This document shows positions 1 through 64,000 of a DNA stretch of 64,000 nucleotides, piece by piece. The notes below the pieces were generated by a model. The model was not told where the DNA came from and ran no database searches. It saw nothing but the letters and a program-made list of their open reading frames with translations. Made by a program: the position numbers and the translations under genes. Source of the stretch: an uncultured Verrucomicrobiae bacterium (lineage in GTDB: Bacteria > Verrucomicrobiota > Verrucomicrobiia > Limisphaerales > UBA11358); contig CAVXQV010000011.1 of assembly GCA_963764035.1 (NCBI GenBank), positions 105,042 to 169,041 of the forward strand, in the 5' to 3' direction. Positions within the stretch are counted from its first letter, which is position 1. Every line of letters begins with the position of its first letter.

Positions 1-2198
1 TTGCGTCACGCACCAGGCCGCGCCGCAGTTCATCTTCGAGCTGCTCGACGACACGGTGCGGCTGCGGCTGCTGGCGAAAAGCCAGCGCGACCAGAGCACC
101 TGGTTTTGGAACGGCCACGAATGGTCGCCGCACGACCGCGTCATCAAGCCCGGCGACAAGCCGGAAATCCTCGACGACCCGCGGCTGGATCCGGCGGTTC
201 AGTGGCTGCGCAAGCTGGACTGGTTCATGCAGGAGCCCGGCCTGTGGATCGGCGACGCGAATGAAAATTTCCTCGGCACGCTCGCCGAGGCGCGTGGGCC
301 GGCGACGCCCGACGGAGGCGGAATTTCTCGGCAACCCGGCGTTTCACCGGCTGTTCCTCACGCCGCGCCAGCTCAAGCCGCGGCTCGTCGTCAAGGGCAG
401 CGGCATTGACTGGCTGGCCGTCTCCGCCGAATGGGAGGCGGAGGGACTGAAGCTCACCAAGGCGGACTTGGAACGGCTCGCCGCCGCGACCAGCCGCTTC
501 GTCAAGCTGCCGAACTCCGGCTGGGTGGAACTGGACACCAACGCCGTCCAGGGCGCGCACGAGGCGATGGCCGAGATGGGCGTGGACGGCCTCATCGCCG
601 TGCCGCAGAAGGTCGGGCATGGAGCACGTCGCGCACCTGGACGAGGACGAATTGAAGCGGTTCGCCGATTCGCCCGAGGCGAAGGCATTGCGCGAGCGCG
701 TCGCCGAATTTCAAGGGCGTTCCGTCCGTCGAATTGCCCAAGGGCTTGCAGGCCGAGTTGCGCCCGTATCAAAAGGACGGGTTCGATTTCCTCTGCCACC
801 TCACGCACATCCGGCTCGGCGGCATTCTCGCCGACGACATGGGCCTCGGCAAAACGCTCCAGACGCTCGCGTGGCTGGCGTGGCTCAAGGAGCAGAACAA
901 GAAAGACCACAAGCCGTCGCTCGTCATCTGCCCGGCGTCCGTGCTGCACAACTGGCGGCGCGAGGCCGAACGGTTCACGCCGGACCTGAAGGTGCTCGTG
1001 CTCGAAAGCGGCGCGGCGCGGCACAATTTGCGCAAGCAGATTCCGCAGAACGACATCATCGTGACCAATTACGCGCTGCTCCGGCGCGACCTGGAGGAGC
1101 TGCAGAAATTCGCCTTCCGCGCGGTGATTCTGGACGAGGCGCAGTTCATCAAGAACCCCGGCGCGCAGGTGACGCGCTCGGTCAAGCAGGTCAAATCCGA
1201 GCACCGGCTGGCGCTCACCGGCACGCCGCTGGAAAACCGGCTGCTCGATTTGTGGAGCATCGTGGATTTCATCCAGCCGGGCTACCTCGGCAACCAGGAC
1301 CAGTTTGCCGAGACCTACGAACCGCGCGCGCAGGCGGCCGATGAAACCGCGCCGAGTCGCACCGCTCGAAACGCGCGGCGAGAAGACCGAATCCGTCCAG
1401 CGCATCGCGCGCAAGCGGCTTTCGGCCAAATTGCGCCCGCTGCTGCTGCGCCGGTTGAAGAAGCACGTCGCGAAGGATTTGCCCGACCGCATCGAGGAGC
1501 GCCTCGACTGCCCGCTCGGCGACGAGCAGCGCAAATTGTATCTGGCCGAACTGCGCCGCAGCCGCGACCAGGTGATGAAGGTGGTCGAGACGCAGGGCAT
1601 CAACAAGAGCAAGATGCACGTGCTGGCCGCGCTCACGCGCCTGCGCCAGATTTGCTGCCATCCGTCGCTCGTCGGCAGCGACACCGCCTCCGGCAAGACC
1701 GAGACGCTGTTCGAATTGCTCGACCCGCTGGTGGCCGACGGCCAGAAGGTTCTGGTGTTCAGCCAGTTCGTCCAGATGCTGCAACTGCTGGAAAAGGAAT
1801 GCGCGACGCGGAACATCCACACGCACGTGCTCACCGGCCAGACCAAGGACCGGCAGCAGGTCGTCAGCGAATTCCAGGCCGACACCAAGCCCGGCGTGTT
1901 CCTGTTGAGCCTGCGCGCGGCGGGCACCGGCTTGAACCTGACGAACGCCAGCTACGTGGTGCTTTACGACCCGTGGTGGAACCCGGCGGTGGAGGCGCAG
2001 GCCATTGACCGCTCGCACCGCATCGGCCAGACCCAGACCGTGAACGCCTACCGCCTCATCGCGCCCGGCACCGTCGAGGAAAAGATCTGGGAACTGCAGC
2101 AGAGCAAGGCGCAGACGATTGCCGACGTGCTGGGCGAGGAAGGCTTTGCCCGCAGCCTCACCGCCACGGATTTGGAATATTTGTTCGCGGAGGATTGA
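1..2198 (+). CDS. SNF2/RapA-family helicase; 5' end lies outside the window; reading frame broken about 4 times in this sequence
   Basis: ORF 734..2008 carries motif I ILADDMGLGKTLQ, DEAQ box ILDEAQFIKN and LALTGTPLENRL. ORF 1305..2198 carries the helicase-C lobe (KVLVFSQF, LSLRAAGTGLNLT, YDPWWNPAVEAQAIDRSHRIGQ). The N-terminal part continues through the frames of ORFs 56..409, 261..989 and 619..1344. Frame switches lie near 300, 617 (GGG run), 708 (TTT run) and ~1320. Confidence 0.85.
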
Positions 2199-2320
2199 AC
2201 CGTCGGGATTTGTAGCGGCGCTCTGTGAGCATCGTCCCCGGCGGTCATGGACCGCCGCTGCAAACCTGCCGCCTTTGGCCGCGTGATTTTTCTTTCCCGG
2301 CAGATGGCCACAGCCTTCGA

Positions 2321-2602
2321 CCGTGCCACCGGACCTTTCAGCCGTGCATTCCGGCCGGCCGCGCGCACATTCGAAGCCTCCGGGCATACATCCGGGAGAT
2401 CCGCAGGCATCCCCGGACCATCCGGGCGCACCTACGGAAGTTCCGGATGGACCAACGGATCATTCGGCCATACCTACGGAACGTCCGGGCGCACCTACGG
2501 AACGCCCGGCCACACCAACGGACCGTCCGTCCATGCCTACGGAAGCTCCGGACACACCGACGGAGCGTTCGGAGGTGCCTACGGACCATCCGGAGGTGCG
2601 GG
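2321..2602. repeat. Degenerate tandem array R1, unit exactly 21 bp, about 13 units
   Basis: Consensus CCGGRCRCACCTACGGAASNT. The ACGG of successive units sits at 2434, 2455, 2476, 2497, 2518, 2539, 2560 and 2581. The array is open in at least 5 of 6 frames (ORFs 2225..2662, 2247..2669, 2323..2718, 2338..2712-, 2460..2648-), so no frame stands out as coding. Confidence 0.85.
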
Positions 2603-2706
2603 TTTTTGGCCAAAACAGGCCGAAAACAGCGAAAAACACGCCTTCCAACGCCCGGACCGTAGGAATTGATGAATTGGGCGCAAGTTGCCCGGCTGGGGCG
2701 GGTTCC

Positions 2707-2820
2707 GGCCACGGTTAAAGGCCAAACATCAAACTTGACCTTGCCCGCCGGTGGACGAATGCTGATGGCATGAAATGGAAAGCAACCCGTTTGCCTTCGC
2801 CAACGCCTGAAACCAAGACA
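2707..2820 (+). promoter_or_regulatory. Conserved 114-nt leader element (copy 1 of 2) with a sigma70-like promoter TTGACC-N17-AATGCT reading into the cassette
   Basis: Its first ~85 nt are about 90% identical to the reverse complement of 52028..52141. The -35 TTGACC is at 2735..2740, followed by a 17-nt spacer and the -10-like AATGCT at 2758..2763. Promoter activity is inferred from sequence only. Confidence 0.35.
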
Positions 2821-3330
2821 CAGGATAGGCTGAATATAGCGCCGTCCATGATCTGTTAGGCATCATCACACGTTTATGCGCTATCTCGTCACTATTTTAT
2901 TTGTGCTGGTAGTTCTCGTCGCCTGTTCACGCAAGTCGGATATTTCCCAGCGCGACCCGCAACGTGAGCAGCGTGATATTCTTCTTCATGCGCAATCGGA
3001 GGCTTTGCAGGCCAAGATTGTCCTGACCCAGTTGCACGACGGACACCTTACCAATGCGCTGGAGCTTTTGGAGATGCAGATAGACACATCGGTTATTATG
3101 ATTGACCATTCTTTGCCGAGCCTTTCCGGCGCACAGCGTGACGAGGCTTTGGGCACGCTACGGCTGCTTAAAGCGTATCGAGAGGCACACCCGCGACAGC
3201 AGGAGGCAGTTATTCCGGATGCCGACAAGGAAGACGCAGCGGCACTGATCCAAGCAAGCCAAAAGGCGTCCCAAATTTTGAGCGATTTGAAATGAACCTG
3301 ATGCCTAATATGAGAATAGGCTGAACGGCT
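2821..3330 (+). mobile_element. Integron-cassette-like unit C1: one ORF between attC-like left and right elements
   Basis: Left element 2821..2864 is CAGGATAGGCTGAATATAGCGCCGTCCATGATCTGTTAGGCATC. Right element 3300..3330 is GATGCCTAATATGAGAATAGGCTGAACGGCT. The 9-nt ends TTAGGCATC/GATGCCTAA are perfect inverted repeats. ATAGGCTGAA is a direct repeat at 2825..2834 and 3316..3325. Both elements recur at 50411..52027 and 57265..57692. Confidence 0.55.
2876..3295 (+). CDS. Hypothetical lipoprotein (cassette ORF, 139 aa)
   Basis: The ATG lies 14 nt after GTTAGGC. The N-terminus MRYLVTILFVLVVLVACSRK has a signal peptide and lipobox Cys. GC is visibly lower than in the neighbours. I do not recognise a family. 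Confidence 0.7.
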   Translation: MRYLVTILFVLVVLVACSRKSDISQRDPQREQRDILLHAQSEALQAKIVLTQLHDGHLTNALELLEMQIDTSVIMIDHSLPSLSGAQRDEALGTLRLLKAYREAHPRQQEAVIPDADKEDAAALIQASQKASQILSDLK

Positions 3331-3349
3331 TGATCCGCCCTCCGCGCAT

Positions 3350-3490
3350 TTATTCATAGCGCAGGGATTCACCCGGGTCGAGGTTTGCACCTTCCACGCG
3401 GGATTGGTTCCAAAGACAATTCCCACGACGGAACACAGCACCAGCCCCGGCACAATCCCGTCCACCGGGTTGGCGGAGGCGCACACCCGG
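3350..3490 (-). pseudogene. Relic of a MacB/FtsX-type permease C-terminus
   Basis: The reverse strand reads [38 protein letters not shown] with one frame slip. This matches the end of the permease at 49149 ([37 protein letters not shown]). No upstream continuation is present. Confidence 0.7.
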
Positions 3491-3545
3491 ATCCCGAAGT
3501 TGCTGGGAGCGAGTAGCGGTGGCGCCTCGTCACCGTAGGGTGGCT

Positions 3546-3640
3546 GCGACGCCCTCGTCGCATGATTCACTGTGTGGGAAGCCGCTGATTCGACCGGCGA
3601 CGAGGGCGTCGCCAACACAGTTCTGCGACGGGGCGTCGCA
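3546..3640. repeat. Three REP-like hairpins of one family (GCGACG-N4-CGTCGC)
   Basis: GCGACGCCCTCGTCGC at 3546..3561, GGCGACGAGGGCGTCGCC at 3596..3613, TGCGACGGGGCGTCGCA at 3624..3640. Confidence 0.7.
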
Positions 3641-3678
3641 GCTACCTGCATTCCGTTCGGAATTCGGATTGAATCCGC

Positions 3679-5057
3679 CTATTGCAACCGCTGCGGCATC
3701 TGGAAAATGCCATCGTAAAGCTGCGCGAGCGTGCCGCCGGTGTGACGGCTGCGCAAATCCTGGTCGAACGCAAACGTCGCGGCGGCGGCGAAGCCGTGCA
3801 GCGTCAGGCAGTAGGTGTTGTTGACCATGATGCCCAGCAGTTCGCCGGTGCGGCTGAACACCAGGTCGCCGCGCGAGGGATTGAATTTGCCGAACAGCCC
3901 CTTCAACAGGCTGCGGTCCAGCTTCAGGTATTGCGGCGTGTTCAACTCGATTTGGAAATTGCATTCGCCGTAATAGCCCTCGTTCGCGCCGACGAGCACG
4001 GCGTCCTGGAATTTGTAGGGATCGGACGACAGGCGGTAAACGTGGCAGCCGAGTTTGCGCGCGTCCGCGTCCGTCACCGGCATCATCACGACGCGCGGAT
4101 CCTGCGCGTGAAAGGTCAGCGACCGAATCGGCACCTGCATGACGCCCCACGTGAGCGAGCCGGTGAATTTGTCCCAGTCCGTGCCCGGGTCCCACAGCGT
4201 GAGCGGGGTGTCGGCCACGTGGCAGAGGGCAAAGGTGTTGGTCCCGTCGGTGGCGAGCACGGTTTCGGTGGTTTTGTCCTTCGCCGTGTCCTCGCTGAAG
4301 AAGCCGGTGCGCGCGGCCACGATCGCCGCCGCGACGCGGTTGGAAACGAAGTCGCTGAAGATGGTGTTCGGCGCGAGCGGGGTGTTCGCGCGGATTTCCT
4401 GGGTCAACTGGGTGGAATTGGTCGCGAGCGTTTTGAAGCCCTCGGCGAGCTTGGCGTTTTCGGCGTGCGCGGCCTGGGCTTCCTGCGACAGGAGGGCGGC
4501 CTTGTCGTTCGCGGCCCGCGCTTCGACCTCCGCCACCTGCAATTGGTTGGCCAATTTGTCCTTCTCGGCCTGCGCCAACTGGTTGCTCTTGGTCAAGTCG
4601 TCGAGCTGGCGGCGCAAGCGCCTCGGCCAGGTTGGACGCCTTTTGGGCCTCGGTTTCCGCCGCCGTGAATTTCTGCTGCGCCTGTTCGGACTGCGCGGAG
4701 CTGGTTTGCAACTGAAGCTTGAGATTCTCCAGGTTCGTTTGCGCGGTGGCGACCTGTTGTTGCAGGCGCGAATTCTCCTGTTCGCGCTGGCTCAAGTGCC
4801 GACTGCTGCTGCCCCGCCGATTCGCGCGCGACGGCCAGTTGCTGCTGCAACTGGGTCGTGCTCCGGCGCTCCTCTTCGAGCGCGAGCTTCATCGCGGCGG
4901 CCAGGTCGCTGCCGGGATTCGGAACGACGTTGGTGGCGATGACGATTTTCGTCGGCGGCCGGGTGTTTTCATCCGCCATGTGGTTGATGTCCGTCGAGAA
5001 CGTCAACAGGCTCAACAGCAGAAAGTCGCAGATGACGATGAGGATGCTGCGGTTCAT
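3679..5057 (-). CDS. Membrane-anchored coiled-coil protein with a MotB/ExbD/TolR-like TM-Asp helix; frame broken twice
   Basis: The N-terminal TM helix has an embedded Asp (MNRSILIVICDFLLLSLLTF). About 180 aa of Q/A/E-rich coiled coil follow (ORFs 4593..5057 and 3530..4795). The C-terminal ~230-aa globular domain is in ORF 3679..4617. Frame switches lie near 4800 and 4620. The ATG at 5057 sits in an ATGA overlap with a possible stop of the upstream gene. Confidence 0.6.
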
Positions 5058-6766
5058 GACAAGGCGGGTGGGCGGCGGCGTAGGTCTCGGCGTTCTGCGA
5101 CTCGGCTTCGAGCAGCAGCTTCCGGCGCGTCGGGCGCAGGTGGAAGATTTTGAAGATGACGACGAAGATGATGCCGAACGACGTGGAGGAATAGGCCGCC
5201 ATGAGGCTGAATTTCACCAGCCCCAGCGAGGCGATGATCAGCGACACGATGGTGCCCACGAAGCCGAGATAAAGCCCGGCGTCGAACAGGTGGTCTTCAT
5301 TTTCCAGCAGCTTGAGCTTCATGCGCGGCGGCACATTTTGACGGCGGATTTCCGCCAGTTTCACGAGGCACGAAATGTAGAGCAGCGCCTGCAGCACGAA
5401 GAACACAAGCAGCGTCAACACGATGGTGGGGTTCCAGGTATTTGGGTTCATAACGGTTTGTTTGAGGCCGGCGAATCCCGCGGGGACCGTCCCGCCCGTC
5501 GTGGGCAGGATCAGTCGAAGGGAAAAACTTCCCTTCTGGCTTTCCTGGGCGAGAAACGGCTCGCTCAAGAGCAACACCACCAGCAGAAACGCCAGCGAAA
5601 ATAAAAATTCGCGCGCGAGGTGAACCCCGCGCACTTGCAAGCGGACGCTCCAACGGCGAAACGGCGGGCCGCGCGCAATGCAGCGCCGCCGCGGCAAAAA
5701 AGCCGGCGAGCAGATATAGGAACCACTTTCCCGCCAGCGCCAGCCACGGATTTTGAACCGCAACTCCCGCCGCGTAATAATAAAACGCGCCGAACGGATT
5801 GAACGCCGCCACCCGGCGCTCGACCGGCGGATCGTAAAATTGCTGCTGCCGCTTCGCCAGTTCGGCCACGCCGCCCGCGCCGTAACGCAGGCTCGCGCCG
5901 AGATTGGACAGGCCGGTGTCCTTGAACTTCGCGAGATAATCCGCCACGTCCGCCGGCCGGCCCGAAAGCTGAACGGCGGCAAAGAGCACGGGCAGTTTGG
6001 CGTCGGCGGCGCGGGCGTCGTCCGCGAGCCGGTGCAGCGTGCCGGCGTCGGGAATGTCCGCGACAAATGCCGTCAATTGGTCCCAGTTGAACCGCTCGCC
6101 CAGCGACAGGAAATCCATCAGCGACTGTTCCAACGGTTCGGAGCCGGAGCCGCGATTGGCTTGCGACGCCAAGTCGGAAATGTCCCGGCTCAAGCCCGCC
6201 GGCAGATGGTTGCCGTCCAAAAGCAGGCCGCCAATGCAAACCGCGGTGTCGAAGGACTGGCCGGCCGCCGACGATGAGGGCGGGAACAGGCTGGTGTCCT
6301 TGAGCGACCGGGTGCGCAACAATTCCTGGACCGACTGCACCGTCGAGCCTTGCAAATGCGCCAGCGCCGCCTCGCGGTTGCCCTGGCGGATGATGAAATC
6401 GGCGAGGGGGGAATCTGGTGCGGCCAGCGCGGATTCGTTGCCGAAAAGCCCCGCCACGCGCCCGTCGTCGCCCCAAGCCAGCGCCGCCGGATTTTGCCGC
6501 GCCAAATTTGTGATGGTGTCCGCCAGCCGGTCCCAGGCGGGCATGCCCGCCGCGCGGGCGGCCTGCACGAGCATTTGCGCCACGCCCAATTTCCGCTCGC
6601 CCGCCAGCATTTGGCCATGGCCCAGCAACGATGGGCCGTTGGCGCCCGCCCGCTTCAGGACGCCGGCGTCCACCGCCCGCAGATGCATGGGCACGAGCAG
6701 GCCGCAGACCAGCAGCGCCAGTCCAAGGACGGCGCAAATAACGAATGCCAGCCACCGGAAGTTCAT
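5054..6766 (-). CDS. Polytopic membrane protein with a MotA/TolQ/ExbB-like C-terminal channel region; frame broken at least once
   Basis: The ATG at 6766 is preceded by AAGGAG. An N-terminal TM helix (WLAFVICAVLGLALLVCGLLV) is followed by a ~380-aa soluble region and several TM helices. LYLGFVGTIVSLIIASLGL...SSTSFGIIFVVIF resembles the MotA/ExbB signature, judged by eye only. The frame switches near 5620 (ORF 5297..6847 to ORF 4969..6066). The 3' end at 5054 assumes a further slip around 5060-5100. Confidence 0.5.
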
Positions 6767-6880
6767 GGTTTGCTCCTTGAAACTTTTGACTGCGCCAGGC
6801 CAATGGCCGTTCAAAATCCGTTTTGAAACAGAACGCCGCCGGGGCACCCAGCGACCTGTCCCCGGCGGAATGACCCCGAA

Positions 6881-8125
6881 TCATTGCCCGAAAAATTTCT
6901 GAATCTCGCGGACGACTTCGACAAAGCGGTCCACTTCAGCGTGGGTGTTGTAAAAATAAAAACTCGCGCGGGCGGTGGATTCCACTCCGAGCCGGTGCAT
7001 GAGCGGCTGTGTGCAATGGTGCCCGCCGCGCAACGCCACGCCCGCCTGGTCCGCCAGTGTCAGCACGTCGTGCGCGTGAACGTCCTTGAGCAGAAAACTA
7101 ACCAGTCCGGCACGGTTCTCCGAACGGGCACCGGGGCCAAACAACCGGATGTTCTTAAGTCCGGCAAGCTGATCGTAAGCGTAATGCGCCAGTTCCTGGT
7201 CGTGCTTCCAGATATTTTCGCGGCCGATGGCGTCGAGGTAATCCATCGCGGCGTGCAGGCCAATCGGGCCGGAAATGTCTGGCGTGCCGGCCTCAAACCG
7301 GTGCGGCGCGGGCTTGAACTCGGTCTTCTGGTATTCGACGGACAGAATCATTTCACCGCCGCCTTGATACGGCGGCATGGCGTTGAGCAATTCCTGCCGC
7401 CCCCACAAAACGCCGATGCCGGTCGGGCCGCAAATCTTGTGGCCGCTGAACGCGAAGAAATCGCAACCGATGGCATGCATGTCCACCGGGCAATGCCCGG
7501 CGCTCTGCGCGCCGTCCACAAGCGTGACGATGCCGAGCTTGCGCGCGCGAGCGCACAAGTCGGCCACCGGGTTCACCGTGCCGAGCGAATTGGAAATGTG
7601 AACCATCGAAAAGATTTTGACCTGCCTCGTCAGCAGCGAATCGAGCTTGGACAAATCAAGGATGCCTTCGTCGCCGGTGACGGGCACGTAGGCAATTTTT
7701 GCGCCGGTGCGTTGGGCGAGCAATTGCCACGGCACGAGGTTGCTGTGATGCTCCATTTCCGTGAGGAGAATCACGTCGCCGGATTTGAGGTTTTTGGCGC
7801 CCCAGGAACTGGCGACGAGATTGATCCCTTCCGTCGTGCCGCGCGTGAAGACGATTTCCTCGGCGGTTTCGGCGTTGATGAATTTGGCTGCCAGCGCCCG
7901 CGCCGCCTCGTAGGCCATTGTGGCGCGATTGCTCAATTCATGGATGCCGCGATGGACGTTGGCGTTGTCGCGCTCGTAGTAATGGACCAGCGCATCAATC
8001 ACCGCGCGCGGTTTCTGCGACGTGGCGGCGTTGTCGAAATATATCAGCGGTTTGCCGTGGACCTGCTGGTCGAGGATGGGAAAATCGGCGCGAAGCTTTG
8101 CCCAGTTTGGCGCTTGGTTTGTCAT
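6881..8125 (-). CDS. sufS: Cysteine desulfurase SufS
   Basis: Intact 414-aa ORF. Motifs: MEHHSNLVPW, PLP-lysine motif FSGHKICGPTGIG, active-site loop RGGHHCTQPLM. It is the last gene of the suf cluster. Confidence 0.93.
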   Translation of the reverse strand: MTNQAPNWAKLRADFPILDQQVHGKPLIYFDNAATSQKPRAVIDALVHYYERDNANVHRGIHELSNRATMAYEAARALAAKFINAETAEEIVFTRGTTEGINLVASSWGAKNLKSGDVILLTEMEHHSNLVPWQLLAQRTGAKIAYVPVTGDEGILDLSKLDSLLTRQVKIFSMVHISNSLGTVNPVADLCARARKLGIVTLVDGAQSAGHCPVDMHAIGCDFFAFSGHKICGPTGIGVLWGRQELLNAMPPYQGGGEMILSVEYQKTEFKPAPHRFEAGTPDISGPIGLHAAMDYLDAIGRENIWKHDQELAHYAYDQLAGLKNIRLFGPGARSENRAGLVSFLLKDVHAHDVLTLADQAGVALRGGHHCTQPLMHRLGVESTARASFYFYNTHAEVDRFVEVVREIQKFFGQ

Positions 8126-8150
8126 TAATTAAAATCTTTCACCCGTGGCA

Positions 8151-8215
8151 TCGTCCTCGTCGTCGTCCTCGTTCTCTTGATCGAATTTCGAGGACGAGGA
8201 CGAGAACGAGGAGGA
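8151..8215. repeat. REP-like long hairpin (TCGTCC/TCGTCG)n ... (GAGGACGAG)n, copy 1 of 2
   Basis: TCGTCCTCGTCGTCGTCCTCGTTCTC TTGATCGAATT TCGAGGACGAGGACGAGAACGAGGAGGA. A near-identical element lies at 56523..56592. Confidence 0.8.
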
Positions 8216-8222
8216 TTGAAAA

Positions 8223-8777
8223 TCACATCAGCCCCAGTTGCAGCTTGGCCGCCTCGGTCATCATGCCCTGGTTCCACGGCGGGTCCCAGACGAGCTCGAC
8301 GTTCGCCTCGTCAATCGGCTCCAGCGAGAGCAGTTTGTTTTGCACATCCTGCGCCAGCACCGGCCCCATGCCGCAGCCGGGGGCAGTCAAAGTCATTTTT
8401 ACGTCAGCCTTGAAACTGTTCTCGGCAGCGGGCGTGAGGTGGCAGTCGTAAATCAAACCGAGATCCACGATGTTGACTGGAATTTCCGGGTCGTAACACG
8501 TCTTGAGCGCGTCCCAGATTTGCTTTTCCAACTGCTCCTGCGTGACCGCGTCGCCGGAGACGGACTTCGCTGGCGCGACCTTTACTTCCAGCCCAAGCGC
8601 ATCGGCATCCTTGCTGTCAATCCGGAACATGTTGCCGTTGACGATGACAGTGAACGCGCCGCCGAGGGATTGCGTGACATAAGCCTGCCCGCCCTTTTGC
8701 AGCGTCACCTTCGTGCCGACGGGGACGACTGAAGCCTCCACGTCGCGCGTCAAAATTTTTGGCTCGTTCGGATTCAT
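8223..8777 (-). CDS. sufT: SufT-like Fe-S assembly protein (DUF59/MIP18 domain)
   Basis: DUF59 motif CYDPEIPVNIVDLGLIYD preceded by a SufT-type N-terminal domain. I chose the ATG at 8777; the ORF-track start at 8918 runs into intergenic sequence. Confidence 0.8.
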   Translation of the reverse strand: MNPNEPKILTRDVEASVVPVGTKVTLQKGGQAYVTQSLGGAFTVIVNGNMFRIDSKDADALGLEVKVAPAKSVSGDAVTQEQLEKQIWDALKTCYDPEIPVNIVDLGLIYDCHLTPAAENSFKADVKMTLTAPGCGMGPVLAQDVQNKLLSLEPIDEANVELVWDPPWNQGMMTEAAKLQLGLM

Positions 8778-8833
8778 AAAACGATTCAACTCATTTCTAA
8801 CAACATAATCGCCGCAAATGCGCCTGAAATCAA

Positions 8834-9289
8834 TCAGGTCTGCTCGTTTTCCGTGCTGACGGGCTTGGCGTCGCCTTTCAAAGCCGCCATCACCGCGTGC
8901 CAAGACAGAATGGCGCATTTCACGCGCACCGGGTATTTGTGGACACCGGCGAACACGGCGAGTTTGCCTACGTCGCCCAGCACCTTGCCGGTCGTGACCA
9001 TTTCATGCACCGCGCCAAACATTGTTTCCACATCGGATTTCGTTTTGCCCTTGGCAAATTCCGTGAGCAGCGACGCTGACGCCTTGGAGATGCAGCAGCC
9101 GGAGCCGACGAAACTGACGTCTTTGATTTTGTCGCCGTCCAGCGCGAGGAACAACTTCAACTGGTCGCCGCAAAGCGGGTTGTGGCCCTGCGCCGAGCAG
9201 GTCGCCGCCGGCATCTCGTGGAAATTCCGCGGCTGCTTGCAGTGGTCAAGGATGACCTGCTGGTAAAGGTCGTTGATGTCGTCAAACAT
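8834..9289 (-). CDS. sufU: SUF-system NifU/IscU-like scaffold protein SufU
   Basis: 151 aa with HNPLCGD, GSGCCISKASAS and VKCAILSW (three Cys ligands). Confidence 0.88.
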   Translation of the reverse strand: MFDDINDLYQQVILDHCKQPRNFHEMPAATCSAQGHNPLCGDQLKLFLALDGDKIKDVSFVGSGCCISKASASLLTEFAKGKTKSDVETMFGAVHEMVTTGKVLGDVGKLAVFAGVHKYPVRVKCAILSWHAVMAALKGDAKPVSTENEQT

Positions 9290-9300
9290 GGCTGGAACTT

Positions 9301-9361
9301 AACCACGAAATACACCAAAGCAAAAATATTTCATTTCGGGTGGTTCGTGTATTTCGTGGTT
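9301..9361. repeat. Intergenic hairpin with perfect 15-bp arms
   Basis: AACCACGAAATACAC at 9301..9315 pairs with GTGTATTTCGTGGTT at 9347..9361. It lies between the sufD stop and the sufU start. Confidence 0.8.
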
Positions 9362-9367
9362 AAAAAA

Positions 9368-10714
9368 TCATTTCTCCGCCAGATGCGGATTCGCTTCCAG
9401 CCGGTTCCAGACAATCTTGTCCAACTCCTCGCGCACCGGCCCGCATTTCACGCGCTCGACGATTTCGCCGGCGAAGGCGTGAATCAGCATCCGTCGCGCC
9501 GTTTTTTCCGGAATGCCGCGTGAGCGCAAATAAAAAATGCTTTCACTGTTCAACTGGCCAATCGTCGCGCCGTGCGTGCATTTCACGTCGTCGGCGTAAA
9601 TCTCTAGTTGCGGCTTGGTGTCGGCGGTCGCGTCGTCGGACAGCAGAAGGTTCTTGTTCGTCTGCTTCGCGTCGGTCTTTTGCGCGACCGGATGAACGTA
9701 AATCCGCCCATGGAAAACGCCCTTGGACTTGTCGTCGAGAATCCCGTTGAAATATTCGTGGCTGGCGCAATGCGGCTGCGCGTGCTCGACGATCATGTGG
9801 TGGTCGGCCAGTTGATCGCGGCGCGTGAGGTAAAGTCCGTTCAAAACGCATTCCAGTCCCTCGCCGGCCAGCTTCGCGCGGATGTTGTTCCGCGACAGCC
9901 TGGCGCCGAGCGCGAACGAATGCACGTTCACGTTGCTGGCGCGCTCAAATTCGCCCGCGATCGTGGCAATGTGAAACGCCGCCGCCGCCTCGTCCTGCAA
10001 CTTGAGGTGCTCGACCGAGGCGTTTTCGCCCGCGACAATTTCGGTGACAGCATTGGTGAAATACGCGGCGCCGCTCGCGCTCAAATAGCTTTCGACGATG
10101 GTCACCTTGCTGTTCGCTTCGGCGATGATGAGATTGCGCGGCTGGATGGTTTCGCCGCCCTGTTTCGCGGACGAAATGTAAATCAATTGCACCGGCTCGG
10201 CGACTTCCACGCCCTGCGGCACGAAGATAAATGCGCCGTCGGTGAAGAACGCCTGGTTCAACGCGGCGAACGTGTTCTTCGCCGTGTGCGCGTATTTTCC
10301 GAGATGCTTTTCGATCAGCGCGGAATCTCTGGCCAACGCGGCGGAAAGATTTTCGACGCGCACGCCGCCGGCGATGGACTTGACCGCAGACAGTTCCGCC
10401 GAGAAAAATCCGTTCACGAACACGAGCCGGCAGCCAGGCAACGTGGTAAACGCCGCCTCGTTCAGGACCTTGCTTTCCACGCCGTCGGCCGCGGTTTCGC
10501 GCGCGGGTTGAAACGACAATTGCTCCATCGGCGCGACATTCGTGAAGCGCCAGTCCTCGTCGTGCAGGGTCGGGAAGCCCTGTTCGGCAAAGCTGGCGAT
10601 GCCCGCCTTGCGCAGCGGCAGGAGCCATTTCGGCTGGTCCGCCGACTCCATGCGGCTGAAATGCTTCACGAACGGCTCGACGCCGTGGGCGGGTTTCTGT
10701 GTCGTTGGTGCCAT
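9368..10714 (-). CDS. sufD: Fe-S cluster assembly protein SufD
   Basis: 448 aa. C-terminal beta-helix signature GRIYVHPVAQKTDAKQTNKNLLLSDDATADTKPQLEIYADDVKCTHGATIGQL. The length fits SufD rather than SufB. Confidence 0.85.
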   Translation of the reverse strand: MAPTTQKPAHGVEPFVKHFSRMESADQPKWLLPLRKAGIASFAEQGFPTLHDEDWRFTNVAPMEQLSFQPARETAADGVESKVLNEAAFTTLPGCRLVFVNGFFSAELSAVKSIAGGVRVENLSAALARDSALIEKHLGKYAHTAKNTFAALNQAFFTDGAFIFVPQGVEVAEPVQLIYISSAKQGGETIQPRNLIIAEANSKVTIVESYLSASGAAYFTNAVTEIVAGENASVEHLKLQDEAAAAFHIATIAGEFERASNVNVHSFALGARLSRNNIRAKLAGEGLECVLNGLYLTRRDQLADHHMIVEHAQPHCASHEYFNGILDDKSKGVFHGRIYVHPVAQKTDAKQTNKNLLLSDDATADTKPQLEIYADDVKCTHGATIGQLNSESIFYLRSRGIPEKTARRMLIHAFAGEIVERVKCGPVREELDKIVWNRLEANPHLAEK

Positions 10715-10885
10715 ATTTGATTGTTTAACCTCACAAATCAGACCGCCAATTTCCCACGCCCGCCGCGCCCGCGCAAGTCTGCATTGGCATCATCCGGCTT
10801 GACGGGGCGGCGGCGAAAGTTCAATTTGAACGCCGTTGGAGGAATCAGACAGTTGGAGGGTCCCGGACAAGAACAACTTGACGCC

Positions 10886-12729
10886 ATGAAACACAGGAAT
10901 GAATCGAAATTGACTTCCCCCATCCAGGATTTTCTGGAGGAATTGTCATAGTGAATGCGCCGCCGTGAAGGACGGAGAGGTGGCAACCTACATCCCGGAG
11001 TTGGCGAAAGCGGATCCTGGCTGGGTCGGACATCTGCCTCGTCACCACGAACGGGTCGGTGTATGAGGTCGGCGATACGCGGCAGGAATTCACCATCCAA
11101 TCCATTTCCAAGCCCTTTGTCTATGGGCTCGCGCTCGAGGACAACGGCCGCGAGGCGGCGTTGCAGAGAGTTGGCGTCGAACCGACTGGTGATGCGTTCA
11201 ATTCCATCAGCCTCGATCCGGGCACGGGCCGTCCGCGCAATCCCATGATCAACGCGGGTGCGATTGCGACCGCCGCCTTGATTGCAGGAAAGACGGCGCA
11301 AACCAAATTCAAACGCGTTCTGGAGATGTTTTCGCTCTACGCCGGGCGCTGGCTTTCTCTGGATGAAACCGTTTACCGTTCTGAAAGAGAAACCGGCCAT
11401 CGCAACCGCGCCATCGGCCACATGCTGCGGAATTTTGACAAGCTCACCGGGGATCCCGCGCCGACCACGGAATTGTATTTCCAGCAATGCTCCATTTCCG
11501 TGACCTGCCGCGACTTGGGCGTCATGGCGCGACCCTGGCCAAGAGTGGCGTCAATCCCTTGACGGGCAGGCAGGCATTGCGCGGCGAATATGTGGAAAGT
11601 GTGTTGAGCGTTATGGGCACCTGCGGCATGTATGATTTCGCGGGCGAGTGGCTCTACAACGTCGGCATCCCCGCCAAGAGCGGCGTCGCGGGCGGCGTCC
11701 TCGCGGTGCTGCCGAGCCGGCTCGGCATCGGCGTGTTTTCACCGCGGCTGGACGCTCACGGCAACAGCGTCCGCGGCATCCGCGTCTGCCAGGAACTTTC
11801 GCGCCGGCTCGACTTGCATCTGTTCAATCGCAAAACGGCCGGCAAGTCCGTGATCCGCCTGAAATTCACCGGCGGTCAATTCAATTCCAGCCATGTCCGC
11901 AATCCGCAGGACGAGCACGTTTTGCGCGCATCGGCCAGTGTGATCCAAGTTTACCAACTGCAAGGCAACCTGATTTTTGCCACAACCGAACCCGTGGTGG
12001 CCGAGGTCCTGGGGAACCTGCGACGGCATTGAATATCTCATCAGCGACCTGCGCCGCGTTTTGAGCCTGAACGAAAGCGCCGGCCATTTCATGCGTCACC
12101 AAACTGGCCGCGACCGGCAAGACGGCCGTCTTCACGCATCACAAGCATCTGCCGCTGCTGCGACGTCATGATGAAGACCAAGCTCGGCGCGAAATTCGAT
12201 GAACAATTCCATTCCTTCCCCGACAACGACCTGGCGTTGGAATGGTGCGAGAACCGGGTGCTCGAAAAACATTCCGACACACGCATCACCGGCGCGCGCG
12301 TCAAAACCGCCGATTATGAACTGCTGCGCGGACTTCACGGCGGCGGAACTGGACGTGATTCAACCGCTGCTCCGGCCGCATTCCTTCAAGCGCGGCCATG
12401 AGATCATCAGCGCCGGCGACGAGGCGCGCGAAATCTTTTTCCTGTCCCGCGACGTCGTGAGCATCCATTTGCCGGGCGAAGAGCGCCGCTGGCTGGCGAG
12501 TTTTTCCCCCGGCATATGCTTTGGCGAGATGGCGTTCATTGACGGCGCACCGCGCTCGGCCAACATCATCGCCGACAGCGACGTGGAATGCCATATGTTG
12601 AGCCTCCAGGATTTCACCGCGCTCGGCGAATCGCAACCCGCGCTCAAAATCAAGCTGCTGGAACACCTCTGCCTGGACCTGACGCGCAAACTGCGCAAGG
12701 CCAACCGCGAGATCTCCGTCCTGGAGTGA
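10886..12729 (+). CDS. glsA: Glutaminase fused to STAS and cyclic-nucleotide-binding domains; frame broken at least 6 times
   Basis: Glutaminase core motifs: [93 protein letters not shown]-like segment: [38 protein letters not shown]. cNMP-binding motifs: [38 protein letters not shown]. The pieces are spread over ORFs 10721..10951, 11059..11562, 11487..12032, 11977..12171, 12168..12401 and 12199..12729. The break near 11526 is a GG where GGG would restore the frame. Confidence 0.85.
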
Positions 12730-12780
12730 CGCGTCAAAGCAACTTGCCTTTGTCCGCGCGGCTGGCAATTTGTGGGTTCC

Positions 12781-13826
12781 ATGCTTTCACAGGAAACCAT
12801 CTTGGATGCGCTCAAAGCCGTCAAATATCCCGGCTTCTCGCGCGACATCGTTTCGTTCGGGCTGGTCAAGGAAATCGTTGCCGTCGCTAACGGCGCGGTG
12901 AGCGTGACACTGCAATTGACTTCGGCCAATCCCGGAGCCGCGCAACAAATCAAAACCGAAGCAGAGCGCGTTTTGAAGAATCTGCCCGGCGTGAATCATG
13001 TTCACGTCGAAGTGCAATTACCGGCCGCTGGTCAGACTGCGCCGACGAATCCGTTCGCGAGCCAAACAGGGTTCCCGGCGTGAAGCGCGTCATCGCCATC
13101 GCCAGCGGCAAGGGCGGCGTCGGCAAATCCACCGTGTCGGCGAATCTCGCCTGCGCCTTGCAGCATCTCGGCGGCGAAGGTCGGCTTGCTGGATTGCGAC
13201 ATTTACGGGCCGAGCATTCCGCTGATGATGGGCGTCCACGAGAAGCCGACCATCAGCGCGGAAGCGACGACTGGTTCCGCCCGTCGCGCCATGGCGTGAA
13301 AGTGATGAGCATCGGATTGTTGCTGGCCGACGACCAGCCGGTCATCTGGCGCGGGCCGATGATCACGAAGACCATTCACCAGTTTTTAACGGCGGTCGAA
13401 TGGGGCGATCTGGATTTTCTGCTGGTGGATTTGCCGCCGGGCACGGGCGACGCGCAACTCTCGCTCTGCCAGACCGTGCCGCTCGACGGCGGGGTCATCG
13501 TGACCACGCCGCAGGAGGCGTCGCTCGGCGTCGTGCGCAAGGGCATCGCGATGTTCCAGAAGGTCAACGTGCCGATTCTCGGCATCGTGGAGAACATGAG
13601 CTATTTCACCACGCCCAACGGCGAGCGCGTGGAAATCTTCGGCCACGGCGGCGGCCAAGCGGAGGCCGCGCGGCAGAAAATTCCGTTCCTCGGCGAAGTG
13701 CCGATTTTCACCGAAATCCGCGAAGGCGGCGACCGCGGCATGCCGGTGGTGGTTTCCGCGCCGAATCATCCGGCGGGGAAGGCGTTCATCCGGATTGCGG
13801 AGGCGCTGCAGGCGAAGTTCAGATGA
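12781..13826 (+). CDS. apbC: Mrp/ApbC/NBP35-family Fe-S cluster carrier ATPase; frame broken about 3 times
   Basis: N-terminal DUF59 domain (ILDALKAVKYPGFSRDIVSFGLV), P-loop IAIASGKGGVGKST, KVGLLDCDIYGPSIP in a third frame around 13170-13270, and VDLPPGTGD. Fragments are ORFs 12772..13083 and 13080..13826. Confidence 0.85.
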
Positions 13827-13987
13827 GCCTGCGCAGGCGCCTCCGCCCGTTCCACGCCAAGATCGTTTGTCTTTTCGATTTCGAAAACAGCGGGAAGATC
13901 CTGAATTTCAGTGGTTTTTCCGCGCAGATTTCCATTGCCAGAATTGTCACCCGGAATTAACTTTAGCGGTGACAATTGAATTTCACT

Positions 13988-14209
13988 ATGTCGAACGTCG
14001 GAAAAGAATCATCGTCGGCGAACGATTTGCTGAAGAACTCCTCGCTCTACCGTGAGTTCCAGGCCGAGCGCGAGGAAATCCTCAGGCACAAGTGGATTGA
14101 GTCGGAAAAGGCCGGCCATGACATCGGCTTCGAGCGGGCGCTGACGGATTGGATCATCAGGCACCGCTCAAGCTGGCGCAAGGCCCGGCAGGCCGCCGGC
14201 AATAATTGA
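13988..14209 (+). CDS. Small conserved hypothetical protein (73 aa)
   Basis: Intact ORF with the motif HKWIESEKAGHDIGFERALTDWI. I preferred the ATG at 13988 over the TTG at 13976. I do not recognise the family. Confidence 0.55.
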   Translation: MSNVGKESSSANDLLKNSSLYREFQAEREEILRHKWIESEKAGHDIGFERALTDWIIRHRSSWRKARQAAGNN

Positions 14210-14272
14210 ACCACCTGTTCCTTTAACGCCGCCCGGCGAGGCAGCAAAGGACAATGATGACGAAACGCACAA

Positions 14273-14321
14273 CGCGAATCGCCTCCGCACCACGGCGGAG
14301 CGGGTTCGCGATTTTCTTTTC
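14273..14321 (+). terminator. Hairpin plus T-tract: terminator of the small ORF or a pyr attenuator
   Basis: CGCGAATCGCCTCCGC ... GGCGGAGCGGGTTCGCG is followed by ATTTTCTTTTC. It sits 50 nt upstream of pyrR. Confidence 0.45.
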
Positions 14322-14373
14322 GCAAATTGTCTTCGCCCTCAACTCTCAGATTTCGAACCCTAAACTTTCTCCA

Positions 14374-14910
14374 ATGCCTGAACCCACCATCATCCTCGAC
14401 GCGCTCGCCATCCAGCGCGCGCTCACGCGCATCGCGCACGAAATCGCCGAGCGCAACGAGGTCGGCGACGACGTGGTGCTCGTCGGCATCCCCGTCGGCG
14501 GCGACCATCTTGCGGCGCGGCTGGCAAAGATCCTGGCCGGCATCTGGAACCACGCCGTGCCGGTGGGCATTCTCGACGTGAACATGCACCGCGACGACCT
14601 GGACCAGCGCGCCGCGCCCACCATTCATCCCACCGTCATCCCGTTTGACGTGACCGGCAAGACCGTCGTGCTGGTGGACGACGTGCTGTTCAGCGGCCGC
14701 ACGACCCGCGCGGCGATGGACGCATTGAACGATTTCGGCCGGCCGAAGAAAATCCAACTGGCCGTGCTGATTGACCGCGGCCATCGCGAGCTGCCGATCA
14801 GGGCGGATTTCGTCGGCAAGAACGTGCCCACGGCGCTGGAGGAAAAGATTTCGTTGCAGCTGGTCGAAGCCGGCGCGGCGCGGGACGAGGTGCTCCTGTT
14901 GAAGCCATGA
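14374..14910 (+). CDS. pyrR: PyrR bifunctional pyrimidine regulator / uracil phosphoribosyltransferase
   Basis: PRTase motif [17 protein letters not shown], plus [22 protein letters not shown] at 14374. Overlaps the pyrB start by 4 nt. Confidence 0.88.
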
Positions 14911-15847
14911 GATGGACCCGCAAACATCTGCTCGACATCGAATCGCTCTCGGCGGACGAAATCAACCTCGTGCTCGACACGGCCCGCGCATTCAAGGCGG
15001 TCGGCCAGCGGGCGATCAAGAAGGTCCCGGCGCTGCGCGGCAAGACGGTCGTCAATTTGTTCGTCGAGCCGTCCACGCGCACGCGCATCAGCTTTGAACT
15101 GGCCGAGCAGCGGCTGTCCGCCGACATCATCAATTTTTCCACCGAGGCATCGTCGTTCAAAAAGGGCGAGACGCTCAAGGACACGGCGCTGAATCTTCAG
15201 GCGCTCAAGGCAGATTTCATCGTCATGCGCCACAGCGCATCCGGCGCGCCGCACTTTCTTTCCCGCGTGCTTGACGGCCAGCGTCATCAACGCCGGCGAC
15301 GGCGCGCACGAACATCCCACGCAGGCGTTGCTCGACGCCTTCACCATTCGCGAGCACAAGGGAAAGGTCGCCGGGCTGAACGTGACGATCCTGGGCGACA
15401 TCCTCTACAGCCGCGTCGCGCGCTCGGACATCTGGGCGCTCACGAAACTTGGCGCCAAGGTGACGCTGTGCGGCCCGTCCACGCTGGTGCCGCAAAGCCT
15501 TTGAGCAGATGGGCTGCCGCGTGACGCACGACGTGGACGAGGCCATCCGCGAGGCGGACATCATCAATCTGCTGCGCATCCAGCACGAGCGCCAGCGCAA
15601 GACGATGTTTCCGAGCATCGGCGAATACACGCAGCTTTTCGGCCTGAACAAGGCGCGGCTGGCGAGGACGAAACCCGACGCCCTCGATCATGCATCCCGG
15701 CCCGATCAACCGCGGCGTGGAGATTGACAGCGAAATCGCCGATTGCGGCCGCTCGGTGATTCTGGAGCAGGTCACCAACGGCCTCGCCGTCCGCATGGCC
15801 GTGTTGTTCCTCGTCAACGGCGGCAAAGGCCCGCAGGAAGTGGCGTG
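14907..15847 (+). CDS. pyrB: Aspartate carbamoyltransferase catalytic subunit; frame broken about 3 times
   Basis: Motifs: [48 protein letters not shown]. The pieces lie in ORFs 14907..15524, 15271..15504 and 15509..15727, with a fourth frame running to the TGA at 15845..15847. Confidence 0.88.
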
Positions 15848-15860
15848 AGACTGAAGCGGT

Positions 15861-16060
15861 TCATTTGCGCTTCCAGAAAAACTGCACACGCCGAGGAGCG
15901 CGATGACTCCGCCGCAGGCGTAGATATACACCGCGCGATCCGTCGGCGCGCCTTCGAACGGCGGCTGCACTTCGGCTCCGTAGTGGTCCGCGATTTTACG
16001 CGCGGCGATGAGCACGGCCACGCCGATCAGCAAAACGATAATGCCGGAAACTTTTTGCAT
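15861..16060 (-). CDS. Possible small two-TM membrane protein
   Basis: MQKVSGIIVLLIGVAVLIAARK ... VYIYACGGVIALLGVCSF. A 1-nt slip in a T5 run would end it as ...FFWKRK*. As written, the ORF (15440..16117) runs antisense through pyrB. Confidence 0.3.
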
Positions 16061-16150
16061 GAGATGCCTTTGTGACGTATCGGCAAATTCTCCGTCAAAA
16101 CCCGGTTGAAGCAACAATTCCTGCGCCGCGCAACGGGCGGCGCGTGCCGG

Positions 16151-18892
16151 TTATTGCCCTTTGAACCAGACGATCGAATTCGGCCCGGAACCGCGGCCTG
16201 GACCCTGGGCGATGCGATTTTCGCGCGCGTAATTCGGGATGGCCACCAGCGGGCTGCCGTCGGCCCACTGGCCTTTGATGACCATCACGCCGCCGAGCAG
16301 GTCACCGCGCCATTCGGGAGTGAGCGGGGCGGAACCAAGGGCCAGATTGATATTCGGCTGGTCGGCCCGCTCAACATTGTAAATCAACGGGCCGTAGCGC
16401 AATGCGATCCGGCCGTGGTCCGCCACGATTTTATCGCTAGGCTTGATGACCTGGACTTCCATCGGCAACGAAAGGTTGATGGTGTCGCCCGCTTTCCATT
16501 GGCGCGTGATGGCGGCGTAACCATTTTCAATCTTCGGTGAAATTTCCTGTCCGTTCACCGCGAGTGATTTGAGGCCGCTCACCTGCGGCGTGGGCGTGTA
16601 GAGCGCGCTCGTCGTGCGGTCCGGCACGCGGACATAAACGGTGAACTCCTTCGATTCCTTCGGATTCACCGTGATGGCGACGTTGCCGACCCACGGGTAA
16701 TCAGTTTTCTGCACCATCTGCACGTCCGTGCCGGCGACCTTCTCGATATTGATGGTGCTGCCAATGAACATATTGACGTAAAGCCCGTCCGCGCTTTTTG
16801 CATAGGTCCACGTGGGCACCATCAGGAGCGTCCGCGGGATGTTGCCGACGCAGCAGGGACAATTGTGCCACGGATAGCGCGCCCGGCTGGAGTCAAGCGG
16901 GTTGTCGTAGTAGAAATTGTTGCCATCCAAGTCCGTCGCGCCGAGCAGGGCGTTATACATCGTCTCCTCGTAAAGGTCGGCGTATTTCGCGTCGTGATAG
17001 GCGAGGTTCATTTTCCACTGGAAGAAAATCTCACCGCAACTGGAGCAGGACTCGCAGTAGGCATTGTTCCGCAGCGAATAATCCCCGCCGAAACCCTCCG
17101 ACGTTTCGCCGCTGCCGACGCCGCCGGTGACGTAATACTTTTTGTTCACGAGATTGTCCCAAAGCGACAGGACGGCGCTCTGATAAGCCGGGTCGTGCGT
17201 TTCCGCCGCCACGTCCGCCATGCCGGAGTAGAGGTAAACCGCGCGCACGGCGTGGCCCACGGCCTCGTATTGCTCCGTGACGGGCGACTGGGTCTGGTCG
17301 TAATCCGAGCCGCCGTGCTGGCCGCGGCAATCGAGGAGGAATTTTGAGAGGGCGATGTAGCTGTCGCCGTGGCCCTGGCCCTCCATATCATTCACGAAGC
17401 GGCCGAACCGCACGAGCGCCTGTTCCATTTCCTCGTGGCCGTCATACCATTCTTTCTTGCCCGGCCCAATGTTCGCCACCCAGCAGTCGGCGAGCTTCTT
17501 CGCCGCATTGTAAAGCCGCTTGTCCGTGCCGCCTGTCAGCGTGTAATTGTTGATGGCCGACTCGATGAAATAGCCGGCGGTGTAGCCCTCGTGGTTGCCG
17601 CGGCTTTGCGGCGACCAGCGCTCACGCCATTGGTTCGTGTTGCGGAGCGTCCAGGCAGTTTGCAAGTAGCCGTCCGGCTCCTGCGCCGCGAGAATTTTCG
17701 GGATCCAATCTTCGAGAGTTGCTTTCATCTTGTCCTGCGCCGCGATCATGTCCTTGTCACCCTGCGGGTCCACCATCAGCGCGATGCACATGGACTCGAC
17801 GGTTTGATGCACCCACGCGTTGGCGAAAACGTAGCCCCTCTGTCGCTGGTGCGGTTCGCCGCGCAACGCCTTCGCCGCCTCGATAAAATTGTCAATGCCG
17901 CCGTCACCCTGGTTGCGCGCGATGTTCGTGCTGTTGATCTGGTCAATGCAATGGGGAATCCAGTCCACGATGAGCGCCTTCACCCGCGCGTTCCAGAGCG
18001 GACTGTCAATCTTGTAAGGCTTCGTGTAAACCACGTCGAGCCGCTCGGCCGGCGGCGGGGTCGCCGCCTTCACCCGCAATGTGGCCGACGCGCTCAAATC
18101 ACCTTCGCCTGCCGTCAATTTCAGGACGTAATCGCCCGGCTCCGAAAAAGTCGCCGTCGTCACCTGGGCATTCACATCCGCAAATGTCACACTGCCTAGA
18201 CCGGAATCCTTGCTCCAGACAACTTTCGCCGACGGACCCGGTTTCAGGAATTTCACCGCTCCGGACAAATAGGTTTTGCCGCCCACCATCACGTCGCGAT
18301 CCACGCCGGCGGAAACCATCGGCGGGAAATCCGGCGACTTGCCCGAATCCAAAACCCGCCATTCCAAAATGCCCGTGGAATAAGTGTTGTCCCCGTCCAT
18401 CTCCAGCCGCAGCTTCGTCGTCGTGATTTCGTCGAACGTCGTCACATTGAACTTGTCACCCGCGACACCGAGGGCGTTGGTGTCGCCCAGCGTGTTCACC
18501 GCGACAAAAGCGTTGCCATCCCAGTATTTCAACCGGCTCGCCTTGGGCAGGCGCACACCTTGACCATCGGCCCACCAATACACCTCGATTTGCTTCGTGC
18601 TGACGGGATGGCTCCAGTCGTATTCCACCCATTGCGTGCCGGTGCTAGGCCAGTTGCCGTAGGAACCGCGCCGGTTGTCGCGCGAATTGCGCGGCGCGAC
18701 GCCGTCGTTCAGCGCCGCCAGCAACGTGTCGCCGGAGACGTTGGACGCCGATGGCACCGCCACCAAGGCCACGTTCGCCGACGCGGCGGATTCCTGCGCG
18801 GCCACACTCGCGCAAAGCGGCAGGCTGGCCATGAGACAGAAGATGAAACCGGGCAGCCCGGATTTAAAGACGGGGATCTTGGATGGATTCAT
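16151..18892 (-). CDS. Secreted glycoside hydrolase family 127 (DUF1680, beta-L-arabinofuranosidase-like) with an N-terminal F5/8 type C (discoidin)-like domain
   Basis: Intact ORF. Motifs: HEGYTAGYFIESA, AVGHAVRAVYLYSGMAD, YVTGGVGS, YCESCSSCGEIF, HNCPCCVGNIPR (Cys-rich site as in HypBA1-type enzymes). A signal peptide follows the ATG at 18892 (MNPSKIPVFKSGLPGFIFCLMASLPLCASVAAQ). The alternative start at 19021 would overlap deoC by 4 nt. Confidence 0.8.
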   Translation of the reverse strand: MNPSKIPVFKSGLPGFIFCLMASLPLCASVAAQESAASANVALVAVPSASNVSGDTLLAALNDGVAPRNSRDNRRGSYGNWPSTGTQWVEYDWSHPVSTKQIEVYWWADGQGVRLPKASRLKYWDGNAFVAVNTLGDTNALGVAGDKFNVTTFDEITTTKLRLEMDGDNTYSTGILEWRVLDSGKSPDFPPMVSAGVDRDVMVGGKTYLSGAVKFLKPGPSAKVVWSKDSGLGSVTFADVNAQVTTATFSEPGDYVLKLTAGEGDLSASATLRVKAATPPPAERLDVVYTKPYKIDSPLWNARVKALIVDWIPHCIDQINSTNIARNQGDGGIDNFIEAAKALRGEPHQRQRGYVFANAWVHQTVESMCIALMVDPQGDKDMIAAQDKMKATLEDWIPKILAAQEPDGYLQTAWTLRNTNQWRERWSPQSRGNHEGYTAGYFIESAINNYTLTGGTDKRLYNAAKKLADCWVANIGPGKKEWYDGHEEMEQALVRFGRFVNDMEGQGHGDSYIALSKFLLDCRGQHGGSDYDQTQSPVTEQYEAVGHAVRAVYLYSGMADVAAETHDPAYQSAVLSLWDNLVNKKYYVTGGVGSGETSEGFGGDYSLRNNAYCESCSSCGEIFFQWKMNLAYHDAKYADLYEETMYNALLGATDLDGNNFYYDNPLDSSRARYPWHNCPCCVGNIPRTLLMVPTWTYAKSADGLYVNMFIGSTINIEKVAGTDVQMVQKTDYPWVGNVAITVNPKESKEFTVYVRVPDRTTSALYTPTPQVSGLKSLAVNGQEISPKIENGYAAITRQWKAGDTINLSLPMEVQVIKPSDKIVADHGRIALRYGPLIYNVERADQPNINLALGSAPLTPEWRGDLLGGVMVIKGQWADGSPLVAIPNYARENRIAQGPGRGSGPNSIVWFKGQ

Positions 18893-19017
18893 AATGCGTA
18901 TTGGCAAATTGTCACCCATCATTTGCCTCAACGCAAGGGCTGATGGTCGGCTGACTGACCGCAGCCCAAGCAAGGCGTTCGGCACTTGGGTTCCCCGAAA
19001 CCACCCGCGGGTTTTGC

Positions 19018-19710
19018 TCAATACGAGCCGCCGGATTTGTTCCCAACTCCCCTGACAATGGCGATGCTGGCCGAAGTGCCAAGGCGCGTCGCGCCGGCCT
19101 CAATCATCGCCAGCGCCGTTTGCAAATCGCGGATGCCGCCGGAGGCCTTGACACCGAATTCCGGGCCGACCGTGGCGCGCATTAATTTCACGTCGGCAAT
19201 CGTCGCGCCGCCGGTGCTGAAGCCGGTCGAGGTCTTGACGAAATGCGCGCCGCTCTCGACGACTAGTTTGCAGGCGCAGACCTTTTCTGCGTCGGTCAGC
19301 AGGCACGTTTCCAGAATCACCTTCACCGTCCGTTCATCCGCGGCCTCGGCCACGTCCGTCAATTCGCGCAGGACGTATTTGTCGTCGCCGTCCTTGAGCC
19401 GGGCGACGTTGAGCACCATGTCAATCTCCTGCGCGCCGTCGTCAATGGCCGCCTCGGTTTCAAACCGCTTGGCGTCGCTGGACATTGCGCCGAGCGGAAA
19501 GCCGACAACGCTGGCGACCTTCACGTCCGAGCCGTCCAGAAAATGCCGCGCGGCGGCGACCCGCGAGCCGTTGACGCAGACGGAGAAAAATTTGTGTTCG
19601 CGCGCCTCGGCGCAGAGTTTTTCAATTTGCGCGGCAGTGGCGTCAGGCTTGAGCAGCGTGTGGTCAATGAAGGCGGCGAGTTGTGCGGCGGAAAGTTGAG
19701 TAGCGTTCAC
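19018..19710 (-). CDS. deoC: Deoxyribose-phosphate aldolase
   Basis: 230 aa. Motifs: IDHTLLKP, VVGFPLG, EIDMVLN, FVKTSTGF, and KASGGIR with the Schiff-base Lys. Confidence 0.9.
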   Translation of the reverse strand: MNATQLSAAQLAAFIDHTLLKPDATAAQIEKLCAEAREHKFFSVCVNGSRVAAARHFLDGSDVKVASVVGFPLGAMSSDAKRFETEAAIDDGAQEIDMVLNVARLKDGDDKYVLRELTDVAEAADERTVKVILETCLLTDAEKVCACKLVVESGAHFVKTSTGFSTGGATIADVKLMRATVGPEFGVKASGGIRDLQTALAMIEAGATRLGTSASIAIVRGVGNKSGGSY

Positions 19711-19808
19711 GGAAAAAGTTTAGCCACAGATGGACACAGATGGAACACAGATTTTCAGCGGTCACTGTGGCGACGCAAGCGGGATAACTAAGTCCAAGCG
19801 GGGTATTT

Positions 19809-21281
19809 CTAACCCTGCAACAATTTAATCTGCTCGCTGTCCTTCTCCACCGCCTCGCCGAGCGTCTGGGCCTGGCGCTTGCGGCTCTCGATGATGTGTT
19901 TGTCCAGCAGCGGGTCGTAGGGCACGGGATATTTGCCGTCGTAACACGCCATGCAAAAGGATTCCTTCGCCAACCCCGTTGCCTTCACCATGCCGGTCTG
20001 GGAGAGGTAATGCAGCGAGTCGGCGTTCAGGTATTTGCGGATTTCGTCCACGGTATTGTTCGCCGCCATCAGCTTGCTGCGGTCGGGAAAATCAATGCCA
20101 TACACGCACGGGTTCGTGTGCGGCGGGCAACTGACCGCGACGTGGACCTCCTTTGCGCCCGCTTCCTTGAGCGTCTTGACGCGCGTCTTGCAGGTCGTCC
20201 CGCGCACGATGGAATCGTCCACGATCACCACGCGCTTGTCCTTCACGAGCGAGGCGATGAGGTTCAGCTTCACGCGCACGTCGAAGTCGCGGATGAGCTG
20301 CGTCGGCTGGAGGAAGCTGCGCCCGACGTAGTGGTTGCGGATGAACGCCATCTCGAAGGGGATGCCCGACTGCTCTGAATAACCCATCGCCGCGCAGACG
20401 CCGCTGTCCGGCACCGGGATCACGAGGTCGGCCTTGACCGGATGTTCGCGCGCGAGCTGGCGGCCCATTTCCTTGCGGACTTCGTAAACGCTGCGGCCGC
20501 CAATGTTGCTGTCCGGCCGCGCGAAATAGACGTATTCAAAAATGCAGAACGCGCGCTTCTCGTGTTCGGGAAACGCCTGCAGGCTGGTCAGCCCTTTTTC
20601 GTTGATGATGACGATTTCGCCCGGCGCCACGTCGCGGACAAATTTGGCCTGGATCTGGTCGAGCGCCACTGATTCGCTGGCCAGCACCCACGCGCCGTTC
20701 ACGCGGCCCAGACACAACGGACGGAACCCGAACGGGTCGCGCGCGCCGATCAATTCCTTCTCCGTCAGGATGACCAGCGAATACGCGCCTTCGATGCGCC
20801 GGACCGTCTGGACCAGCGTGTTCTCCATCCCGCCAATCGTCGGCTGCGCCAGCATCATGATGATGATTTCGCTGTCCACGCTCGTCTGGAAAACGAGGCC
20901 GCGGCGTTCCAACTCGTCGCGCAATTGCGCCGCGTTCGTCAAATTCCCGTTGTGGGCCACGGCGATCTGGCCGCGCGTGCAATCCACCGTCAGCGGCTGG
21001 GCATTGCGGATGTGCGACGACCCGGTGGTGGAATACCGCGTATGGGCGACGGCCACGTTGCCGACGAGGTCGTGCAGGATTTTGGGATTGAACACCTGCG
21101 GCACCAGGCCCATGCCGTGGTGCTTGTAAAATTTCCCCTCGTGGCAGGTGACGATGCCCGCGCTCTCCTGGCCGCGGTGCTGGAGGGCGTAGAGACCATA
21201 GTAGGCAAGTTCGGCGGCATTCGGATGGCCGAAAATGCCGAACACGCCGCAGTAATGTTTGGGGTAATTTTGCTGTTGCAT
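19809..21281 (-). CDS. purF: Amidophosphoribosyltransferase
   Basis: A propeptide precedes the Ntn Cys (MQQQNYPKHYCGVFGIFG). PRTase motif VVIVDDSIVRGTT. Cys ligands lie in SCPPHTNPCVYGID. ATG at 21281. Confidence 0.92.
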   Translation of the reverse strand: MQQQNYPKHYCGVFGIFGHPNAAELAYYGLYALQHRGQESAGIVTCHEGKFYKHHGMGLVPQVFNPKILHDLVGNVAVAHTRYSTTGSSHIRNAQPLTVDCTRGQIAVAHNGNLTNAAQLRDELERRGLVFQTSVDSEIIIMMLAQPTIGGMENTLVQTVRRIEGAYSLVILTEKELIGARDPFGFRPLCLGRVNGAWVLASESVALDQIQAKFVRDVAPGEIVIINEKGLTSLQAFPEHEKRAFCIFEYVYFARPDSNIGGRSVYEVRKEMGRQLAREHPVKADLVIPVPDSGVCAAMGYSEQSGIPFEMAFIRNHYVGRSFLQPTQLIRDFDVRVKLNLIASLVKDKRVVIVDDSIVRGTTCKTRVKTLKEAGAKEVHVAVSCPPHTNPCVYGIDFPDRSKLMAANNTVDEIRKYLNADSLHYLSQTGMVKATGLAKESFCMACYDGKYPVPYDPLLDKHIIESRKRQAQTLGEAVEKDSEQIKLLQG

Positions 21282-21594
21282 CGCCCGCGCCGCTGAAGGG
21301 TCGCAGACGATAACGCGAAGTGCAAGGCGGAACGAAAATCGGCGCGGGCGCATATCAAGATTTGAGGGGGTATCAGTGATGGAAAACTCTCGAATTGACA
21401 ACCATTTCATTAACACCCTGTTTTAGCCGAATCCAAGTAGTTGAAATTGCCCTTCGGAGGCATGAGGGTTGGCTGGAAGGTTCTCCGGCCCGTGCCTGCC
21501 CGACCGTATTTAGTCCAGCCGCACTGCTCCAAAGGTCAAATCCCAAAAATTAGAGGGGTTTCAGCCAAAACCGGCATTCATTCCTTCGGCATTG

Positions 21595-21850
21595 GAGCAC
21601 ACTCTTTCGCCGTTCGAGCGCGCTCTTTTCGCGTGGGAGCATGCTCCCGCGCCGTTCGCGTGCGCTCCCACCGCGTTGGAGCGTGCTCTATCGCCGCGGG
21701 AGCACACGCCTGCGGCGTGGGCGTGCGCTCTTTTCCCGTGGGCGCATGCTCTTTTCCAAAAAGAGCACACTCTTTTCCCGTTGGAGCGCGCTCTTTTTCC
21801 GTTCGAGCATGCTCTTTTCCCGTTGGAGCATGCTCTTTTTCCGAAAGAGG
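21595..21850. repeat. Degenerate tandem array R2, unit exactly 21 bp, 12-13 units
   Basis: Consensus GGAGCRYGCTCTTTTCCCGTT, containing the 10-bp palindromes GAGCATGCTC and GAGCGCGCTC. GAGC or its variants sit at 21595 + 21n for n=0..12, with no indel. All three + frames and two - frames are open. Confidence 0.88.
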
Positions 21851-22065
21851 AGGCGATTTTGGGCGCTTTTTGCCGGCTTTCACGGCTTGAATACGCTAGA
21901 ACAAGTTTATTTTCAACGAGTTACGCTGTAGTGGTCAAAAATAGCCACTTTTTGGGGGTGCCGGGCGGGCGTTCCGATGCCACCCGCCCGCCCCGGCGAA
22001 AGGGACGCCTTTGGAAGGGCGCATATCAAAAAAAAGCCATTTGCCGCCGGGCGTTCAAGCGCGCT

Positions 22066-23160
22066 TTATCCCTGGCCATCCGTGGTGGAAGCAAGGCCGG
22101 CTTTGCCGGCGGCGGCGGGAGTGGCCGGGTTCCATTCCTCAAGGAGCCGGTAACCGACGGCCAGCAGGGTCGGGCCGAGGAAAACACCGATGAAGCCGAA
22201 GGCGAGCGCGCCGCCGATGACGCCGAAGAAAATCAGGACGAACGGCATGTTGCTGCCCTGGCTGATGAGCCACGGTTTGACGACGTTGTCCACGTTCGCG
22301 ACGAGGAGGCCCCAGACGATCATGAAAATGCCCCAGCCGGTCGCGCCCTGGTGGAAGAGCCAGATGGCGGCGGGAATCCAGACCAAGCCCGTCCCGAGCA
22401 CGGGCACGACGGAAACAAAAAAGGTGAGCAGGGCCAGCAGCGCAGCGCCGGGAACGCCGGCGACGAGAAAACCGATGCCTGCAAGCAACGCCTGCACGAG
22501 CGCGGTGCCGAGAATGCCATAGACGACGCCGCGAACGGTCCGGGCCGCGACGGTGATCAGGCGCACGCCCCGGTCGCCGCCGATGCGAGTGACGCCGGCA
22601 TTGAGCCGCCCAGCAAGAGCGACGCCGTCGCGGAACAGGAAGAAGGCGATGAACACGCTCAAGGCGAGTTGAATCAATCCGTGACCGAGCAACAATCCAC
22701 CCTTCAGCAGCCAGCCACTGACAGTGGGGATCCATTCCTTGGCCTTTTCCATGAGCTTGGTGGTGTCGCCGGCGAGGTTTTGCCACGAGGCAACGGCTTT
22801 GGCGCCGACGACGGGAACCTTGCCTAGCCAATCTGGCGGCGCGGGCGGTCCGGCCTCAATCCATTTCTTCGTGGCGGCGGTCAAGTCGTTCACGTTGTCG
22901 GCGAGCGTGGTGCCGACGATGAACAGTGGCAGCAGGAGGATGAGAATCATGCCGAAGGTCATCGTCAAGGCGGCCAGCGTGCGGCGTTGACGGAGGAAGC
23001 GCAGCAGCCGGCTGTAGAGTGGCCAGCTCGTGGAGCAGAGCACCACCGCCCAGAGCAGGGCGGACACGAAGGGGCGCAGCACCAGCAGGCAGCCGGCGAG
23101 CAGCAGCAGGACAACGGCCCAGCCGATGTAGCGTTCGTTTCTTCCGCTCAATGTGGCCAT
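22066..23160 (-). CDS. AI-2E family transporter (PerM/UPF0118)
   Basis: 364 aa and polytopic. C-terminal signature VVPVLGTGLVWIPAAIWL ... DNVVKPWLISQGSNMPFVLIFFGVIGG. Confidence 0.8.
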   Translation of the reverse strand: MATLSGRNERYIGWAVVLLLLAGCLLVLRPFVSALLWAVVLCSTSWPLYSRLLRFLRQRRTLAALTMTFGMILILLLPLFIVGTTLADNVNDLTAATKKWIEAGPPAPPDWLGKVPVVGAKAVASWQNLAGDTTKLMEKAKEWIPTVSGWLLKGGLLLGHGLIQLALSVFIAFFLFRDGVALAGRLNAGVTRIGGDRGVRLITVAARTVRGVVYGILGTALVQALLAGIGFLVAGVPGAALLALLTFFVSVVPVLGTGLVWIPAAIWLFHQGATGWGIFMIVWGLLVANVDNVVKPWLISQGSNMPFVLIFFGVIGGALAFGFIGVFLGPTLLAVGYRLLEEWNPATPAAAGKAGLASTTDGQG

Positions 23161-23218
23161 GTTTCCTTTCTGTCATCTGTGCCGAGGCAGGGCCGCCGGC
23201 GCTCGGGAATTTGTTTGG

Positions 23219-23370
23219 TCATGCGGCGGCTTCCTCCTCCGCGAACACCACCTGAAACCGCCCGCGCATCGCCGGGGTCGCCGGCGATTGCGCCGCCGGG
23301 GTTATTGATGAACTTGATCACAAGCTTGGCGAAATGGTAAGCCGGCGCGGCCTCGCCGCCGAAGAAAAAA
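23219..23370 (-). pseudogene. Short relic of an alpha-glucan (glycogen/maltodextrin) phosphorylase gene
   Basis: The reverse strand reads FFFGGEAAPAYHFAKLVIKFINNPGGAIAGDP and, after a 1-nt slip, AMRGRFQVVF. This resembles the conserved phosphorylase block GGKAAPGY..AK.IIKLI.......DP......KVVF. Only ~50 codons remain, with no start and no continuation. Confidence 0.4.
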
Positions 23371-23542
23371 ATGCGCGCGGCGCATCTATTTCGGATTTTC
23401 GCGCGGGCGTTAAACCCGCGACGGCGGGATGGCGGCAGACATTTTTTCGGCTCGCGGCCGGCGGATTAAGCTGTTATACACGAGACGCAAGCATGAACAC
23501 TTTCTTATCACGCCCGGCCGGCAACACAACTCCATTCCAATT

Positions 23543-24625
23543 ATGAAAACCAAAATCGGCATCGTGACCGGCGGCGGCGACTGCCCCGGGCTGAACACCG
23601 TCATCCGCGCCGTGGCCAAGGCCGCGGCCAAACGCGACTGGGAAACTCTGGGCATCATCGGCGGCTACGCCGGGCTGCTGGAGCCGCGCCAGTATCGCGT
23701 GCTGGATTACCAGGCGTTGAGCGGACTGCTGACGCGCGGCGGCACCATCCTCGGCACGGCGAATCGCGGAAAATTCTCCGCCAAGACCGGCCACGGCGAG
23801 GGCCGGCGGCTGCCGAAGGAATTGCTGGACGAGACCCGCGCCGGCATGGATGCGCTGGGGCTGTCGGCGCTGGTGTCGGTGGGCGGCGACGGCTCGTTGA
23901 GCATCGCCCAACAGATGCACGAGCACGGCATCCCGATTGTCGGCGTGCCCAAGACGATTGACAACGACCTGCACGGGACAATGATGACGTTCGGGTTCGA
24001 CTCGGCGGTGGCCTGCGCGACGGACGCGCTGGACCGGCTGCACACGACCGCCGAGAGCCACAACCGCGTGATGGTGCTGGAAGTGATGGGGCGTTATGCG
24101 GGCTGGATCGCGCTGTATGCCGGCGTGGCGGGCGGCGCGGACGTGATTTTGATTCCGGAAATCCCGTTCACCTACGAGAGCATCTGCGCCAAGGTGAAGG
24201 AACGCGAGGGCCAGGGAAAACAATTCACGCTGGTGGTGGTGGCGGAAGGCGCGCGCGAAAAGGGCGGGGGCTTTGTCACCTCCGGCGGCGCGGAGGCGAA
24301 CCGCGAGGCGCACCTGGGCGGCATCGGCGCGGTGGTGGCGGCGGAACTCGCCAAGCGCACGGGCAAGGAAACGCGGAACTGCGTGCTGGGCCACCTCCAG
24401 CGCGGCGGCAGCCCGACGACCTTTGACCGCGCGCTGTGCTCCATGTTCGGCGCGACGGCGGTGGAACTGGTGGCGGCGGGCGAATTCGGGAAGATGGTGG
24501 CGTTCACGGGGGCCGGCGTGGCGGGCGTGGCCATCAGCGAAGCCGTGGGCCGGCTCAAAACGGTGCCGCCGGAAGGCAATTTGGCGCGCACGGCGCGTGC
24601 GCTGGGGATTTCGCTGGGTGACTGA
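23543..24625 (+). CDS. pfkA: 6-phosphofructokinase (ATP- or PPi-dependent)
   Basis: Motifs: IVTGGGDCPGLN, VGGDGS, PKTIDNDL, EVMGRYAGW. ATG at 23543. Confidence 0.88.
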   Translation: MKTKIGIVTGGGDCPGLNTVIRAVAKAAAKRDWETLGIIGGYAGLLEPRQYRVLDYQALSGLLTRGGTILGTANRGKFSAKTGHGEGRRLPKELLDETRAGMDALGLSALVSVGGDGSLSIAQQMHEHGIPIVGVPKTIDNDLHGTMMTFGFDSAVACATDALDRLHTTAESHNRVMVLEVMGRYAGWIALYAGVAGGADVILIPEIPFTYESICAKVKEREGQGKQFTLVVVAEGAREKGGGFVTSGGAEANREAHLGGIGAVVAAELAKRTGKETRNCVLGHLQRGGSPTTFDRALCSMFGATAVELVAAGEFGKMVAFTGAGVAGVAISEAVGRLKTVPPEGNLARTARALGISLGD

Positions 24626-24672
24626 AATCAGAAACTATCGCGTCCCAATAACCTCCAACCGGATCAGACAAT

Positions 24673-25305
24673 ATGAAAATCCGATTCCACAACGTTCTCA
24701 TCGCCGCGCTCGCAGCGTTCCTTTGCTCCTGCGCAGCCACTTCAATCAAATCCACCTGGAAGTCGCCGGACTATCGCGGCGGGCCGGTTCGCAATGTCGC
24801 CGTGCTGGCGGTGGATGAACAGGGCAATTACCGCACGGCGTTTGAGGGGCAATTCGTCGCTCAACTGGAGCAAAAGGGCCAGCCGGCATTCAAGACGCTG
24901 GGCATTCTTAGCCTGGATGAAATCAAGGCGGACAAGGAGGCCGCGGCGGAAAAATTGCGGGCGGCGGGCGCGGATTCGGTCTTGATCATCCGGTTGGTTG
25001 ACTCCTACAACCAGTCCTCGCCGGCACCCATCGGCGGAGGGAACACTTTGGTGACGCGGACCTCCGGCCAGGTCGGCGGCTTCGAATATTACACCGTCTC
25101 CTCGCCCGGCCGTGGCGGAATGCAGCATACCTTGAACAAGTATGTTTGCCTCGAAACCAGCCTCTATGATTTGAAGACCGAAACAAAACTGTGGTCGGCG
25201 GTCACCGGAACGCTGTTGCGGGAGGGAGCCGAGCCCCTGGACGAGATCGGCCCGCTGGCGGCCAAGGTGCTGACCGCCCTGCGCGCAGATGGTTTGATCC
25301 GGTGA
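24673..25305 (+). CDS. Hypothetical lipoprotein
   Basis: Intact 210-aa ORF with signal peptide and lipobox (LAAFLCSCAAT). Confidence 0.65.
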   Translation: MKIRFHNVLIAALAAFLCSCAATSIKSTWKSPDYRGGPVRNVAVLAVDEQGNYRTAFEGQFVAQLEQKGQPAFKTLGILSLDEIKADKEAAAEKLRAAGADSVLIIRLVDSYNQSSPAPIGGGNTLVTRTSGQVGGFEYYTVSSPGRGGMQHTLNKYVCLETSLYDLKTETKLWSAVTGTLLREGAEPLDEIGPLAAKVLTALRADGLIR

Positions 25306-25579
25306 GTCGCGCAGAATGACAGCCAGCCAATTCTCTGTTGTGGGCGTAAACTGACACTATGCATCAAGGCCTCCGCCCACCAAACAGGCCGCACCGGGCG
25401 CACGGGATTCGGTCAATTGACGAAATTGCTGGCGTCCGGCGGGGAAATTTGGTTACCATCGGCGCATCAGCACGCGGGCATTGACAGGTGAATCCTGTCC
25501 GTCGAGACCCGCAGGCGGTGGCGGATTTGATCCAGTCTCAAGCACGGCAACATGACGATACAAACGGAAACCCCGGCCG

Positions 25580-26692
25580 ATGAGCGACACAACCTCCCAT
25601 CCAAACGGCCCCGGCCTCGCTGAATTACTGCAGGTCCTGGTGCAAAACAAGGGTTCCGACCTGCACATCCAGGCCGGCGAAGTGCCCATGGGCCGCATCC
25701 ACGGACAATTGGGCCGGTTCGAAATGGCGCCGCTGACCGAGGACGACGTGCTGCGCCTGGCGCGGGAAATCTTGCGGAACGAGGAAAAATTCCATGAGTT
25801 CCTGGCCAGCCGGGACTGCGACGCGGCGGTCGCGATTCCAGATGTCGGCCGGTTCCGCGCCAATTTGTTTTATCAGCGCGACAAGCCGGGCCTGGTGTTG
25901 CGGACTATCGGGACAAAAATTTTGAATCTCGATGCGCTCGAATTGCCGGATGTCCTGAAGACCATCGCCACGGCCAACGACGGCTTGGTGCTGGTGACGG
26001 GCGCGACGGGCAGCGGCAAGTCCACCACGCTGGCGGCGCTGATTGACCACATCAACGCCACCGAGGCGTGCCACATCATGACGCTCGAAGATCCCATCGA
26101 GTTCGTGCACGAGAACAAACTGGCGCTGGTGAATCAGCGGGAAATCGCGCTGGACTCCGCCAGTTTCGCCGCCGCACTCAAGCATGTTTTGCGGCAGGAC
26201 CCGGATGTGATCCTCATCGGCGAGATGCGCGACATGGAGTCGGCGTCCGTGGCGCTGACGGCGGCCGAGACCGGGCATCTGGTGTTCGGCACGCTGCACA
26301 CGCAGGACGCCCCGGAGTCCATCGAGCGGCTGCTGAATCTGTTTCCCACCGACCGCACGCCGCAGATGCGCATGCAACTTTCGCTCGGGCTGCGGGCCAT
26401 CATCTGTCAGAAACTCGTGCCGCGCGCGGGCGGCGGGCGCGTTGCAGCGCTGGAAATCCTGATCAACACGCCCCGCATCAAAAAATTGATCCTCGAAGGC
26501 GAGACCACCAAAATCCCGGCGGCCATCCAGGCCGCCCGCACCGAGGGCATGCAGACGTTCAATCAGGCGCTGGTGGACCTGGTCAGGGCCGGCAAGGTCG
26601 AGGAGAGCGAGGCCCTGCGCGTTTCGCCCAAACCCGACGAACTCAAGATGAACCTCAAAGGCATCTATTCCGGCACCAGCGGAATGGTTTGA
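25580..26692 (+). CDS. pilT: Type IV pilus retraction ATPase, PilT/PilU family
   Basis: Walker A GATGSGKSTT, TLEDPIEF, Walker B VILIGEMRD, His box GTLHTQDA. Confidence 0.88.
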   Translation: MSDTTSHPNGPGLAELLQVLVQNKGSDLHIQAGEVPMGRIHGQLGRFEMAPLTEDDVLRLAREILRNEEKFHEFLASRDCDAAVAIPDVGRFRANLFYQRDKPGLVLRTIGTKILNLDALELPDVLKTIATANDGLVLVTGATGSGKSTTLAALIDHINATEACHIMTLEDPIEFVHENKLALVNQREIALDSASFAAALKHVLRQDPDVILIGEMRDMESASVALTAAETGHLVFGTLHTQDAPESIERLLNLFPTDRTPQMRMQLSLGLRAIICQKLVPRAGGGRVAALEILINTPRIKKLILEGETTKIPAAIQAARTEGMQTFNQALVDLVRAGKVEESEALRVSPKPDELKMNLKGIYSGTSGMV

Positions 26693-26709
26693 TTCTACCC
26701 GCCAAAATT

Positions 26710-27771
26710 ATGGACCTCGCCGAATTGCTCAAATACGCCGTGGAATACGGCGCCTCCGACCTGCACCTGACCATCGGCCGCCCGCCGATGGTGCGCATCT
26801 CCGGCCAGTTGATCGCCAGCGGCTATGACACGGTGCTCGGCCCCGACGAAACCAAGTCGCTCATTTACAGCATCCTCACCGACGACCAGAAGGCGGCGTT
26901 TGAAGAGGAGCACGAGCTGGATTTTTCCGTCGGCATTCCCGGCGTGTCGCGGTTCCGCGTCAACGTCTTCATGCAGCGCGGCAGCGTGGCCGGCGTGTTC
27001 CGGACGATTGGCGAGAACATTCCGAGCTTCGAGGAACTCGGCCTGTCGGACACCCTGCGCCGGCTCGCCCTGCTGCCGCGCGGACTGGTGCTGGTGACCG
27101 GCCCGACCGGTTGCGGCAAGTCCACCACGCTCGCCGCGGTGATCAATCTCATCAACCAGGAAAAGGCGGGGCACATCGTGACGATTGAAGATCCCATCGA
27201 GTTTGTGCATCCGCACATCCGCTGCACGATCAACCAGCGCGAACTGGGCCACGACACGCACTCCTTCCCGCGGGCATTGAAGAGCGTCCTGCGCGAGGAT
27301 CCGAACGTGATTCTCGTGGGCGAAATGCGCGACCTGGAAACCATCGCGGCGGCGCTGACGCTCTCGGAAACCGGCCATCTGGTGCTCTCGACGCTCCACA
27401 CCCAGGACGCCGCGCAGACGGTGGACCGCATCATAGACGTGTTTCCGCCGTATCAGCAGGAGCAAATCCGCGTCATGCTCGCTTCGAGTTTGAAGGGCGT
27501 CGTGTCGCAGATTCTGCTGCCGCGGGCCGACGGCAACGGGCGCGTGGCGGCCCGCGAACTCCTGGTGGTGACGCCGGCCATTTCCTCCATCATTCGCGAA
27601 GGCAAGACGCACCAGATCTATTCCGCCATTCAGACCGGCGGCCGCGAAGGCATGTGCACCATGGAGCAATCGCTGAATCAACTGGTCCAGGCCGGGCTGG
27701 TCAATCTGGAAGACGCCTTGAGCAAGGCGAACCATCCGCAGGAACTCCGCAACCTGGCGCGCGTGGCCTGA
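26710..27771 (+). CDS. pilT: Type IV pilus retraction ATPase PilT (second paralogue)
   Basis: Walker A GPTGCGKSTT, TIEDPIEF, VILVGEMRD, STLHTQDA. ATG at 26710; the ORF-track start at 26068 lies inside the upstream gene. Confidence 0.88.
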   Translation: MDLAELLKYAVEYGASDLHLTIGRPPMVRISGQLIASGYDTVLGPDETKSLIYSILTDDQKAAFEEEHELDFSVGIPGVSRFRVNVFMQRGSVAGVFRTIGENIPSFEELGLSDTLRRLALLPRGLVLVTGPTGCGKSTTLAAVINLINQEKAGHIVTIEDPIEFVHPHIRCTINQRELGHDTHSFPRALKSVLREDPNVILVGEMRDLETIAAALTLSETGHLVLSTLHTQDAAQTVDRIIDVFPPYQQEQIRVMLASSLKGVVSQILLPRADGNGRVAARELLVVTPAISSIIREGKTHQIYSAIQTGGREGMCTMEQSLNQLVQAGLVNLEDALSKANHPQELRNLARVA

Positions 27772-27779
27772 AGCATCAG

Positions 27780-28737
27780 ATGAACCTGGAAGACCTGAAG
27801 AAGATCAACGTGCTTGGCGCGCATGACGACGCGGCGCTGGCGCGGCTCGGCGCGGTTTTGGCGTCCCGCGAGTTTGCCGACGGCGAAACCATTTTTGCGG
27901 AAGGGTTCGCCCGGCGACGGCATGCATTTCATCTCGAGCGGCGCCGTCCGCATCGAGAAACAGACCGGCGTTGCCGGTGGGATCGCGAAGACGCTGGCCG
28001 TGATCGAGGCGGGCGATTATTTCGGCGAGATGTCGCTGTTCGACCAGCAGCCGCGGTCGGCCTCCGCCGTGGCCGCCGGCCGCACGCAGACCTTTTGGCT
28101 GTCCAAGGCGGCGTTCGACGACCTGCCGAAAGCCGGGGGCCAGGCCGGCATGGGCGTGTTGTTCGGGATGATCCGCACTTCCAGCGAACGCATCCGGCGG
28201 CTGAACCGGCAGGTGATTGTCTATGACGAAATCGGCAAGGCCATTGGCGAAGCGACCGGTCTGCAGCAACTGCTCGACGTGATGGCGCGCCAGCTTTGTC
28301 TCGGCACGCTGGCGGATTGGGCGATGGTCCTGCTGCGGGCGCAATTCTCCGACCGGGTCGAAGTCCGCAGTTGCGTCAACCTGCAGTTGACCGCGGCGCA
28401 ACGGGAGGCGCTGGAGGACGGCGCGGGATTTTGGACGGCAGTCCTGCGCGAGCCGGGCGACCGGTTGGTGCGGGACATCACGCAGGAAGAGCCGTTCAAG
28501 TCCGGAACGGGCCTCGGCTTCGAGACCCCTGCGCTGCTGCTGGCGCCGATCCGGATCGAAAGCCAGTCGCTGGGGCTGCTCGTCTTGGGCGGCAGGCAAG
28601 CCGGCCAGTTTGATGCGAACGACCTGAACCTCGTCCGGGGCGTGGCGCGGCAGGCGGCGCAGGCCATCGTAAACGCGCGCCACCGCGAGGAAGAGGCGGC
28701 GCGGACGCGGCACGCCAAACAATTTGTCCGATTTTGA
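27780..28737 (+). CDS. Cyclic-nucleotide-binding domain + GAF-like domain protein; one frame break near 27905
   Basis: cNMP-binding motifs: FADGETIFAEG then SPGDGMHFISSGAVRIEK, YFGEMSLFDQQPRSASAVA. The C-terminal half is GAF-like (ALLLAPIRIESQSLGLLVLGG). The pieces lie in ORFs 27654..28226 and 27814..28737. Confidence 0.7.
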
Positions 28738-28892
28738 AGCGCCCCGGAGAAGGGGCGAAGGTGCGGGGTGTTGCGTTGCCGGATCTTTCACAGGGCGAGC
28801 CACGCGCCCCGTTGCCCCTGCGGAATGCGGATTCCGTCAAATACATAAACATAATCCCAAAGAAATGGGGATTATGCACTTGACGGAAGTTT

Positions 28893-29098
28893 CCCTCGCC
28901 CCGCCCAAGCGGGGAGAGGGTCAGGGTGAGAATTCTCCGAACCCCATTTCGCGCTTTGAACCCCTGCAACCTCAAGATGCGCAAGTCGCTGATAATCAAG
29001 TTGGCGATCTTGAGGTTCATGGGGAGGGGATTTCATTTTTCAATTGAAATCAGCGCCACCTCACCCCAGCCCTCTCCCCCGCTTCGCGGCGGAGAGGG
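28893..29098. repeat. Composite REP-like element with two CCCTC(T/G)CC...GGAGAGGG hairpins, copy 1 of 2
   Basis: Hairpins at 28893..28920 and 29070..29098, joined by ...TTTTCAATTGAAATCAGCGCCACCTCACCCC. The same arrangement occurs inverted at 42525..42635. CATAATCCCAAAGAAATG occurs twice nearby, around 28850 and 29140. Confidence 0.75.
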
Positions 29099-29211
29099 AG
29101 GATTTCCGCGTATCATCTTAATTTTACGTCAACGACATAATCCCAAAGAAATGCCATTTTTGCCATTTTCCAGCTAAATCACCTGTTTTCAGCCAGTTCC
29201 AGCGGTTTTTG

Positions 29212-29484
29212 GATGTCGCAAAATCATTTTGGGACATCCCCCCGGAGTTTTGGGACATCGCAAAGCCAGCTCGTGACATCCCATCGTCGTTTCGCGACGT
29301 CGCACCCCTGGCTTGGGACATCCCAAAACCGCGGTGAGACATCGCGAAATCCTGGCGCGACATCCCGCCGGCGTCTCGGGACATCGCAAAGTTGGCGGGT
29401 CAGATCCCGGCGTCGTTCCGCGACATCGCACCCTTGGCCTGGGATATCGCAGGGCCGCTTTGGGACATCGCCGCCTGGTTTCCT
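29212..29484. repeat. Degenerate tandem array R3, 21-bp phase with 42-bp and 126-bp higher order, 13 units
   Basis: GACATC or variants sit at 29212 + 21n for n=0..12. Units mostly alternate GACATCCC and GACATCGC. Units 2-7 resemble units 8-13 pairwise. The array ends 95 nt before the kinase start. Confidence 0.88.
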
Positions 29485-29578
29485 CCATTTCGCTTTGAAC
29501 GACCGGCGGCTTGACGTAATTTATCGCCATGCAAACCCGACGGACCCGTCCGGCCATTGAGCCCATCAGGAGGGAGCC

Positions 29579-33519
<3,941 letters not shown>

Positions 33520-33538
33520 AGAACGAATTTTCCCCCGC

Positions 33539-34711
33539 ATGAAAAAACTCTCCGACTGCCGCGTGCTGCTGGTGGATGATGCCAAGGCCAACCTCGACAT
33601 CCTGGTCGAGGGCTTGAAGGCCGACCACAAGTTGAGCCTCGCGCTCAACGGCGAGATGGCCCTGCAAATCGCCGCGCGCACGCCGCCGGATCTGGTGCTG
33701 CTCGACATCATGATGCCGGGCCTGGACGGCTACGAAGTCTGCCGCCGCATGCGCCAGATGCCGGAGACGGCCGAGGTGCCGATCATGTTTTTGTCGTCGC
33801 TCGAAGAGGTGCAGAACAAGACGCGCGGCTTCGAGGCGGGCGCGAATGATTATCTCACCAAGCCGTTCGACATGCTGGAGGTGAAGGCGCGCGTGCGGTC
33901 GCTGCTCAAGGCCAAGGCCTACAGCGACGCGGTGAAGGAACAAATCGCCAGCGAACTGCGCGTCGCCCGCGAAATCCAGATGGGCATGTTGCCGCACGAT
34001 TTTGCGCAGCGTGGAACAAACCTACGGCGTCGAGCTTCGGCGCGCGTGCTGGAACCGGCGCGCGAAGTGGGCGGCGATCTTTACGGCGTCTGCGCCGCCG
34101 GCGCCGGAGCGGCTGGTGGTTTTCCTGGGCGACGTTTCCGGCAAGGGCATTCCCGCCTCGATGTTCATGGTGCGCGCGATCAGCCTGGCGCGGTTGCTGG
34201 CGCGGGAAATCGCCGAGCCGGAGAAGATTCTCGCGCGGTTGAACGACGAGCTGGCCGCGGACAATCCGTCCGGCATGTTCGTGACGTTTCTGTGCGCGGT
34301 GTTCGAGCCGAAGTCCGGCCGGCTCACGCTGGCGAATGCAGGCCATTGCCGTCCGGTGATTTTGCACGACGGCCAGCCGCCGCGCTGGGCGGTCAAAAAT
34401 CTCGGCACGGCGCTCGGCTTCGAGCCGGGACTGGAATTCGAGCGCACCGAATTGCAAGTTGCACACCGGCGATGCGCTGATGCTTTATTCGGACGGCGTG
34501 ACCGAGGCGTTCAATCCGCAGGAGGAACTTTACGGCGACGACCGGCTGCTCGCGGACGCCGCCGGGTTGTCCGGCCAGTCCGCGCCGGCCATTACCGCCG
34601 AGTCTGCTGCAGAAAGTCCGCGCCTTTGCCGGCGGCGCGCCGCAGTCCGACGACATCGCCATCCTGGCGTTGAAAGTGAACGGCACAGCGGGTAAGTTGG
34701 ACGGCGCATGA
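33539..34711 (+). CDS. Response regulator fused to a PP2C/SpoIIE phosphatase (RsbU-like); frame broken at least 3 times
   Basis: REC motifs: VLLVDDAKANLD, LDIMMPGLDG, TKPF. PP2C motifs: EIQMGMLP, GGDLYG, VFLGDVSGKGIPASMFM, TLANAGH, LMLYSDGVTEAF, QSDDIAILA. The pieces lie in ORFs 33395..34480, 34002..34673 and 34459..34695. Confidence 0.82.
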
Positions 34712-35159
34712 CCCTGGAATTGCGCGCCACGCCGGAGGAAGTCATGCGCGCCGTGGAGGCATTGCAGGAATTCGCCCGCGCGGCAGCAGGTTCCGGAGAA
34801 AATCATTTTCGGCCTCGCGCTGGCGCTGGAAGAGTGCGGCAGCAACATCGTCAATCATGCGCTGAAACGGGACGCGCACCAGACGTTCCGCGTGACCATC
34901 GAGCGCGACGGCGACGTGCTGTTCGTCGAATTGCGCGATCGCGGCCCGGAGTTTGACCCCACGCGCCGCGCCGCCGCAGGCCGGTTTGCAAGAGAGCGAC
35001 GACGATCTGCCCGGCGGCTGGGGCATCCAACTGGTCCGCCGTTACACGGATGAAATTCGTTACCGCCGCGAAGCCGGAGAGAATATCCTGCGCCTGGGCA
35101 AGCGGCTGTCGCCGGCCGCCGGCGCGACAAATTTCAACAGTCCGAACCAAACCAATTGA
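34708..35159 (+). CDS. RsbW/SpoIIAB-like anti-sigma serine kinase (HATPase_c); frame broken at least twice
   Basis: ATGA overlap with the upstream gene. Motifs: LALEECGSNIVNHA, FVELRDRGPEFDP, GGWGIQLVRRYTDEIRY. The pieces lie in ORFs 34708..34956 and 34953..35159 plus a third frame. Confidence 0.7.
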
Positions 35160-35179
35160 AACCACAACAGCAAACTGAT

Positions 35180-35566
35180 ATGCCACTCGAAATCCAAATC
35201 CAAAAGAACATCGGCCCCAAAAACACCGGCGCGGTCACCGTGAAACTCACCGGCAGCCTGGACACCGCCACCGCGCCCGACCTGGAGCGCCAGCTCGCGC
35301 CCGTGCTGGGCGGCCCGGTCAAGGACGTCGTGTTTGACCTGGCCCAGCTGAAGTTCATCAGCAGCGCCGGCCTGCGCGTGTTTTCCGCCGCCCGCAAGAC
35401 GCTCAAGGAGCGCGGCGGCCAGGCCTCGTTCGTGAACATGCAGCCGCAAATCCAGGAAGTCTTTGAAATCATCAAGTCGCTGCCCGGCGTGGCGATTTTC
35501 AAGGACGTGGCCGAGCTGGACAAATATCTGGCCGCGCGGCAGCGTTCACACGCGGACAACCAGTAG
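35180..35566 (+). CDS. STAS-domain anti-sigma-factor antagonist (RsbV/SpoIIAA-like)
   Basis: Intact ORF with VFDLAQLKFISSAGLRVF (phosphorylatable Ser context). ATG at 35180. Confidence 0.8.
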   Translation: MPLEIQIQKNIGPKNTGAVTVKLTGSLDTATAPDLERQLAPVLGGPVKDVVFDLAQLKFISSAGLRVFSAARKTLKERGGQASFVNMQPQIQEVFEIIKSLPGVAIFKDVAELDKYLAARQRSHADNQ

Positions 35567-35605
35567 AGATTTGACCGCTCCGCCGGCATCGTCCGGACGG
35601 AAAAC

Positions 35606-36625
35606 ATGAGCAGCCGCATCCTCATCGTTGACGACACGCCGGCCAACATCCAGGCGCTGGCGGGCACGTTGAAGGACAAAGGCTACCAAATCAGCGTGGC
35701 CACCAATGGCCGGCAGGCACTCGAGGTCGTCGGGCGAATGCGACCCGATTTGATCCTGCTCGATGTGATGATGCCGGAGATGGACGGGTTCGAGACCTGC
35801 CGCCAGTTGAAGGCCGCCGCCGCCACGCATGACATTCCGGTGATCTTCCTGACCGCGCGCACCGAGACGACCGACATCGTGAAGGGATTTGATTTGGGCG
35901 CGCTGGATTACGTGTCCAAGCCTTTCAACGCGCCGGAATTGCTGGCGCGCGTCAACACACACCTGACGATTGACCGGCTCCACCGGGAAAACGAGCGGCT
36001 GCTGCTCTCCATTTTGCCGGCGTCCATCGCGAAACGGCTGAAATCGAGCGACGCGGGCATCGCCGATCATTTCCCGGAGGTCAGCGTGCTCTTTGCCGAC
36101 ATTGTGGATTTCACCGTTCTGTCCAGCGGCATGTCACCCCAGCCGCTGGTGTCGCTGCTCAACGAGCTGTTCACCCGGTTCGATGAACTGGCGCGCCAGC
36201 ACCGGGTCGAAAAAATCAAGACCATCGGCGATTGTTACATGGCCGTGTGCGGCGTGCCCGACCCGCGCCCCGACCACGCGGCGGCGCTGGCCGAGATGGC
36301 GCTGGAAATGATCGGGTGTCTGAAACAATTCAACTCCAGCCGCGGCACTTCCGTCCGCATCCGCATCGGCATGAACACCGGGCCGGTGGTCGCCGGCGTG
36401 ATTGGCCGGAGCAAGTTCATCTACGATTTGTGGGGCGACACGGTGAACACCGCCAGCCGCATGGAATCCACCGGCCTGCCCGACCGCGTGCAGGTGACCG
36501 AGCCGATGCAGCGGGCGCTGGCAGCGGGATTCGACCTCGCCGAGCGCGGCGAAGTGGAGGTCAAAGGCAAGGGCCGCCTGCGCACGTGGCTGTTGGTTGG
36601 ACGCAAACCGGCCGTGCCCGCCTGA
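35606..36625 (+). CDS. Response regulator fused to a class III adenylate/guanylate cyclase
   Basis: Intact 339 aa. REC motifs: ILIVDDTPANIQ, LDVMMPEMDG, SKPF. Cyclase motifs: VLFADIVDFT, KTIGDCYMAV, GPVVAGVIG, YDLWGDTVNTASRMES. Confidence 0.88.
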   Translation: MSSRILIVDDTPANIQALAGTLKDKGYQISVATNGRQALEVVGRMRPDLILLDVMMPEMDGFETCRQLKAAAATHDIPVIFLTARTETTDIVKGFDLGALDYVSKPFNAPELLARVNTHLTIDRLHRENERLLLSILPASIAKRLKSSDAGIADHFPEVSVLFADIVDFTVLSSGMSPQPLVSLLNELFTRFDELARQHRVEKIKTIGDCYMAVCGVPDPRPDHAAALAEMALEMIGCLKQFNSSRGTSVRIRIGMNTGPVVAGVIGRSKFIYDLWGDTVNTASRMESTGLPDRVQVTEPMQRALAAGFDLAERGEVEVKGKGRLRTWLLVGRKPAVPA

Positions 36626-36627
36626 AA

Positions 36628-37290
36628 ATGTCCAGCGATTCTGCCAAGCCGTCCAAGCGCGTGCTCGATTCCTATGAGCGGGTGTCTGAAGTTTTGTTCG
36701 GGCTGATCATGGTGCTCACGTTCACCGGCTCGATCAACGCCGCGCAGGCGGGCCGGGCGGAAATCCGCACGATGCTGTTCGGCGCGCTGGGCTGTAATCT
36801 GGCCTGGGGCATTATTGATGGCGTTTTGTATCTGATGGGTTGTCTGGCCGACCAGAGCGGAAGGCTCCGAACCTTGTGGGCGTTGCGCCGCACAACCAAC
36901 GATCAGGAGGCGCACCGCGCCATCGCCGACGCGTTGCCGCCGCTGGTCGCGTCCGTGATGCAACCGGCCGAGTTCGAAGCCATCCATCAACGGTTGATCC
37001 GATTGCCCGAGCCGCCGAAACGCGCGCGGTTGGGCGGACGCGATTACCTCGGCGGGCTGGCGGTTTTCCTGCTCGTGTTCTTCTCCACCTTTCCCGTGGT
37101 CATTCCGTTCCTGTTCATGCAGGAAACCACGCTGGCGTTGCGCACCTCCAACGTCGTCGCCATTGGAATGTTGTTCCTCACCGGTTACGCCTACGGCCGC
37201 TGCACCGGGCGGCGCCCGTGGGTCACGGGGATTGTAATGATCTTCGTCGGCGCGGGACTGGTTGGACTTAGCATGGTGCTGGGCGGATGA
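36628..37290 (+). CDS. VIT1/CCC1-family-like membrane protein
   Basis: 220 aa. The N-terminal helix region is SEVLFGLIMVLTFTG and hydrophobic helices follow at the C-terminus. The family call is made by eye. Confidence 0.5.
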   Translation: MSSDSAKPSKRVLDSYERVSEVLFGLIMVLTFTGSINAAQAGRAEIRTMLFGALGCNLAWGIIDGVLYLMGCLADQSGRLRTLWALRRTTNDQEAHRAIADALPPLVASVMQPAEFEAIHQRLIRLPEPPKRARLGGRDYLGGLAVFLLVFFSTFPVVIPFLFMQETTLALRTSNVVAIGMLFLTGYAYGRCTGRRPWVTGIVMIFVGAGLVGLSMVLGG

Positions 37291-37525
37291 TGATCGGTTG
37301 CGGTCCGTCCCTTAACTTTTCATCTTTGCGCCCTCGCCCTCGTGTCCCTTTGCACGACGCGTTTCCATTTTGCGAAGAGCGCCCGCCAACCAAAAGGTCG
37401 CCGGATGGAGCGTCCGCCAGCCAAAACCCTGCCGTCTGGCTTGCTGCGTGACGGAACGCGCGGCTTTGCCGGTGGGCGGCGTGGTTTCAAGCAAAGGCAA
37501 CTCGCAGAATGCCGGACAGGAAACT

Positions 37526-37903
37526 TCAGCCGTTTTCATCACGTTCAGCACTTTTCATCGCCTTGCGAAGTGCGGCGAATAATTTATCCGGGCCATCTCC
37601 TTTGGCGACAAAACCCGACGCGCCGGCCGCGTGGGCGAGCCGTTCAATCTGCCGCGCGTCGAACATCGTGGTGGCGACTATGGGCAGCTCCGGCAACCGT
37701 TCGCGCAGGGACTTGATCAAATCCAGTCCGCTGGAGGACTGGAGCCGGATGTCGGTCAGCACCACGTCGGGCGGGTGCGACACGATGGCCGCCAGCGCCG
37801 CCGGCGCGTCCTCCGCCTGGCCGCACACGGACAGGTCCGGCTCGCGTTCGATGGCCTCGATGATGCTCCGCCGCATCAGCGAATGGTCCTCCACGAGAAA
37901 CAC
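37526..37903 (-). CDS. Stand-alone receiver (CheY-like) protein
   Basis: FLVEDHSLMRRS ... VVLTDIRLQSSSGLDL ... VAKG. A GTG at 37903 preceded by GAGGAAA is proposed as the start, because the ORF-track start overlaps the upstream gene. Confidence 0.7.
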   Translation of the reverse strand: MFLVEDHSLMRRSIIEAIEREPDLSVCGQAEDAPAALAAIVSHPPDVVLTDIRLQSSSGLDLIKSLRERLPELPIVATTMFDARQIERLAHAAGASGFVAKGDGPDKLFAALRKAMKSAERDENG

Positions 37904-37968
37904 CCGTTTCCTCGGACCCGGACGTATGTCCGATGCGCGTGCCGGCAGGCTCTTGTTCGCGGAGGCGT

Positions 37969-38856
37969 TCAATTGGTGGACAGGTGTTGGCGGTATTCGG
38001 TGGGTGACTGCCCGGCGATGTTCCGGAACACGCGGTTGAAATGCGTCAGGGACTGAAAACCCACCTCGTAGGCAATCTCGCTGATCCGATAGTTCGCGTT
38101 CAGCAACAGGGTCTTCGCCTTCTCCACCCGGACGCCGGAAACGTAATTGGCGAAATTCACCCCGGTGACCTTCTTGAACATCTTGCAAAAGTAGAACGGG
38201 CTCATCCGGGCCTGCTTGGCCACGGTGCCGAGGGAAAGTTCCTCATGGGCATTCGCCTCGATAAATTGCCGGGCGCGCGTGATCTGCACGGGTTCGGCAT
38301 CTGTTTGTTGCAGCATGATTTGATTGGCGAGCGCGCCGAGCTGGTCGGCAAAAAACTGGAGCAGCCGGATCGTCGCCTCGTATTCAGCCGTCGGCACGAC
38401 CGGGGTCTCGTTGTAATGCCGCGCCGCTTCCTGGCGGTCGGTGTCCAGCCCCCACTCCTTGATCAGGTTCAGCGCGCGGCTGGTCTGCTGCGGCTTGGGC
38501 GCCTTGAAAAAAACCTGGCCGGTCTGGAGGTAGGCGATGATTTCCTTGCCGATTTTCACGCCCACGGCCGATTCATGGAGGCCGAACGAGCAGCGCAGCG
38601 TGCAGGGCACGCCGTTGACCCCTTCGCAAACCCGCTGTTGCATCCGCAAACAGGCCGCGCACGACTGGCTCTCCTTCGACATCAAGGCGCAAAACCCGTT
38701 CTGGCGCCGGCTGCCGTGGTGGGCCAGTTGCCAGCCCTCGACCGCCCGCAGGGTCAGCGGCAATTGCGTGGCCTCCTCGAAGGCCCGTTGATACTCGCGG
38801 AAAATGTCCGAGCCGGCCAGCTTCTCCACCAGTTGCTTGTTCGAGCTGGTGACCAT
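37969..38856 (-). CDS. AraC-family transcriptional regulator with an N-terminal Cys-rich (PocR-like) sensor domain
   Basis: HTH motifs: LGTVAKQARMSPFYFCKMFKKVTG and ISEIAYEVGFQSLTHFNRVFRNIAGQSPTEYR. The start is uncertain: the ATG at 38856 is preferred, with alternatives at 38997 and 39048. Confidence 0.8.
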   Translation of the reverse strand: MVTSSNKQLVEKLAGSDIFREYQRAFEEATQLPLTLRAVEGWQLAHHGSRRQNGFCALMSKESQSCAACLRMQQRVCEGVNGVPCTLRCSFGLHESAVGVKIGKEIIAYLQTGQVFFKAPKPQQTSRALNLIKEWGLDTDRQEAARHYNETPVVPTAEYEATIRLLQFFADQLGALANQIMLQQTDAEPVQITRARQFIEANAHEELSLGTVAKQARMSPFYFCKMFKKVTGVNFANYVSGVRVEKAKTLLLNANYRISEIAYEVGFQSLTHFNRVFRNIAGQSPTEYRQHLSTN

Positions 38857-39154
38857 GGTGAAATTGGCGGGCAGGCGGTTCGCGGCGGGCGCGGACCCGG
38901 CCGGCGGCGGGAAGCCCGCGGGCGCCACCTGCCGCAACGCCACCGGCAACCGCGGGGCGGGTGCGACAAACTCAACTGATATTCTTGTTCCATTCATGGG
39001 AGCAGAATAGAACGGAATTGAATTCCCGCCTATTGGCGCGAAAGACACGCGCGCGTAGGGCCGGGGAAACGCGGCGGATAGGGAAAATGCTTATCCGGCT
39101 AAAACGATGCCTTACGGAACGATGCAGTAGGACAGGCGTCGCGCCTGTCCCATG

Positions 39155-39625
39155 AGGATGAGGGCGGGCGTAAAACACAAAATGATTTGGTTGCAACGAC
39201 CGTCCTCACCCCGGCCCTCTCCTCCGAGGAGAGGGTGGAACTGCCGCCGCCGCCCTGACAATCCACGCGCCGGATTTGCCGGATGGCCAACTGCATCACC
39301 GGAAACGCCCGCAGGCTGTTCCTTCTCCCTGGGGGAGAAGGTCAGGATGAGGGCGGGCGTAAATCACAAAACAATTCAGTTTTAACGACCGTCCTCACCC
39401 CGGCCCTCTCCTCCGAGGAGAGGGTGGAACTGCCGCCGCCGCCCTGACAAGCCATGCGCCGGATTTGCCGGATGGCCAACCGCATCACCGGAAACGCCCA
39501 CAGGCTGTTCCTTCTCCCCGAGGGAGAAGGTCAGGATGAGGGCGGGCGTAAACCACAAACCAATTCAGTTTTAACGACCGTCCTCACCCCGGCCCTCTCC
39601 TCCGAGGAGAGGGAGCACCCGCCCG
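39155..39625. repeat. Tandem repeat, 189-bp unit, about 2.5 copies, each unit carrying two REP-like hairpins
   Basis: AGGATGAGGGCGGGCG starts at 39155, 39344 and 39533. Each unit contains the hairpins CCTTCTCC-N5-GGAGAAGG and CCCTCTCC-N6-GAGAGGG. Confidence 0.9.
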
Positions 39626-39659
39626 CCGCCGCCATGAACGGAGGGCCGGGCCATCGGCA

Positions 39660-40397
39660 TCAGGCCGCCGGCGGGGTGGGCGCGGGCGGGACGGGGTCGG
39701 GCGTCTCGCCGGGGTTGGCGGCATACACCACGCCCCACTCGCGCGCCTGGCGGCGCAGGGCGGACGGCTCGCTCTGGCGATAGGTGAATTCGATGGTGTC
39801 CCACAAATCCAAAATGCAGGCGTCCGCGGCCGGCCGCAACCCTTGCACGCCCCGCTGCGCGAGGTCGTAGGCGTCCTTGGCCGTGCTGGCCGCTTCGAGC
39901 AGGGGCAGATAGGCCGTGAGCGCGGCGTCCACGTCCGCGGCGGCGGGCAGGGCCATGGGTTGATAGGCGGCGCCCTCGGCGGCCTGGCGGGCGGCCTCGC
40001 CGGCGATGGTGTTTTGCGCCCAGGTCAGGCGGTCGGCGTGGTTGGCGATGACGGGCGCGGAGGCGGAGCTGGCGTCCAGCTTGTAATAGGCGCGGGCGCC
40101 GGCGTTGAAAATGCCGCGGGCCACGCCGAGGTTGAAGACCTGGAAGAAGTGGGAGATGACCTGTTCGAGCAGGCGGCCCTGGGCGTCGGCGGTCTTGTTG
40201 GCGGTGATCTGGGCGACGAGGGCGGCGGAGGCGGTGCCGGCCCTGGCCTTCCAGAGGGTGCGCTGGGCGGTGAGCGTGGTGTTTTGGTCCGCCGAGAAGG
40301 CCCGCTGTGGGGCGGGGGTGGCGGCCCATTTGTTGAAGGCGGCGTCCAAGGCGCTGGTGCGCTGGGTGTCGCTGCCGGGTAACGTGCGTGCTGGCAT
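39660..40397 (-). CDS. Hypothetical protein (245 aa, Ala-rich, very high GC)
   Basis: Intact ORF with no motif I recognise, flanked by repeat arrays on both sides. Coding status rests only on ORF length and the absence of a better antisense candidate. Confidence 0.5.
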   Translation of the reverse strand: MPARTLPGSDTQRTSALDAAFNKWAATPAPQRAFSADQNTTLTAQRTLWKARAGTASAALVAQITANKTADAQGRLLEQVISHFFQVFNLGVARGIFNAGARAYYKLDASSASAPVIANHADRLTWAQNTIAGEAARQAAEGAAYQPMALPAAADVDAALTAYLPLLEAASTAKDAYDLAQRGVQGLRPAADACILDLWDTIEFTYRQSEPSALRRQAREWGVVYAANPGETPDPVPPAPTPPAA

Positions 40398-40533
40398 AGG
40401 TTTTAGTCGGTTTTAGTGCTGTCTGGCTGTTTTTTCGTTCATTGATTGGATTTTCTACGGTTTTGGATCAGGTTCGGTGCCGTAAAATCGGGCGGGTTTG
40501 GCTCAATTGATGCCCTTTTTGGTGTAAATATCG

Positions 40534-40900
40534 TCAAGTGGCTGTCAACTAACCGGTTGCCGGGTATGGCAGTGGGCAAGTTGAATTCAACTGACGGTCT
40601 GCCATGTATGGGAGGGGGCAAGTTGAATTCAACTGACGGTCTGCCATGTATGGGAGGGGGCAAGCTGGATTCAACTGATGGGTTGCCATGTATGGGAGGG
40701 GGCAAGTTGGATTCAACTAACGGTCTGCCATGTATGGAGGGGGCAGTGGATCAACTGATGGGTTGCCATGTATGCAGGGGCGAGTTGGATTCAACTGACG
40801 GTCTGCCATACATGGCAGGGGGCCAGTTGAATTCAGCCAACGCCCTTGGCGGTGTCAAGGGAGGGGGGTTGAGACCGGCTGGCGTGCCGGGCGACGGCGG
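40534..40900. repeat. Tandem array R4, 42-bp unit (2 x 21), about 9 units, decaying at both ends
   Basis: Unit GGCAAGTTGAATTCAACTGACGGTCTGCCATGTATGGGAGGG, with the palindrome GTTGAATTCAAC and the near-palindrome CCATGTATGG. GAATTC/GGATTC sits at 40583, 40625, 40667 and 40709. Later units carry small indels. Confidence 0.88.
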
Positions 40901-41208
40901 AGGGGGGCAGTTGAAATCCACCGGCGGTCGGGCGCAACGGGCGGTGGCGTGGCGGCGGCGGGCGATGGGGGTGTCTGCCGCCGGAATGGCTGACGGAAAT
41001 GGGCGCAGGGGTATTGCCGGGCGAAAACAAGCTCGCCGAGGGTTTTGGAAATGGTTCATTCCAATCATCCCGACTCCGCTGATATTGTCTCCCCAGGCGC
41101 GGCGCGGGGCTACACCCTTAATGGTATTGAATGAACATTTCTTGCCACGGTTTGAAGGCGGATTCCGTGCGGAGAGGGAGGCGAAGGCTGCGGCGAGGGG
41201 ATTGGGCG

Positions 41209-41655
41209 TCACTTCTTAAACGTCATGCGGCCTGCCACGCTTGGATGCCCAAATACCATCTCTCCATCTGCCATGTGGTCGAGAAAAAACATTTCATCGT
41301 TACTACCCGGCAGGGCGTCCCGCGTCTTGGTGACTATCAAAACACCGTCCTGGTCAACCCGCCAATACAGGTGACGCTCCTGTTTGTCCGGGCTGTTCGT
41401 GTGTAACACGCTCAACTGTCCATCGGGACTGAACGTAAAGAGCACGAATGGACCATCGGGATTATAGTTGTCAAACCACCAACTGCCGACGATGTGCGCT
41501 CGCAGTTCAGCAGCCGGCACTGTTGTATGCAATTCAGCAGCCGACGCCGCTGAATGTGGCTCTGTCTGCCTGCACGCCGTCAGCAAGCAACCCAACGAGA
41601 TCAATAACAGTGCATTCTTTACAAGCTGTGTTTCATGGCAATGAGTCTGCCCCAT
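41209..41655 (-). CDS. Hypothetical lipoprotein
   Basis: Lipobox LISLGCLLTAC. GC is lower than the surroundings. The start is uncertain (41655 or 41679). Confidence 0.6.
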   Translation of the reverse strand: MGQTHCHETQLVKNALLLISLGCLLTACRQTEPHSAASAAELHTTVPAAELRAHIVGSWWFDNYNPDGPFVLFTFSPDGQLSVLHTNSPDKQERHLYWRVDQDGVLIVTKTRDALPGSNDEMFFLDHMADGEMVFGHPSVAGRMTFKK

Positions 41656-41772
41656 TTTTGAGGTCAATCTCTGATCCATGATTTGACCTTACCCCTGCGT
41701 TTTGGCCCTGTCCACAACTTTTGGCAGCGGAGGGGGCGGGCGCATCAAGATTCGCCCGGCGCACGGCCTGGC

Positions 41773-42465
41773 TTACGCGTCCGGGCCGCCCTGGGCCGCC
41801 ACCCAGCGGATGGCGAAGCGCTGGAATTCAGGCGTGGTCTTCAAGCCGAGCTTCTCCTTGATGTGCGCCCGGTGGACGTCCACCGTTTTGGGACTCAAGT
41901 GGAGGCGTTTGGCGATTTCATCCGTGCTCCAGCCGCCGCCAAACAGCCGCAAGACTTCCAGTTCACGGTCCGACAGTCTGCCCTCCGGCCCTTCACCCGT
42001 CTGTCCGGCCGGCCCGACCATCGCCTCCAGCATCCTGGCGGACATGCGCGGACTCAACGCCACCTGGCCGTTCAACACGGCGCGAATTGCCGTGGCGAGT
42101 TGCTCCGGCGCGCCGCCCTTCATCACGTAGCCGCGTCCGCCGGCCCGCAAAACCCGCGCGGCATAGAGCGATTCGTCCTGCATGGACATCGCCAGCACCG
42201 GCAGGCCCGGATGCAGCGCCTGGATGTCCTTGATGAGTTCCAAGCCGTCCTTGTCCGGCAATCCCATGTCCACCAGCACGAGGTCGGGTTGCAGTTTCGC
42301 AATGGCTTCCATCGCCTCGCGCGCCGTGCCGGCCTCGCCGCAGACGGCCAAATCCGGTTCGCGTTCCAGCAGGTCGGCCTGCCCGCGCCGCATCAGGGGA
42401 TGATCGTCCACCAGCAAAATTCTCTTCCGTTTGACGGCGGCGGCGGATGATTTCTTGACGGCCAT
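41773..42465 (-). CDS. NarL/LuxR-family response regulator
   Basis: REC motifs: ILLVDDHPLMR, VLVDMGLPDKDG. LuxR HTH: LSDRELEVLRLFGGGWSTDEIAKRLHLSPKTVDVHRAHIKEKLG. Confidence 0.88.
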   Translation of the reverse strand: MAVKKSSAAAVKRKRILLVDDHPLMRRGQADLLEREPDLAVCGEAGTAREAMEAIAKLQPDLVLVDMGLPDKDGLELIKDIQALHPGLPVLAMSMQDESLYAARVLRAGGRGYVMKGGAPEQLATAIRAVLNGQVALSPRMSARMLEAMVGPAGQTGEGPEGRLSDRELEVLRLFGGGWSTDEIAKRLHLSPKTVDVHRAHIKEKLGLKTTPEFQRFAIRWVAAQGGPDA

Positions 42466-42524
42466 GGCTTCTGGAATTGGGACTACTTCGTTGACACAAA
42501 TTTACCAATGACATTCGCAAACTT

Positions 42525-42635
42525 CTCCCTCTCCGCCGCGAAGCGGGGGAGAGGGCCGGGGTGAGGTGGCGCTGATTTCAATGGAAAAAGAATTGCCCCT
42601 CACCCTGACCCTCTCCCCGTCCGACGGGGAGAGGG
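42525..42635. repeat. Composite REP-like two-hairpin element, copy 2 (inverted relative to 28893..29098)
   Basis: CTCCCTCTCCGCCGCGAAGCGGGGGAGAGGG ... GGCGCTGATTTCAATGGAAAAAGAATTGCCCCTCACCC ... CCCTCTCCCCGTCCGACGGGGAGAGGG. Confidence 0.75.
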
Positions 42636-42652
42636 AATACAGCAATTGTATG

Positions 42653-44122
42653 TCATCGGCATAGTTCCTCATAATCTTGCTTTGATTTTCGTCGTGTTAC
42701 GCGTTGCTGCCGGCGGCGACTTCCATTCCCAAGACCGCCTTGGGCACGGAGCAGATCGACCGTGACGCCGCCGTGGGGCTGGTTGCGCACGGACAATTGC
42801 CCGCCGACCAGCCGCGCGCGTTGTTCCATCGTGTGGAGGCCCAGCCCGCGGGATTGCCTGGCCGACGGCAGGCCGACGCCGTTGTCCCGGATTCTCAACT
42901 CCACGCTGGCGGGCTGGTCGGCCAGTTCCAGATCAATGCGCGACGCGTGGCTGTGCTTGAGCGCGTTGTGGACCGCCTCCTGCGCGATCCGGTAGAGATG
43001 ACTGGCCACGAGTTGATTCGGCATCAGAATCGTCGCGGCGCTGTTGAAGACGCAGTTGGCGCCGCGCTCGCTGGCGCGCTCGGCCAGGTTCTCCAGCGCC
43101 TGCGACAAACCGTCCGGCGACGGCGGCACGGCATAGAGTTCGTGGGCCAAGGTGCGCGCCTGCGTCAGCGCGACGGCGATCTCACCGGCAAGCCGTCGGG
43201 CGGTGTCCGCGTGCGGGGCGTGCGCGGACTGCAAGTCGCGGCACAAGCCGTCCATCAGAAACCGCAGTCCGCCCAGTTGCTGGCCCAGGCCGTCGTGCAG
43301 TTCCCGCGCGATGCGCGCCCGTTCCTGCTCGGCCGCCGCCTCCACGGCCAGTTCCAGCGCCCGGCGCTCGGAGATGTCGCGCGCGATTTTCGCGGCGCCG
43401 ATGATCCGGCCCTGGCTGTCCTTGATGGGGGAGATGGTCACCGAAACCTCGATGCGCTTGCCGTCCCGGCGCAGCCGGACGGTTTCGTAGTGGTCCACGC
43501 TCTCGCCGCGCGTAATCCGGGCCAGGATGTCCGCCTCTTCCTTCACGCGTTCCGGCGGAAAGAGCATCAGGATGGGCTGGCCCACGGCCTCGCTGGCCGG
43601 ATAGCCGAAAAGTTTTTCCGCGCCGCGGTTCCAGCTCGTGATGATGCCGTCCAGAGTCTTGCTGAAGATGGCGTCATCCGACGACTCGACAATGGCCGCC
43701 ATGCGGGCGAGCGATTCTTCCGCCTGTTTCCGCGCGGTGATGTCGGCGCGGATGGCCACGTATTGGCGCGGCTTGCCCTGCTCGTTGAGGAACGGCACGA
43801 TGGTCGTGTCCACCCAGTAAAAACTGCCGTCCTTGGCCCGGTTCCGGATTTCGCCCTTCCAGACCCGGCCCTGCGCGATGGTGGTCCACAAATCGCGCAT
43901 GAATTCCTTGGAATGGTGGCCGGAATTGATGAGGCGATGGTCCTGCCCCAGCAACTCCGCGCGCGGGTATTTTGAGATCGCGCAGAACTTGTCGTTGACG
44001 TAGGTGATTTTCCCCTGGGGATCGGTGATGGCCACAATGGCGTGCTCGTCGAGGGCGGCCTTCAACTCGACCACCTCGCGGTATCGCGCTTCATCCGGTT
44101 GTATTGAAGATTCCGTCCGCAC
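42653..44122 (-). CDS. PAS-PAS sensor histidine kinase (HisKA_3 / NarX-DegS type)
   Basis: Intact 489 aa with two PAS domains ([14 protein letters not shown]..., [15 protein letters not shown]...), an H-box [12 protein letters not shown] and the HATPase motif [20 protein letters not shown]. It pairs with the adjacent NarL-type regulator. Confidence 0.85.
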
Positions 44123-44250
44123 CTGTGTGCCTTTGCCGAAAACGGGTTAACCCATTCGCCAAAGCCGGGTTACTGTGCCATCATCCCGGCCGCTTCTTTT
44201 CCTTTGCCACACAAGCGATTAACGCATTTCACCGGAACATACAACATTTT

Positions 44251-44277
44251 TTGACTTTCAATATGACAAAATACACT
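44251..44277 (+). promoter_or_regulatory. Possible sigma70-type promoter for the macAB operon
   Basis: TTGACT at 44251..44256 and TACACT at 44272..44277, with a short 15-nt spacer. The match is weak and rests on sequence only. Confidence 0.2.
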
Positions 44278-44377
44278 CCGCCGTAAACGGCATCCGCTCC
44301 GAGCAGCATCTCCGGCACCCCGGCGCGCGCTCCGGGGTGCGACAATCTTTGGCCGGACTTGCCGCGAATGCCGCCGG

Positions 44378-45865
44378 TTGAAACTGGACAATCGCCGGCG
44401 GTTTCCGCATTTTTGTCGGGTGGAAAAGCCACCTATCCTCCAATCGCTTCCTGTCACTCCCAGGAAAAAGAAACGCGGGGTGTTGATTGTCTGTCTGGTC
44501 GTCGGCGTGGCCCTGGCCTTGAGCGCCGTCGTCGTGGTCGTCAAGCGCGCGCAAGCCGCCCATCACGGTGCAGACCACCAAGGTTTCGCGCCACAGCCTC
44601 ACCAACCTCGTCGTCGCCAACGGCCAGATCCAGCCCGTCGTGCAGGTCACCATCAGCCCGGAGGTGAGCGGCGAAATCATCGACCTGCCGGTCAAGGAAG
44701 GCCAGCTCGTCAACAAGGGCGATTTGCTGGTGAAAATCAAACCGGATGTCTATGTCGCGGCGGTCAACCAGGCCAAGGCCAGTTACGCCTCGTCGGTGGC
44801 CGGCCAGGCCCAGTCCGCGGCCAACGCGGAAAAGGCCGAGGCGGATTACCAGCGCAATCTGGAATTGTTCAACCGCAAACTGCTTTCGGAATCGGACTTC
44901 ATCGGGTTCAAGGCCGCGCGCGACGTGGCCCGCGCCCAGTTGGAAAGCGCCACCAACCAGGTGAACATGGCCAAGGCCGGCGTGGACAGCGCGGAGGAGG
45001 AACTGGCCAAAACCACCATCTTTTCGCCGCTCACCGGCACCATCACCCGCTTGAATTCCGAAGTCGGCGAACGCGTCCTGGGCACGGTCCAGAATGCCGG
45101 AACCGAAATCATGACCATCTCGGATTTGAACCAGATCGAGGCGCGGGTGAACGTGGGCGAAATGGACGTGGTCGGCATCACGCCCGGCCAGCAGGCGCGG
45201 CTGGAAGTGGACGCCTTCAAGGACCGCAAATTCACCGGCGTGGTGACGGACGTCGCCAATTCCGCCGTCGGTTCGGGCAGCCAGAGCAGCCACCGCCAGC
45301 AGCAGCCAGTCGCAGCAGGCCACGCAATTTGAAGTGCGCATCCGCGTCAACGAAAAGGAGCCGGCCTTCCGCCCCGGCATGTCGGTGACGGCGGAAATCG
45401 AAACCGAGTATCGCACCAACGTCCTGACCGTTCCGCTGGCCAGCGTCACCACCCGCCCGATGAAACCTGATCCGCCGAAAACCGGCGGAACAAATGCCGA
45501 CCGCCGCCACCGCTTCAAGCACCAACGCAGTCGCAGGCACAAACAGTGTCGCGGGCACGAACACCGACAAGGCTGCGGGAAAACTGGCATCGGCCGCCAA
45601 ATCGAACGACGTCGCCAAACCGACCGACGTGGTCTTCGTGGTGGACGGCGACCACGTGAAGGCCGTGCCGGTGAAGATCGGCATTTGCGACGACAATTAC
45701 TGGGAAATCACCGACGGCCTGACCAACGACGAGGAGATTGTCTCCGGCGGTTACCGCGCCATCGGACGCGACCTTCAGGACGGCTCGAAAATCCACGTCG
45801 GCCCGGCCGGAGCGGACACCGGAGACGGAAAAGAAATGAAAACTTTGGTGAAACGTGATGTGTGA
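44378..45865 (+). CDS. macA: MacA/HlyD-family periplasmic adaptor of an ABC-type efflux pump; frame broken about 3 times
   Basis: A TM anchor (VLIVCLVVGVALALSAVVVVV) is followed by VVANGQIQPVVQVTISPEVSGEIIDLPVKEGQLVNKGDLL, a coiled-coil hairpin, TIFSPLTGTITRLN, and a beta-barrel/MP domain. The pieces lie in ORFs 44378..45388, 44568..45332, 45334..45858 and 45494..45865. The start is uncertain. Confidence 0.8.
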
Positions 45866-45928
45866 AACGTGAATAACAGCAATCTCGGAACAATTTTCAC
45901 GCTTCACGCTTCACGCTTCACTTCAACC

Positions 45929-46637
45929 ATGAGCTTGATTCATCTCCAGCAAATTTCGCGGCGCTACCAGATGGGCGGGGAAACCGTCCACGCCCTGCGC
46001 GACGTGTCGCTCGAAATCCAGCGCGGCGAATACGTCGCCATCATGGGACCGTCCGGCTCCGGCAAATCCACGCTCATGAATTTGATCGGCTGCCTCGACA
46101 CGCCCATCGCCGGCCGCTACGAATTGAACGGCATCAGCGTCAGCGAAATGGACGACAACCAGCTCGCCGAAATCCGCAACCGGGAGATCGGTTTCGTCTT
46201 CCAGACCTTCAACCTGCTGGCGCGCTCGAACGCGCTGCACAACGTCGAACTGCCGCTGATTTACGCGGGCGTGCCCGCCGACGAACGGCGGCAGATCGCG
46301 CTGGAGGCGCTGGCCAACGTCGGCCTGGCCGACCGCGTTCATCACAAGCCCAACGAACTGTCCGGCGGCCAGCGCCAGCGCGTGGCCGTGGCGCGCGCGC
46401 TCGTCAACAAGCCGTCCATCCTGCTGGCCGACGAGCCGACGGGCAATCTCGATTCCAAGACCGGCGACGGAAATCATGGCGCTGTTCGACGAGCTTTCCC
46501 GGAAAGGCAACACCATCATCGTCGTCACGCACGAGGAGGACATCGCCCGGCACGCCCGCCGCATCATCCGCATCCGCGACGGCTTGATCGCCAGCGACGA
46601 AACGGTCGAACATCGACATTCCGGAATTCCGTCATGA
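45929..46637 (+). CDS. macB: MacB/LolD-type ABC transporter ATP-binding protein; one frame break near 46460
   Basis: Walker [11 protein letters not shown]-loop FVFQTFNL, signature [15 protein letters not shown], Walker [13 protein letters not shown]. After the slip the sequence continues [23 protein letters not shown]. Confidence 0.88.
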
Positions 46638-47873
46638 ACTTTCTCTGTTCCGAAATCCGCGAAGGCCTGGGCATCTCCTGGGCCGCCCTGCGCGCGAACA
46701 AGATGCGCTCGGTGCTGGCCACGCTCGGCATCGTCATCGGCATTCTCACCGTCACGCTCATGGGCGCGGCCATCAACGGATTGAACCAGGCGTTCATCCG
46801 CAACGTTTCCTCGCTGGGCGCGAATGTGTTTTACGTGTCGCGCTACAAGTGGTTCAACAATTCCTACGAGGACTGGTTGAGCATGCGGCGGCGCCCGCCG
46901 ATCACGCTCGCCGAGGCGGAAAACGTCGGCCCGGCTGTTGACCCTCGCCCAGGCCGTCGCGCCCGACGGCGTACGACGATGACCCGGTGAAATACAGGAA
47001 CCGCAGCGCCGACAGCGTGGACAATCATCGGCACGACGGAAGCCTACCTGCAAACCAGCGGCGTGGACGTGGCGGACGGCCGGTTCCTGACCGCCGCCGA
47101 CGCCGAAGGCACCCAGCCGATTTGCGTCATCGGCAACGACGTCGCCACGAATCTGTTTCGCGGCGAATCGCCCCTCGGCAAGCGCATCCGCATCGCGGAC
47201 CAGTCGTTTCAAGTCGTCGGCGTGCTGCAAAAACAGGGCATGATGTTCGGCGACAGCCTCGACAACCGCATCATCGTTCCGCTCCGGGAATTTTTGAAGG
47301 ACATCTGGAGCCGGCCGAACATTGACCATCCAGGTGAAGGCCGGCTCGGCTGGCGCAGCTGGACGAGGCCCAGGAGGAATTGCGCCAGGTGATGCGCCAG
47401 CGTCCGCCACCTGCGCCCGGACCAGCCCGACAATTTTTCCATCAACCAGCAGGACCAGATCGTCGACATGGTTTCATGCGCAGACCGCCGTCATCGCCAT
47501 CATCGGCCTGTTCGTCACCAGCCTGGCGCTGTTCGTCGGCGGCATCGGCATCATGAACATCATGTTCGTGTCGGTCGTCGAGCGGACGCGCGAAATCGGC
47601 GTGCGCAAGGCCATCGGCGCCAAACGCCGCACCATCCTGCTGCAATTTCTGATCGAAGCCGCCTCCATCTGCCTCTTCGGCGGCTTGATCGCGCTGGGCA
47701 TCGCGTGGCTGGCCACGCTGGCGGTGACCCATTGGCTGTTTCCGGCCAGCCTGTCGGCGGGCATCGTCGTCATCTCGGTGCTGGTCTCGGTGATGACCGG
47801 GGTGGTTTCCGGTTTCCTGCCGGCCTGGCGCGCGGCGCGGATGGACCCGGTGGAGGCGTTGAGGAGCGAATGA
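46634..47873 (+). CDS. MacB/FtsX-family ABC permease 1; frame broken at least 4 times
   Basis: N-terminus [25 protein letters not shown], a MacB periplasmic core ([27 protein letters not shown]), and the FtsX C-terminus [38 protein letters not shown]...[20 protein letters not shown]. Confidence 0.82.
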
Positions 47874-47876
47874 AAC

Positions 47877-49149
47877 ATGCATCTGCGGCCAACCATCGTC
47901 CTGCTGCTCGGCGAAATCCGCGGAAAGCATTTCGATGGCCTTGAACGCGATCATCGGCGCACAAGCTGCGCTCCGCGCTCACGCTGCTCGGCGTGTTGAT
48001 CGGCGTGTTTTCCATCATCGTCGTGATGACCGCCATGCGCGTGCTGGAGCGGAACATCGAAGACCAACTTGAGCCAGTTGGGCAGCCAGACGTTTGCCAT
48101 CCAGAAATGTCCGGCAGGTCCAGTTCGGCAACAGTTCCGATTGGGAAAAATACTGGCGGCGCAAGAACATCACGCTCGAACAGGGCGCAAGCGGTCGCGG
48201 AAAAGGCCACGCTCGCCGCCGCCGTCGGCGTCGAAGGCACTTTCTGGGGCGGCCAGATCTCAGACCCGCTACGCCAAGACCGCGCCCAACGTCCAGTTGC
48301 TCGGCGACACGCCCGGCAGTTTCCCGGCGCACAACTGGATCATTGACGAGGGCCGCCTTTTTGACGACAGCGACGTGGACAACGCCCGCAGCGTTTGCGT
48401 GCTGGGCAGCGCGCTGGCCAAAACGGTTTTTCCCTTCGGCTCCGCCCTCGGCGAGCAACTCAAAATCAACGGCATCAATTACGCCGTCGTCGGCGTGCTC
48501 GCGCCCAAGGGCGGCTCGGTCGGCGGCAACCAGGACAACTTCGCCGTCGTCCCGCTCACCACGGCGCTCCACCGCTACGGACTGCGCTGGAACGGATTGA
48601 GCATTCTGGTCCAGGCGCGCAGCTCCGCCGTCTACGCCGATTGCGAGGAACAGGTGCGCGGCATCCTGCGCGACGCCCGCAAGGTCCGGCCCGGCGACCC
48701 GGACGATTTTGAACTGTATCTCCAACGACTCGCTGATCGAACAATTCAAGACCTTCACCCGCGCCGTGCGCATCGGCGTGGCGGTGGTCAGCTCCATCGC
48801 GCTGCTCGCGGCGGGCGTCGGCATCATGAACATCATGCTCGTCTCGGTCACGGAACGGACGCGGGAAATCGGCGTCCGCCGCGCCATCGGCGCCAAGCGG
48901 CGGAACATCATGGCGCAATTCATCATGGAAGCCGTCGTGCTGTGCGAAGTCGGCGGCGTCATCGGCGTCGTGCTCGGCATTCTGGGCGGCAACGTCCTCG
49001 CCTGGTTCATGAAAGTCCCGCCCGCCATCCCGGTGGACTGGATTGTGCTCGGGCTGGTGCTGTGCTCCGTCGTGGGCATTGTCTTCGGCACCTATCCCGC
49101 GTGGAAGGCGGCGAACCTCGACCCGATTGAATCCCTGCGCTACGAATAA
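47877..49149 (+). CDS. MacB/FtsX-family ABC permease 2; frame broken at least 5 times
   Basis: Motifs: KLRSALTLLGVLIGVFSIIVVMTAM; LKINGINYAVVGVLAPKG; [38 protein letters not shown]...GTYPAWKAANLDPIESLRYE*. Confidence 0.82.
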
Positions 49150-49151
49150 AG

Positions 49152-50239
49152 ATGGCCGGGCCTAAAAACAGCGGCTACCTGCGGCAATTGGATGGTTTGC
49201 GCGCCTTGTCCGTCGCGGCCGTCGCCTGGAGCCATTGGCGCGCCTATTGGTTCCGGGAATCCTCCGTGCCCTGGGCGGAATTTGGCGTTGAAACCTTTTT
49301 CGTCATCAGCGGCTTTTTAATCACGGGCATCCTCCTGGACAACCGTTCAGAATCATCGAAGCCCTTTGTCCTGCGGCAATTTTACGCGCGCCGGTTCCTC
49401 CGAATTTTTCCGCTGTTCTACGCGACCCTTGTGATCGGGTTCGTTCTGCGCGCCGACAGCCTGCGTCAAACGTTGTTTTGGCACGCCGGTTATTTGTCCA
49501 ACATCTATTTTTACCTTTGGGGCTGGTGCGGGCAATTGAGCCATTTCTGGTCGCTGGCGGTGGAGGAACAATTCTACCTGTTCTGGCCGCTCCTGATGAT
49601 TTTCCTGCCCAAACGCTTTTTGCTGCCGGCGATCCTGGCCGGCATCGGATTCGCCCCCTGTTTGAAACCGCCATGGATTCGTTTTATCCGGGGCATTCAG
49701 CGCAGGTGTCGGCCAGCGTTTTGATGCCCAGTTGCATGGACGCCCTGGGCATGGGCGCCTTGCTCGCTTACGGCATCAGAAACCAATTTCCCATGAAACG
49801 CCTGGCCTTGATCCTTCTACCGGTTGGAATCGCCGGCTACGCCTTGTGCAATCATTTCGGCGCGTGCAAAGCGGCCGGACGGCTGGCGGAAGATTGCGTC
49901 TTGGGCTGGCTGGTTTATTCCGCCGCCCAAGGTTTTCGCGGACCGTTCGGATGGTTTCTGGAATGTGCGCCGATGAACTATCTGGGCAAAATCAGCTACG
50001 GCCTGTATGTCATACACAATTTCGCCGTCTCCATTTGCACGTCCTTGATACTTCGATTGGGAAGCCCCGATTGGCTGGTCAGACTTTACAACATCCCCGT
50101 GGTGCGAATCCTGGCATTCACCGGCGTGACCGTGGGACTGGCCGCTTATTCATGGCATCGGTTTGAAAAGCCGATCAACAATCTGAAACGCAAATTCCCA
50201 TACCCCGTTGCTGCGGCAACGCCTTCGCCCGGGCCTTGA
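49152..50239 (+). CDS. Acyltransferase family 3 (OafA/YrhL-like) membrane protein; one frame break near 49660
   Basis: Motifs: LDGLRALSVAAVAWSH, FFVISGFLITGIL, HFWSLAVEEQFYLFWP, GKISYGLYVIHNF. The pieces lie in ORFs 49152..49724 and 49478..50239. It starts 2 nt after the permease stop. Confidence 0.82.
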
Positions 50240-50251
50240 AACTGCCGCGCA

Positions 50252-50376
50252 CCATTCCGTCGGACAGGATTGCGCTGGGGCTGGGGCTGTGCTCCCTCGT
50301 GGGCATTGTCTTCGGCACCTACCCCGCTTGGAAGGCTGCGAACCTCGACCCGATTGAATCCCTGCGCTACGAATAA
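50252..50376 (+). pseudogene. Duplicated 3' end of the MacB/FtsX permease gene (about 90% identical to 49025..49149)
   Basis: It reads ...IALGLGLCSLVGIVFGTYPAWKAANLDPIESLRYE* and has no upstream gene body. It forms a direct repeat bracketing the acyltransferase gene. Confidence 0.85.
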
Positions 50377-50459
50377 ATTCGCGGGGAAGGATTGAATGCA
50401 AAGGAGATTGAGCCGTTCAGCCTATTCTCATATTAGGCAGCGCATATGGCTGCGCTGCG

Positions 50460-51029
50460 TCAATCTCTTGGTAGCAGCCCCAAATGCTTCTCAATAATAC
50501 TGGTCGTAATTTCATCCGAATAGTTTGGACATAACTCATATGATCTCTTCAAACTGTAAGACCTCTTGTCAAGTAATGAGTAATCGAATGTCTCCATGTC
50601 CTCAATCCGATCCCCGTTCCGAAACTCTCGCAGCAATGTGGGACTCGAAATCACGCCGTTTCCGCCATCGTAGTAACTGCCATCCGGCAGTTTGCTCAAA
50701 ACGTGATCACAAATCCCATTGGTTGTCATGATAAACGCGATGCAGACCTTATCATTGAACTTCTCGTTCCACTCTTCGTAAAACAGCTTGGCAAAACGAC
50801 CACAAGGCCCCCGGTCAATTCGTGGCCACCCATCCACATATCCGTAGGTCAAATTGATTTCGTCCCTCAATCCATTCAGCACGGCCACCTGCTGATAGCT
50901 TAATCCTCTTGCTGGAGCAGTTTTATAAACAGGTAGTTGCCGGCAAGAGCATAGAGAGAAAACCAGCGTCATGATTATCAGAAACTTTTGCCAAGGTCGC
51001 AGCATCGTTAATTTGGTTTGTTTCATCAC
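50460..51029 (-). CDS. Hypothetical lipoprotein (cassette ORF, 189 aa)
   Basis: Signal peptide and lipobox (LIIMTLVFSLCSCRQ). Markedly lower GC. Followed by the hairpin GCAGCGCA-N6-TGCGCTGC. Confidence 0.7.
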   Translation of the reverse strand: MMKQTKLTMLRPWQKFLIIMTLVFSLCSCRQLPVYKTAPARGLSYQQVAVLNGLRDEINLTYGYVDGWPRIDRGPCGRFAKLFYEEWNEKFNDKVCIAFIMTTNGICDHVLSKLPDGSYYDGGNGVISSPTLLREFRNGDRIEDMETFDYSLLDKRSYSLKRSYELCPNYSDEITTSIIEKHLGLLPRD

Positions 51030-51054
51030 ACCGGCGCGGTGTTAGGCGACGAAA

Positions 51055-51915
51055 TCATTTCGAAACATCAAAGCTGGTGACCAAGCCATATCGAACCTCA
51101 CGATAACCGTTGCGCATCCTAGATGACTTGATGAATCGCTCTACAGCCGCGTCCAGCCAGCGTTGATCCGATGCGGTGATGAGAGTTCCACCGCTCGAGT
51201 GTATAATTACATAACCTGAATACATAAATGGATGGAAAGAGCGTGTCTCCAACCAAACACAACCGGCAGGAGGGTTGGTTTGCATTTCTGTGAGAGGAAA
51301 ACCAAATGCCTTCGCTAACTTCTCTGCCGCCTCACGGTGTGCTTTCGAAGCGTCTTGAGGTATTCCAATGTTTGGGCAGATACGATGCCACAGTAGAACG
51401 TCTGCGTAGGAACTTCCTAAATTCTCGATGAAATTATCAGCAACAACACGTTGAGGAGCGTTGGAAGCAACCAGCCGATCCCTCGCGGTCAGCAATGCCG
51501 CCCTGTCTTGCGTCAAAAAGGCTTTCATCGCCGCAACATTATCGTTCCAATTCGCTCCTAGATCAGAGGTTTTGTCGTAGCATATTGCCTGATCCAATTG
51601 TTCCACCGCCAGCGTGTTCCTGCCCGCCACTGCATACAATTGCGCCTCATGGAAGTGAAGAAACTTTTGCTGAGAAACCGTTAATTCCGGGTGCGCTTTT
51701 AGGTAATCACGAATCAGAACCGCAGCCTCAAAATACCGCCCACTGTCGTAAAGCACACGAAACCCAGAGCCATAAGTCTGATCAAAGTCACTGTAAGAAA
51801 GCGAAAGCATGGCTGTTCGTTCTCGGCTTTCTTGAGTCGCGCAACCTCCAACAAGTATGCTGAAGATCACAAGAACCAGTGACGTTACTACCGCTGATTG
51901 GATGAAACGACTCAT
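51055..51915 (-). CDS. Hypothetical lipoprotein (cassette ORF, 286 aa)
   Basis: Signal peptide and lipobox (LVLVIFSILVGGCATQ). Lower GC. I do not recognise a family. Confidence 0.7.
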   Translation of the reverse strand: MSRFIQSAVVTSLVLVIFSILVGGCATQESRERTAMLSLSYSDFDQTYGSGFRVLYDSGRYFEAAVLIRDYLKAHPELTVSQQKFLHFHEAQLYAVAGRNTLAVEQLDQAICYDKTSDLGANWNDNVAAMKAFLTQDRAALLTARDRLVASNAPQRVVADNFIENLGSSYADVLLWHRICPNIGIPQDASKAHREAAEKLAKAFGFPLTEMQTNPPAGCVWLETRSFHPFMYSGYVIIHSSGGTLITASDQRWLDAAVERFIKSSRMRNGYREVRYGLVTSFDVSK

Positions 51916-52027
51916 ATCACCTCATAGACACCGACCACACAGTGTTTTGTATAACTATTTTTATTGTGCTTGGTCCCGACATCGCAGCCTAACAGAACGT
52001 GGGCGGTGCCGTATTCAGCCCATCCTG

Positions 52028-52141
52028 TTTCATGGCTTTGAGTGTTAGCGGAAGCAAACGGGTTGCATTCCATTTCATGGCGTCAGCATTCGTCCACTGG
52101 CGGGCAAGGTCAAGTTCGATGTTTGGCCTTCAGCCGTGGCC
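52028..52141 (-). promoter_or_regulatory. Conserved leader element (copy 2) with TTGACC-N17-AATGCT reading into cassette unit C2
   Basis: Its reverse complement aligns with 2707..2820. The -35 is at 52113..52108 and the -10-like hexamer at 52090..52085, both on the minus strand. Confidence 0.35.
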
Positions 52142-52342
52142 GTCACGGTCATTTGATGCCGAAGCGTTTTTTGACTTCGGCATGGGTGAGGCGCGGTTTG
52201 CCTTCGTCGCGCACGCGCGCTTCGGTCAGGTCCGGATAACCGAATCCACGCCTGTCCTGCGCAAGCCGGCTCGCGCCGCGTGGCTGGCAACTGCATGGAA
52301 CCGGTTTAATCCGTCCCTCCGTGATTGAACCGCGGCTTTTAG

Positions 52343-52663
52343 CTAAACCAACTCCAGCCGCAGCACGCACAGGCCGCAATCCACCGTGGCTTCGCCGGGC
52401 GTCGGCAGCCGTTGCGCCGGGATCTGGTATAGATGCGCGTGCGCCCGCACCACCAAACCGGCGGCGTGCAGCTTGGCCACGTGCTTGGACGTCATGTCCG
52501 CGCTGCACCCCACGGCCCGCGCAATTTCGAGGACCATGTGCGGCTGGCCGTTGGACAGTTCTTTGAGGATCCGCCAGCGGACGGGATGGCTCAACGCCGC
52601 CGCGAGTTTGTTCAGTTCCGGCAACGTCGTTGCCGCCGTCGTTTTTGCGGTTTCTGTGGTCAT
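52343..52663 (-). CDS. ArsR/SmtB-family transcriptional regulator
   Basis: LAAALSHPVRWRILKELSNGQPHMVLEIARAVGCSADMTSKHVAKLHAAGLV. The ATG at 52663 is preferred over the ORF-track start at 52732. Confidence 0.8.
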   Translation of the reverse strand: MTTETAKTTAATTLPELNKLAAALSHPVRWRILKELSNGQPHMVLEIARAVGCSADMTSKHVAKLHAAGLVVRAHAHLYQIPAQRLPTPGEATVDCGLCVLRLELV

Positions 52664-52848
52664 AAATCGCGGTTTGTCAGGGAAAAACTCGATTTCGCCT
52701 GAATCAGATGTATTTACAGAATAAAGCGACATATTGTCAAAGGAAAAATATCTAGTCTCGGACTAAATGGATGTCGAGTAGTGATATATGTATGTATTCT
52801 ATGAATATATAAACGTCCTCTATTTGGGAGACGGTTTACGCTCTAAAT

Positions 52849-52975
52849 AGATTTATGTCCGCTCTTTAGCAAAACATTTAGTCTATTAATATCTCGATTT
52901 CTGCTCTGCTGATAAATATCTACGCTCGGCATAAATCTAATTCCGCTCGCCACCGGCTTTTCGTCCGTCGCCCCG
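52849..52975. repeat. AT-rich phased array R5, 21-bp unit, about 6 units
   Basis: CGCTC/TGCTC sits at 52849, 52870, 52912, 52933 and 52954; the 52891 unit is degenerate. Units also carry TAAAT/ATAAAT. The array is embedded in a ~270-bp stretch (52733..53005) of much lower GC than the rest of the window. Confidence 0.7.
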
Positions 52976-53005
52976 AATTCATTCGCGGTCGGACGAGAAA
53001 AATAA

Positions 53006-54112
53006 TCAGACGTTGAACTTGAAGAGCAGCACGTCGCCGTCTTTTACGACGTATTCCTTGCCTTCCATCCGGTAAAGGCCCTTTTCGCGCGCGGCGGCGA
53101 CGGAGCCGCATTTCACCAAATCGTCGTAGGCCACGGTCTCGGCCTTGATGAAGCCGCGCTCGAAATCGGAATGGATCACGCCCGCCGCCTTGGGCGCGGT
53201 GTCGCCGGCGTGAATCGTCCAGGCGCGGACCTCCTTTTCGCCGGCGGTCAGGTAAGTCCGCAGGCCGAGCAGGTGATAGGTGGCGCGGATGAGCTGGCCG
53301 ATGCCGGATTCCTCCACGCCGAGTTCCTTGAGAAATTGTTTCGCTTCGTCGGGCGAGAGGTCAATCAGGTCGCTCTCGATTTGCGCGCTGATGACGACGG
53401 CTTCGCAGGCGAGGTGCGTTTTGACGTAATCGCGCACCTTGAGGACAAATGGATTTTTGTCGGCGGTGGCCAGATCGCCTTCCTTCACGTTGCAGGCGAA
53501 AATCGTCGGGCTTGTCGGTGAGCAGGAAGAAAGCCCCTGGCCATCGCTTTTTCGTCCGGTGAGAGCTGGACGGTCAAGGCGAGTTTGCCGGAGTTGAGAA
53601 CCGGTTCAAATTTCGCGAGCACGGCGTCCTCGGCCACGGCGGCCTTTTCGCCGCGCTTCACGTCCTTGGCGAGTTTCTCGCGGCGTTTCTTGATGTTGTC
53701 GAGGTCGGCGATGACCAGTTCGGTGTTGATGATCTCGATGTCGCGGACGGGGTCAATCGTGCCGGTGACGTGGATGAATGTCCGCGTCCTCGAAGCAGCG
53801 GACGACCTGGACGATGGCGTCCACTTCGCGGATGTGGGAGAGGAATTTGTTGCCGAGGCCTTCGCCGTCGCTCGCGCCCTTGACGAGGCCGGCGATGTCC
53901 ACGAATTCAATGGCCGCCGGGATGATGACGGTGGTTTTGGCGATCTTGGCGAGCGGTTCGAGCCGCGGGTCCGGCACGGTGACGACGCCGACGTTCGGGT
54001 CGATGGTGCAAAAGGGATAATTCGCCGCCTCGGCCTTGCGCGTGCGCGTGACGGCGTTGAACAGCGTGGATTTGCCCACGTTGGGCAGTCCGACGATTCC
54101 GGCTTTGAGCAT
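53006..54112 (-). CDS. ychF: Ribosome-binding ATPase YchF (Obg-like); frame broken twice
   Basis: G1 [15 protein letters not shown] and [10 protein letters not shown], followed by the TGS/C-terminal domain [30 protein letters not shown]. The pieces lie in ORFs 53753..54112, 53485..53910 and 53006..53488. Confidence 0.9.
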
Positions 54113-54175
54113 AATTAGTTACCGCAAAGGGGAAGAATAAACCACGAAGGCGCGCCGGGACAAAGCAATTTGTTT

Positions 54176-54837
54176 TCACATTCGGTGATGCGAGAGCTGC
54201 CGGGCGAGCTGCCAGACGATGTGCCCGCCGTCAATGAGGCCCAGGGTCACCAGGCAAAGGCCGGAGAGATGCTGCATGCGCAACAGCGTCTGTTCGCTGA
54301 ACCAGCCGTGGCCGCGCGACACGGCATAGCTGAACGCGCAAAACCAGGTGTTCATGCCCAGCGCCGCGCCGACGACGCACGCGGTCTTGGCGGCGAACGT
54401 GTCGTCCACCCAGTCATGGGCGATGAAGTTCGCGGCGAGGACAATCCACATCAGCAGGACGCCGAGGTTGCCCATCACGCGCACAAACCCGATCAGAACG
54501 CCGAGTGCGGATGCAGTTTTTGCCCAGCCGCGCCTCGATTTTTTCCGAGGCGGCATCGAGCTTGGTCGGCACGGTCACGGTCTTGGCCAGAGAAATTTCC
54601 CGCCGATAAACAGCAGAAAAACGAAGCTGAACACCTCCATAGAGCGCCTTGACGATGGGGCTGCCAAAGAAAGTGGAAAAGCTGGTGAACGAGATCGATG
54701 CAGTAAATCACCTCCATCGCCGACGCGCCCAGGCCGATGAGCAGCGCCCATTTGAACCCGCGCTGCGCGCCCTCGTTGAGGATGGTGAGGTTGATCGGCC
54801 CGACGGAAATGGACGAGAACAGGAGCGCCGACGACAT
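54176..54837 (-). CDS. LysE/RhtB-type translocator-like membrane protein; frame broken at least once
   Basis: The hydrophobic pieces lie in ORFs 54493..54933 (LLFSSISVGPINLTILNEGAQRGFKWALLIGLGASAMEVIYC) and 54176..54556. The family call is tentative. Confidence 0.45.
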
Positions 54838-54886
54838 ATCCGGCGAGCGCCGCGGCGTCAAAATGGCTGGCAGTTCGGACATCGAT

Positions 54887-55757
54887 TCAATGCGCCGCGC
54901 CCGGCTCGTCGTCGTCTTCCTCCTCGATTTCACGCCGCCAGGCGCGCGAGAGGCTCGGCCGCACGAAACCGTAAATCAGATAAAGCGTGAAGAACGCCGG
55001 CAGCACGTAATAAAGAATCTTCTCGCGCAAAATCAGGATGCAGCCGACGAACAGGGCCACGCCGATGGCTTTGATGAACGTGTTTTGCGAGCGCAGTCCG
55101 AGCGATTTGAAGCTGGGATACCGCACCGTGCTGACCATCATCGCCGACAGGAACACCAGCACGAACGCGATGAGATAATTCCAGTTGCCGAGGCTCTTTT
55201 CCTTTTCGTTGAAATGAATGATGAGCAGCGTCAGCGACGCGACCAGCCCGGCGGCGGACGGAATGGGAAAGCCGAGAAAATCCTTGCCGGCGCCGGGCAG
55301 GTTCATCGCGGAGAGGCAATTGAATCGCGCCAGCCGGAACGCGCCGCAGAGCAGGTAAATCGAGGCGATGAACCAACTGATGCGGCGGTAATCCTCGGGG
55401 AAAACATCGGCCAGCACGACGCGTTGGACGAGAAACGCCGGCGCAACGCCGAAGGAAACCAGGTCGGCGAGCGAATCGAATTCGCGGCCGAACGGGCTTT
55501 CCACGCCGCCCATGCGCGCCACGCGGCCGTCGAACAAATCGAAAATGCACGCGAGCAAGATGAACGCCAGCGCCAGTTTGATGGGCAGCCAGTCAACGTG
55601 GCCCATACTGTCGGGCGTGAGATCCGCGTCCACGATCTTCGTCAGCGCCACGAAACCGCAGAACAGATTGCCCGCCGTGAGCAGGTTCGGCAGAAAATAA
55701 ATCTTCAGCTTCTCGTCCGGATTGTCCGGCGCGGGCTTGGGAAATCGGTTCGCTCAT
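54887..55757 (-). CDS. pssA: CDP-diacylglycerol--serine O-phosphatidyltransferase; one frame break at a CCC run near 55738
   Basis: CDP-alcohol phosphatidyltransferase motif DLFDGRVARMGGVESPFGREFDSLADLVSFGVAP. The N-terminus MSEPIS then KPAPDNPDEKLKIYFLPNLLTAGNLFCGF lies one frame off. Confidence 0.85.
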
Positions 55758-55759
55758 AT

Positions 55760-56450
55760 TCAGTCAAACGAGGCAATCACCGTTTCGCCGCCCTTCACCT
55801 TGTCGCCGAGATTGACGCGGATTTTGGCGCGCAGCGGCAGGTAAACGTCCACGCGCGAGCCGAATTGGATGAGGCTGATGCGTTCGCCGCGCTGGACGGC
55901 GTCGTTTTGGGCGACCCACGGCACGATGCGGCGCGCGATGAGGCCGGCGATGAGCCGCACGCCGATTTTTTCGCCGCCCGGCTCGCTGGCGTCGAGGCCG
56001 ATGAGCACGTTTTCGTTGAACTTCGCGCTGTCGGTCTTCATCGCGTTCAGATACTGGCCGGGCGTGTGCTTGAAAAGCGCCGACGCGGCCCGTCACCGGC
56101 GCGTTTTGCACGTGAACGTCAAACACGGAAAGAAAAATCGAGACGCGCCGGCATTCGCCGCCCATGAAATCCGGCTCGGTGGTCGTGTCAATCACGTCCA
56201 CCTTGCCGTGGCCGGGCGAGACGACGAGATCCTTGCCGGTCGGCACCAGCGGGTCGGGGTCGCGGAAGAAATAGAACGTGAACCCGGCGAACAGCGCCCA
56301 CAGCGAAACCAAAACCCACTTCAGATATGCGAGAACGAAGGTGCCGATGATCTTGCCCAGAAACGCCGCGGCCAGCAGCGCGGCGAGCGCCGCGCAACCC
56401 AAGGCCGATGAGTTTCAGCGCGGCGAGCGCGGCTTTTCCCGAGTGTTTCA
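55760..56450 (-). CDS. psd: Phosphatidylserine decarboxylase proenzyme (short type); frame broken about twice
   Basis: Motifs: FFRDPDPLVP, VVSPGHGKVDVI, VSIFLSVFDVHVQNAPVTG, and LIQFGSRVDVYLP at the cleavage-site region. The pieces lie in ORFs 55764..56402, 55760..56041 and 56188..56628. The GTG start at 56450 is tentative. Confidence 0.8.
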
Positions 56451-56522
56451 CGCGGGCAAGAGTAAAATTTCCGGACGGCACTTGCAATTCGGCATTTTCG
56501 GTGCAAGTTAAGCGGCAACAAA

Positions 56523-56592
56523 TCGTCCTCGTCGTCGTCCTCGTCCTCGTAATCGAAAACAAAAATCGAGGACGAGATCGAGAACGAGGAGG
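56523..56592. repeat. REP-like long hairpin (TCGTCC)n ... (GAGGACGAG)n, copy 2
   Basis: TCGTCCTCGTCGTCGTCCTCGTCCTCGTAATCGA AAACAAAA ATCGAGGACGAGATCGAGAACGAGGAGGA. Compare 8151..8215. Confidence 0.8.
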
Positions 56593-56614
56593 AAAATAAA
56601 CGAAAGAGAAAATT

Positions 56615-57059
56615 ATGTCATTGCACACACCTGATTTGACGAAGTTCCCGCCGCGCAGCCCGCGCGTGCGGCTGGGCGGTTACGTGATTCTGCCGCGCTG
56701 CCTCGACAAGGGCCGCGCGACGCTGGCCGGCAAGAACGGCGAGTATCATTACGCCTGCCCGCTCGACCAGGATTTCCTGGAATTTGCCGGCATTGATCCC
56801 GAGGAACTGAAAAAGCAGCTTGGCAAAAGCGACAGCGAGGTTTTGGAATGGATCAGCGCCAACGCGAAGCACAAGCACACCGCCGGCGGAAATCGCCGCG
56901 TGGTCGGCGTTGCGGAACAGAGCGCGCCGGACAGTCCCGGAATCGCGCGAGCATTTCAACGAAATCCACAAAAACGCCGCGCCCAAACGCGCGGACATCG
57001 CCTCCTGGTTTGACTTGCTGGATTTGGACGACTACGTGAGCTTTGGCGGGAAAGCCTGA
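56615..57059 (+). CDS. DUF5069-family protein; one frame break near 56885
   Basis: PRSPRVRLGGYVILPRCLDKGRATLAGKNGEYHYACPLDQDFLEFAGID. After the slip it continues AEIAAWSALRNRA...SWFDLLDLDDYVSFGGKA*. Confidence 0.7.
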
Positions 57060-57074
57060 AAGCTCCGGTCAATC

Positions 57075-57150
57075 GTAGCGGCGGTCGGCAGACCGCCGCA
57101 TTTCTTTCTTGAGATTTGAACAATGCGGCTCTCTGCCGAGGAGCCGCTAC
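57075..57150. repeat. Long imperfect hairpin (8 bp / internal loop / 7 bp / internal loop / 7 bp, with a 21-nt loop)
   Basis: GTAGCGGCGGTCGGCAGACCGCCGCAT ... ATGCGGCTCTCTGCCGAGGAGCCGCTAC. It lies between two copies of the DUF5069 gene 3' end (57032..57062 and 57147..57177, 28/31 identical). A second strong hairpin lies at 57200..57235. Confidence 0.75.
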
Positions 57151-57264
57151 GCGAGCTTTGGCAGCAAAGCCTGAAAGAATTTACGATTGGCGATTGACGA
57201 TTTACGAGCGCGGGAAATTCGCCCGCCTCGTAAATCCGTCGTGGCAGCGGGAACGGCGAGACGA

Positions 57265-57692
57265 TTGCAGCCTATCCTTATATTAGACGCCCCCCGTTCT
57301 TCCGCTGGGGTCCACGAACGGAAATCTTTTCCGTAGGTCGTCCAAAGATGAGACGTGGCGACTCGACACCAAGCTGGTAGCTTCAGCTAGCGCGACACCG
57401 ATAGGATCAACACTTGGATCAGGAGCGCAGTTACGACGCAGAGTGAATGTTTCCGCACCGCGCTTGAGACCGAGCCAGCGCCTCGGGCTTGGTGTAACAA
57501 TGGGTTCCAGCCATACTCCGTCGGCGTCGTAAAACACAATGACTCCTGACTCAACGTCACGAGAGTAGGAACCCCATTCCCGAAGAAGCTGGTCCTCGTC
57601 TTCGAACAGTCTCACTTCGCCGTATTCAAGAACGCCGATGATCATCTTTTAGCGTCTAACTGATAATGGTCAGCATGATATTCCGTCTATCC
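57265..57692 (-). mobile_element. Integron-cassette-like unit C3: one ORF between attC-like left and right elements
   Basis: On the minus strand, the left element 57692..57651 reads GGATAGACGGAATATCATGCTGACCATTATCAGTTAGACGCT, 29/41 identical to 2821..2861. The right element 57290..57265 reads GCGTCTAATATAAGGATAGGCTGCAA. The 9-nt ends TTAGACGCT/AGCGTCTAA are perfect inverted repeats and differ from those of C1 in a compensating way. Confidence 0.5.
57283..57645 (-). CDS. Hypothetical protein (cassette ORF, 120 aa)
   Basis: The ATG lies 8 nt after GTTAGAC+GCT. The TAA stop lies inside the GTCTAAT box. GC is lower than the flanks. I do not recognise a family. Confidence 0.6.
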   Translation of the reverse strand: MIIGVLEYGEVRLFEDEDQLLREWGSYSRDVESGVIVFYDADGVWLEPIVTPSPRRWLGLKRGAETFTLRRNCAPDPSVDPIGVALAEATSLVSSRHVSSLDDLRKRFPFVDPSGRTGGV

Positions 57693-57762
57693 TAAATTGC
57701 GGGGCAAACCTATTTCCGCTGCAAATTCTGTCAAGCCAGTTTCTTTAATCAGATTTAAAGAG

Positions 57763-59634
57763 TCAAACCTGCGGCTGAGCTTCCGCCGGAGCGGCGGGCG
57801 GGGCCACGGGCGCCTCGCTTTTCCACGCCTCGATTTTTTCGATGCGGTGCCGGTGTTTCGCGCCGTGAAATTCAAATTCCACTTCCTCGCCGACTTTGTG
57901 GTTCAGCAGCGCCGCGCCGACGGGCGAGAGGTAGCTGATGACGCCCTTGTCCGGGTCGGAATCCCACGCGCCCAGAATCGTGAACGTCTCCGGCTGGTTC
58001 GTGCCGAGGTCGGTGGCCAGCACGACGCTGCCGATGGCGACGGCGTCGGTCGTGGTGTTGGAGAAATCCGTGCCGCGGGCGCGCATGAGCTGCGCTTCCA
58101 GTTCCTGTTTTTGGCGCATGAGGACTTTCTGCATTTCCTTGGCGGCCTTGAATTCGTGGTTTTCGCGCAAGTCGCCGTAGCTGCGGGCGATGGCGATTTC
58201 CTTCGAGTTGGCCGGGATTTTCTTCTGCACGAGATCCTGATACTCGACGCGGCGGCGTTCGAGGCTGTCCCACGAAACGAGCAGCGAGCTCTCCTGCTTG
58301 GTCTGCTCGCCGGTGATGAGCGACTGGATGGCGGGATGCGCCTTGACGAGCCGCGCGAGCAGCGACCGCTTGTCCATGTCGTCGAACACGGTCGAAAGTT
58401 GCAGCGCGCGCGTCAAATCCTTGATGACCTCGATGTCGGCGGACGCGGTCAGTTCGCCGAGCAATTCCTGGTCGTCGAGGATGAATTCGCGCAGGCGGTT
58501 GGAGCGTTTCTCGTTGAACTGGTCGCGTTCCATCGCCGTGAGCATGGCGCGGAACACTTCCGGGCCGAGGATGTCGGCGAAGGAATCGTTGCGGTCGCGG
58601 CCGAGCCAGAGCAGCAATTCGCTGCCGGCGGTGTGCTGGCTGACGAGCCGCGCCAGCGTTTCCTTGAGCGAATCCATCTTGCCGCCCTGGATGAGCAGGC
58701 TGGCCAGCTCGCGGCATAATTTCGCGGAAACGGCATTCAGCGCGCCGCGCACCATTTCCTGCCAGCGGTCGGGGTTCGCCGCCTTGAACGATTCCAGCGC
58801 GCGATGATGTTTGGCGGCGGGAACTAGTTCGAGCACCGGGCCGAACTTGACGCCGTCCTGCAGCCAGATTTGCGCGTCGGTGATTTCATCCGCGGCGCGG
58901 GCGGCAGTCCCGCGGCGGCGCGCAATTCGTCGCGCGCAAACACCGCCTCCAGCGCGACCGCCGGCTGCGTGCGCTGGTGCGACACGATGTCCGCGTTCAA
59001 GCGCCGTGATGATTTCATTGGCCGCCGCCGCCTTGTCGGTCAAATCCGAAGCCATCTTGAGAACTTCCGCGACCACCAGAATGCGCGCCCTCAATCCCTT
59101 GGCCGCGCGGAAATCCGCCAGCACGCGGTCCTGCAGCGACGTTTCCTGCGCCTGAAACACGACCGGCTCGGTCTTTTTCGTCGGCACGATGAAGTGGCCG
59201 TCTTTTTTCATCTCGCGCTTGGCGGTTTCCCACCATTTCCGCCAGTCGTCGCGGATGACATCGGGCACGAGCACCTGCTGGATCTGGTCCGCCGTCGCCC
59301 GGCCGCCGAAGCTGTTCAGCACCACCTTGATCAAATCGAGGTGATGCGCGGCCAGTTGGCGGACGGCTTCGAGGTCGTTGGTCTTGCGGGCGAGGATGTG
59401 GTCCTTGGGAATCGGCTTGAGCGTTTCGGCGGCGAACGCCAAATCCATCGTGTGCCCCGGCTTGCCGGGGAAATCAATCGTGAACCGCGCGAACACCGTG
59501 TCCACCGTCTTGATTTTGCCGAAACCCCAGCTCCGGTGCATGCAGCAGCCGCCTTCCGCCAGTTTGGTCAGCGGTTCGACATGGCGTCCCTCGATTTTTC
59601 CCGCCGCCGCCAATTTTTCAAATTCTTCTCTCAT
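57763..59634 (-). CDS. Large GreA/GreB C-terminal-domain protein with a ~470-aa N-terminal extension; probable compensated double frameshift around 58900-59010
   Basis: C-terminal motifs: IARSYGDLRENHEFKAAKEMQ ... FTILGAWDSDPDKGVISYLSPVGAALLNHKVGEEVEF. The Arg/Gly-rich stretch ERGHRVAPAHAAGGRAGGGVCARRIARRRG reads sensibly in the frame of ORF 58824..59018 (NADIVSHQRTQPAVALEAVFARDELRAAAGL). Confidence 0.75.
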   Translation of the reverse strand: MREEFEKLAAAGKIEGRHVEPLTKLAEGGCCMHRSWGFGKIKTVDTVFARFTIDFPGKPGHTMDLAFAAETLKPIPKDHILARKTNDLEAVRQLAAHHLDLIKVVLNSFGGRATADQIQQVLVPDVIRDDWRKWWETAKREMKKDGHFIVPTKKTEPVVFQAQETSLQDRVLADFRAAKGLRARILVVAEVLKMASDLTDKAAAANEIITALERGHRVAPAHAAGGRAGGGVCARRIARRRGTAARAADEITDAQIWLQDGVKFGPVLELVPAAKHHRALESFKAANPDRWQEMVRGALNAVSAKLCRELASLLIQGGKMDSLKETLARLVSQHTAGSELLLWLGRDRNDSFADILGPEVFRAMLTAMERDQFNEKRSNRLREFILDDQELLGELTASADIEVIKDLTRALQLSTVFDDMDKRSLLARLVKAHPAIQSLITGEQTKQESSLLVSWDSLERRRVEYQDLVQKKIPANSKEIAIARSYGDLRENHEFKAAKEMQKVLMRQKQELEAQLMRARGTDFSNTTTDAVAIGSVVLATDLGTNQPETFTILGAWDSDPDKGVISYLSPVGAALLNHKVGEEVEFEFHGAKHRHRIEKIEAWKSEAPVAPPAAPAEAQPQV

Positions 59635-59685
59635 AATAGAATCGTATTTTCCCCGTCACGGACTCACAATGCTCCATTAAACGCG

Positions 59686-61102
59686 ATGAACGGACAAAAT
59701 CCAAGAGAAATTGCGGCGAGAGTTTTGCGGCAGCGGCGCGCCGGCGGCGAATTTACGGAGACTTTGCTGGAACGCGCGCTGGCGGGCGCGCGGCTTTCGC
59801 CCGCCGACCGCGGGCTTTGCCAGGAACTGGTTTATGGCGTCGTCCGCTGGCAGGCCGCGCTCGACTGGCTCATCGCGCGGAAAACCGAGCGGCCGCGAGC
59901 AAAACGCCGGCCTGCAAAACCTGCTGCGCCTCGGCCTCTACCAGATTTTCTGGCTCGACCGGATTCCCGACCACGCCGCCGTCCATGAAACCGTCGAACT
60001 CGCCAAACACAGCGGCTTCGGCCCGCAGGCGGGATTTGTGAACGCCATCTTGCGCGGCTATTTGCGCGAGCACGAAGCAGACCCGGAAGCTGCTGGCCGA
60101 ATTGAAGAAATCCCTGCCTGCCATCGGGTTGCTCGCATCCCGAATGGCTGGTGGAAAAATGGCGCGCCCGTTTTGGCGACGATCAAAACAGCGCAATTGC
60201 TGGAATGGAACAACACGCCGCCGAAAACGTTTGCGCGGGTCAATGCGCTGAAGGCAGGGTCGGCGCGCTGCGCCGACCGGACGCCGCACGCGGCGTCCCC
60301 ACCAAAATGGAAAATGCCGGCGATTTGCTCGCCCGCTGGCGCGAGGAAAATGTGGAATATGATTTCGTCCGGCGCGACTGGCTGGAGGAAAATCTGGTCT
60401 TCGAGCTGAAATCGCATCCGTCGCTGAATTCGCTCGCAAGTTTCCGCGACGGCTGGTTTTACGTTCAGGACCCCGGCACGCTGCTGGCGCGTGACGGAAC
60501 TCGAGTCCGCAGCCCGGCGAAACGATTCTGGATTTGTGCGCCGCGCCCGGCGGCAAGACCACGTTCATCGCGCAACTCATGCGCAATGAGGGCAAAATCG
60601 TGGCCTGCGATGTTTCCGAAGACCGGTTGAAATTGCTTCGCGAAAATTGCGGACGCCTCGGCGTCACCTGCGTCGAAACGATTTTATCTTCGGCCTTCAG
60701 CCTTCAGCCTTCAAGTCTTTGACCGGATTTTGGTGGACGCGCCCTGTTCCAACACCGGCGTGCTGCGCCGGCGCGTGGATTTGCGCTGGCGGATTACACC
60801 GGCGGAAATTTCACGGCTGCAGCAGACGCAACTGGAGTTGCTCAAGCTCGCCGCGACGAAACTGAAGCCCGGCGGCGTTCTGGTTTACAGCACGTGCAGC
60901 CTGGAACCGGAGGAAAATGCCGAAGTGGTGAAGGAATTTCTCGCCGCGCACCCGCAATTTCAAACTGGAAGCCGAGCGTGAGTTGCTGCCATTTGCGGAC
61001 AACGTGGACGGCGCGTTGATGTTGCGCCGGCTCGAAATGCGCCTGCAACGCAGGACCGGCGCGACGGTTAATGCTCGCCCGTACATCCCCATGATCTGGT
61101 AG
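59686..61102 (+). CDS. rsmB: 16S rRNA (cytosine-C5)-methyltransferase RsmB/Sun-like; frame broken at least 6 times; 3' end uncertain
   Basis: A NusB-like N-terminus (PREIAARVLRQ...LCQELVYGVVRWQAALDW) is followed by FVNAILRGYL, GWFYVQDPGT, CAAPGGKTTFIAQL, VDAPCSNTGVLRRRVDLRWR and LVYSTCSLEPEENAEVV. The fragments are spread over several ORFs between 58870 and 60981. Confidence 0.82.
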
Positions 61103-61854
61103 CCGCAATCCACGTAAATCACCTGGCCGGTGATGGCCGCCGCGCCGTCGCTGGCGAGAAATGTTCCGGTCGCGCCGAGTTCCTCCGGCACGACATTGCG
61201 TTTCAGCGGCGAGTGGGCTTCGTAATGCTTGAGCATTTCGCTGAAGCCGGCGATGCCGCGCGCGGCCAGCGTGTTGACCGGGCCGGCGCTGATGCAGTTG
61301 ACGCGGATTTTTTTCGGGCCGAGGTCGTAGGCGAGATAGCGCGTGCTGGCTTCGAGCGCGGCCTTGGCCACGCCCATGACGTTGTAATGCGGCACGACCT
61401 TTTCCGCGCCGTAATAACTCATCGCCACGATGCTGCCGCCGTCGGTCATCAGCGGCGCGGCGGCGCGGGCCAGCGCGACGAGCGAATAGGCGCTCACGTC
61501 GTGCGCCACGCGAAACGCTTCGCGGCTGGTGTTCACAAATTCGCCTTCCAGCGCGTCCTTGGGCGCAAACGCGACGGAATGCAGGAGCAGATTCAATTTG
61601 CCAAATTTTTCGCCGACGGTTCGTTGAAAACGCTGGCGATTTCTTCGTCCTTGGTCACGTCGCACGGCAGAATCAGCGTGTCGGCGCCAAACGTGCCGGC
61701 GAGTTCCGTCGACATTTTCCTTGAGCCGCTCGCCCTGGTAGGTGAAGGCGAGTTTCGCGCCTTCCCTGGCCCACGCCTGCGCGATGGCCCAGGCGATGGA
61801 GCGTTTGTTGGCGACGCCGAAGACGATTCCGGTTTTCCCTTCAAGCAATGGCAT
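61068..61854 (-). CDS. fabI: Enoyl-[acyl-carrier-protein] reductase FabI; compensated double frameshift around 61600-61700; 3' end uncertain
   Basis: Motifs: GKTGIVFGVANKRSIAWAIA, LLLHSVAFAP, MSYYGAEKVVPHYNVMGVAKAALE, IRVNCISAGPV. The out-of-frame patch reads correctly in ORF 61593..61844 (ELAGTFGADTLILPCDVTKDEEI). The TAA at 61068 is reached only after a 1-nt slip; otherwise the ORF runs on to 60811. Confidence 0.85.
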
Positions 61855-61923
61855 AAAGTTCGTTAAAGCGATGAATAATCGATTTGTTAAGGCGCGCAAG
61901 CGTAGGCAAAACGCCCCGGCGTT

Positions 61924-63767
61924 TCAACTCCGTAAACGCTTCAGCGGTTGGTCTTGAAATAAAGCTCCTCGGCGTTCCAAGTGACGCGGTAATAGTCCAA
62001 CGCCGTGGGACGCACGTTGCCGATGTCCGAGCGAATGGCGCGCGTAATAAATCGGCGTGACGGTGAAAATCATCGGCTGTTGCTCGGCGAGGATTTCCTG
62101 AACTTCGTCAAAATCCTTTTTTCGTTCGGCAAAATCCAGCGTCTTCATTTGCGCATCCATCAAGTGGTCAATGCGCGCTTCCCAGTCGGTGGAAGGCGTT
62201 TTCTCGCGCGGAAACCATGATGGGTGAAGCCGCTGGATTTGAGGACGTTCATGTTGGACGCCGGGTCCGTGCTGCCGCCGCCCAAGCCCAGCAGGATGCA
62301 GTCGTAATCGTAGGTGACGTCACATTTTGTTGACGAGCGTGTTGAATTCAATCGGCTGAAAAATGACTTTGAAGCCGAGCTTTTCCAAATCGGACTGGAT
62401 GAGCACGGCGCATTTTTTCGCGCGTGTCGTTGCCGGTGTTGGTGTTGAGCACAAATTCAATCTGATTGCCGTCGGCGTCGGTCAGAAAATTCCGTCGCCG
62501 TTGCGGTTTTTCGATGCCGATTTCCTTCAGCAACTCCAGCGCCTTGGCCGGGTCGTAGGGATATTTTTGATGTTCGGGTCATACCATTTTTTGTTGCCGG
62601 GCGTGACGAAACCGTAATTCGGCACCGGCCCGGCCGGAATAGACGGACTTGATGATGGCGTCGCGGTTAATGGCATACGAGCAGGCCTGGCGGAATTTCG
62701 TGTTGCGAAACCATTTCAATTTGACCGGGTCCACATAGCGGCTTGCCGGTCTTGGGATTCACGTTGGTGTTTTCGTTGAACCAGAAAAACGTCGTTTCCA
62801 GACCGATGCCCGGTTCTACCAGTTTGAATTTGCCTTTGGCGGCCGCCGCCTTGAATTGGTCGTAGTCGTCCGGCGTAAATGAAGTCCATCCGCGTCGCTC
62901 TCGCCGCTCAAGAAAACGCAGGACATGCGCGTTCATGTCCGGCACCACGGTGTAAATAACGTTGTCGAAATACGGCAGCCGCGTGCCGTTGGTATCCACC
63001 TCGCAAAAATAGGGATTGCGTTCCAGCAGGGTGTATTGCGCCGGCTTGTATTCCTTGAGCTGAGAACGGCCCGCTGCCGACGATGTCCTGCGGCTTCCAA
63101 TTGACGCCGTAGGCGGAAGTGAACGTTCCGTCCGCGACGGATTTGGCCAGAATGTGTTTGGGCAGGACCGGCACGCCCGCGCCGAAATTGTCCAGAAACG
63201 GCGCGAAAATATCCGGCGTGACCACTTGAATGGTCAGATCGTCCACCTTGGTCACCGTGAAGTCTTTTCCGTCCACGCTGCAAGGCGTCGCGCGATGACG
63301 TTGTTGATGTTCGTGTTGTAAATCAAATCGTTGCAAGTGAACACCACGTCGTCCGCCGTCAGCGGCTCGCCGTCGCTCCAGCGCAGATTTTTCCGCAGGT
63401 GGAACGTCCACGTTTTGCCGTCCGGCGAATTGGTCCACCAGTCGGCCAGGCCGGGCTCGACCTGCTTGCGTGGGCGCGTCGAAGCCGAGCAGTCGAGGCG
63501 AACATGAGCCGGATAAATGTCCATGGAAGACTGCTCATTGGCGGTGATGGGATTGAAGGTCTTCGGGATCGCCAGACGCTCGGCGACGACCAGCCGTCCG
63601 CCCGGATTGCCCGGCTGGCAATCGTGCCACCAGCGGCGGCTCGGGCAGCGGATAACTCAGCGGCGGATTTTTCCGGCGCGGTTTCCGGGTTTCTTGCCGC
63701 AACCGGAAAGACAAATAAGCGCCGCCGCGAAAACGCAGGCCGCTACCAATGAATTTTTCATGCGCAT
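61924..63767 (-). CDS. ABC transporter substrate-binding protein, family 5 (peptide/nickel type) lipoprotein; frame broken at least 7 times
   Basis: Lipoprotein signal MRMKNSLVAACVFAAALICLSGC. Later motifs: WTFHLRKNLRWSDGEPLTADDVVFT, VLPKHIL, YFDNVIYTVVPDMNA, FFWFNENTN. The fragments lie in ORFs 63252..63524, 62908..63438, 62667..62999, 62348..62533, 62160..62351 and 61924..62163. Confidence 0.78.
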
Positions 63768-63831
63768 CGTTTGACCTTTGAAAGCATTCCGCTTCCCTTG
63801 CTCAAAGTCGAGTTTTGAATTGTCGGATCAA

Positions 63832-63902
63832 CGTTCGGAGTTCCGCCTTCAGGCGGTCGTGGAACCCGGCTGGCTCCGCCGCGTGAACGCGGAACTCCAA
63901 AC
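63832..63902. repeat. REP-like nested hairpin
   Basis: GTTCGGAGTTCCGC at 63832..63845 pairs with GCGGAACTCCAAAC at 63889..63902. An inner CCGCCTTCAGGCGG hairpin lies between them. Confidence 0.7.
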
Positions 63903-64000
63903 GACAATTCCTTTTCACTCGCCCGCGCAAAAGATTTTTGCCACGTTTCCGGCGGCAATTGCGATGTGGTCATTTGTTCTGAAACGGCTGCTGCACATGA

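Follow-up and report, generated by a model that had tools for sequence, protein, structure and literature searches.

Integrons have been described as a single platform, made up of one intI gene and its attI site, followed by an array of gene cassettes of which the distal ones are mostly silent. The canonical attC site of such cassettes has the order R''(RYYYAAC)-L''-variable loop-L'-R', measures 57–141 nt and folds into an imperfect hairpin with extrahelical bases. Unusual cassettes of the ΔattI type in class 1 and 2 mobile integrons were reportedly noted by Partridge in 2009. Cassettes with a truncated attI in place of attC at the 3′ end are excised and inserted by IntI1, and an L × R'' crossover has been proposed as the origin of these ΔattI cassettes in class 1 (Gonzales Machuca et al. 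2026, PMC12901181). CALIN and In0 are classes defined in IntegronFinder (PMC4889954), and cassette insertion outside integrons, at attG sites, has been reported (Loot et al. 2024, as relayed in PMC12901181).

The window analysed here, a 64,000-nt stretch of a Verrucomicrobial chromosome, contains three cassette loci bounded by the same two element families. Judged by sequence comparison, the third is quite probably an integron gene cassette lodged in an integrase-less "satellite" attI site, one of several such satellites scattered round this chromosome, and its 3′ end appears to be a 24-nt hybrid site in place of a normal attC. Locus 3 is laid out as follows, with arrows marking boundaries in this and later sequences:

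57707..57734, minus strand: promoter-like TTGACA-N16-TAGGTT upstream of the attI-like element, read from sequence
57654..57692, minus strand: left element, attI-like, aligning with the element that abuts intI in the relatives L013, L055 and L197
57680-57692, minus strand: DR1 of the left element, GGATAGACGGAAT
57666-57671, minus strand: L box GACCAT of the left element, followed by the spacer TATCA
57654-57660, minus strand: R box of the left element, G↓TTAGAC
57277..57659, minus strand: cassette proper, TTAGACGC...ORF...GCGTCTAATATAAGG
57283..57645, minus strand: ORF of 120 aa
57282-57288, minus strand: R''-like box GTCTAAT
57265..57288, minus strand: right element, 24 nt in all, consisting of the R''-like GTCTAAT, the spacer ATAAG and GATAGGCTGCAA
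57265-57276, minus strand: GATAGGCTGCAA of the right element, interpreted as the R box that the attI had when empty

The minus-strand ORF of the initial annotation was confirmed, and its stop codon is the TAA within the GTCTAAT box. As originally read, GTTAGAC and GTCTAAT stand where loci 1 and 2 have GTTAGGC and GCCTAAT, and the elements of locus 3 do belong to the same families as those of the other two loci (left, 156 nt at 85%; right, 34 nt at 94%). The complementarity of the ends, described as a perfect 9 bp, had to be revised to 8 Watson-Crick pairs (TTAGACGC / GCGTCTAA) with a G·T flanking each side, since the plus strand reads TTAGACGCC and not TTAGACGCT; at the 5′ and 3′ cassette ends there is thus an 8-bp inverted repeat extended by G·T. 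The 7-mer GTTAGRC alone occurs at chance level in the window (4 found, 3.8 expected). At locus 3 the 5′ boundary, GTTAGAC, agrees with the core site GTTRRRY, and homology between orthologous loci ends right after this box. The other two loci comprise:

2706..3335, plus strand: cassette locus 1, with the architecture of locus 3 (left element 2706-2861, right element 3302-3335)
2823-2835, 2855-2861, 3303-3309 and 3315-3326: DR1, R box, R'' and R0 of locus 1, respectively
2876-3295, plus strand: ORF of locus 1, lipoprotein-like
50406..52142, minus strand: cassette locus 2, with the same left and right elements (51987-52142 and 50406-50439, respectively)
51055-51915 and 50460-51029, minus strand: the two ORFs of locus 2
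51041-51047 and onward: truncated 5′ part of a canonical attC between the locus-2 ORFs (GCCTAACACCGCGCCGG, compared with GCCTAACAAGTCGCCGGAGCC in the canonical attC 5′ part)

A decayed remnant of the element family also lies at window positions 21453-21480. None of the four cassette proteins of the window matched a family in Pfam, NCBIfam or PADLOC, an exact look-up of the locus-3 protein found none on record, and an Rfam scan of the whole window at gathering thresholds returned no family. The locus-3 protein has 19 homologues at 50–66% identity, one of which (P0130, in L210) sits between canonical attC-like hairpins on an unrelated contig.

The left element is assigned to attI because it adjoins a divergent bona fide integron integrase in two MAGs. 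In these relatives, L013 and L055, intI is divergent from the left element and abuts it, and the integrase scores 419 and 386 bits, respectively, with the integron integrase model TIGR02249 (cutoff 265) and carries the IntI-specific extra segment ...ARKYPNAQREWGWQWVFPS...RHH. The order intI-promoter-DR2-DR1-L-spacer-R is common to both and to L197. Across the family the attI consists of direct repeats, an L box, a 5-nt spacer and GTTAGGC, and the distance from the direct repeat to GTTAG is constant at 32 nt in 38 matched left elements, as it is at locus 3, where DR1 is degenerate. An empty attI of the family reads DR2-DR1-L box-5/6-nt spacer-G↓ATAGGCTGCA.

The array of L013 consists of four 99-nt canonical attC sites, running from the inverse core GCCTAAC to the core GTTAGGC, with the right element last, and the attC sites of the relatives are homogeneous at 99 nt; they have an R box, a spacer that stays unpaired and a bulge in the L stem, and they show compensatory changes. 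Three further relatives (L039, L008 and L066) have canonical arrays with the right element at the end and no intI nearby, and L046 and L050 retain just the first codons of intI. Inside the array of L040 lies a mini junction, GCCTAATATCTG↓TCAGGC, and a 3′ piece in the same relative, GCCTAAT-ATCT-G, carries the attI spacer. There are several sites per genome, with intI at one site alone in the best-sampled genome. The initial lead towards an integron-like attC/attI system is therefore borne out by relatives that hold an integron integrase, canonical attC arrays and empty sites. Within the 64-kb window tblastn found no intI, and service of its sites in trans is therefore assumed. Locus 3 has no canonical attC, a covariance model of the family's attC finding nothing there; the best match of this model in the window (15.8 bits, E = 0.04) is an unrelated hairpin. 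Neither a circular junction nor an array with directly abutting ATGAG-type mini sites was seen in the sampled loci.

The TTGACA-N16-TAGGTT sequence reported upstream of the left element is indeed present at 57734-57707 on the minus strand and is also kept in the relative L081; a consensus promoter scan missed it because its −10 matches only 3/6 positions. It lies within a ~70-nt segment that is shared with L081 and absent from L074-L077, and other sites of the family have TGCTGGACA-N17-TACAGT-type promoters at equal distance from the element. Downstream, the family has a 14-codon leader ORF (MKKDRLxNxxSIIC, listed for 35 units), the stop of which is the TAG inside the R box GTTAGGC, 11–30 nt ahead of the cassette start codon. 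At locus 3 the leader has decayed to ATGCTGACCATTATCAGTTAG (57656-57676), which counts against the satellite-attI reading.

The right-element family has the consensus GCCTAATATGAGGATAGGCTGCA across ~65 loci. All sampled arrays, also those with canonical 99-nt attC sites (L013, L039, L008 and L066), have the right element, GCCTAAT-ATGAG-GATAGGCTGCA, at their end, although the genome sample was picked by the right-element pattern and the statement that all arrays end in this way is biased accordingly; the loci at the GreA site were found independently of the pattern, and they agree. The window contains the 19-nt pattern three times, and a search of 596 Gb found 73 stretches with it, ~65 of them in one bacterial order (Limisphaerales-type MAGs), and the remaining 8, in low-GC Firmicutes and Bacteroidetes, look like chance matches.

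In three natural empty sites (L197, L166 and L149) L-spacer-GATAGGCTGCA precedes the same downstream flank, suggesting that the right element is the junction of a cassette end with the original attI R box. On this comparison we argue that the right-hand GATAGGCTGCA would be the original attI R box and not half of a split attC. L197 is an empty integron, with intI, DR2, DR1 and GCCCAT-TATAAT-GATAGGCTGCG and no cassette, and its downstream flank is ~85% identical to that beyond L013, L055, L065 and L071; L166 and L149 are empty satellite sites of the same form. These 3 were the relevant ones among >120 matches in the metagenome scan for empty sites, most of the others being unrelated tandem repeats. 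A 50-nt split attC, R''-ATGAG-L''(GATAGGC)-13-L'(GCCTAC)-5-R', integrated via L'', was considered and rejected: the composite folds only by its basal stem, and the empty sites carry GATAGGCTGCA right after the L-spacer, as an attI R box and not as L''. The attC geometry with which the initial annotation proposed to compare the reconstructed right-plus-left site was likewise not recovered, the site folding only via the basal R''/R' stem.

At the GreA site the right spacer partly follows lineage (TAGAA/TAGAT/TTGAA versus ATAAG/ATGAG), so that it may be chromosomal, and the right crossover would then lie beside R'' and not at G↓AT. A search for target-duplication-like similarity between the left and right spacers gave nothing, the right spacer being fixed by the search pattern, and locus-specific matching of DR1 and R0 was at most weak (93 and 63 of 2000 shuffles reached the observed identity). 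Two candidate genes were discarded: a small ORF across the right element, prompted by in-frame ATGA motifs (CCT AAT ATG AGG), where the box merely has stops in three frames, and an opposite-strand gene in the CATTGCCCCGCCTC...GGTTGG module near some right elements, which encodes just 8–21 codons. This module is a non-coding sequence of ~95 nt, flanked by a variant R'' (GCCTCCTAAGGAGATAGGCG) on one side and the right element on the other. The stop codon of many cassette ORFs is the TAA of the box or a TGA upstream of it.

The cassette ends are 11–12-nt inverted repeats, the variable positions of which covary across 35 units. At end positions 8–12, Watson-Crick pairing was found in 139/175 cases, against 77 ± 5 with partners shuffled and a maximum of 97 in 2000 shuffles; covariation is present at positions 8, 9 and 11, and canonical cassettes behave likewise. 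Position 1 is a G opposite a T in 33/35 units, and sense-strand wobble pairs are not in excess at the variable positions of the 35 units. The claim that the two ends of locus 3 have changed together is thereby extended, complementarity being kept in 35 further units. We propose that the compensating changes reflect a need for the two cassette ends to pair with one another.

A comparison of the GreA/DUF5069 region in relatives, suggested in the initial annotation as a way to find the empty site, revealed either other cassettes or the absence of the whole module. Six differing cassettes occupy this site (in the window, L074, L075, L076, L077 and L081), differing among relatives with GreA identities of 83–91%, and two more distant lineages, L078 and L084-86, are without the module; the cassette ends of L081 are badly decayed. 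At another orthologous site five genomes hold five unrelated cassettes, homology breaking at GTTAGGC↓ and ↓GCCTAAT, and between the close relatives L016 and L023 it breaks exactly at the boxes, with the attI spacer staying with the flank. The 58 cassette ORFs are unrelated to each other, one pair excepted, and 58/58 run forward, away from the promoter.

On the DUF5069 side of the cassette lie two structures outside the module:

57032..57177, no strand assigned: REP-like 76-nt hairpin (57075-57150) bracketed by a 31-nt duplication of the DUF5069 3′ end, a separate insertion
57196..57240, no strand assigned: hairpin between convergent genes, ancestral intergenic sequence

Both had been described correctly as structures. 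The duplicated copies (57032-57062 and 57147-57177) are identical at 28/31 positions, the 76-nt hairpin folds at −26.2 kcal/mol (z = −6.5) into three 8-bp stems with two internal loops, and the second hairpin, at ~57196-57240, is strong as well (−17 kcal/mol, z = −5.5). Their proposed relation to the cassette did not survive comparison: the 76-nt hairpin is a REP-like repeat found elsewhere in L050 and L078 and scores nothing with the covariance model of the family's attC, and L076 has the module at this site with neither hairpin nor duplication. Homologues of the 76-nt hairpin are present in L050, L074, L077, L078 and L081 and absent from L076 and L084. By sequence, hairpin and duplication are best described as a REP-like insertion unrelated to the cassette. 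A hairpin of the AATCGTAAATCG type, homologous to the second one, is the sole intergenic content in the empty relatives L084-L086.

If locus 3 is a satellite attI, the cassette would be the segment TTAGGCxxxx-ORF-x'x'x'x'GCCTAAT-ATGAG-G, the ends of which would join in the circle to give a palindrome of 19 nt, the "mini-attC", (x'GCCTAAT)(ATGAG)(G↓TTAGGCx). As a single strand the mini-attC would form a hairpin with a 10–11-bp stem, as a duplex it would resemble a simple site of the attI type, and IntI encoded elsewhere in the genome would recombine it with attI. Insertion would leave L-spacer-G↓TTAGGCx as the left junction and x'GCCTAAT-ATGAG-G↓ATAGGCTGCA as the right one, corresponding to the left and right elements of the initial annotation. 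The excised circle of locus 3 would read GCGTCTAATATAAGG↓TTAGACGC at its junction, and for the circular junction as predicted, GGGCGTCTAATATAAGG↓TTAGACGCTA, the folding energy is −7.8 kcal/mol (z = −6.6); the emptied site would read ...GACCATTATCAG↓ATAGGCTGCAATCG, and the empty junction predicted by the satellite-attI reading is ...CCATTATCAG↓ATAGGCTGCAA. Transcription would start from the promoter just upstream of attI, and the leader stop near the cassette start would permit translational coupling, a mode of expression that has been proposed for ORF-11 of attI1. The alignments document the architecture, the homology to the intI-adjacent attI, the empty sites, the turnover at orthologous sites and the covariation; the action of IntI in trans on the satellites today is inferred, as are the exact crossover nucleotide and the form, single-stranded or duplex, of the mini-site.

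Counting against the satellite-attI reading are the 3′ box, which is GTCTAAT/GCCTAAT and not RYYYAAC, and the attI R box, which would have GAT and not the canonical GTT at the cleavage site; this reading also leaves the first arrival of the whole module at a new chromosomal site without explanation. We tentatively carry it one step further, with somewhat less than even confidence, to a distributed integron in which one IntI would serve scattered attI copies, each with its own promoter and leader and usually one cassette, many cassettes being expressed at once and not stockpiled silently. The mini-attC, a 19-nt palindrome (R''-5 nt-R') with a stem extended differently in each cassette, could then take part in recombination either as a duplex resembling attI or as a bare hairpin, and the sites might serve as cassette birthplaces.

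The evidence has also to be weighed against the idea that the satellites are dead remnants of duplicated platforms, with cassettes captured long ago and now moved solely by homologous recombination in the flanking genes. The window without intI, the decayed leader and degenerate DR1 of locus 3, the decayed ends of L081 and the remnant at 21453-21480, and the first intI codons left alone in L046 and L050 are all in keeping with such a fossil platform. However, the break of homology between L016 and L023 at the boxes, with the attI spacer staying in the flank, the boxes and covarying ends retained in 35 units, the existence of empty sites with an intact attI and the different cassettes at GreA identities of 83–91% speak against it, and we consider it unlikely.

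The inverted repeats themselves admit two other explanations. The elements might be 5′ and 3′ UTR modules, the covarying ends forming a long-range mRNA stem that loops the ORF for stability, processing or translational control, while cassette variety arises by other means; a promoter and a leader ORF do lie upstream, with the leader stop inside the stem, the G opposite T at position 1 in 33/35 units would pair in the sense strand or in RNA but not otherwise, and the right element alone can fold a small hairpin, GCCUA-N9-UAGGC. Such an RNA-level device is nevertheless very improbable, given that the same covarying ends flank canonical cassettes with a 99-nt attC as 3′ neighbour, that the elements are physically the attI beside intI, that the empty sites reveal both elements as halves of one recombination event, and that sense-strand wobble is not in excess at the variable positions. 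A non-autonomous transposon or invertible segment moved by an enzyme other than IntI is scarcely credible: 11–12-nt terminal inverted repeats are present, and the direct repeat AGGATAGGCTG outside both ends resembles a target duplication, but this flanking repeat is constant, identical at every site, and is single in empty sites as part of attI. Moreover, the inner repeat positions covary and are not conserved as in a TIR transposon or MITE, no transposase was seen in association, and all 58 ORFs read away from the promoter with no sign of inversion.

A satellite attI holding a cassette thus remains the preferred reading of locus 3, and its interest lies in what it would change if the sites are active. 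The cassette economy would turn from storing cassettes to expressing them in parallel; integron integrases would have a smaller minimal substrate, a 19-nt mini-attC being far below the known minimum of 57 nt; and in soil and peat bacteria, which are abundant, finders based on attC would miss a whole layer of genes carried by integrons. The natural pairs of occupied and empty sites and the ~60 ORFan cassettes offer material on how cassettes and sites arise, and, should the distributed integron hold true, minimal sites at promoter-equipped docking sites could be cassette birthplaces. Literature searches turned up no earlier account of integrons in Limisphaerales or of attI sites that are orphan or additional.

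Compared with sedentary chromosomal integrons, the relatives' IntI is likewise divergent from an attI with two direct repeats and L and R boxes, the cassette boundary is G↓TTAGGC, the relatives' attC sites are homogeneous at 99 nt, and the cassettes are promoterless ORFans in one orientation. By contrast, locus 3 has no nearby intI or canonical attC, each of several attI copies per chromosome comes with a promoter and leader ORF, an empty attI has GATAGGC and not GTTRRRY as its R box, and arrays close with a conserved hybrid site of 24 nt. CALIN, In0 and attG insertions likewise represent material derived from integrons and located apart from an integrase. L197 is an In0, and L039, L008 and L066 would score as CALIN (at least 2 attC without intI), whereas locus 3, without attC, fits neither class and would be invisible to attC-based finders; the window has no canonical attC, locus 2 holding only the truncated 5′ part. 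An attG insertion differs from locus 3 in this respect: the attI copy around the locus-3 cassette is a full one, having direct repeats, promoter and leader ORF, and its position is conserved from species to species. Locus 3 may share with the ΔattI cassettes the architecture attI-ORF-(partial attI), and the 3′ piece GCCTAAT-ATGAG-G resembles an attI L box with its spacer (GTCCAT-TATCT-G). In this environmental phylum, however, such a form appears from sequence to be the norm, at many chromosomal sites, for a cassette that is last in its array or stands alone, and the 3′ box is an exact, covarying inverted repeat of the cassette's own 5′ end and abuts the original attI R box. Taken together, locus 3 is probably a satellite attI with a mini-attC (ΔattI-like) cassette, which differs from described integrons in that the docking site is multiplied over the chromosome, each copy with promoter and leader ORF, and in the hybrid site of 24 nt at the end of the cassette it houses.

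The window is Verrucomicrobial DNA of ~62% GC, in which the cassette ORF of locus 3 lies between two convergent genes and is framed by short sequence elements, listed after the genes in the reading direction of the ORF.

56615-57059, plus strand: DUF5069 gene, frameshifted, convergent with the GreA-family gene
57763-59634, minus strand: gene for a GreA-family protein of 623 aa, convergent with the DUF5069 gene
57283-57645, minus strand: cassette ORF of 120 aa, between the GreA-family and DUF5069 genes
57734-57707, minus strand: TTGACA-N16-TAGGTT
57692-57680, minus strand: GGATAGACGGAAT
57671-57654, minus strand: GACCAT-TATCA-GTTAGAC, ahead of the ORF
57288-57282, minus strand: GTCTAAT, whose TAA is the ORF stop
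down to 57265, minus strand: ATAAG-GATAGGCTGCAA, past GTCTAAT

The left and right elements also bracket low-GC ORFs at 2706-3335 and 50406-52142. The initial annotation had proposed that the two ends at locus 3 changed together and kept a perfect 9-bp complementarity; the compensating complementarity was confirmed, but it comprises 8 Watson-Crick pairs with a G·T on each side. Nineteen homologues share 50-66% identity with the 120-aa product, for which Pfam, NCBIfam and PADLOC gave no match. One of them, P0130 (58% identical), is encoded on a contig of 50% GC, where a canonical attC-like hairpin lies on either side of the gene (GTCTAC...GTTAGAC and TCCCAAC...GTTGGAC), and this protein family therefore moves as integron cassettes elsewhere also; two further homologues occupy ordinary genomic contexts. 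Frameshifts cut both the DUF5069 gene (56615-57059) and an acyltransferase gene (49152-50239) into two ORFs each, while the DUF5069 genes of relatives are intact (147 aa); long-read assembly errors are the probable cause, recent pseudogenes the alternative.

A scan for right elements with the pattern CTAATATRAGRATAGGCTG, taking one genome per species, returned 73 stretches, ~65 of them in Limisphaerales/subdivision-3 MAGs from peat, bog and soil; the 8 in low-GC Firmicutes and Bacteroidetes look like chance matches. As a sampling caveat, the genomes were picked by the right-element pattern; the loci at the GreA site, picked without it, agree with the sample. The right-element consensus is GCCTAATATGAGGATAGGCTGCA, and the left-element consensus comprises a promoter (TGCTGGACA-N17-TACAGT type), (A/G)TGAAAAAGGATAGGCTGCA, 13 nt, an L box (GCCTAC, GTCTAC or GTCCAT), a 5-nt spacer and GTTAGGC, with a fixed spacing of 32 nt from the direct repeat to GTTAG and, at some left elements only, another direct repeat 21 nt before the first. 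A leader ORF of 14 codons, MKKDRLxNxxSIIC, starts just ahead of the repeat; its stop codon is the TAG within GTTAGGC, and the cassette ORF starts 11-30 nt beyond this stop in most units.

Across 35 units, the segment enclosed by the two elements starts with (G)TTAGGC plus NNNN(N) and closes with the complement plus GCCTAA(T), positions 8 and 9 of the ends (GC, AT, CG or TA) being paired in 89% and position 11 in 74%. Watson-Crick pairs accounted for 139 of the 175 at positions 8-12, compared with 77 ± 5 when partners were shuffled. Covariation also reaches into the 7-nt box, which reads GTTAGCC/GGCTAAT in L007, a locus of a related MAG, GTTAGAC/GTCTAAT in the window and GTTAGCTGTCAT/ATGACAGCCAAT in L074. 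A non-coding module of ~95 nt (…TGATGAAATGCAGGC…CATTGCCCCGCCTCnGnGGCGGTTGG…) is conserved beside the right elements of L006, L011, L030, L033 and L051, where it separates a variant cassette end, GCCTCCTAAGGAGATAGGCG, from a normal right element.

In L013 and L055, a divergent tyrosine recombinase of 344-394 aa directly abuts the left element, matches TIGR02249 at 419 and 386 bits, respectively (cutoff 265), contains the IntI-specific segment and is an integron integrase. The left element, which this enzyme abuts, is therefore attI. In the L013 array, canonical attC sites of 99 nt (GCCTAAC...GTTAGGC) lie between five cassettes, the last of which ends in the right element instead of an attC, and canonical arrays without intI nearby (L039, L008 and L066) are also closed by the right element. 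Thirteen canonical attC sites from seven loci align with a 7-bp R box, an unpaired spacer and a bulged L stem, with compensatory changes at 8 pairs, and in canonical cassettes the pairing of the end boxes (R''/R') likewise runs 3-5 nt into the cassette. A covariance model built from these 13 sites found no significant canonical attC in the window, its best match (15.8 bits, E = 0.04) falling on a large hairpin at 3513-3645. Two cassettes of L040 meet at a 19-nt junction, GCCTAATATCTG|TCAGGC, and the inter-cassette order in the four-unit array L057 is right element, terminator, promoter, left element.

Empty sites were sought in metagenomes with the pattern repeat-N20-24-GATAGGCTG, which yielded mostly junk and three informative loci. 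L197 contains an intI start (81% identical to L013 IntI), DR2, DR1, GCCCAT-TATAAT-GATAGGCTGCG and a downstream flank ~85% identical to the flank beyond the arrays of L013, L055, L065 and L071. L197 is an empty integron, and L166 (GTCTAC-TGTGAG-GATAGGCTGCA) and L149 (GTCCAT-TACTG-GATAGGCTGCA) are empty satellites, attI copies without an integrase gene beside them. From these three sequences, therefore, the empty attI reads L-spacer-G|ATAGGCTGCA. Insertion of a segment TTAGGCx...x'GCCTAAT-ATGAG-G into the empty attI would reproduce both junctions of occupied sites. The right element is thus a hybrid in which the 3′ end of the cassette adjoins the R box of the original attI. What looks like a 'direct repeat' at either end corresponds simply to DR1 and R of attI, an arrangement shared with attI1 (structure summarised in PMC12901181). 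A circle formed from the cassette would contain [x'GCCTAAT][ATGAG][GTTAGGCx], and the predicted circle-junction 27-mer of locus 3 folds at -7.8 kcal/mol on its top strand (z = -6.6) and at -7.2 kcal/mol on its bottom strand (z = -7.5).

One orthologous site, flanked by a response-regulator gene and a convergent gene, holds a different and unrelated ORF in each of five genomes, and homology ends exactly at GTTAGGC| and |GCCTAAT. The stretch from the repeat to GTTAGG goes with the flank in the close pair L016 and L023, and among 58 ORFs beside right elements only one pair is related. For the GreA/DUF5069 site, where an insertion had been claimed at the outset, homologues of the GreA-family protein were located together with their contigs, and the comparison upheld that claim: L074-L077 and L081-83 differ in content, and L078/79 and L084-86 are without left or right element.

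Loci at the GreA/DUF5069 site, with GreA identity to the window and intergenic content
L074, 90%: M48 peptidase cassette
L075, 90%: lipoprotein of ~200 aa
L076, 91%: methyltransferase and rhomboid-like protein
L077, 83%: 161-aa ORF
L081-83, 85%: 123-aa ORF, ends decayed
L078/79, 78%: no left or right element, intergenic hairpin only
L084-86, 79%: no left or right element, intergenic hairpin only

The cassettes of L074-L077 lie between the same left and right elements, each cassette with its own matching ends. In these loci only 2 nt separate the GreA stop codon from the left element, and ~70 nt extra with the TTGACA...TAGGTT promoter are present in the window and L081. From this comparison, the whole module is therefore an insertion in one subclade, with the cassette swapped repeatedly afterwards.

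The 31-nt duplication (28/31 identical) and both hairpins described in the initial annotation are present as measured there, but the attribution of the 76-nt hairpin and the duplicated DUF5069 3′ end to the cassette and its insertion did not survive comparison. The 76-nt hairpin is a REP-like repeat outside the cassette module, and near-identical copies with the same internal loops occur at other spots in relatives; the copy in L075 is broken by another palindrome.

Copies of the REP-like hairpin
Window: 57075-57150 and 3513-3645
L050: ~3587-3659, reverse strand, upstream of an attI-like site
L074: ~6700-6780, at the DUF5069 end
L077: ~6085-6160, at the DUF5069 end
L078: ~5375-5455, by the GreA stop
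L081: ~5745-5805, at the DUF5069 end

The family, which has no counterpart in Rfam, has ends GTAGCGGC...GCCGCTAC, three stems of 8 bp and internal loops whose positions are conserved, and its copies occupy differing intergenic places across related genomes. L076 carries the cassette module without the 76-nt hairpin or the duplication, and the duplication (57032-57062 and 57147-57177), which brackets the hairpin, therefore goes with the hairpin insertion. In the L076 sequence, the original DUF5069 gene end corresponds to copy B (57147-57177) with downstream AAAGAATTT..., and the hairpin insertion therefore brought or created the replacement 3′ end. The hairpin at 57196-57240 is the ancestral intergenic hairpin, which the empty relatives also have.

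Tandem arrays with a 21-nt period (window 2372-2602 and 21595-21856, L058 1370-1500), built of a 10-12-nt palindrome plus spacer whose sequence varies between arrays, lie beside cassette loci: one precedes locus 1 and another follows the L058 cassette. The array at 21595-21856 lies downstream of a decayed right-element remnant at 21453-21480 (CATGAGGGTTGGCTGGAAGG), which looks like a lost satellite site; the 115 nt after it match the downstream flank of the L058 cassette locus at ~80% identity. Two FtsX 3′-end copies (48986-49150 and 50213-50377, 87% identical) enclose the frameshifted acyltransferase gene, and a third fragment (3342-3476) flanks locus 1; given these copies, loci 1 and 2 are therefore a paralogous module plus flanks with different cassettes. 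L034 has a similarly duplicated downstream flank. Long hairpins of ~65 nt rich in GACGAG/CTCGTC lie at 8151-8217 and 56521-56593 (75-80% alike), the latter forming the leader immediately before the DUF5069 start codon, and other, unrelated tandem arrays lie at 39155-39623 (189-nt period), 40535-40864 (42 nt) and 29216-29467 (63 nt).

Taken together, the best-supported reading for locus 3 is IntI acting with a satellite attI and a palindromic mini site formed by the joined cassette ends. Recombination between the mini site of a circular cassette and the satellite attI would be carried out by an IntI whose gene lies elsewhere. The attI-proximal promoter would drive transcription of the cassette, and translation of the cassette may be coupled to the leader ORF, analogous to ORF-11 of attI1. 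Beyond the demonstrated architecture, homology to genuine attI, empty/occupied pairs, cassette turnover and covariation, we infer that IntI acts in trans at satellites today. The crossover may fall at G|AT of the R box, which fits L197 and L149; at the GreA site, however, the right spacer follows lineage in part, which would place the right crossover beside R''. The mini site may be used as a hairpin or as a duplex.

There are reports of integrons from Verrucomicrobia, and both clusters lacking an integrase (CALIN) and empty integrons (In0) form recognised classes (PMC4889954); our literature search found no account of integrons in Limisphaerales, of chromosomes with several attI copies that bear promoters, or of a conserved hybrid site that terminates arrays. 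In the locus-3 family, R'' ends in T rather than the canonical C, the attI R box has GAT rather than GTT, and the 3′ site spans 24 nt, whereas attC sites are stated to span 57-141 nt (PMC12901181). Rare 'unusual' cassettes of class 1 and 2 integrons carry a truncated attI in place of attC and are recombined by IntI1 (PMC12901181).
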